Shown in pieces: positions 1 through 24,899 of a DNA stretch of 24,899 bases; within the stretch, counting starts at the first letter, position 1; each line of letters begins with the position of its first letter. A program made the translations under genes and the position numbers. Under the pieces are notes generated by a model, which worked only from the letters and a program-made list of their open reading frames with translations, did not search any database and was not told the origin of the DNA. This DNA comes from a virus (Duplodnaviria; Caudoviricetes), in IMG/VR virus record IMGVR_UViG_3300027762_000035, positions 1 through 24,899 of that record. One strand, written 5' to 3'.

Positions 1-311
1 TGGTCAATGCTAATGAATTCAACAAGGTTTCCAAATAAGATATACGTTGCGTCGCTTTTGTTGTGGTGCGCTTCGTTGTAGATGTTTTCGCGGTTTAGTA
101 TTTCAAAGAAATCCCGCATCACAGACGCGCGCAATGCCGGGAACGTCTTTCGCGCAATCGTTATCGTGGCGCCCGCGTTGGGGTTCTTATATGCAAGTTC
201 AATCAATACCAAAAGGAGCGAATACGTTTTGCCTGAACGCGTCCCGCCTTGGTGTACTTGAATGCGTTTGGTGCAGGTTTTCGCGTCGTAGTATGTACGC
301 GCTAACTTCAT
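1..311 (-). CDS. terL: Terminase large subunit, N-terminal ATPase part (PBSX-type; runs off the window edge)
   Basis: Not in the ORF track. Manual translation from the ATG at 311 (ATGA overlap with the terS stop) gives MKLARTYYDAKTCTKRIQVHQGGTRSGKTYSLLLVLIE...ITIARKTFPALRASVMRDF...LVEFISID, with Walker A motif GGTRSGKT. Confidence 0.93.
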   Translation of the reverse strand, partial: MKLARTYYDAKTCTKRIQVHQGGTRSGKTYSLLLVLIELAYKNPNAGATITIARKTFPALRASVMRDFFEILNRENIYNEAHHNKSDATYILFGNLVEFISID

Positions 312-670
312 TCTTGGAACCAAGATAGCGGCCGCGATTCCTGAACCTCGATTTCTTGACGCTCGACGTATCCGCGCGCCTTGCCTTTTGTCTTCAGGAA
401 AAATATAACCGCCGCCGGGTTCTTGTCTTTTATCAAAGCGTGAAGGTGCGTTTCGGCGAAATCCAACGCTTTGTCCGCGATGGATTGTACCGCGGCTTTG
501 TACTGCATATCCGATTGCATCCAATTGTAATGCGCCGACCTTGCGACGCCCGCAACTTGCGCGGCGGTGGAAACAATGCCCAACGATTTTTCGAGCGCCT
601 CCAACATCGCCGCTTTTGCCGCCGTTGTGTTCAGCGCCTCCGGCCGCGAAATCTTTTTTTGTGTGTCCAT
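308..670 (-). CDS. terS: Terminase small subunit / HTH packaging protein
   Basis: MDTQKK...KAAMLEALEKSLGIVSTAAQVAGVARSAHYNWM (HTH)...AAVIFFLKTKGKARGYVERQE. Lies directly upstream of terL. Start moved to the ATG at 670, which has an A-rich leader. Confidence 0.8.
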   Translation of the reverse strand: MDTQKKISRPEALNTTAAKAAMLEALEKSLGIVSTAAQVAGVARSAHYNWMQSDMQYKAAVQSIADKALDFAETHLHALIKDKNPAAVIFFLKTKGKARGYVERQEIEVQESRPLSWFQE

Positions 671-680
671 TGTTGTACGT

Positions 681-1109
681 TCACTTCCCGCAAAGTTCGC
701 ATTTTGGTTTGTCGTCTTCGGTGGGTTCTTTGGGTTCGTCAATTGGTACGTCCAATCCCCAATCAATCAACGCCAATTCGTCCCATTCATTCGCCAATGT
801 ATCCCAATCCCAATCCCCAAATGAAACGTTGTCTTTTATGATGAATTCCCGTTGTTTGTTTTCGGGCCATTCTACGACGTGAACGGGCGTTTCCGATATC
901 CCGGCTTCCCGCATCGCGCTTAACCGCATATTGCCGCCCAAAACAACCCCGTCGGGCGTACACACAACCGGCCGCGCCTCCAACATTTCAGGGAACGCCT
1001 GAAGGGATTGCACCAAGCGTTTGAAATCCCGTTGGCGAATCGTCCGCGGGTTGTCCGGGTTTGGCTTCAGGTTGGATATATGCGTTCTTCCGAATCCGGG
1101 TTTCAACAT
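681..1109 (-). CDS. ParB/Srx N-terminal domain protein
   Basis: LKPNPDNPRTI...VVLGGNMRLSAM...FIIKDNVSFGDWDWDTLAN is a typical phage ParBc-like domain. C-terminal CxxC. Confidence 0.8.
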   Translation of the reverse strand: MLKPGFGRTHISNLKPNPDNPRTIRQRDFKRLVQSLQAFPEMLEARPVVCTPDGVVLGGNMRLSAMREAGISETPVHVVEWPENKQREFIIKDNVSFGDWDWDTLANEWDELALIDWGLDVPIDEPKEPTEDDKPKCELCGK

Positions 1110-1330
1110 ATCGCTTCAGGTTGTTCGATTTGGTCGGCGATAAGTATCAACCATTCGTATTCGTACGAATCCATTGCGCGCTTGAATTCGTTTTGGGCTT
1201 CCTTGCAATGCTTCAAATTCGCATTTTGGATGCCGTAGGAATGCACAACGCCCGCTTTGGCGTACTTCCGTATGTTCGACGCAATTTCAACGCGTTCTTC
1301 GGGCGTATACGGGTTCATTTCAAAAGGCAT
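1103..1330 (-). CDS. Hypothetical protein
   Basis: 75-aa ORF that overlaps both neighbours by a few bases in a tightly packed operon. Confidence 0.65.
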   Translation of the reverse strand: MPFEMNPYTPEERVEIASNIRKYAKAGVVHSYGIQNANLKHCKEAQNEFKRAMDSYEYEWLILIADQIEQPEAIC

Positions 1331-1685
1331 TGCGAATGGCGTCTTGGTATTCCTTAAAAAAGTTTTCGCGGTTGCCGACGGCCCACCATTTCAGGAACCG
1401 CGTTTTGCGCCTTTGCTCGATTGCCATCGCTTGTTCGTCGAGCGTCCAAACGATGCGCCATTTTCCGGATTCATCTTGTTGGTATATCAATCCTTCGTCC
1501 TGCATCGTGGACAATACGGCCGTCAATGTTTGATGTTTGATGTTGCAGGTACGCGCGTCCTTGCGCAATTCCTGCAAATTCATCGGCCCGTTTTCATACA
1601 AGGCAACGTATATGCGTTGTTCGGTTGTCTTAATCAATCCCGATTGCGCCGCTTCGCGGAACGCTTCAATGCTTTTCTTGCTCAT
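1320..1685 (-). CDS. Winged-helix DNA-binding protein (putative)
   Basis: EQRIYVALYENGPMNLQELRKD...HQTLTAVLSTMQDEGLIYQ fits a wHTH pattern. The ATG at 1685 overlaps the upstream stop (TAATG). Confidence 0.65.
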   Translation of the reverse strand: MSKKSIEAFREAAQSGLIKTTEQRIYVALYENGPMNLQELRKDARTCNIKHQTLTAVLSTMQDEGLIYQQDESGKWRIVWTLDEQAMAIEQRRKTRFLKWWAVGNRENFFKEYQDAIRNAF

Positions 1686-1783
1686 TACTTGTACCAAAAT
1701 TTAATTACTTGAACTGCAAGCGCCGCTTGCAACGCAAGCAAGACGAATGCAACGATATCGCCGGGATGGATTTTGCGCTTCAT
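1685..1783 (-). CDS. 32-aa single-TM microprotein
   Basis: MKRKIHPGDIVAFVLLALQAALAVQVIKFWYK. ATGA and TAATG coupling at its two ends. Below the ORF-track cutoff. Confidence 0.65.
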   Translation of the reverse strand: MKRKIHPGDIVAFVLLALQAALAVQVIKFWYK

Positions 1784-1941
1784 TTCTTCGCGTAATATGC
1801 GCCGCGTACCTTGTTGCGAATACTTGCCTTCAAATCGTCAAGTAAGCGTTCCAAATCGCGTTCAAATTTCAAATCGTCTTGCCATTCGTTGAACGAACGC
1901 GCGGCCCGTTCGGGGTACGATGTGCTTTGAATGTTCGGCAT
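1780..1941 (-). CDS. 53-aa hypothetical protein
   Basis: MPNIQSTSYPERAARSFNEWQDDLKFERDLERLLDDLKASIRNKVRGAYYAKK, preceded by the ATCAAACAACA leader. Confidence 0.7.
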   Translation of the reverse strand: MPNIQSTSYPERAARSFNEWQDDLKFERDLERLLDDLKASIRNKVRGAYYAKK

Positions 1942-1955
1942 TGTTGTTTGATTAA

Positions 1956-1977
1956 GCCCCCGGCCGAAGCCGGAGGC
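1956..1977 (-). other. Intergenic RNA hairpin with cUUCGg tetraloop
   Basis: Minus strand GCCTCCGGC-TTCG-GCCGGGGGC. No long U-tract follows. Confidence 0.7.
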
Positions 1978-1994
1978 GATTTCGTTTGTTCAGT

Positions 1995-2186
1995 TCAGGC
2001 GATTTGCCACCGCGTACCAATTTCGGTTCGGCCGCTCATCAATTCAAAGTATCCGTTTTCGGTCATTACTTCGACGTATACGCCGGTATTGGTCATTTCG
2101 TGGCCTACGATTGTAACGCGGAAATCAACGTTTGCGGCGTCATTGTAAACCAATGAAGTTCCGAAGGGAAAGTTTGCGAAGGTCAT
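1995..2186 (-). CDS. Small early hypothetical protein
   Basis: MTFANFPFGTSL... First gene after the promoter at 2215-2266. Start moved to the ATG at 2186. Confidence 0.7.
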   Translation of the reverse strand: MTFANFPFGTSLVYNDAANVDFRVTIVGHEMTNTGVYVEVMTENGYFELMSGRTEIGTRWQIA

Positions 2187-2214
2187 TTTTTCTTGTCGTT
2201 GTTGTTTGATGGAG

Positions 2215-2266
2215 CAAACATACTGCATCGTTTGTTTCCCTGCAAACTTTTCGGCAAGTTTTTTTT
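2215..2266 (-). promoter_or_regulatory. Bacteroidota primary-sigma promoter (early P3)
   Basis: TTTG-N20-TATGTTTG matches the -33 TTTG / -7 TAnnTTTG consensus. A-tract and an extra TTGC lie upstream. Confidence 0.85.
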
Positions 2267-2987
2267 AGGCCCAACCGGGCAAATCCAATTCGCGAACGTC
2301 TTTGAAGTATCCGCCGGGCGTTCCGTCCCATTCTTTGAAACGCTCAATCAACCGGGCGACGCGTTCCGTTGCCATTCGGTGCGCGCGTTCGCTTTGGATA
2401 TACACGGCGACGTTGTGCGGCGCGGCGGATTCTACGCAAATCCAGTAAAACCGCGGGACGTTGAACGCTTGCGTATATAGCGCCGCTTGTTCGTGATATC
2501 CAAGGTTGTGCGCTTGACGTTGGAACCCTTCGGGCGATGCGTCTTGCGTCGTCTTCAAATCGAATATCCAAGTATCCGCAATCCCGTCGGCGATGCCGCG
2601 AAATTCGATGCCGTGTAATTCTTTGGCAATGCCTTGTTCGTACGCGTTGGCCGATTCAATCAAACCCGCCGCGGTGGGGTTGTCGAATATCGCTTGACGC
2701 ATCCGTTGGATGTTGTCGAAATCGGCTTGGGTCAATACGTCGCGGCCGGTGGCTTGCAGGGAAAACGCTTCAAATTCTTGTTTGCCTTCCTTGGTGCGTC
2801 GGTCAATCTTCGGCGCGACGATATACCGGGCATCGAATTCGTGCGGTTCCAATACGAAGCAATGCAACGCGCTTCCGGCAATCATTGCATCCGTCCGCGG
2901 CGCTTCGCCCGCGACGTACTGCAAGTAATGATTCGGCGATTTGGCAAACGCCTTCAATGCCGAATGTGAAATGTAGTTTCGTTTCAT
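2265..2987 (-). CDS. RecE/exonuclease VIII-like PD-(D/E)XK nuclease (DUF3799-like)
   Basis: YISHSALKAFAKSPNHY...GSALHCFVLEP...RRTKEGK...RGIADG..IFDLKTT...GYHEQAALY. Confidence 0.85.
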   Translation of the reverse strand: MKRNYISHSALKAFAKSPNHYLQYVAGEAPRTDAMIAGSALHCFVLEPHEFDARYIVAPKIDRRTKEGKQEFEAFSLQATGRDVLTQADFDNIQRMRQAIFDNPTAAGLIESANAYEQGIAKELHGIEFRGIADGIADTWIFDLKTTQDASPEGFQRQAHNLGYHEQAALYTQAFNVPRFYWICVESAAPHNVAVYIQSERAHRMATERVARLIERFKEWDGTPGGYFKDVRELDLPGWA

Positions 2988-3014
2988 TGTGTTCAGTTGT
3001 TTGAAATGAAAAGT

Positions 3015-3032
3015 AAGGCGCCGAAGCGCCTT
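3015..3032 (-). terminator. cUUCGg hairpin, possible weak terminator or processing site
   Basis: AAGGCGC-TTCG-GCGCCTT followed by ACTTTTCATTT, immediately after a stop codon. Confidence 0.55.
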
Positions 3033-3269
3033 TTAATTGTTCATTGTTTCCTCCAACGCCTCAACCTTCAACATATCTTCATCCATCGATGCGACAATGT
3101 GAAATGCCATCGTGTTGTGATATTTGTGTTCAATGTTGCGCAAGTAATTCACCGCAACTTGTCGCGGCAAAAATGCCAAATCGTATTCGCCGCGCTTAAA
3201 CCATTTTATTCTAATGAATTCATATTGCGGGTTTTGCTCAATGTGGCCAATCAAATCTTGAATTTTCAT
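3033..3269 (-). CDS. Early hypothetical protein
   Basis: MKIQDLIGHIEQNPQ... ATG at 3269 follows the leader TCAAACAACAACGACG. Confidence 0.7.
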   Translation of the reverse strand: MKIQDLIGHIEQNPQYEFIRIKWFKRGEYDLAFLPRQVAVNYLRNIEHKYHNTMAFHIVASMDEDMLKVEALEETMNN

Positions 3270-3289
3270 CGTCGTTGTTGTTTGAGGAA

Positions 3290-3538
3290 TTAACGGGCAA
3301 CCGCGGTTTGGAATGTGTGTGAAGTTGGGATTTGATTTGCGTAGTCCGCGGCCGCTTGTTTTGCGCCTTTGAGCGTGTAGGCCGCAAAGGATTGACCCGG
3401 AATTTCTTTTGTGGTGTAACGAACCGAAACGCGCCATTGTCCGGCGGCAAGGTTCATAATCGTGAAATGTGCGTTGTCAGTTACAAGCCGGTAAATTCCG
3501 TTGCTTCCCTGAACGTCGGTGGCGGTGTAGGTTTTCAT
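3290..3538 (-). CDS. Early hypothetical protein
   Basis: MKTYTATDVQG... First gene after the promoter at 3567-3616. Confidence 0.7.
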   Translation of the reverse strand: MKTYTATDVQGSNGIYRLVTDNAHFTIMNLAAGQWRVSVRYTTKEIPGQSFAAYTLKGAKQAAADYANQIPTSHTFQTAVAR

Positions 3539-3566
3539 CGTCGTGTTGTTGTGTTGTTTGATGCCG

Positions 3567-3616
3567 TAAACATACGCCGTTTTTTTCTTCCCGCAAACTT
3601 TCTTGCAACTTTTTTT
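3567..3616 (-). promoter_or_regulatory. Bacteroidota primary-sigma promoter (early P2)
   Basis: TTTG-N19-TATGTTTA (one mismatch to the consensus). Same upstream architecture as P1 and P3. Confidence 0.75.
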
Positions 3617-4044
3617 CATTGCCGCGGCGTCGCCGACAACGCGTGTTGGTCGGCATCGTTCGCCAAAAGATTTTTGATTTCGCGGATTCGGTCACGCAAG
3701 CACGACGAACACGTTGTTGCAGTGGCCGTCACGCCGGTTGCTTTGGCGTAGTATTCCGCCAACTTCGCATTTTGTTCAGCGGTGATATCGTTACCCAACC
3801 CGCCCAAAAATTCCGCGATTTCGTACGCTTCAACTTGCGTAATCGTGCCTTGCCATTTCCCAAGCGGACAAGCCGCCATTTTGAATTGCGCCTTAACCGG
3901 CATCACGCATCCGCACAACTGAACTTTTTTGACCTTTTTACCCTTCAGGATTGGCCCGCAAGTACGGGTTGACGTAACGTAATGCGGACACGCCTTACAT
4001 ATGGTCAAGCGTTCCGCCCGTGTTTCTTGATTGACGAATAACAT
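3616..4044 (-). CDS. Cys-rich putative zinc-binding protein
   Basis: MLFVNQETRAERLTICKACPHY...LCGCVMPVK..ACPLGKW...TCSSC. Start moved to the ATG at 4044. Confidence 0.75.
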   Translation of the reverse strand: MLFVNQETRAERLTICKACPHYVTSTRTCGPILKGKKVKKVQLCGCVMPVKAQFKMAACPLGKWQGTITQVEAYEIAEFLGGLGNDITAEQNAKLAEYYAKATGVTATATTCSSCLRDRIREIKNLLANDADQHALSATPRQ

Positions 4045-4483
4045 TGGCAAGTATTTTTTTGGTTCTTGATAGTGATTGGTAGATTGTCGCCGCCTGAATG
4101 CCCGATTCGCGGGCGACGTCTGCAAGGTTGTACCCTTCGATGTACAACCGCGCAATTGTTTTGTCGAAGAACGGCAATCGGTCAATGAAAAGTTCCATTT
4201 GTTCCAACCGAAGCGCCGTTTGCAAATCGTCTTTGTCGGCGATATCCGGAACGGCGCCGCGTTCCTCGATGCGGTATATTTTCTTGAATTGCCCGCGCGT
4301 CGCTTCAATGAATATCGCGGTGCAAAAATACCCCATCGGCTTTTCAGGAAACGCCTTGTCGATTACGCGCAAATAAACGTGTGAAACCAAATCGGCATCG
4401 TCCGCGGTATATCGTCTTGCGACGCTACACAAGTACGCGTAATTCGTGGACACGAATTCATCCCAAGATTTTTTCCAGTTCAC
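3995..4483 (-). CDS. ECF-like sigma-70 family factor
   Basis: Region-2-like YAYLCSVARRYTADDADLVSHVYL. Region 4: IDRLPFFDKTIARLYIEGYNLADVARESGIQAATIYQSLSRTKKIL. Confidence 0.75.
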   Translation of the reverse strand: MNWKKSWDEFVSTNYAYLCSVARRYTADDADLVSHVYLRVIDKAFPEKPMGYFCTAIFIEATRGQFKKIYRIEERGAVPDIADKDDLQTALRLEQMELFIDRLPFFDKTIARLYIEGYNLADVARESGIQAATIYQSLSRTKKILANVIRQSRNTGGTLDHM

Positions 4484-4856
4484 GAACTTCGGCGGTGTAG
4501 TGCGCTATCATTTGGGACAATTCCTCGATTGTATAACGCGCCGGGCGGTTCGATTTCAAATAAATTTCGTCCGCCGTCCCTTCGCCGTATTTCGCATTCA
4601 GGTTGCGCCCGAATTCAAATTGGCGCCCGCCGTTCATATTGCAACGCTTGCACTGGAATTGTACGTTCGCTTCGTCCCACCGCGTCGCATACTTCGCGCG
4701 GGTTATGAAATGCCCGGCGTCTACTTCGCGCCAATGCCGGTTCACGCCGCAAGTAAAGCAATTGGCGTGTCCCGATTCGTCGGCAACGCGCATCCGCACG
4801 AACCGCGAAAACACGGCGTCCAGTTTGTGAACTAATGTTGCCCGTTTTGTTGGCAT
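4458..4856 (-). CDS. ninG: NinG/Rap-family recombination endonuclease
   Basis: KLDAVFSRFVRMR...CFTCG...DAGHFITR..ATRWDEANVQFQCKRCN. Confidence 0.88.
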   Translation of the reverse strand: MPTKRATLVHKLDAVFSRFVRMRVADESGHANCFTCGVNRHWREVDAGHFITRAKYATRWDEANVQFQCKRCNMNGGRQFEFGRNLNAKYGEGTADEIYLKSNRPARYTIEELSQMIAHYTAEVRELEKILG

Positions 4857-5473
4857 CGTTCTTTGTCGCGTTGGCGGATTTCTTCGCGTTGTTCCGGCGT
4901 CAATTTAGAACGCCGTTTTAGGATTTCCGCAAAGGTCGGTTTCACTTCCGGCAACGACGCAATCAATTCTTCAAATAACGGCGTCCGCAACGCTTCACTT
5001 TCGATTGCTTCGCGGTAATGCTTTTCCCTGAATTCGCAAGCCGTATTCACGTCGTATTCGCGCAACGCCGCGCAAATTGTCGGCGTGTCAAGCCGCCCGT
5101 ACAAATCAATTTTACCCCGTCGTATTTGGCCGAAAACGTGTTTCACTTCCTCGACGTTCAGCGAGCGGAATTCGTCAATGATATCTTCGGCGCATTGGTA
5201 TATATCGTCCTCCGATTCAAACGTTTTGTTTACCTTGACGGCCCGCATTAGCGCGAACAATTCGCGCGAAATGAGCGCCCGCAAAAATGCGCCGTCTTCC
5301 TTGTTAGCCCGTGAAATGCTTATACCATACCGGCGTATTTGCTCCGGCGCCGTTGGCTTCAAGATGCCTTGCGAATCCCGTTCGGGTAAGGTTAACGCCG
5401 CGTAGTTCAAAAAGTCCCTTCCATCCGTTGGCGATGCTTTGGCCAATGATTGCGATTGCGTTGTTTTCTCCAT
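4832..5473 (-). CDS. Initiator-associated protein (possible helicase loader); start uncertain
   Basis: Follows the initiator gene. Contains EEVKHVFGQIRRGKIDLYGRLDTPTICAALREY. The ATG at 5473 is preceded by TCAAACA. Confidence 0.55.
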   Translation of the reverse strand: MEKTTQSQSLAKASPTDGRDFLNYAALTLPERDSQGILKPTAPEQIRRYGISISRANKEDGAFLRALISRELFALMRAVKVNKTFESEDDIYQCAEDIIDEFRSLNVEEVKHVFGQIRRGKIDLYGRLDTPTICAALREYDVNTACEFREKHYREAIESEALRTPLFEELIASLPEVKPTFAEILKRRSKLTPEQREEIRQRDKERCQQNGQH

Positions 5474-6029
5474 TGTTTGAAATTTTCTGCAAGTTATGCA
5501 ACGCCGTTTGTTCCGTTTTGGCGCTCCGATATTGAAACCGATGTTCAGCGCGGCGGTATTCCTTCCATTCCGACCAAGCCGCCGCGAATTCCTCCGAATC
5601 AAAAGGCATCACGATATCAACCGCCTTTTGTTTCATAGGTTGTTTCATAGATTGTTTTATATCTTGTTTCATATGTGCGCCATTTGGCGCAAGTTTTGCG
5701 CGTTTAGGCGCAACCTTTTGCGCGTCCGGGCGCAAGTTCTTGCGCGTATACGCGCAACTTCCAACCGGTACTTGCGCCGAAATGCGCAACGTTCTTGTTG
5801 GCCCGTAGCCGTCCCGCACGATGAAACCGGAACGCACCAATCCGACCAAGATTTTGCGCGCTTGTTGTTCCGAACATTGCAGGCGCTCCGCAAAATATAC
5901 GTCGCCTGCAAAGCATTCGCGGCCCGTATCAATGAACGAAGCAACTTCCGCAAGAAAGATGCGTTCGCCCATTGATAACGCGCGCAATTGCCAAATGCGT
6001 TCAGGAATCCAAATGCCCGCCCGCTCCAT
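5304..6029 (-). CDS. Phage replication initiator (N-terminal wHTH, lambda O-like layout)
   Basis: GIWIPERIW...CFAGDVYFAERLQCSEQQARKILVGLVRSGFI; repeat-encoded linker; C-terminal EFAAAWSEWKEYR...QSIANGWKGLF. Confidence 0.82.
   Translation of the reverse strand: MERAGIWIPERIWQLRALSMGERIFLAEVASFIDTGRECFAGDVYFAERLQCSEQQARKILVGLVRSGFIVRDGYGPTRTLRISAQVPVGSCAYTRKNLRPDAQKVAPKRAKLAPNGAHMKQDIKQSMKQPMKQKAVDIVMPFDSEEFAAAWSEWKEYRRAEHRFQYRSAKTEQTALHNLQKISNNGENNAIAIIGQSIANGWKGLFELRGVNLTRTGFARHLEANGAGANTPVWYKHFTG
5628..5675. repeat. Four 12-bp AT-rich tandem repeats (candidate unwinding element)
   Basis: TTGTTTCATAGG TTGTTTCATAGA TTGTTTTATATC TTGTTTCATATG. Confidence 0.85.
5675..5789. repeat. Five palindromic iterons TTGCGC-N6-GCGCAA (candidate origin)
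   Basis: Copies start at 5675 (GTGCGC variant), 5696, 5718, 5740 and 5772. Confidence 0.85.
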
Positions 6030-6246
6030 ATATCGTTTGTTCTTGACGCGTTACGGCGTCAACCATTACTTGAAATTCCGTCCCCGTCAACGCCCGAAAT
6101 TCCCGCGCATACTTCAGAAAGTTGCGCGGCGTTTGTGTTATCCAGTTCCGAAGCGTTGGGATTGTAAGATTCATCGCTTCCGCCGTTTCCGTGACGCTCT
6201 TGTAATGCGTCAAGAAAAGCAATTCCAAAGGGGTTTTTCCGTTCAT
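6001..6246 (-). CDS. Cro-like HTH protein
   Basis: HYKSVTETAEAMNLTIPTLRNWI fits an HTH. ATG at 6246, directly upstream of the initiator. Confidence 0.65.
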   Translation of the reverse strand: MNGKTPLELLFLTHYKSVTETAEAMNLTIPTLRNWITQTPRNFLKYAREFRALTGTEFQVMVDAVTRQEQTIYGAGGHLDS

Positions 6247-6388
6247 TTTGATTGATAAATTCAGTTGCTTGTTCAAAGGTCATTTCACCGATTCGCATCA
6301 ACCCGCTCACATTCGCAAACGGGTTGTCGCGCCAATAACATATCAAATCGGTTTTCGTTGTTTTGTCCGGTAAGGGTTGCCGCGGCAT
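6059..6388 (-). CDS. Hypothetical protein (C-terminal half overlaps the HTH gene)
   Basis: ATG coupled to the upstream TAA (TAATG). Fills the 6247-6388 gap. Confidence 0.5.
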   Translation of the reverse strand: MPRQPLPDKTTKTDLICYWRDNPFANVSGLMRIGEMTFEQATEFINQNERKNPFGIAFLDALQERHGNGGSDESYNPNASELDNTNAAQLSEVCAGISGVDGDGISSNG

Positions 6389-6762
6389 TACTGCAAAAGC
6401 GAATTGCGAAGGTCAAGCATTTTGCGCGCGGTTAGTACCAATTCTTTGTCGTCGTGAAAACTATATTCTTGACAAATTGCGTATTGGATTGCTTGCCCAA
6501 TCGCCCACGACGCATCAATTCGTTTTTGTACTTCGGGCGATGCTTGCGCCTTGGATTCCATTTGCGGCCGCGACAACTTAAAACTTGTCCCGTAGTTGCC
6601 CTCAGTTACCTGAACTTCTACTTCGTCGCCGACCTTCCAAGCGTCTTTCGTTTTGCAGTTTACGCGACCCGTACGGCCGTCGTCCAACGTTGCATCGTAT
6701 TGATACAACAAGCCAAACTTGGATTCCCAAGTTCCGGTGAATTGTAGGTTTGTGATTTTCAT
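6388..6762 (-). CDS. Putative OB-fold single-stranded DNA-binding protein
   Basis: Beta-rich N-terminus (GTWESKFGLLYQY..LDDGRTG...WKVGDEVEV) located in the replication cluster. Function inferred. Confidence 0.5.
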   Translation of the reverse strand: MKITNLQFTGTWESKFGLLYQYDATLDDGRTGRVNCKTKDAWKVGDEVEVQVTEGNYGTSFKLSRPQMESKAQASPEVQKRIDASWAIGQAIQYAICQEYSFHDDKELVLTARKMLDLRNSLLQ

Positions 6763-6917
6763 TTGTCGAAATGTTTTTCGATGTATTCGTTCAGTTCTTC
6801 AATTGCGCGCTCGACGTTGAACAAATGCCATTCGATGCCGTACGCTTCGCGGTTCGCCAATTCGCGCAACCAATGCGCGTAGTATTCTTGGACGTCTTGT
6901 TTGAATTCGTGTTTCAT
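6759..6917 (-). CDS. Hypothetical protein (52 aa)
   Basis: MKHEFKQDVQEYYAHW... ATGA overlaps on both sides. Confidence 0.65.
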   Translation of the reverse strand: MKHEFKQDVQEYYAHWLRELANREAYGIEWHLFNVERAIEELNEYIEKHFDK

Positions 6918-7108
6918 AGCGTCGCCAAATCCGCAAGCATTGCAACCTGAATGTTGTCGACGAAAATTGGACACAATTTGCCGTCGGGCGTCTTTGCTTC
7001 AACAAGCAATTGCGGCCCAAAATGCGCGTCGTGGATTGCTTCCGTCGTGAAGCCGCGCGCCTCGAAATAGGCGGCGGCGTGTTTCACTTGTTCGTTGGTC
7101 AGTTTCAT
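6914..7108 (-). CDS. Early hypothetical protein
   Basis: MKLTNEQ... preceded by the leader ATCAAACAACGAAACA. Confidence 0.72.
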   Translation of the reverse strand: MKLTNEQVKHAAAYFEARGFTTEAIHDAHFGPQLLVEAKTPDGKLCPIFVDNIQVAMLADLATL

Positions 7109-7127
7109 TGTTTCGTTGTTTGATGGG

Positions 7128-7364
7128 TTAGATTTTTACGTATTCGATTTTTTCGCATTGGAAGTTTGCCAACTTTTCCTTGGATTGTGTTTTCCACATT
7201 TTAGCGATATCCTTTGCGCGGCCGCCTTTGAATGCCTTTGAATCGCGGAATTCCAAGCGTTGCTTTTCAATCGCGATTGTTTCACCGGTGATTGCCGAAG
7301 TGTAGGTGTAAGACACTTGAACGGCGTACCAAATCGGTTGCAGGGTTGCGGTGTGATTGTCCAT
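7128..7364 (-). CDS. First early gene, hypothetical
   Basis: MDNHTATLQPIWY... First ATG after the promoter at 7394-7443. Confidence 0.7.
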   Translation of the reverse strand: MDNHTATLQPIWYAVQVSYTYTSAITGETIAIEKQRLEFRDSKAFKGGRAKDIAKMWKTQSKEKLANFQCEKIEYVKI

Positions 7365-7393
7365 CGTGGTGTGTGTTTGTTTGTTTGACCCGA

Positions 7394-7443
7394 CAAACAT
7401 ACAACAAGGTTTTTTGTCCTGCAAACATTCCGCAAAGTTTTTT
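7394..7443 (-). promoter_or_regulatory. Bacteroidota primary-sigma promoter (early P1)
   Basis: TTTG-N20-TATGTTTG with an upstream A-tract and TTGC. Confidence 0.85.
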
Positions 7444-7472
7444 ACCCCGATGCGTAAAAATTATTTGCCCAC

Positions 7473-7502
7473 AAAAAAGACGGGCCGCCGTTGCGACCCG
7501 CC
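7473..7502 (-). terminator. Intrinsic terminator ending the lysis operon and the candidate sRNA
   Basis: GGCGGGTCGC-AACG-GCGGCCCGTC-TTTTTT, with two G-U pairs in the stem. Confidence 0.88.
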
Positions 7503-7541
7503 TTCGTGTATCAAACAACGAATACAACGGCGATGAACCGC
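7473..7541 (-). ncRNA. Candidate ~70-nt antisense sRNA targeting early-gene leaders
   Basis: Lies between a TAACTTTG -7 box and a terminator. Contains UUCAUCGCCGUUGUAUUCGUUGUUUGAU, complementary to several early leaders and start codons. Confidence 0.65.
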
Positions 7542-7545
7542 GCCG

Positions 7546-7574
7546 CAAAGTTAGTCCATAAACGACAAGCACAA
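7546..7574 (-). promoter_or_regulatory. Promoter for the candidate sRNA
   Basis: TTG-N18-TAACTTTG. The TAA also serves as the stop codon of the last lysis gene. Confidence 0.65.
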
Positions 7575-7760
7575 CGGCAACACGGCCACCGCGCACAACG
7601 CCACCGAAGTCCATTCAATCCCGTTCGCGGCGATATCGTTACAAGCCGTCAACGCAATGATTCCGCCAATCGTTCGTTTTGCCGACCACCGCCGTAGGTC
7701 GCCCTTTGTCTTGAACACCTCCGTGAAGTCGAACCGGCCCAACAAATCAAGGATTTTCAT
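7551..7760 (-). CDS. Small membrane protein, holin-like
   Basis: MKILDLL...WSAKRTIGGIIALTAC...WTSVALCAVAVLPLCLSFMD has two hydrophobic segments. ATG at 7760 in an ATGA overlap. Confidence 0.6.
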   Translation of the reverse strand: MKILDLLGRFDFTEVFKTKGDLRRWSAKRTIGGIIALTACNDIAANGIEWTSVALCAVAVLPLCLSFMD

Positions 7761-7912
7761 TTGCGCTTGTCCGGAATCAACGCGTTGATTAAGCGGGCCA
7801 ACGCCGACGAAATTTTGTTGTCCTTCGTCGACGGGGTTAGGTTGGCGATTACGTCGAAAAAGACGATTGCCGCCGGGACGATTACCGCCCAATTTGCCAA
7901 AAGGAATTCCAT
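7757..7912 (-). CDS. 51-aa membrane protein, holin-like
   Basis: MEFLLANWAVIVPAAIVFFDVIANLTPSTKDNKISSALARLINALIPDKRK. Not in the ORF track. Confidence 0.7.
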   Translation of the reverse strand: MEFLLANWAVIVPAAIVFFDVIANLTPSTKDNKISSALARLINALIPDKRK

Positions 7913-7923
7913 TGCGTTTCAAT

Positions 7924-8373
7924 TTATAGGTTGGTAAGCGGTGGCAACGCGTTTGATTCGTCCAACTTCAAATCGCTGAACTTGTCGGCGACCTTAAACG
8001 ACGGACACGCCTTCGCGTTGGTGAAATCGTTGTGGCCGTAAACTTCAAGCGGCCCGTATTGCGCGCGTAACGTTTTGACGATGGAACGAAACGCGGCTTG
8101 TTGTTTCTCGTTCATCGTGTCTTTGGCTTTGCCGTTCTCCATCCCGCCAACGTAGCAAACGCCAACGCTATTTTCATTCCAGCCCAAAACGTGAGCGCCG
8201 ACCTTTTGAAGCGCGCGGCCCAATTCGACCTTGCCCGACAATCGTATTACATAGTGGTATCCGATATCCGACCATTTGCGCGCTTTGTGCCATTGCCGAA
8301 TTTCTTTGGCGCCGACGTCTTGCGTTGGGTTTGTCGCTGAACAATGCAGGACAATGAATTTCAGTTTACGCAT
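7924..8373 (-). CDS. Endolysin, N-acetylmuramoyl-L-alanine amidase (T7 lysozyme-like)
   Basis: IVLHCSAT...WHKARKWSDIGYHYVI...GAHVLGWNENSVGVCYVGG...GHNDF..KACPSF. Confidence 0.95.
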   Translation of the reverse strand: MRKLKFIVLHCSATNPTQDVGAKEIRQWHKARKWSDIGYHYVIRLSGKVELGRALQKVGAHVLGWNENSVGVCYVGGMENGKAKDTMNEKQQAAFRSIVKTLRAQYGPLEVYGHNDFTNAKACPSFKVADKFSDLKLDESNALPPLTNL

Positions 8374-8551
8374 TGAACATAGTTTTCAGCCACGATAAAA
8401 CGGACAACGCGAACGCTCCAAGCGCCGTCCAATACTTGCGCTCCAAATTGGTAATACGCTTGTCGAAATCATCGTTGTTGCCGTGTAGGTAATCCAACTT
8501 TGTTTCGATTCGCGTTATCGCGCGTTCCATCTTGTTTAATTGTTCTTGCAT
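8366..8551 (-). CDS. Coiled-coil + C-terminal TM protein (XhlA-like lysis accessory)
   Basis: Heptad pattern ITRIETKLD...RITNLERK followed by hydrophobic YWTALGAFALSVLSWL. Coupled to the endolysin gene. Confidence 0.65.
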   Translation of the reverse strand: MQEQLNKMERAITRIETKLDYLHGNNDDFDKRITNLERKYWTALGAFALSVLSWLKTMFNA

Positions 8552-8596
8552 CTAACCAAACCTTCAAAAGTTGTTCGTTGCGTTTCCGGGTCGATT

Positions 8597-9151
8597 TCAA
8601 CACGTTGAATACAATTCAAGGTTTTGCGTGTATCGCCCGCTTCCCCGGCTGAACGTCAACCCCGATTGATAGTAAACGAAGGGTTGCGCGCAAATCCGGT
8701 TTTGAAGGTTGGTCGTGTATTCCGGGATTGACGCCGTATTGTGACACAAATACTTGTGCATTTGCGCCGTGTAGAAATTGGCGTTCTGCCTGCAACGTTC
8801 AATTTCCCGGTGCAAATCGTCCGGCGTAATTGCGCTTGTGTTGTCCGAACTACGGATAACCAAACCGCCGTTGTCAATCTTGACGTGAAGCGTCGGCAAA
8901 AGTTCAACCATTGTCCACCAAGCAAGCGCCTTGCGCGCGTACGTTTCCACAAGGGTTTGATACGCACCGGCAAGCGTGTTGCCTGCAATCTTCGTCCGTA
9001 GCGCGTCGTACAAATCCGAACCCAAGTACAATTGTAGCGTCTTGTCTTGCGCAATTAAGACGGCTTGTGAAATGTAGTTTTCATCGACGCCGCCGTTCAG
9101 CATCGTTGTACGCTTCAAGTAATTCGGCGAAATGAAAAGAACTTCGGGCAT
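8597..9151 (-). CDS. Head-tail adaptor/connector (putative)
   Basis: Directly after the portal. LFISPNYLK...IAQDKTLQLYLGSDLYDAL resembles Bacteroidota phage adaptors. Confidence 0.65.
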   Translation of the reverse strand: MPEVLFISPNYLKRTTMLNGGVDENYISQAVLIAQDKTLQLYLGSDLYDALRTKIAGNTLAGAYQTLVETYARKALAWWTMVELLPTLHVKIDNGGLVIRSSDNTSAITPDDLHREIERCRQNANFYTAQMHKYLCHNTASIPEYTTNLQNRICAQPFVYYQSGLTFSRGSGRYTQNLELYSTC

Positions 9152-9152
9152 C

Positions 9153-10994
9153 TTATCGGGGCGTTGTGAATTTTCGTGGCTTCAGAAATCCGCGGTTCTT
9201 CATATCCCGCGGGCGTTGCGCAACGCGCTTGTCGTTTTCTTCCAAGCGGTTTTTGTTCTTGTCTTCAAGCGGCAACGAACCAATGATTCGTTTCGCTTCG
9301 TTAACCGAAATCAAATTGTTGTTTTTCTTCAAATACGTTTGCCGCATCCAGTAATGCCGACAACTTCCGCCGCCTTTGTAAAACCAAATGTTGTATGTGT
9401 CCGCTCCGCCCGGCCCCCATCCCGGATTCACCGCTTGACTACCGGCGGCAATGATATCTTCCTTGCGATATACCTTCATTGCTTGAATCATACGCGAACA
9501 GAAATCGCGTGAATCGTCGTCGGCAAGCGTCGTCGGCGCGTACGCGTACCGAACCCGGACAATATCGTTGTCCTGTTCGCTTGTTTTGCTTGGAGCGTTG
9601 CGAATCGTACGGGCAAACGCCCAAGCCGAATCCAACACGTTTTCGTTGTCGTAATCAACCGGCCGTTCGTCCACCAATTCCCAATCCGCGTCCATCGTTT
9701 CGCCGCGTTCCGTCAAGTAATCCAGCGCCGCGCTGAAATTCATTTGAAGCGCCGTTTCGGTTTGTTCTGCAAACAAACGTTCGGCGGCCTCAACCGGGAA
9801 TTGTAACATCGTCACAAGCAATTGAACGCCTTGCGCCTTGGTCAATTCGCCCAAGCCAACCTTCGCGATAATATCAAGCGCGCTTGAAACTTGAATATCG
9901 GTGTACGATTGCGTAACGTCGGCCGTTTCCACCGCTTGCCCGATTGGGTGTACTTTGTCCGCGATGCCGCAAGCGTTAATTAGCGTTTGGCAAGCGTCAA
10001 GCAAAAGTTGCTTGTTGGGTTGAATTACTTGTTCGTCAAAAAGTTCGGCCGATTCCGCCAATTCCGCGCCGCCGCCCAACTTGCCCGGAACCATTACGCC
10101 GAACATTTGCGGGTTCGTGACGCGGTGGCCAATCATAATTTTGGCCGTCGTTTCCTCCGACAAAAATTGGTATTGTTTGTCGGCATCGGACAACGGGAAG
10201 GGTTCAATTGACGGGCGACGTTCGGGCGTGTCCGAAAACGTCATAAAAAACTTGCCCGCGTTCTGTGCGCCCGTCGTTTCGCGCTCGATGTTGTTTCGGA
10301 TTTGGCGGCGTTCTTCGTCGTCCGGGATGCCGTTTGAAAAGTGAATTGCAAACGACGGCGACAACCCGTTTTTGATGTTGTTTATATGGAAAACGGATAC
10401 TTCTTTTTCCAGTTCAATGTAATTGATAGCGCCGACGTAATCGGGTTTTGCGTAGTATTCGGCGCCAATCGTGAACGGGCGCACCGCCAAAACCTGAATC
10501 GGTTGTTCGTTCTTCAACTTGGAATTGAAGCGCGGCAATACCTCCGGTTCCTTGTCGTTTTTCCAGTCCTTGGAATAATAATAGTACCCAATTTCTTCGT
10601 CTTCGTTTGCTACGCCGCACCGGATATTTTCAAACGGAATGTGCCGAACGTTTGCAATTGTCGTCCTATCGAGCGACCAAATAACCTCCAAGTAAAAACC
10701 CGCTTGCACCTTCAAATCCATTGCGCATTTGCGCAATTCTTCGTTGATATCCCATTGTGCAAGCAACATCCTACCTTCAAGCGTGTTCGCGTCGAACCCT
10801 TGCCCGAATATCATTTGGGCAATCGTGTTGCACAACGCGTTGTGTGTAGGCGACGCGTGAAATAACTCAATCAAATACCCCGGAAAATTGTTGTCGTCGC
10901 CGTATTCAACCCATTCTTCGGTAATCTTTTCGCGGTGCGAACGTTGTTCGTACTTCGCAAGCGCCAACACATTTGCCGTCTGTTTAGTTTTCAT
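9153..10994 (-). CDS. Portal protein with C-terminal extension
   Basis: WVEYGDDNNFPGYLIELFHASPTHNA...YYAKPDY...FHINNIKNGLSPS...GAQNAGKF...IMIGHRVTNP. Start moved to the ATG at 10994. Confidence 0.85.
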   Translation of the reverse strand: MKTKQTANVLALAKYEQRSHREKITEEWVEYGDDNNFPGYLIELFHASPTHNALCNTIAQMIFGQGFDANTLEGRMLLAQWDINEELRKCAMDLKVQAGFYLEVIWSLDRTTIANVRHIPFENIRCGVANEDEEIGYYYYSKDWKNDKEPEVLPRFNSKLKNEQPIQVLAVRPFTIGAEYYAKPDYVGAINYIELEKEVSVFHINNIKNGLSPSFAIHFSNGIPDDEERRQIRNNIERETTGAQNAGKFFMTFSDTPERRPSIEPFPLSDADKQYQFLSEETTAKIMIGHRVTNPQMFGVMVPGKLGGGAELAESAELFDEQVIQPNKQLLLDACQTLINACGIADKVHPIGQAVETADVTQSYTDIQVSSALDIIAKVGLGELTKAQGVQLLVTMLQFPVEAAERLFAEQTETALQMNFSAALDYLTERGETMDADWELVDERPVDYDNENVLDSAWAFARTIRNAPSKTSEQDNDIVRVRYAYAPTTLADDDSRDFCSRMIQAMKVYRKEDIIAAGSQAVNPGWGPGGADTYNIWFYKGGGSCRHYWMRQTYLKKNNNLISVNEAKRIIGSLPLEDKNKNRLEENDKRVAQRPRDMKNRGFLKPRKFTTPR

Positions 10995-11379
10995 AATAGA
11001 CGTAATCGGTTGGGATTGCGATTGTCGGGAATTGGGTAATCGACGGGCCATTGATTTTCAAAGTTCCTTGTTCAACTTGGGCGACCACATTCACGTTGCT
11101 TGGGTTCTTGTTCGTGCTTGAATTCTGAACATAAACGAAGTAATCGAATTCGCCAAATTCAGTAATCAAAACGTTGTTCGTGTTGTCGATGTTGGTTCGG
11201 ACACGGATTGCGGTATATCGCGGGTTGTCCGTTTCTACATCGGCCACAAAATAAAACGTTTCGCGCGTCGTGCGGTTCACCAACTGAAAAAGGTAGTGCG
11301 TGTAAGAATAATCCCGCGCGGCGTCCTGCAACGTCAAGTATATGATTTGTTCGCCTGAATTGGGGTTTAGGTATAGCAT
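10984..11379 (-). CDS. Virion-associated protein (possible head completion/stopper)
   Basis: 131-aa beta-rich ORF between the tail tube and portal genes. Confidence 0.55.
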   Translation of the reverse strand: MLYLNPNSGEQIIYLTLQDAARDYSYTHYLFQLVNRTTRETFYFVADVETDNPRYTAIRVRTNIDNTNNVLITEFGEFDYFVYVQNSSTNKNPSNVNVVAQVEQGTLKINGPSITQFPTIAIPTDYVYYEN

Positions 11380-11402
11380 CGTTCTAATAACGCATTATTG
11401 GG

Positions 11403-11430
11403 AAAAAAATACGGCCCCGTAGGGCCGCAT
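11403..11430 (-). terminator. Intrinsic terminator after capsid and tail-tube genes
   Basis: ATGCGGCCC-TACG-GGGCCGTAT-TTTTTT. Confidence 0.88.
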
Positions 11431-11451
11431 CTTTTATCGTGTCCTTTGGCA

Positions 11452-11970
11452 TTAGTTGCCCGCGGTGAACGTCAACAACGTTTGCGTTCCGGTGAGGAAC
11501 GGCGCCGGTACTTTTTCCTCCGCCGTAAACGTCAACGTGTAGCCGTACAAATCGCCGGGGTTGGTTCCCGTTACGAATGTTCCGCCCGTTACCAAGCATC
11601 CGTTAGAATGCCCAAGAATTACTTTGTCGCCGTTCAGGGTTTCGACAATTACAATCAAATGCCCTTTTACCAAATCCGCAATTTCAGCATTCACGCCCGC
11701 TTCCATTTTCGGAATCGTGCATTCAAATACTTGCGAATAAAAGACGGAACCCGTCGCAACTTCGGCGTTGATTGTTTGGGTCAATTGGCTTGCGTTTTTC
11801 ACAAGGTCGAACCCGTAAACAATCTTTGCCGAAGTAGCGTCGGTAAGCGCACCGGCCGTCGGTGTGCCGAAAATTCCGTCCGCGAACGTCCCAATCCAAG
11901 CGCGTTTGACGCCTCCGATGGCATCGCGACAAGGAATGCCGCGGCCCGAAATTGTGATTGTGCAAGCCAT
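11452..11970 (-). CDS. Major tail (tube) protein (putative)
   Basis: MACTITISGRGIPCRDAIGGVK...GSVFYSQ...GDLYGYTLTFTAEE resembles a Bacteroidota siphovirus structural family. Co-transcribed with the capsid gene up to a terminator. Confidence 0.65.
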   Translation of the reverse strand: MACTITISGRGIPCRDAIGGVKRAWIGTFADGIFGTPTAGALTDATSAKIVYGFDLVKNASQLTQTINAEVATGSVFYSQVFECTIPKMEAGVNAEIADLVKGHLIVIVETLNGDKVILGHSNGCLVTGGTFVTGTNPGDLYGYTLTFTAEEKVPAPFLTGTQTLLTFTAGN

Positions 11971-11983
11971 CTTATTTCAAGAA

Positions 11984-12913
11984 TTAGGAAGTACGGCGCG
12001 CAATTGCGTACGAATCGTGGTCGACGATTTGACAACCGGCGGTTAGCGCAACCATTGCCCGCGTTGCATCTTCCAAGGTTGATTCATTCAGGTTGGCAAC
12101 CGCGGCCGCCGTTGCGAAATCGTTGCCCGTCAAATCGGTTCCGAATGCAAGGTTTTCGGGCTTGGTAAACAGGAACGTATCGGCGGGCATACCGCGCGGC
12201 GTTACAATGCGATATCCGGCGTATTGTGCAACTTGTTCGTTCGGCAAGTACAACGAACCATTGGCCGAACCCAACGCCGCGTAATACAACGCCTTCATAC
12301 CGGGCGACATATACAAATAGGTGTCCGGGTCGCCTGCGATATCGCCGGGGATTGCGGCCGCAAGCGCGGCAAGGCGGGTCAAAATGTTTGAAGCATCCGT
12401 TGCGCCCGTCAAGGTTTGTTCAACGGCCGGGGTTGCCGCGACAATCTTTGCCAACCAACCATTCAAGTACGTCACGGCCGTTCCGCCCGACGTTGCGCCG
12501 CTTGTCGAATTGTAGGCGCCGCGCCACATACCAACTTCAACATCCTTTGCGGCTTGTGCGATAACGTACCGAAGCATTGCTTCGTTCGTGCTTGCCGGTG
12601 CGGTGCGGCTGTCGCGCATCATATCCGCTTCCCAAGTTGCCGACAAATCCGAATTGCACAATTGCAATTTGATTTCCAGTTTGGTAGTGGCAAGGATAAC
12701 TTCGCCCAAGGTCGCGGCGCCGCCGTCAAACCCGCAAGTACGCGCCCGAAGGGAAGCGCCGGACATTTTCCGAAGAACCGCCGTACCAACGACGTTCGGA
12801 TACAAGTTGCACCAATTGTTTACGATTGTGTCCGCCGCCATAATTGCGGGCGTCACATACGGAAGCGCGGCTTTGCCCGCGTACGTTCCGGTTCCGGCCG
12901 TTACGTTTGCCAT
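11984..12913 (-). CDS. Major capsid protein
   Basis: 309 aa, after protease and scaffold. TYAGKAALPY...LCNSDLSATWEA...KPENLAFGTDL. Confidence 0.8.
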   Translation of the reverse strand: MANVTAGTGTYAGKAALPYVTPAIMAADTIVNNWCNLYPNVVGTAVLRKMSGASLRARTCGFDGGAATLGEVILATTKLEIKLQLCNSDLSATWEADMMRDSRTAPASTNEAMLRYVIAQAAKDVEVGMWRGAYNSTSGATSGGTAVTYLNGWLAKIVAATPAVEQTLTGATDASNILTRLAALAAAIPGDIAGDPDTYLYMSPGMKALYYAALGSANGSLYLPNEQVAQYAGYRIVTPRGMPADTFLFTKPENLAFGTDLTGNDFATAAAVANLNESTLEDATRAMVALTAGCQIVDHDSYAIARRTS

Positions 12914-12928
12914 TTCTTTTTTTGAGGT

Positions 12929-13468
12929 TTAGGAATTTGCCATTAGAATTCGGACACGCTCCGTTTCAGACAACGAAGCCAATTCCGAAAGATTCACTTT
13001 GTTGCGTTTTGCAACGCGTTCAACGCCTTTTGCGGCGGGTTGCTTTGCAAGGTTTTCAATTACTTGTTCCTTTTCTGCAAAGCGCGCTTCAAAAGACGCT
13101 TGTACACCTTGGATTGCGTCGGCAATCATTTGTGCAACGTCTTCGCGGGTCAATACTTCGGCCGCCGCTTCAACTTCGGTTTCGTCTTTTGCCGCGTCTT
13201 CCGTTTCCGGTTCCATCCATTCAGCAACCGCGCCTTCCGCGACAACGAATTTCACGCCCGAATCCAGCGTGTAATCCCCATCGGGCAACGGGATTTGTTC
13301 GCCTTCATCATTGACGACAAAAACGGCAACCCCAACGGCCCATTCTTCGGCGTCCGTTTGGATTGTTTGGCCGCTATCAAGGACGGCCGATGCGAACGCT
13401 TGCGCTTCGGCGGACAATGCCGTTGCCGCGTTCATTAGCATCTTCGCAACGCGTTGTTTCAAATCCAT
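12929..13468 (-). CDS. Capsid scaffolding protein
   Basis: Acidic, with VGVAVFVVNDEGEQIPLPDGDYTL and a coiled coil. Lies between protease and capsid genes. Confidence 0.7.
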   Translation of the reverse strand: MDLKQRVAKMLMNAATALSAEAQAFASAVLDSGQTIQTDAEEWAVGVAVFVVNDEGEQIPLPDGDYTLDSGVKFVVAEGAVAEWMEPETEDAAKDETEVEAAAEVLTREDVAQMIADAIQGVQASFEARFAEKEQVIENLAKQPAAKGVERVAKRNKVNLSELASLSETERVRILMANS

Positions 13469-13470
13469 TT

Positions 13471-14082
13471 TCAAAAGGTTTTATTGGTATAACGATTCGA
13501 TTTCAAGATGTTGACAAGTTCACCCAAAGATTCGTCGAATTTTTCCCACGAGAAATCCGCGTTCATCTTGTCTTCAGTTTCGCGGCGGGCAAACAATCCT
13601 TCAATTGAAAACCCTTTGACCTTGCCGCCTTTGACCCATTCGTTCCACAACGTTTCATCATCAATCTTCATTGACGCCATCCACGTTCCACGTGGAACAT
13701 TCATACCATAGTGGCGGGATTTGTCTTTGTCGCCTTCAACAATCCACGATTCGACAAGCGTTGTGCCTTTTACCGGCGCTTGATGTTCCAAGGTCGCGTT
13801 GGCTTGGTTCCCTGCAATGAAATACAATTCCATTGCCCGCCGTATCGTTTCCTTACTGAAGTACACAAAAAATTCTTCGTCGTCTTTGCGCCGGTAAATT
13901 GGTTTGTCCGGAATCAATACCGGCCCCAATACAATACGACGTTCCTTGTCGATTGTCTTAAACTGAAATTCGGCGGATAACGCCACGAAATCCGCTTCGA
14001 TTGCAGGCGCTTCAACAAGCGATATCGCTTGGATGCCGTAGGCGTCCGCGTCTTCGTCAATTACAAGTTCAAAAATGGTCAT
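13471..14082 (-). CDS. Prohead protease (XkdF-like serine protease)
   Basis: AISLVEAPAIE...GPVLIPDKPIYR...TLEH...VESWIV...GTW...VKGFSIEG. Confidence 0.85.
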   Translation of the reverse strand: MTIFELVIDEDADAYGIQAISLVEAPAIEADFVALSAEFQFKTIDKERRIVLGPVLIPDKPIYRRKDDEEFFVYFSKETIRRAMELYFIAGNQANATLEHQAPVKGTTLVESWIVEGDKDKSRHYGMNVPRGTWMASMKIDDETLWNEWVKGGKVKGFSIEGLFARRETEDKMNADFSWEKFDESLGELVNILKSNRYTNKTF

Positions 14083-16007
14083 TATCCAAAAAGTTTTGCT
14101 TGGTCAGAAATCCGTTGGTTGGCTTGTTGCGCGGTGGATACTTCGGACGCAAGAACGTACGAACGAATCCCTTGCGTTTGATTGGCTTGTCCCATAAAAC
14201 CAAGGTCAATCGAAGGTGCCATTGACCCGCCGCCACCAACGCCCGCGACGGAAGGCGGCGCAAGGTCGGGCGACGGGGATTCAAATTTTTGCTTTGCGAT
14301 TGTCGCGATTTGGGCCGCACCTACGGCGGCAACGCTTGCCGTCTGAAGCAATCGAAGGATTGTCGAGGGTTGCGTTTTGTCGGTAAGCGCCGCCGTAACG
14401 CCTTCCGCCGTGTTAATTACCGCGTTGGCAATGCCGATTGCCTTGTTGATTTGGAAGTTCCTTTTGGCCCGGCGTTCGTCGCCTTTGGTGAACGCGTCGG
14501 ACAACGCCGCGATTGCTTCCAGCGTGTTAAACGCAATCGCTTTGCGCGAATCGTAAACGGCTTTGTCCGTTGCGGCTTGTTTTTCCGCGTCGTCTTGTCG
14601 CTTTTTTGCCGCCGCTTCGTCGGCCTCCGCCGCCGCATCGCGCGCCGCTTGGTCGGCTTGCGCCTTTTTTACCCTTTGTTCTTCCTCCAACCGCTCGATT
14701 TCAGCGATGCGCGCCGCCTCGATTTCCGTTGTCGACAACCCGTTGGCAATCGCAAGCGCTTCAAGCGTGTTGTACTTGTCTTCGATTGCTTTTACTTCCC
14801 TATCAATATCGGTTGCGGTACGTTCCCAAAGCGCGTCTTCAATTTGAATCAACGCGGCCGCTTGGTCGGTGGCCCGTTTCAATTCTTCTTCGTTGGCCGC
14901 CTTTTGTTTTTCTTGCTCCGCCGCCGTCGCTTCGTCCGCTTTGGCTTGTGCTTCCGCCCGCAACGCTTGTATTTTTGCCTGAAGTTCCTTCCGAAGCGAA
15001 AACGATTCTTCTTCAAGCGTAAAAATTTCGGCTTGGGCTTCGGCCGCCGCGCGCCTGTTCTCTTCTTGAATCGTTCCGGACGCCTCCGCAAGTTTGTTCT
15101 GTTCGTTTAATATCGAAAGATTTTCCCGCGCAATGCGCTTGCGTTCATTTAATAAATTTTGCTCAATTTTCGACGCTTTTTCAATCGCTCCAATTCGTTC
15201 TTCAAGCGTCCTTGTTGTATCCTCCGATATAAAAGAAAGTTCTTGTAATTCTTTTTTCGCTTTTGCGGTTGCGACAATTTGCTTTGTTTCGGCGCGCTCC
15301 AAATCCTGCAAGCGGGCCGCCAATCCCGCGGCCGCCGTTGCCGCCTTGCCCGCTTCGGCGGCGATTTGCCCAACGCCATTTGCAACCGCGATTGCAACGC
15401 CGGTAATCGGGTTCAGTTTCAACGCCGCTTCGCCGACCTTTGCGAATCCTGCCTTCGCCGATTCCGCGGCGCCTTTGAAATCGCCGCTGAAAACCTTGCC
15501 GACGGCATCGGCCAAATCGGAAACGCCCGAAAGTATGTTTTGAAATTGGTCGGTGACGTATGTTTTAATTAGCGTTGCAAATTGCGTTATCGTTTCTTTT
15601 GGCTTGGTGAAAAGGTTTACAATGCCTTCGCCCAAGGTTGAAACAACGCCCATTAAAACGCGGAACACGGCCCCAACGCCCGCCGTCGCGCGCTCCAACA
15701 TTTGCGCGCCGCGTTCGGTTTGGGTGAAATACGCAACAAGCGAACCAAGCGCCGTCACAAACAAGCCAATACCGGTTGCCGCAAGCGCAACTTTCGTCGC
15801 GTTCAATCCCGAAATCAATTGACGGATTCCGGCGCCCGATTCCACCAAGCGCGACGCAAACCCGCCCGTAACGTTGTCGAGCGCGCCAACAACCCGTTGC
15901 CCCGTCTTTCCTAAATTGTCAACCGCGCCTTCGGACGCTTCAAGCGCGGCGTCCAGTTTGGACGTATCCGCCTCGACGTCGACAACGATTTTGTTCTTTT
16001 TAGCCAT
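14082..16007 (-). CDS. Tail tape measure protein
   Basis: 641 aa, Ala-rich, long coiled coil, with hydrophobic ALAATGIGLFVTALGSLVAYF. Confidence 0.8.
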   Translation of the reverse strand: MAKKNKIVVDVEADTSKLDAALEASEGAVDNLGKTGQRVVGALDNVTGGFASRLVESGAGIRQLISGLNATKVALAATGIGLFVTALGSLVAYFTQTERGAQMLERATAGVGAVFRVLMGVVSTLGEGIVNLFTKPKETITQFATLIKTYVTDQFQNILSGVSDLADAVGKVFSGDFKGAAESAKAGFAKVGEAALKLNPITGVAIAVANGVGQIAAEAGKAATAAAGLAARLQDLERAETKQIVATAKAKKELQELSFISEDTTRTLEERIGAIEKASKIEQNLLNERKRIARENLSILNEQNKLAEASGTIQEENRRAAAEAQAEIFTLEEESFSLRKELQAKIQALRAEAQAKADEATAAEQEKQKAANEEELKRATDQAAALIQIEDALWERTATDIDREVKAIEDKYNTLEALAIANGLSTTEIEAARIAEIERLEEEQRVKKAQADQAARDAAAEADEAAAKKRQDDAEKQAATDKAVYDSRKAIAFNTLEAIAALSDAFTKGDERRAKRNFQINKAIGIANAVINTAEGVTAALTDKTQPSTILRLLQTASVAAVGAAQIATIAKQKFESPSPDLAPPSVAGVGGGGSMAPSIDLGFMGQANQTQGIRSYVLASEVSTAQQANQRISDQAKLFG

Positions 16008-16182
16008 ACAACCAAAGGATTGCGCGAATTGCCAAATACCAAATCAACACGATATATCCGTAGTACACGACGCCCGCAAGTATCCTATCAAACCGGCGCA
16101 ACCATAGCGGCCGCCGCGGTTCTTTTAAGAAATGCAACGCGTCGATGATATAACCGAAATCCTTTTGATTCTTGATTTGCAT
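16000..16182 (-). CDS. 60-aa membrane protein
   Basis: MQIKNQ...RILAGVVYYGYIVLIWYLAIRAILWLYG. ATG at 16182. Confidence 0.65.
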   Translation of the reverse strand: MQIKNQKDFGYIIDALHFLKEPRRPLWLRRFDRILAGVVYYGYIVLIWYLAIRAILWLYG

Positions 16183-16184
16183 TG

Positions 16185-18401
16185 TTAGGGTTGATAGCAA
16201 AACCCGGTTGACGAATCGTACCAAAACCCGTAGCGTTCGCAACATTCACGGCCGCCCAAAAATGTACCGGTTCCGTCGGGTTCTTCAAATTCAATCTTGC
16301 CCGTCCGTCCCGTTTCCGGCAAATTCTCACAATCGCGACCCAAGCCGCCTAATAACTTCAGCAACTTAATTGTTACAACGCCTTCCGTCGTGGCATCGAA
16401 CCCGGATATTTCAAGGATGCGGAACGCTGAACCAAACAAGCGGATTGAATCGTTCCAATTGAAGTTGCCGATATCCAATTGCGACAACCTGAATTTGGCG
16501 GTGAGAATACGCGCGTCGCTTGAATATAGGTCGATAACGTAGGCGCTCCAATACCGGTAGTATAGCGTTTCTTGTGGGTTGGCTGTAATATCAAAAAACG
16601 GCAACGCTACCCCAAACATCAACGACAAGTTTTTGACGTCAACAAGTTGCCCGTTGTACGGCGAAAACAAAGGGAAGTTTTCCGGCGAATCGGTGGCGCC
16701 ATTCTTCAACAAGAACTTCAAGTTCTGTTGGCCTGCCCAATACGCAAGATGTGGTTTCAGATTGTCAATTGACAAATCTTCGCCTTCGGTTTTCAGCAAC
16801 CGCAAAACCTTGTAAGACGTTCCGGGAATTAAACTAATTACGAACGGCGAAAACCCGCTTGTTATCGTTTCCTCACCGGTGGCGAAATCGTTGTTCGGGT
16901 CGAGAATTTGGTGACGTCCGTACGTGTAGCCCGTCGATTCCCTGAACGCTTGGTTCACGATATCGCTACCCTCCGAATGCGTCCAAGTGTACGTTCGCTT
17001 TTGCAAATCGGCCGTCGGGGTTACGGCGATATCTTGGGTCAAATCGACCTTGTTTGTCCAATCCTTTGTCGTTCCCGCGGCCAAATAATCGTTGAAGGGT
17101 TCGACGTTGATTTTGGTTGAATCGTATTTGTCGGGGACGAATACAAGGTTGAAGCATCGTTGCAACCCAAGCAAGAAATCAATGCACCGGATATCCGGCA
17201 TATTGCGCGCAACGTCGAGCAACGGCGTTGTCGGGATGTAACTATGTACGTTCCACGATGTGCCACCAATTCCAAGTAATCCGTTGGTCGCGCCCGCGTT
17301 GAATGTAACGTTTCCTCCGCCGGTGCTAATTTGAAATTGCAAAACGTAGACGTGTCCCGCCGTCGCATCGAGCGCAAAACCAAACGGCGCCGCGGTGGAC
17401 GCAATACCCCATTGATAAGACGTGTTGAAATCGAATTCGTCTACGACAAGGTTTGTATTTGTTCCCGTTGTGGTATTGCGCAAGCGAAGCGAAAGTGTAG
17501 CGCCCGCGTTGCTCAAATCGAACGAATAAAACCCGCGCATATAATAGGTGCCGGTGAACGGAACTTGCCATTGACCCGCGGCGAAATCCGCGCCCAAATC
17601 GTAGAAATTGCCGCCGTCGCTCAACTGAAGGTTTGTCCATCCAACGGGCGCCGTGAACGTTGTATTTGTTGTGAATCCCGCATAAAACGCCACCGCTTGC
17701 CCGCCGCCGTTTGTCGTCGTCAATTCCCGCTTGCCTTTGTGAAGCATCATATACAACGCGGTTGCGTTGTTCAGGAACGATGAATTGAGCGTGAACCCGT
17801 ACGTTGAAAATATCTTGTCGACAATCGTTTTAATCCTAATAAACGGCGTCATATCCCGCGGCAATAACGCCGCGTTGCCGGGGTTAGACGATGCGCCCGC
17901 GCGCCAATTGGCGCCCCTTTCAACGATGCCGTACCGGATTTGTCCGGTGAACAAGTTTGCGTTCCAAGAATCGGTTACGTTGCTATAACTCAAATCGTGA
18001 TTGAACGCCGACCAATTCAAATCGGCCAACTTCGCATCGCCGATTGTCGCCGCAAGGTTTCGAGCGCCACCGAAAAACGCAATTTCCAAATCAACGAACT
18101 TCCCGTTCTGAACGTACCACGATTTTACTTGGATATAACCGCGCATTATTTCAGCGCCTCCAATTGATAGAATTGCGTCCAACTTGCGTTTGATATCGAA
18201 CGCCATTACTTGCGACAATTCAAACGGCTGAAATACGCGTTCGTTGCGTTCCGTCAACGGGATGCGGAACGTTTGCGAATAATCGCCCGACGGGTTATTG
18301 ACCTTTTGTATATCCTGAAACGAATATGTAAGGTTGACGGGTTCGTTATCGTACAAATCCAATTGCCGCCATTGCGTGTCAAATACTTGAATCGTTAGCA
18401 T
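16185..18401 (-). CDS. Tail tip/hub-like protein
   Basis: 738 aa. LDLYDNEPVNLTYSFQDI...YSQTFRIP N-terminus, inserted beta-rich domain, Cys-rich C-terminus. Confidence 0.7.
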   Translation of the reverse strand: MLTIQVFDTQWRQLDLYDNEPVNLTYSFQDIQKVNNPSGDYSQTFRIPLTERNERVFQPFELSQVMAFDIKRKLDAILSIGGAEIMRGYIQVKSWYVQNGKFVDLEIAFFGGARNLAATIGDAKLADLNWSAFNHDLSYSNVTDSWNANLFTGQIRYGIVERGANWRAGASSNPGNAALLPRDMTPFIRIKTIVDKIFSTYGFTLNSSFLNNATALYMMLHKGKRELTTTNGGGQAVAFYAGFTTNTTFTAPVGWTNLQLSDGGNFYDLGADFAAGQWQVPFTGTYYMRGFYSFDLSNAGATLSLRLRNTTTGTNTNLVVDEFDFNTSYQWGIASTAAPFGFALDATAGHVYVLQFQISTGGGNVTFNAGATNGLLGIGGTSWNVHSYIPTTPLLDVARNMPDIRCIDFLLGLQRCFNLVFVPDKYDSTKINVEPFNDYLAAGTTKDWTNKVDLTQDIAVTPTADLQKRTYTWTHSEGSDIVNQAFRESTGYTYGRHQILDPNNDFATGEETITSGFSPFVISLIPGTSYKVLRLLKTEGEDLSIDNLKPHLAYWAGQQNLKFLLKNGATDSPENFPLFSPYNGQLVDVKNLSLMFGVALPFFDITANPQETLYYRYWSAYVIDLYSSDARILTAKFRLSQLDIGNFNWNDSIRLFGSAFRILEISGFDATTEGVVTIKLLKLLGGLGRDCENLPETGRTGKIEFEEPDGTGTFLGGRECCERYGFWYDSSTGFCYQP

Positions 18402-19636
18402 TGGATTGATTGTGCAAGTTCTACGTTAATCGACGCTTGTGTTAGTTTGCTCGATGTGCGTACTTGATACGATGCTTGGTTGTCTGTAATGTTCAGCGGA
18501 ACCCAAACCCCGTCAATCTTGCCCATTACTTGACGCGCCCGCATTAGTACGGGCAACAACTTCGCTTCGGCAACGTCGAATATCCCGTTCAGCGTGAACG
18601 CTTGTTTCGCCGTCTTTTGATACGGCAACGATTCCGCTTCGTACGTCAACCACGATTCCGGAATGTAGGCGTTGTAATCAATCAAATTGCGCTTGTACGT
18701 TTTTTCTTCCGTTCGTATTACACGGCTTGAATTATTGAAAAAACGCAAGTAATCCCAACCGCCGCGCGTGTTGCTGAACGCGACCAAAACCGAATCGTTG
18801 CGGTTGCCGTTGCAGTTCCTTGTAACGCGAATCGCTTTGCCGCGGATTGTGAGCGTCCCGGCGGTAACGGGTTGGATTGTATACGATTTCCAGTTTGTAA
18901 GCGAAACGCCGGTAATCGCTTCGACGTTGACGGGCATTAGCGCCGCGTACATCATAAACCCGTTCGTTGACGACGCGGACGGAAGTTGCGCGCCGTTGGT
19001 CGCGTTGATTGTAATTGTCGTTGTTGTGGTGACGTTGCTTGTGTTCGTTACCGCGTACAAAATTGAATCGCCCGAAAACACGTCGTCGGATATCAAACAC
19101 GCAATAACGCCTTCGTCTTCATCGGCGGCCGTCAATTCAATATAACTTCCCGTTGCTTCCCTATCCGTCAACCAAAACTTTTTTGTTGAGGCGGTTCCGT
19201 AGTAATCGGCAAACGACGGATGCAACCCGGCCGACGTTTGTTCGTACCCTGCAAACAAGTACGCCGTTGCCGTGTCCAGTACCGCCGATTCCGTCCCGGT
19301 GTATTCTCCAACCTTCACTTCGTATTTGCGAATGTTGTAAGTTGTGAGCGTGAACGGAAGCGCGGTGTAAGCGTGAATTGGCCCCAACCCGGCGCCGTAT
19401 CCGGTTTCATCGACCTTGCACCGGTTGAGAATTACGCGGCCCAAATCGAGCGTTGCCGCGTTGTCGGCGTTTACTGAAACGTAATACTTGCCAATTAGTC
19501 CGCCGTCCTCATAAACCCAAAAGATAATTCGGAACGCGGCCGTTGGCGTACCGGTATATTCCGCCGTAAACAACAAGGGTTGTCCCGAAGGTTTGAACGT
19601 ACCGGCGCCCGGTGTCAGTAAGAAATCAACGGCCAT
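18395..19636 (-). CDS. Minor tail (distal-tail-like) protein
   Basis: 413 aa, beta-rich, with an FSNTRGGWDYLRF motif. Precedes the tail-tip gene. Confidence 0.65.
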   Translation of the reverse strand: MAVDFLLTPGAGTFKPSGQPLLFTAEYTGTPTAAFRIIFWVYEDGGLIGKYYVSVNADNAATLDLGRVILNRCKVDETGYGAGLGPIHAYTALPFTLTTYNIRKYEVKVGEYTGTESAVLDTATAYLFAGYEQTSAGLHPSFADYYGTASTKKFWLTDREATGSYIELTAADEDEGVIACLISDDVFSGDSILYAVTNTSNVTTTTTITINATNGAQLPSASSTNGFMMYAALMPVNVEAITGVSLTNWKSYTIQPVTAGTLTIRGKAIRVTRNCNGNRNDSVLVAFSNTRGGWDYLRFFNNSSRVIRTEEKTYKRNLIDYNAYIPESWLTYEAESLPYQKTAKQAFTLNGIFDVAEAKLLPVLMRARQVMGKIDGVWVPLNITDNQASYQVRTSSKLTQASINVELAQSIQC

Positions 19637-20204
19637 TTTTGATTTGTGATTGTCGGCTGTTTACGCGGATGGTCAACTTTGAAACGGCATCTTCGCCGAT
19701 TGCTTGCGCAAGCGGTGCGCCGTGTTTTTGAATCGCATATTCAAACCCGTTTACGAAATAACGCAAACCCTCGATTCCTTTTCTTTTGATGCTTCGGGCG
19801 ATAAGAAAAGCCGCGCTTTGCAACCCGCGTTCCGTTTGCTTGACAAATTGCCCGTCGGCGTTCCGAAGGCGTACCGGCTTAACCCGCATCCATTTCAGAA
19901 TTGCGTCCGTAGGCGGTTGCTTCGTGCGAAACGAAAACATACTTCCGCGCGATTGATTCGTTCCGTTGACGCCCCAATGAATGAACGGCGCGTATTGTTC
20001 GGCTTTTCCAGTTGCGAACAACTGAACGCCCGTGATTTTCTTGTTCTTTGTTGTGAGCGAATACGCAAGGGATTTTTGGAGCGTCCGCGTTGCAACGCCG
20101 TAGTTCTTATTCTTGCCGATGCGCCGCGTTCCAAGTTCACGTTGCGACGCTTCGACAACCTTTGTTGCGAACGTATCCCAAGCGGCATTCAGTTCTTTGC
20201 TCAT
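19626..20204 (-). CDS. Basic tail-completion protein (HK97 gp10-like role, putative)
   Basis: ATRTLQKSL...FIHWGVNG...KQPPTDAILKWMR...FLIARSIKRKGI. ATG at 20204 in an ATGA overlap. Confidence 0.65.
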   Translation of the reverse strand: MSKELNAAWDTFATKVVEASQRELGTRRIGKNKNYGVATRTLQKSLAYSLTTKNKKITGVQLFATGKAEQYAPFIHWGVNGTNQSRGSMFSFRTKQPPTDAILKWMRVKPVRLRNADGQFVKQTERGLQSAAFLIARSIKRKGIEGLRYFVNGFEYAIQKHGAPLAQAIGEDAVSKLTIRVNSRQSQIKNGR

Positions 20205-20326
20205 AATGCAAGCGCCAATAACAAGTCGCGTATGGTAATAAACCCGTCGCGGTTTAAGTCGCACAACGGATTGTAAGGCGGTGGCATTTCACCGAAGTAT
20301 TGCAAGATGCATTCAAGTACGTTCAT
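20201..20326 (-). CDS. 41-aa microprotein with one dockerin/EF-hand-like loop
   Basis: MNVLECILQYFGEMPPPYNPLCDLNRDGFITIRDLLLALAL. ATGA overlaps at both ends. Confidence 0.7.
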   Translation of the reverse strand: MNVLECILQYFGEMPPPYNPLCDLNRDGFITIRDLLLALAL

Positions 20327-20463
20327 CGTCCTTGCGCGTTGTAGCGTTTCTTGTAATTCTTGCTTGTCTTCAGGTGCGACGTTTTCGCCTTCGCGTGAAT
20401 GCCGGGCCGGGCAATATCGCGTTCGATGCGCTTCGGTTGCGCTTGTGTTTTAGGTTTGGCCAT
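20323..20463 (-). CDS. 46-aa highly basic microprotein
   Basis: MAKPKTQAQPKRIERDIARPGIHAKAKTSHLKTSKNYKKRYNAQGR. Confidence 0.7.
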   Translation of the reverse strand: MAKPKTQAQPKRIERDIARPGIHAKAKTSHLKTSKNYKKRYNAQGR

Positions 20464-20689
20464 TGCTCAAACTATCATAGTTCCACAACCAATAATTCGC
20501 CTCCAAGTATTCACACGCTTCGTCGTTCGTCCAAGTTGGGACGTCCAAGCCAACGCCCGGTTTGTATTCAACGATTGCCCAAGCGCCATCCACCGAATAC
20601 CGGGTTGTACTTATATCGTCGTCGGCCAACAAATTGTAATCAATTGTTAGCACATCCGCGGACGGAATTACTTTGTAACGTCGTTCCAT
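20450..20689 (-). CDS. Small acidic protein next to the lectin gene
   Basis: 79 aa, TAATG-coupled. TTRYSVDGAWAIVEY...WTNDEACEYL. Confidence 0.7.
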   Translation of the reverse strand: MERRYKVIPSADVLTIDYNLLADDDISTTRYSVDGAWAIVEYKPGVGLDVPTWTNDEACEYLEANYWLWNYDSLSNGQT

Positions 20690-21441
20690 TAGTACCCGAA
20701 TCGTGCTTTTTCAGCGTTGAAGTTTTGCGTCACTTGCGCGGCCGTCAATGCGATGTTGTAGCGGCGAACAAGCCCGGCGTACATTCTTTGCAATTCGCCC
20801 GACCCGTTCCAAGTTGCAAGATAGAAATCATTGTACGCAAGCGTCGGCGCGTAATTCCCCGTTGTGTCTTGTCCCACTTGAACGCCGTTACGATATACTC
20901 GTATTCTGTCGTTTGTGCCAAGATTCTCCATCGTTACAACCATATGATGCCACGTGTTCGTTGTCCAAACCGCCGTACCGCCGTATGTAGTTGTAAACGT
21001 GTCCGTGTTGGGCGCGTAGATAATCATTGCCGAGCCGCTCCAACGCATTCGCGTTCCTTGGTTGTATGCCGCCGCCCAAATGTTTCCCGTCCCCAACCAA
21101 GCGCCGTTTGAACGAATCCAAAGTTCGGTTGTGTAGTTCAGCAATTGCGACGCAATCAACGGGTCATCGACGGGTTGCGGGCGGGTGCCAATGCCTGCAA
21201 CGTCATTTACCCCGTCGAAATAAACGGCGTTGACGCCGCCAATTGTCGTGAACGCCGCGCCGTTTCCTAACCCAAGGTTATACGTGTACGGCGTCGCATT
21301 GTACGTTTGGTGTAAGTCGTTCCAAATCGTGCTTCCGCTTCCAACGTTGGCGTCCCAATATGCCTGAAGGTTGGTTGTTACAAACGATGCCGCGGGCGCC
21401 GCGGCAACAAATGAATCCGCTATGTGGTTGAAAAAGTTCAT
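20689..21441 (-). CDS. LamG/concanavalin A-like lectin domain virion protein
   Basis: NLQAYWDA...YFDGVND...TWHHMVVT...RVYRNG...RRYNIALTAAQVTQNFNAEKARFGY. ATG at 21441. Confidence 0.85.
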   Translation of the reverse strand: MNFFNHIADSFVAAAPAASFVTTNLQAYWDANVGSGSTIWNDLHQTYNATPYTYNLGLGNGAAFTTIGGVNAVYFDGVNDVAGIGTRPQPVDDPLIASQLLNYTTELWIRSNGAWLGTGNIWAAAYNQGTRMRWSGSAMIIYAPNTDTFTTTYGGTAVWTTNTWHHMVVTMENLGTNDRIRVYRNGVQVGQDTTGNYAPTLAYNDFYLATWNGSGELQRMYAGLVRRYNIALTAAQVTQNFNAEKARFGY

Positions 21442-21442
21442 A

Positions 21443-23776
21443 TCAAATTGCTTGACGTTCACCAACGCAAACCCAAGTGTCCGTTGCAATTTTTTTGATT
21501 GCAATTACCGCGTATTGCTTCGCCGTTTTCGCCGTTTGGCTTGTCCGTAGCGTTACGCCTCCATTTCCTTGAATTGTTACGCTTCCCGTGTTTGCCTGCA
21601 TAAACGCAATTTCAGTTCCGGTTTCAAATGCAACGGATGAATTCAGCGGGATTGTAATTACAAAGTTGGTCGTTGAATCGCAAACCATAAATTCGTTTCG
21701 GTCTCCGATTGCAAGCGTGTACGTCGTCGTGGTATGTGTGACCACAAGTGAATATTGCGACGGGATTGTTGGCTTGTTCAGAATTAGCGCATCGCCCGTC
21801 GCGGCGTTCCAATCCGCGTTCACGTTCACTTCCGCGCCCGCGGCGATTCCGTCAAGTTTCGTTTTGTCGCTTGCGCTCATTGCACCGGCCGCCGACGTCG
21901 TGGCGTTGGTAATGCTAATCGCGGGCGTCGCGCCTCCGCTCGACACGATGGGCGCCGTACCGGTTACGCTTGAAACGCCCGTTGAACCCGTTGCCGCGAT
22001 TGTGATACTTTCCGCACCGGCGTTTGGCGTCAATGTGATATTAGCGCCTGCAATCAACGTCAACGTGTCCGTTTCGGAATTGGCCGAAATCGTGGTTGCG
22101 CCGACGACAAAATTTGAATACGCGTTTTGGTTTACTTCCGCGCCGGACGCGATGCCGTCCAACTTCAATTTATCGGCCGCGCTCATCGAACCCGCCGTTG
22201 ACGTTGTAGCGGCGTCAATGCTAATCGTTGGCGTTGTCCCGCCGGTTGACACAATCGGCGATGTTCCCGCCACAGACGCAACAAAAGTCGGCTTGTTCAG
22301 AATTTGAGCGTCGCCGCTAACCGCGTTCCAATCGGCATTCACGTTGACTTCTGCGCCCGCTTGAATCCCGTCCAATTTAGCGGCATCGGTTGCAAGGGTG
22401 CGCCCGTTAATCGCGGTTGCGGTGATATTCTGAACGGCAAGCGTATTCGTCGAATCCGTGTAAGTGAAATCGGTGTCGTACGTAAACCCGCCGCCTCCAT
22501 TTTGAAACCAAACGGATTTGAACCCGCCGGGCGGTGGGGATGAACCCGGCGGCGGTGGAATCGTAGTTGTGTTGATTGCGCGGTTTGTCCATTTCGACCC
22601 GTCCCACGAAAGCACATCATTCAGCGCAAGCGTAAACGGAAAACCTACGTCGGCGATTTCAGAAAGTTTGTAGTTCGGCGACCAATTGCGAACAAACAAC
22701 CGGCCCGTGTTTGCGTGTTGCCGCGTGATAACTGCAACGGGAATGCGAGGAATTGGAGCGGCCGCAACAAGCGGCGTCCATTCGCCCGCCGTTACCGACA
22801 AATACACGATTGTCCCGACGGGCGCAATGCTTGTATTAATGCCGTAAATTGTTCCGTACGGGCGAACGTGTCCCGGCGAATTGGCTTCGATTCGTTCGCT
22901 TGTTATTCCTACAATTGTACGAACGTCGAGCGCGGCGGACGCGGCCGCAAGCACAATGCAAGGTCGGTCGCCTTGGACGGCGCCGTTGAACCGGACGACC
23001 TTACCAACCGGAATTGCCGCGCCGGGATTGAACACGGGGAAATCCAATTTGGCCGTCCCGCCGTTTATCCATTTATTGCTTGCTTCATCGTACACCAACG
23101 CTTCCCTATCAAGCGGTTCTTCAATACGAACGTCAATCAAATCCGCCAATTCATCAACGCCGCCCGTATCAATTGACACGATGCCGCCGCCTTCGTTTAT
23201 CAACGTTCCGTTGGTAACGCGGATTGTGTTTACTGAAGCAACGTCAACGCTTCCGTCTTGCGTCAAGATGCGAAGCAACCCGCGCCGTTGATAGACGAAC
23301 CCGCCGCCGTCCGGCAACACGCCGTTAATTGGCGCGTCGCAAGCGCTCCTATCATACGGAATTTGAATACTCAAATCGAGCAACACGCCCGCCAACACGT
23401 TACTTCCCTCCTCCGCAAGCGGTGTAATTGACGCGTTCGTTACTTCGTAGTTTTCTTCATCGATGAACACGTTGTGTCCGTTCGCGATATCGGCAATAAT
23501 ATCTTCCGCGCATTGTTCCGCGTCGCTTACAACCTCCTTTTGCCGTTCGGTTTTGTTGTCGTAATGCGAAGGCAAATCCAAAATGTACACTTCGAAATCC
23601 AGCGTCTTCGTCGTTTCGTCGTAGGATGCACCGGTGTAGATAATATGCATCAACGGATATTGGCCGTCTTTGCTCAAATCGACGTCCTCCGGCGCTCCAA
23701 ACGAGAATTGCCGAATGAAGTAATGATTGCTTGCGAAATCCTCGAAACGCTTGATGAATGTGTTTAGTGTAATCAT
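21443..23776 (-). CDS. Tail-terminator-like domain fused to a fibre-like region
   Basis: The N-terminal ~150 aa (QFSFG..QYPLMHI..FEVYILD..AEDIIA..AGVLLDLSIQIPYDRSACDAP) is followed by Gly/Thr/Ala-rich fibre repeats and a C-terminal ITIPLNSSVAFETGTEI...DTWVCVG domain. Confidence 0.7.
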   Translation of the reverse strand: MITLNTFIKRFEDFASNHYFIRQFSFGAPEDVDLSKDGQYPLMHIIYTGASYDETTKTLDFEVYILDLPSHYDNKTERQKEVVSDAEQCAEDIIADIANGHNVFIDEENYEVTNASITPLAEEGSNVLAGVLLDLSIQIPYDRSACDAPINGVLPDGGGFVYQRRGLLRILTQDGSVDVASVNTIRVTNGTLINEGGGIVSIDTGGVDELADLIDVRIEEPLDREALVYDEASNKWINGGTAKLDFPVFNPGAAIPVGKVVRFNGAVQGDRPCIVLAAASAALDVRTIVGITSERIEANSPGHVRPYGTIYGINTSIAPVGTIVYLSVTAGEWTPLVAAAPIPRIPVAVITRQHANTGRLFVRNWSPNYKLSEIADVGFPFTLALNDVLSWDGSKWTNRAINTTTIPPPPGSSPPPGGFKSVWFQNGGGGFTYDTDFTYTDSTNTLAVQNITATAINGRTLATDAAKLDGIQAGAEVNVNADWNAVSGDAQILNKPTFVASVAGTSPIVSTGGTTPTISIDAATTSTAGSMSAADKLKLDGIASGAEVNQNAYSNFVVGATTISANSETDTLTLIAGANITLTPNAGAESITIAATGSTGVSSVTGTAPIVSSGGATPAISITNATTSAAGAMSASDKTKLDGIAAGAEVNVNADWNAATGDALILNKPTIPSQYSLVVTHTTTTYTLAIGDRNEFMVCDSTTNFVITIPLNSSVAFETGTEIAFMQANTGSVTIQGNGGVTLRTSQTAKTAKQYAVIAIKKIATDTWVCVGERQAI
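21767..22378 (-). repeat. Internal duplicated fibre modules
   Basis: KLDGIxxGAEVN x3; VNADWNAxxGDAxILNKPT x2; VxSVxGTxPIVSxGGxTPxISIxxATTSxAGxMSAxDK x2. Confidence 0.85.
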
Positions 23777-24000
23777 TTTTGTTTCTTCAATTGTTGGGCG
23801 TAATCTTTAAGGTACGCAAGATGTTGAAGGACGACGTGCGTTGGAAGTTCCGTAATTTCTTCAATCCGCCGAATATCGTTTTGCGCCAATTCGATGATTG
23901 CCGGGTACCAACCCCATTTGATAGCGAACGCATCGCCTCCGCTTCCGTTTCCAGCAAAGAGTGAATCAAAGTTTGCAAACGTTGCGTTCTTATATTCCAA
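23773..24000 (-). CDS. -1 frame extension of the tail assembly chaperone (GT-like)
   Basis: Begins within the T9 run. KWGWYPAIIELAQNDIRRIEEITELP. Its stop overlaps the next ATG. Confidence 0.75.
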   Translation of the reverse strand: MEYKNATFANFDSLFAGNGSGGDAFAIKWGWYPAIIELAQNDIRRIEEITELPTHVVLQHLAYLKDYAQQLKKQK

Positions 24001-24449
24001 AAAAAAAGCATCGCGCCGCTGAACAAATCGGCGGGCATTTGCTTGAAGACGTCCGCGTTTTCCTTCGCGGTGTACTTCGCAATTACGTATTTGTCACCGC
24101 CGCGCATCCGAACGGGTCGGTATAGGACGCTCATTAGGCGATGCGCGTTCGGCCAAAAGTCGGATTGGTATTTTTCGCAATCAATCCATTCGCCAATTGA
24201 GAATTCGCCCCAATCGTTTACAAAGCCGTATTCAACGCCATTCATCCGAAACGTATTCCGGTGTATTGCGGTTTCCGTTAAGCCGTTAAACGCGCTTAAA
24301 ACGGCCTCAATTTCAACGGGCGTCAATTCCCGCGCCTTCGCTTCGGATATATTGAGCAATGCGGCCGCCTTGACGATATCGGAAGCGTCGGATAACGCGA
24401 CCTGCAATTGGCCCAATGTTAGGTCACTCCAGTTCTTCGGCGGCTTCAT
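23787..24449 (-). CDS. Tail assembly chaperone (G-like)
   Basis: PKNWSDLTLGQL...YGFVNDWGEFSIGEWID...MSVLYRP...GAMLFFW. Confidence 0.7.
   Translation of the reverse strand: MKPPKNWSDLTLGQLQVALSDASDIVKAAALLNISEAKARELTPVEIEAVLSAFNGLTETAIHRNTFRMNGVEYGFVNDWGEFSIGEWIDCEKYQSDFWPNAHRLMSVLYRPVRMRGGDKYVIAKYTAKENADVFKQMPADLFSGAMLFFWNIRTQRLQTLIHSLLETEAEAMRSLSNGVGTRQSSNWRKTIFGGLKKLRNFQRTSSFNILRTLKITPNN
23999..24007 (-). other. Programmed -1 frameshift slippery site
   Basis: ATG CTT TTT TTT TGG contains T_TTT_TTT. A -1 slip gives ...TTG GAA TAT. Confidence 0.75.
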
Positions 24450-24481
24450 TGTATGATTGACGTTGAATGTTTGATTTTCTG

Positions 24482-24489
24482 CAAAGTTA
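24482..24489 (-). promoter_or_regulatory. -7 box TAACTTTG ahead of the structural operon
   Basis: Exact TAnnTTTG between the terL terminator and the chaperone ATG. No clear -33 element. Confidence 0.5.
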
Positions 24490-24495
24490 GGGCAT

Positions 24496-24517
24496 AAAAA
24501 AAGGCGCCGTAGCGCCT
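24496..24517 (-). terminator. Intrinsic terminator after terL
   Basis: AGGCGC-TACG-GCGCCT-TTTTTT. Confidence 0.85.
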
Positions 24518-24527
24518 CGTTTGTAGT

Positions 24528-24899
24528 TCACCCAATGCGATATCGCCCAAAGTTCGGGTTGCTCAAATTGAAGGTCGCCGCATACCGGGCCGCGTCGATT
24601 GCGTGATTGAAGGCGTCGACGGGTTCGTTCAGGATTCGCCCGTTCTTGTCTTCGCGCCATTTGTAGTTCCGTAGTTCCTTCAGTAGGTTGACGCTTCGCG
24701 CGGTTATGTACAAAGGTTTGGAATGCAGGTACTGAATGCCTGAACGTACCGAATCCGGCCCTTTGCGCGCCGCGTGTACGTTCAACCCGTATCCGTGTAG
24801 TTCGTCGATTGATTTTGGTTCGGCGGAATCCGCAATGATAGGCGCCTTCCCTACGTCCAGCAACTTCGCAATTTGCCGGTTCGCCAATCCCGATTGATA
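24528..24899 (-). CDS. terL: Terminase large subunit, C-terminal nuclease part (enters from the window edge)
   Basis: IIADSAEPKSIDEL...KGPDSVRSGI...KELRNYKW...PVDAFNHAIDAARY. Confidence 0.95.
   Translation of the reverse strand, partial: YQSGLANRQIAKLLDVGKAPIIADSAEPKSIDELHGYGLNVHAARKGPDSVRSGIQYLHSKPLYITARSVNLLKELRNYKWREDKNGRILNEPVDAFNHAIDAARYAATFNLSNPNFGRYRIG

Follow-up and report, generated by a model that had tools for sequence, protein, structure and literature searches.

The minus strand of the window, by which we mean the whole 24,899-nt stretch of the record IMGVR_UViG_3300027762_000035 that was analysed, probably encodes at 7553-7473 a small RNA of ~69 nt that would be made from its own promoter and be directed against the start regions of several early genes. 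Judged from its letters and those of related phages, the element is real, conserved and co-evolving. It lies at the junction of the late and early genes, where a -7 box is followed by a mirror, in two blocks, of the early leaders and then by a terminator.

Genome setting

The window holds nearly all of the genome of a small aquatic tailed phage (the completeness rating of the record is 83%), with ~155 aa of the large terminase, or ~465 nt of its gene, missing between its two ends. All recognisable genes are on the minus strand, in the order terminase, tail, capsid, portal and amidase, followed by those for replication and recombination. Among cultured phages the best matches to the portal are the Nonlabens phages P12024S and P12024L, at 32% identity, and the early promoters are of Bacteroidota type; the host is therefore presumably a Bacteroidota (Flavobacteriia-like) bacterium. 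No match to an integrase or CI was found among the minus-strand ORFs of the window (43 compared with PHROGs and 22 with Pfam), nor any to an antirepressor in the PHROG and Pfam scans, and an integrase was found in none of the five relatives that are at least 90% complete. The genes for the 69-aa and 51-aa proteins would be lysis genes from their place after the amidase and their hydrophobicity, with no PHROG or Pfam match for either. The 69-aa protein, which served as the marker for relatives, has no match in cultured phages. Three of the relatives (L284, L285 and L286) are short contigs in bins labelled Sericytochromatia, Acidimicrobiaceae and Methylococcus, and are probably mis-binned.

A 162-aa ECF sigma-like protein is encoded at 3995-4483 on the minus strand (PHROG 1740, E 1e-5; Pfam below cut-off). 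It could serve the late and sRNA promoters, which have no -33 motif, and a similar gene is annotated in P12024. A weak HTH protein (Pfam HTH_28, E 0.016), Cro-like but without a divergent partner, is encoded on the same strand at 6001-6246, directly before the replication initiator.

Anatomy of the element

The minus-strand sequence quoted in the original prediction, with its box, two blocks and terminator, is present as stated, TTCATCG being found at 7537-7531 and GTTGTTTGAT at 7519-7510 (Table 1). The element had been placed after the last lysis gene; it is indeed at the end of the late genes, but the box overlaps the TAA stop of the gene at 7760-7551, so that 7554-7574 is coding. An unbiased scan for box, tract and terminator identified the 7553-7473 unit as the sole one in the window. 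The box has no -33 TTTG at the spacing of the early promoters; a sigma-70 promoter scan is ill-suited to a promoter of this Bacteroidota type.

The predicted fold of 7543-7472 has a z of -3.4 and comprises two small stem-loops and the terminator. In two close clades pairing in the terminator stem is kept by all four substitutions, each of them one-sided only, and in the L003-type clade the UUCA loop is retained on a different stem. Eight nt of the seed, at 7531-7524, are complementary to the terminator loop and 3' arm at 7493-7486 of the minus strand, so that an alternative fold is possible. Terminator loops containing AACG are seen in 9 of 19 clades, with no evident matching seeds.

Table 1. 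Features of the predicted sRNA, its predicted targets and their surroundings (positions in the window unless another sequence is named).
Feature	Position	Strand	Remarks
Bacteroidota -7 box TAACTTTG	7546..7553	-	overlaps TAA stop of 69-aa gene
Predicted sRNA, ~69 nt	7473..7541	-	start inferred 4-5 nt past box, +/- 2
Stem-loop 1, anti-start block UUCAUCG (7537-7531) centred on loop	7527..7541	-	predicted fold
Weak stem-loop 2, anti-leader block GUUGUUUGAU (7519-7510) partly in loop	7507..7526	-	predicted fold
Intrinsic terminator, common to late operon and sRNA	7473..7505	-	13-pair stem 7505-7476, loop AACG, U-run to 7473
Leader, ATG 7364 (first early gene; 78 aa, without family)	7362..7388	-	predicted target
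Leader, ATG 7108 (64 aa), 13-nt perfect complement	7106..7124	-	predicted target
Leader, ATG 5473 (213 aa, after replication initiator), weakest duplex	5471..5480	-	additional predicted target
Leader, ATG 3538 (82 aa), directly 3' of early promoter 3597-3567	3536..3562	-	predicted target; best-ranked leader
Leader, ATG 3269 (78 aa)	3267..3285	-	predicted target
Leader of exonuclease VIII-like gene, ATG 2987, hairpin before	2985..3004	-	predicted target
Leader, ATG 2186 (63 aa), downstream of early promoter 2246-2215	2184..2210	-	predicted target
Leader, ATG 1941 (53 aa), hairpin before	1939..1952	-	predicted target
First early promoter, -33 TTTG and -7 TATGTTTG	7394..7425	-	3 pattern matches, 0.15 expected
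Predicted late (structural-operon) promoter, -7 box only	24481..24498	-	8-mer identical to sRNA box
Endolysin (amidase)	7924..8373	-	PHROG 822, E 2e-58
69-aa hydrophobic protein, final late-operon gene	7551..7760	-	holin-like by position (inferred); marker for relatives
P12024 unit, NC_018272.1	L323:9826-9900		after holin
P12024 unit, NC_018271.1	L324:10174-10250		after holin

Early leaders and promoters

The leader pattern TCAAACAA-N0-25-ATG has eight matches in the window where 0.85 would be expected, a number reached in 0 of 100 shuffles. Seven of them precede early genes on the minus strand; the eighth, on the plus strand, is the element, which agrees with the claim that it is the only inverted copy of the leader. 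About seven early leaders had been proposed as targets: all seven named exist, as does the 13-nt perfect complement at 7124-7112 before ATG 7108, but an eighth leader was found at 5480 (TCAAACAATGG). The early blocks are headed by three promoters of the form TTTGC-N-TAYVTTTR, at 7425, 3597 and 2246. Small hairpins precede internal early leaders at 3032-3004 and ~1985-1952 of the minus strand, and the opposite strand of these hairpin-leader cassettes has the order anti-AUG, anti-leader, hairpin, like the sRNA, giving a possible origin by inversion.

The pattern TTTATG-N3-TAACTTTGC, which was derived from the two sites concerned, is found only at the sRNA box and at the late-operon box at 24498-24481. 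The likeness of the sRNA box to the late promoter, and its unlikeness to the early promoters, weakly suggests that the sRNA would be made late. The promoter class is drawn from the window, L127 and L133/L134, since the late promoters of distant clades were not located (one of five records matched). Downstream of the large terminase, L127, L133 and L134 have one more promoter of early type, with a leader and a small gene, before the late promoter, which are absent from the window; the inserted cassettes bear the same leader address.

Predicted pairing with the early leaders

For the eight leaders, which were selected by their motif, the mean duplex energy is -20.2 kcal/mol compared with -12.2 (sd 1.6) in 1000 shuffles, none of which reaches this value. 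When the window was scanned for duplexes with a correction for accessibility, the leaders ranked 3, 7, 9, 10, 13 and 14 among the minus-strand sites, with a modest net binding of -11 to -13 kcal/mol. Every leader is outranked by two non-leader sites, of which the top one is at 21538-21509 and the next within the tail-fibre gene, and the leaders of ATG 7364 and ATG 2186 are absent from the 22 sites listed. The expectation that the seven leaders would head such a scan was therefore realised in part, six of the top 14 minus-strand places being leaders but the first two not. When sites are ranked by Watson-Crick alignment, leaders take the first three places on the coding strand.

Conservation and co-variation in relatives

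Both blocks are kept in all six amidase relatives; the linker and terminator diverge. Searches with the 69-aa marker protein, from which the best 80 of 291 viral and the best 80 of 432 metagenome matches were fetched, gave, together with the window and earlier loci, 164 marker matches representing 88 distinct gene ends. When these were sorted by hand, a short U/G-rich tract and a terminator were seen 3' of the marker gene in 64, with 20 lacking them and 4 cut off. In keeping with the original prediction, the element is thus conserved in its position. Scanning viral contigs with a loose DNA pattern returned 120 stretches, and those inspected were AT-rich chance matches without a terminator. As a sample of generic host 3' UTRs, 183 kb of one Flavobacteriales genome were examined, and 40 hairpin candidates located behind 408 long ORFs showed no such tract. 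In this sample, which is single, small and possibly not from a host, clear terminators mostly come after sequence that is A-rich or mixed.

The co-variation analysis began with 56 loci for which a terminator had been called and the downstream sequence was at least 1.5 kb long. L151 and L189 were left out because their hairpins are other than this terminator, as were loci in which fewer than five early starts were predicted; L001 was merged into the window clade, three loci were assigned to other clades and two truncated tracts were extended, giving 46 loci in 19 clades. Gene starts were called by a simple A-richness rule, which adds noise. The reverse complement of the tract scored 21.4 against the early starts of its own phage and 17.7 against those of other clades (permutation, 19 clades). 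The preference for own starts has p about 1e-5 whether measured by alignment score, longest exact match or duplex energy, for clades that are not independent of each other. The region after the lysis genes thus co-varies with each phage's own early leaders across the 19 clades, as had been anticipated. By alignment score the own phage is within the top three in 15 of the 19; for L264, L181, L192 and L157 it is only 5th to 10th of 19. The mirrors of L177, L240 and L140 fit leaders that are peculiar to each.

Late starts gave no such preference (p 0.70), nor did windows of coding sequence at +60 (p 0.50), the complement (p 0.34), three shuffles (p 0.18-0.78) or the segment past the terminator (p 0.56). 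Of the controls, two were weakly positive: the final codons of the marker gene (p 0.003) and windows of coding sequence at +150 (p 0.025). A stricter sister test on nine disjoint clade pairs gave 7/9 (p 0.09), and the window clade does no better than the sister L134 clade, the leader motif being common to both. The co-variation persists when the first gene is dropped, and likewise for targets at distances above 1 kb, so that action in trans is favoured.

The promoter box across clades

A strict TAnnTTTG is found within -42 to +12 of the marker stop, a window picked after inspection, in 10 of the 23 element-bearing clades, compared with 0.87 expected from synonymous resampling. It is found in none of the 11 element-less groups, in none of ten upstream windows and at only one of 168 other ORF ends. 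Relaxed patterns, which were post hoc, identify a box in 16 and 20 of the 23 clades, and three have none even so. The box of the closest relative, L002, is degenerate (TAAATTCG). Depending on the clade the box is positioned over the stop, just past it or within the last codons, and the predicted RNAs range from 64 to 93 nt.

Units at other positions

Over 729 kb of phage stretches, which overlap in part, scanning for box, tract and terminator gave 26 units, mostly this element; 183 kb of a Flavobacteriales genome gave none. L140 carries two, the second of which (L140:5026-5103) is an anti-start unit 3' of an early HTH-like gene; its first 13 letters are those of the L002 unit, and its seed mirrors the leaders of L140 itself. 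Since this second unit follows a different gene, the cassette would seem able to move. Units were also found in L286, L287 and L173, all outside the co-variation set. Those at L173:6166-6240 and L287:236-310 are away from the marker gene, and the lysis/early junction of these phages is without the element. As a held-out test, 18 loci in which the marker gene is without the element were scanned and no true unit was found within 2.5 kb; in those 18 marker arrangements the element is absent or elsewhere, L173 having one 4 kb upstream.

The cultured Nonlabens phages P12024L and P12024S have a free-standing box, U-rich tract and terminator 3' of the holin, all unannotated. The mirrored 11-mer is found elsewhere only in promoter-proximal leaders, two in P12024L and one in P12024S. 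Leaders are not dominant in the alignment ranking of this AT-rich genome.

Alternative explanations

The main rival to an RNA acting by pairing, and one that we regard as unlikely, is that the mirror is kept at the level of the DNA, either as an inverted hairpin-leader-ATG cassette homogenised by recombination or as an operator for a leader-binding protein. The opposite strand of the cassette formed by the hairpin at 3032-3015 and the leader at 3004 already has anti-AUG, anti-leader, hairpin and U-run, and such an opposite-strand cassette was picked up in L140 by the unit scan, so that an origin by inversion would be easy. Among the products of the phage there is also an exonuclease VIII-like enzyme, as well as weak HTH proteins, and there is no excess of G-U-tolerated mismatches in own alignments (21 wobble against 30 mirror, p 0.39), which does not favour pairing as RNA. 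This explanation does not account, however, for the -7 box in the codons just upstream, the fixed orientation of box and terminator or the pairing of the whole AUG in a top-three alignment in 11 of 19 clades. The matches, moreover, are gapped two-block mosaics rather than copies of a single leader, and five of the eight leaders have no adjoining promoter. It is also quite unlikely, in our estimation, that there is no separate promoter and that pairing is by the late lysis mRNA, through its 3' end or a processed fragment, which would make for a strict switch from early to late, or that the action is in cis on read-through transcripts. The tract is within the 3' UTR of the late operon and has the terminator in common with it, three of the 23 clades have no box and that of L002 is degenerate, and one FopS member is described as derived from a 3' end (PMC11697453). 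On the other hand there are stand-alone or relocated units in P12024 and L140, the co-variation also includes targets more than 1 kb away, and UCAU and UUGUU, unpaired in the predicted fold of the short RNA, become mostly paired when 200 nt of upstream mRNA are added, so that the seeds would be buried in the long mRNA. Of the two origins initially offered, the RNA's own promoter is thus the better supported and is preferred over a plain 3' UTR; the excess of -7 boxes, too, is specific to the end of the marker gene.

If the RNA is made, its main job might still be outside the early starts of the phage, on A-rich host initiation regions or in titrating a host RNA-binding protein such as RbpB, though this seems very unlikely. 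The tracts have a generic anti-start character, scoring 17.7 against the starts of other clades where shuffled sequences score about 15.6, and FopS and GibS are reported to bind RbpB (PMC11697453). The specificity of the tracts for their own genomes argues against it, as does the finding that 0 of 44 starts in sampled Flavobacteriales stretches, a small sample and maybe not the host, score at least 24 compared with 4 of 15 own early starts. We think it highly improbable that the RNA activates or stabilises early mRNAs, or gives immunity in a carrier state against related phages, instead of timing the lytic cycle. The clade-specific pairs of address and mirror do resemble P1/P7 heteroimmunity as described in PMC12197685, and a box with only a -7 element could fire at any time, no -33 motif having been identified in F. 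johnsoniae according to PMC7366714. The pairing, however, spans the A-rich determinants and the AUG, which in known Bacteroidota cases represses, and neither the window nor the relatives at least 90% complete gave a match to an integrase, or the window to CI. It is barely conceivable, finally, that a translated plus-strand gene of 54 aa starts at 7533 and has the sequence as its leader, the reading that the original prediction named as fatal to it. The ORF is present, and ORFs of 52-141 aa in the same frame occur in five clades. Its frame, however, is the codon-aligned antisense of the 69-aa gene, there is no ATG in 9 of 23 clades (L200 among them owing to a shortened tract call), and the remaining clades use all three frames with lengths of 2-141 aa, so that the ORF is not conserved over the 23. 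It has no PHROG match, and the nearest plus-strand TAnnTTTG is at 6745, ~790 nt upstream.

Discussion

The reading that we favour remains that of a multi-target anti-start sRNA. Host RNA polymerase would start ~4-5 nt past a box written into the last codons or the stop of the final gene of the lysis module, and the short RNA would expose an anti-AUG loop and a U-rich anti-leader loop. These loops may nucleate in trans on the A-rich early initiation regions, which have no Shine-Dalgarno sequence, and cover the AUG, occluding the ribosome and blocking translation of several early mRNAs in the way that GibS and FopS act on host mRNAs. The weakest step is the purpose: the RNA might serve as a brake that accumulates during infection and silences the small promoter-proximal early genes as late expression begins. 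The box, without a -33 motif, is of the same type as that of the predicted late promoter, and late read-through would stop at the same terminator. The anatomy, the fixed position, the co-variation and the excess of boxes are observed, and transcription, pairing, repression and timing are predicted from them.

P4 CI is a phage antisense regulator, and with c4 and OOP was among the parallels drawn initially. Beyond those precedents, the closest functional relatives are GibS and FopS of Bacteroides. Lambda OOP and P22 sar are further phage antisense regulators (PMC12197685). Bacteroidota mRNAs have no classical Shine-Dalgarno sequence, adenines before the start matter, and GibS and FopS repress by pairing there (PMC7366714, PMC11697453). 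As these sources describe them in B. thetaiotaomicron, both RNAs have a sigma-ABfr-type promoter, a 5' seed and then an intrinsic terminator, FopS is about 65-70 nt long, GibS has two seeds, and pairing is imperfect around the start codons of several mRNAs. The window unit has, at the level of sequence, the TAnnTTTG promoter, the 5' seed, the intrinsic terminator and the FopS-like size, and its computed complementarity is likewise to several mRNA start regions. GibS and FopS, in contrast, are described there as host chromosomal RNAs with metabolic targets, whereas the window unit is phage-borne, has its promoter within a coding end and has a seed that is not conserved but tracks its own early leaders. 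The FopS covariance model RF04319 gives no match in the phage's own genome (0/1) but does match in the B. thetaiotaomicron control. More generally, no relevant match was found among 4227 Rfam families (1-9000, E up to 1; 7400-7620, E up to 10), the search at 7400-7620 returning two unrelated chance matches only.

With P1/P7 c4, as described in PMC12197685, the unit would have in common that a phage antisense RNA presents blocks in loops over the ribosome-binding region with a specificity that varies between related phages. In the predicted folds the complementary blocks are in loops, the anti-leader block only partly. Unlike c4, which represses a single antirepressor mRNA for immunity in temperate enterobacterial phages (PMC12197685), the window unit has about eight dispersed predicted targets, in a phage with no evident integrase or repressor and no C4-type match in Rfam. 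Neither an antirepressor operon nor a temperate immunity region was found in the window, from which ~465 nt of the terminase are missing. By analogy, the unit likely works like GibS/FopS and P1 c4 and is a member of neither. The start-associated sequence (SAS) of Cluster K mycobacteriophages is also a short asymmetric tag just before the starts of non-structural genes, and four Cluster K genomes are reported to have a single copy of opposite orientation, with no tie to a gene start (PMC3203893). The host phylum and the motif, here A/C-rich, are different. The function of SAS is left unknown in that paper, in whose main text neither 'antisense' nor 'small RNA' occurs. No description of the present element was found in the largely open-access literature covered, and the main text of a 2025 review of phage small RNAs gives no Bacteroidota case, the string 'bacteroid' occurring there 0 times (PMC12197685).

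Little has been settled about the way in which small phages that lack an evident repressor or regulator shut down their early genes. The same layout is present in cultured P12024L and P12024S, for which a host strain is named in the record, providing a directly testable system. If the proposal is true, a single RNA reading a common start address would be a protein-free regulon switch, the repetition of an identical leader before variable early genes would be explained, and a phylum without Shine-Dalgarno sequences would gain a compact design for a programmable repressor. It is quite possible, though we put it forward only tentatively, that Bacteroidota phages widely have a private start address on a class of early genes together with a mobile promoter-seed-terminator cassette whose RNA silences that class. 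Address and mirror would co-evolve in each lineage, giving viruses without a repressor a protein-free shut-off of early genes and possibly a lineage-specific exclusion of related phages.
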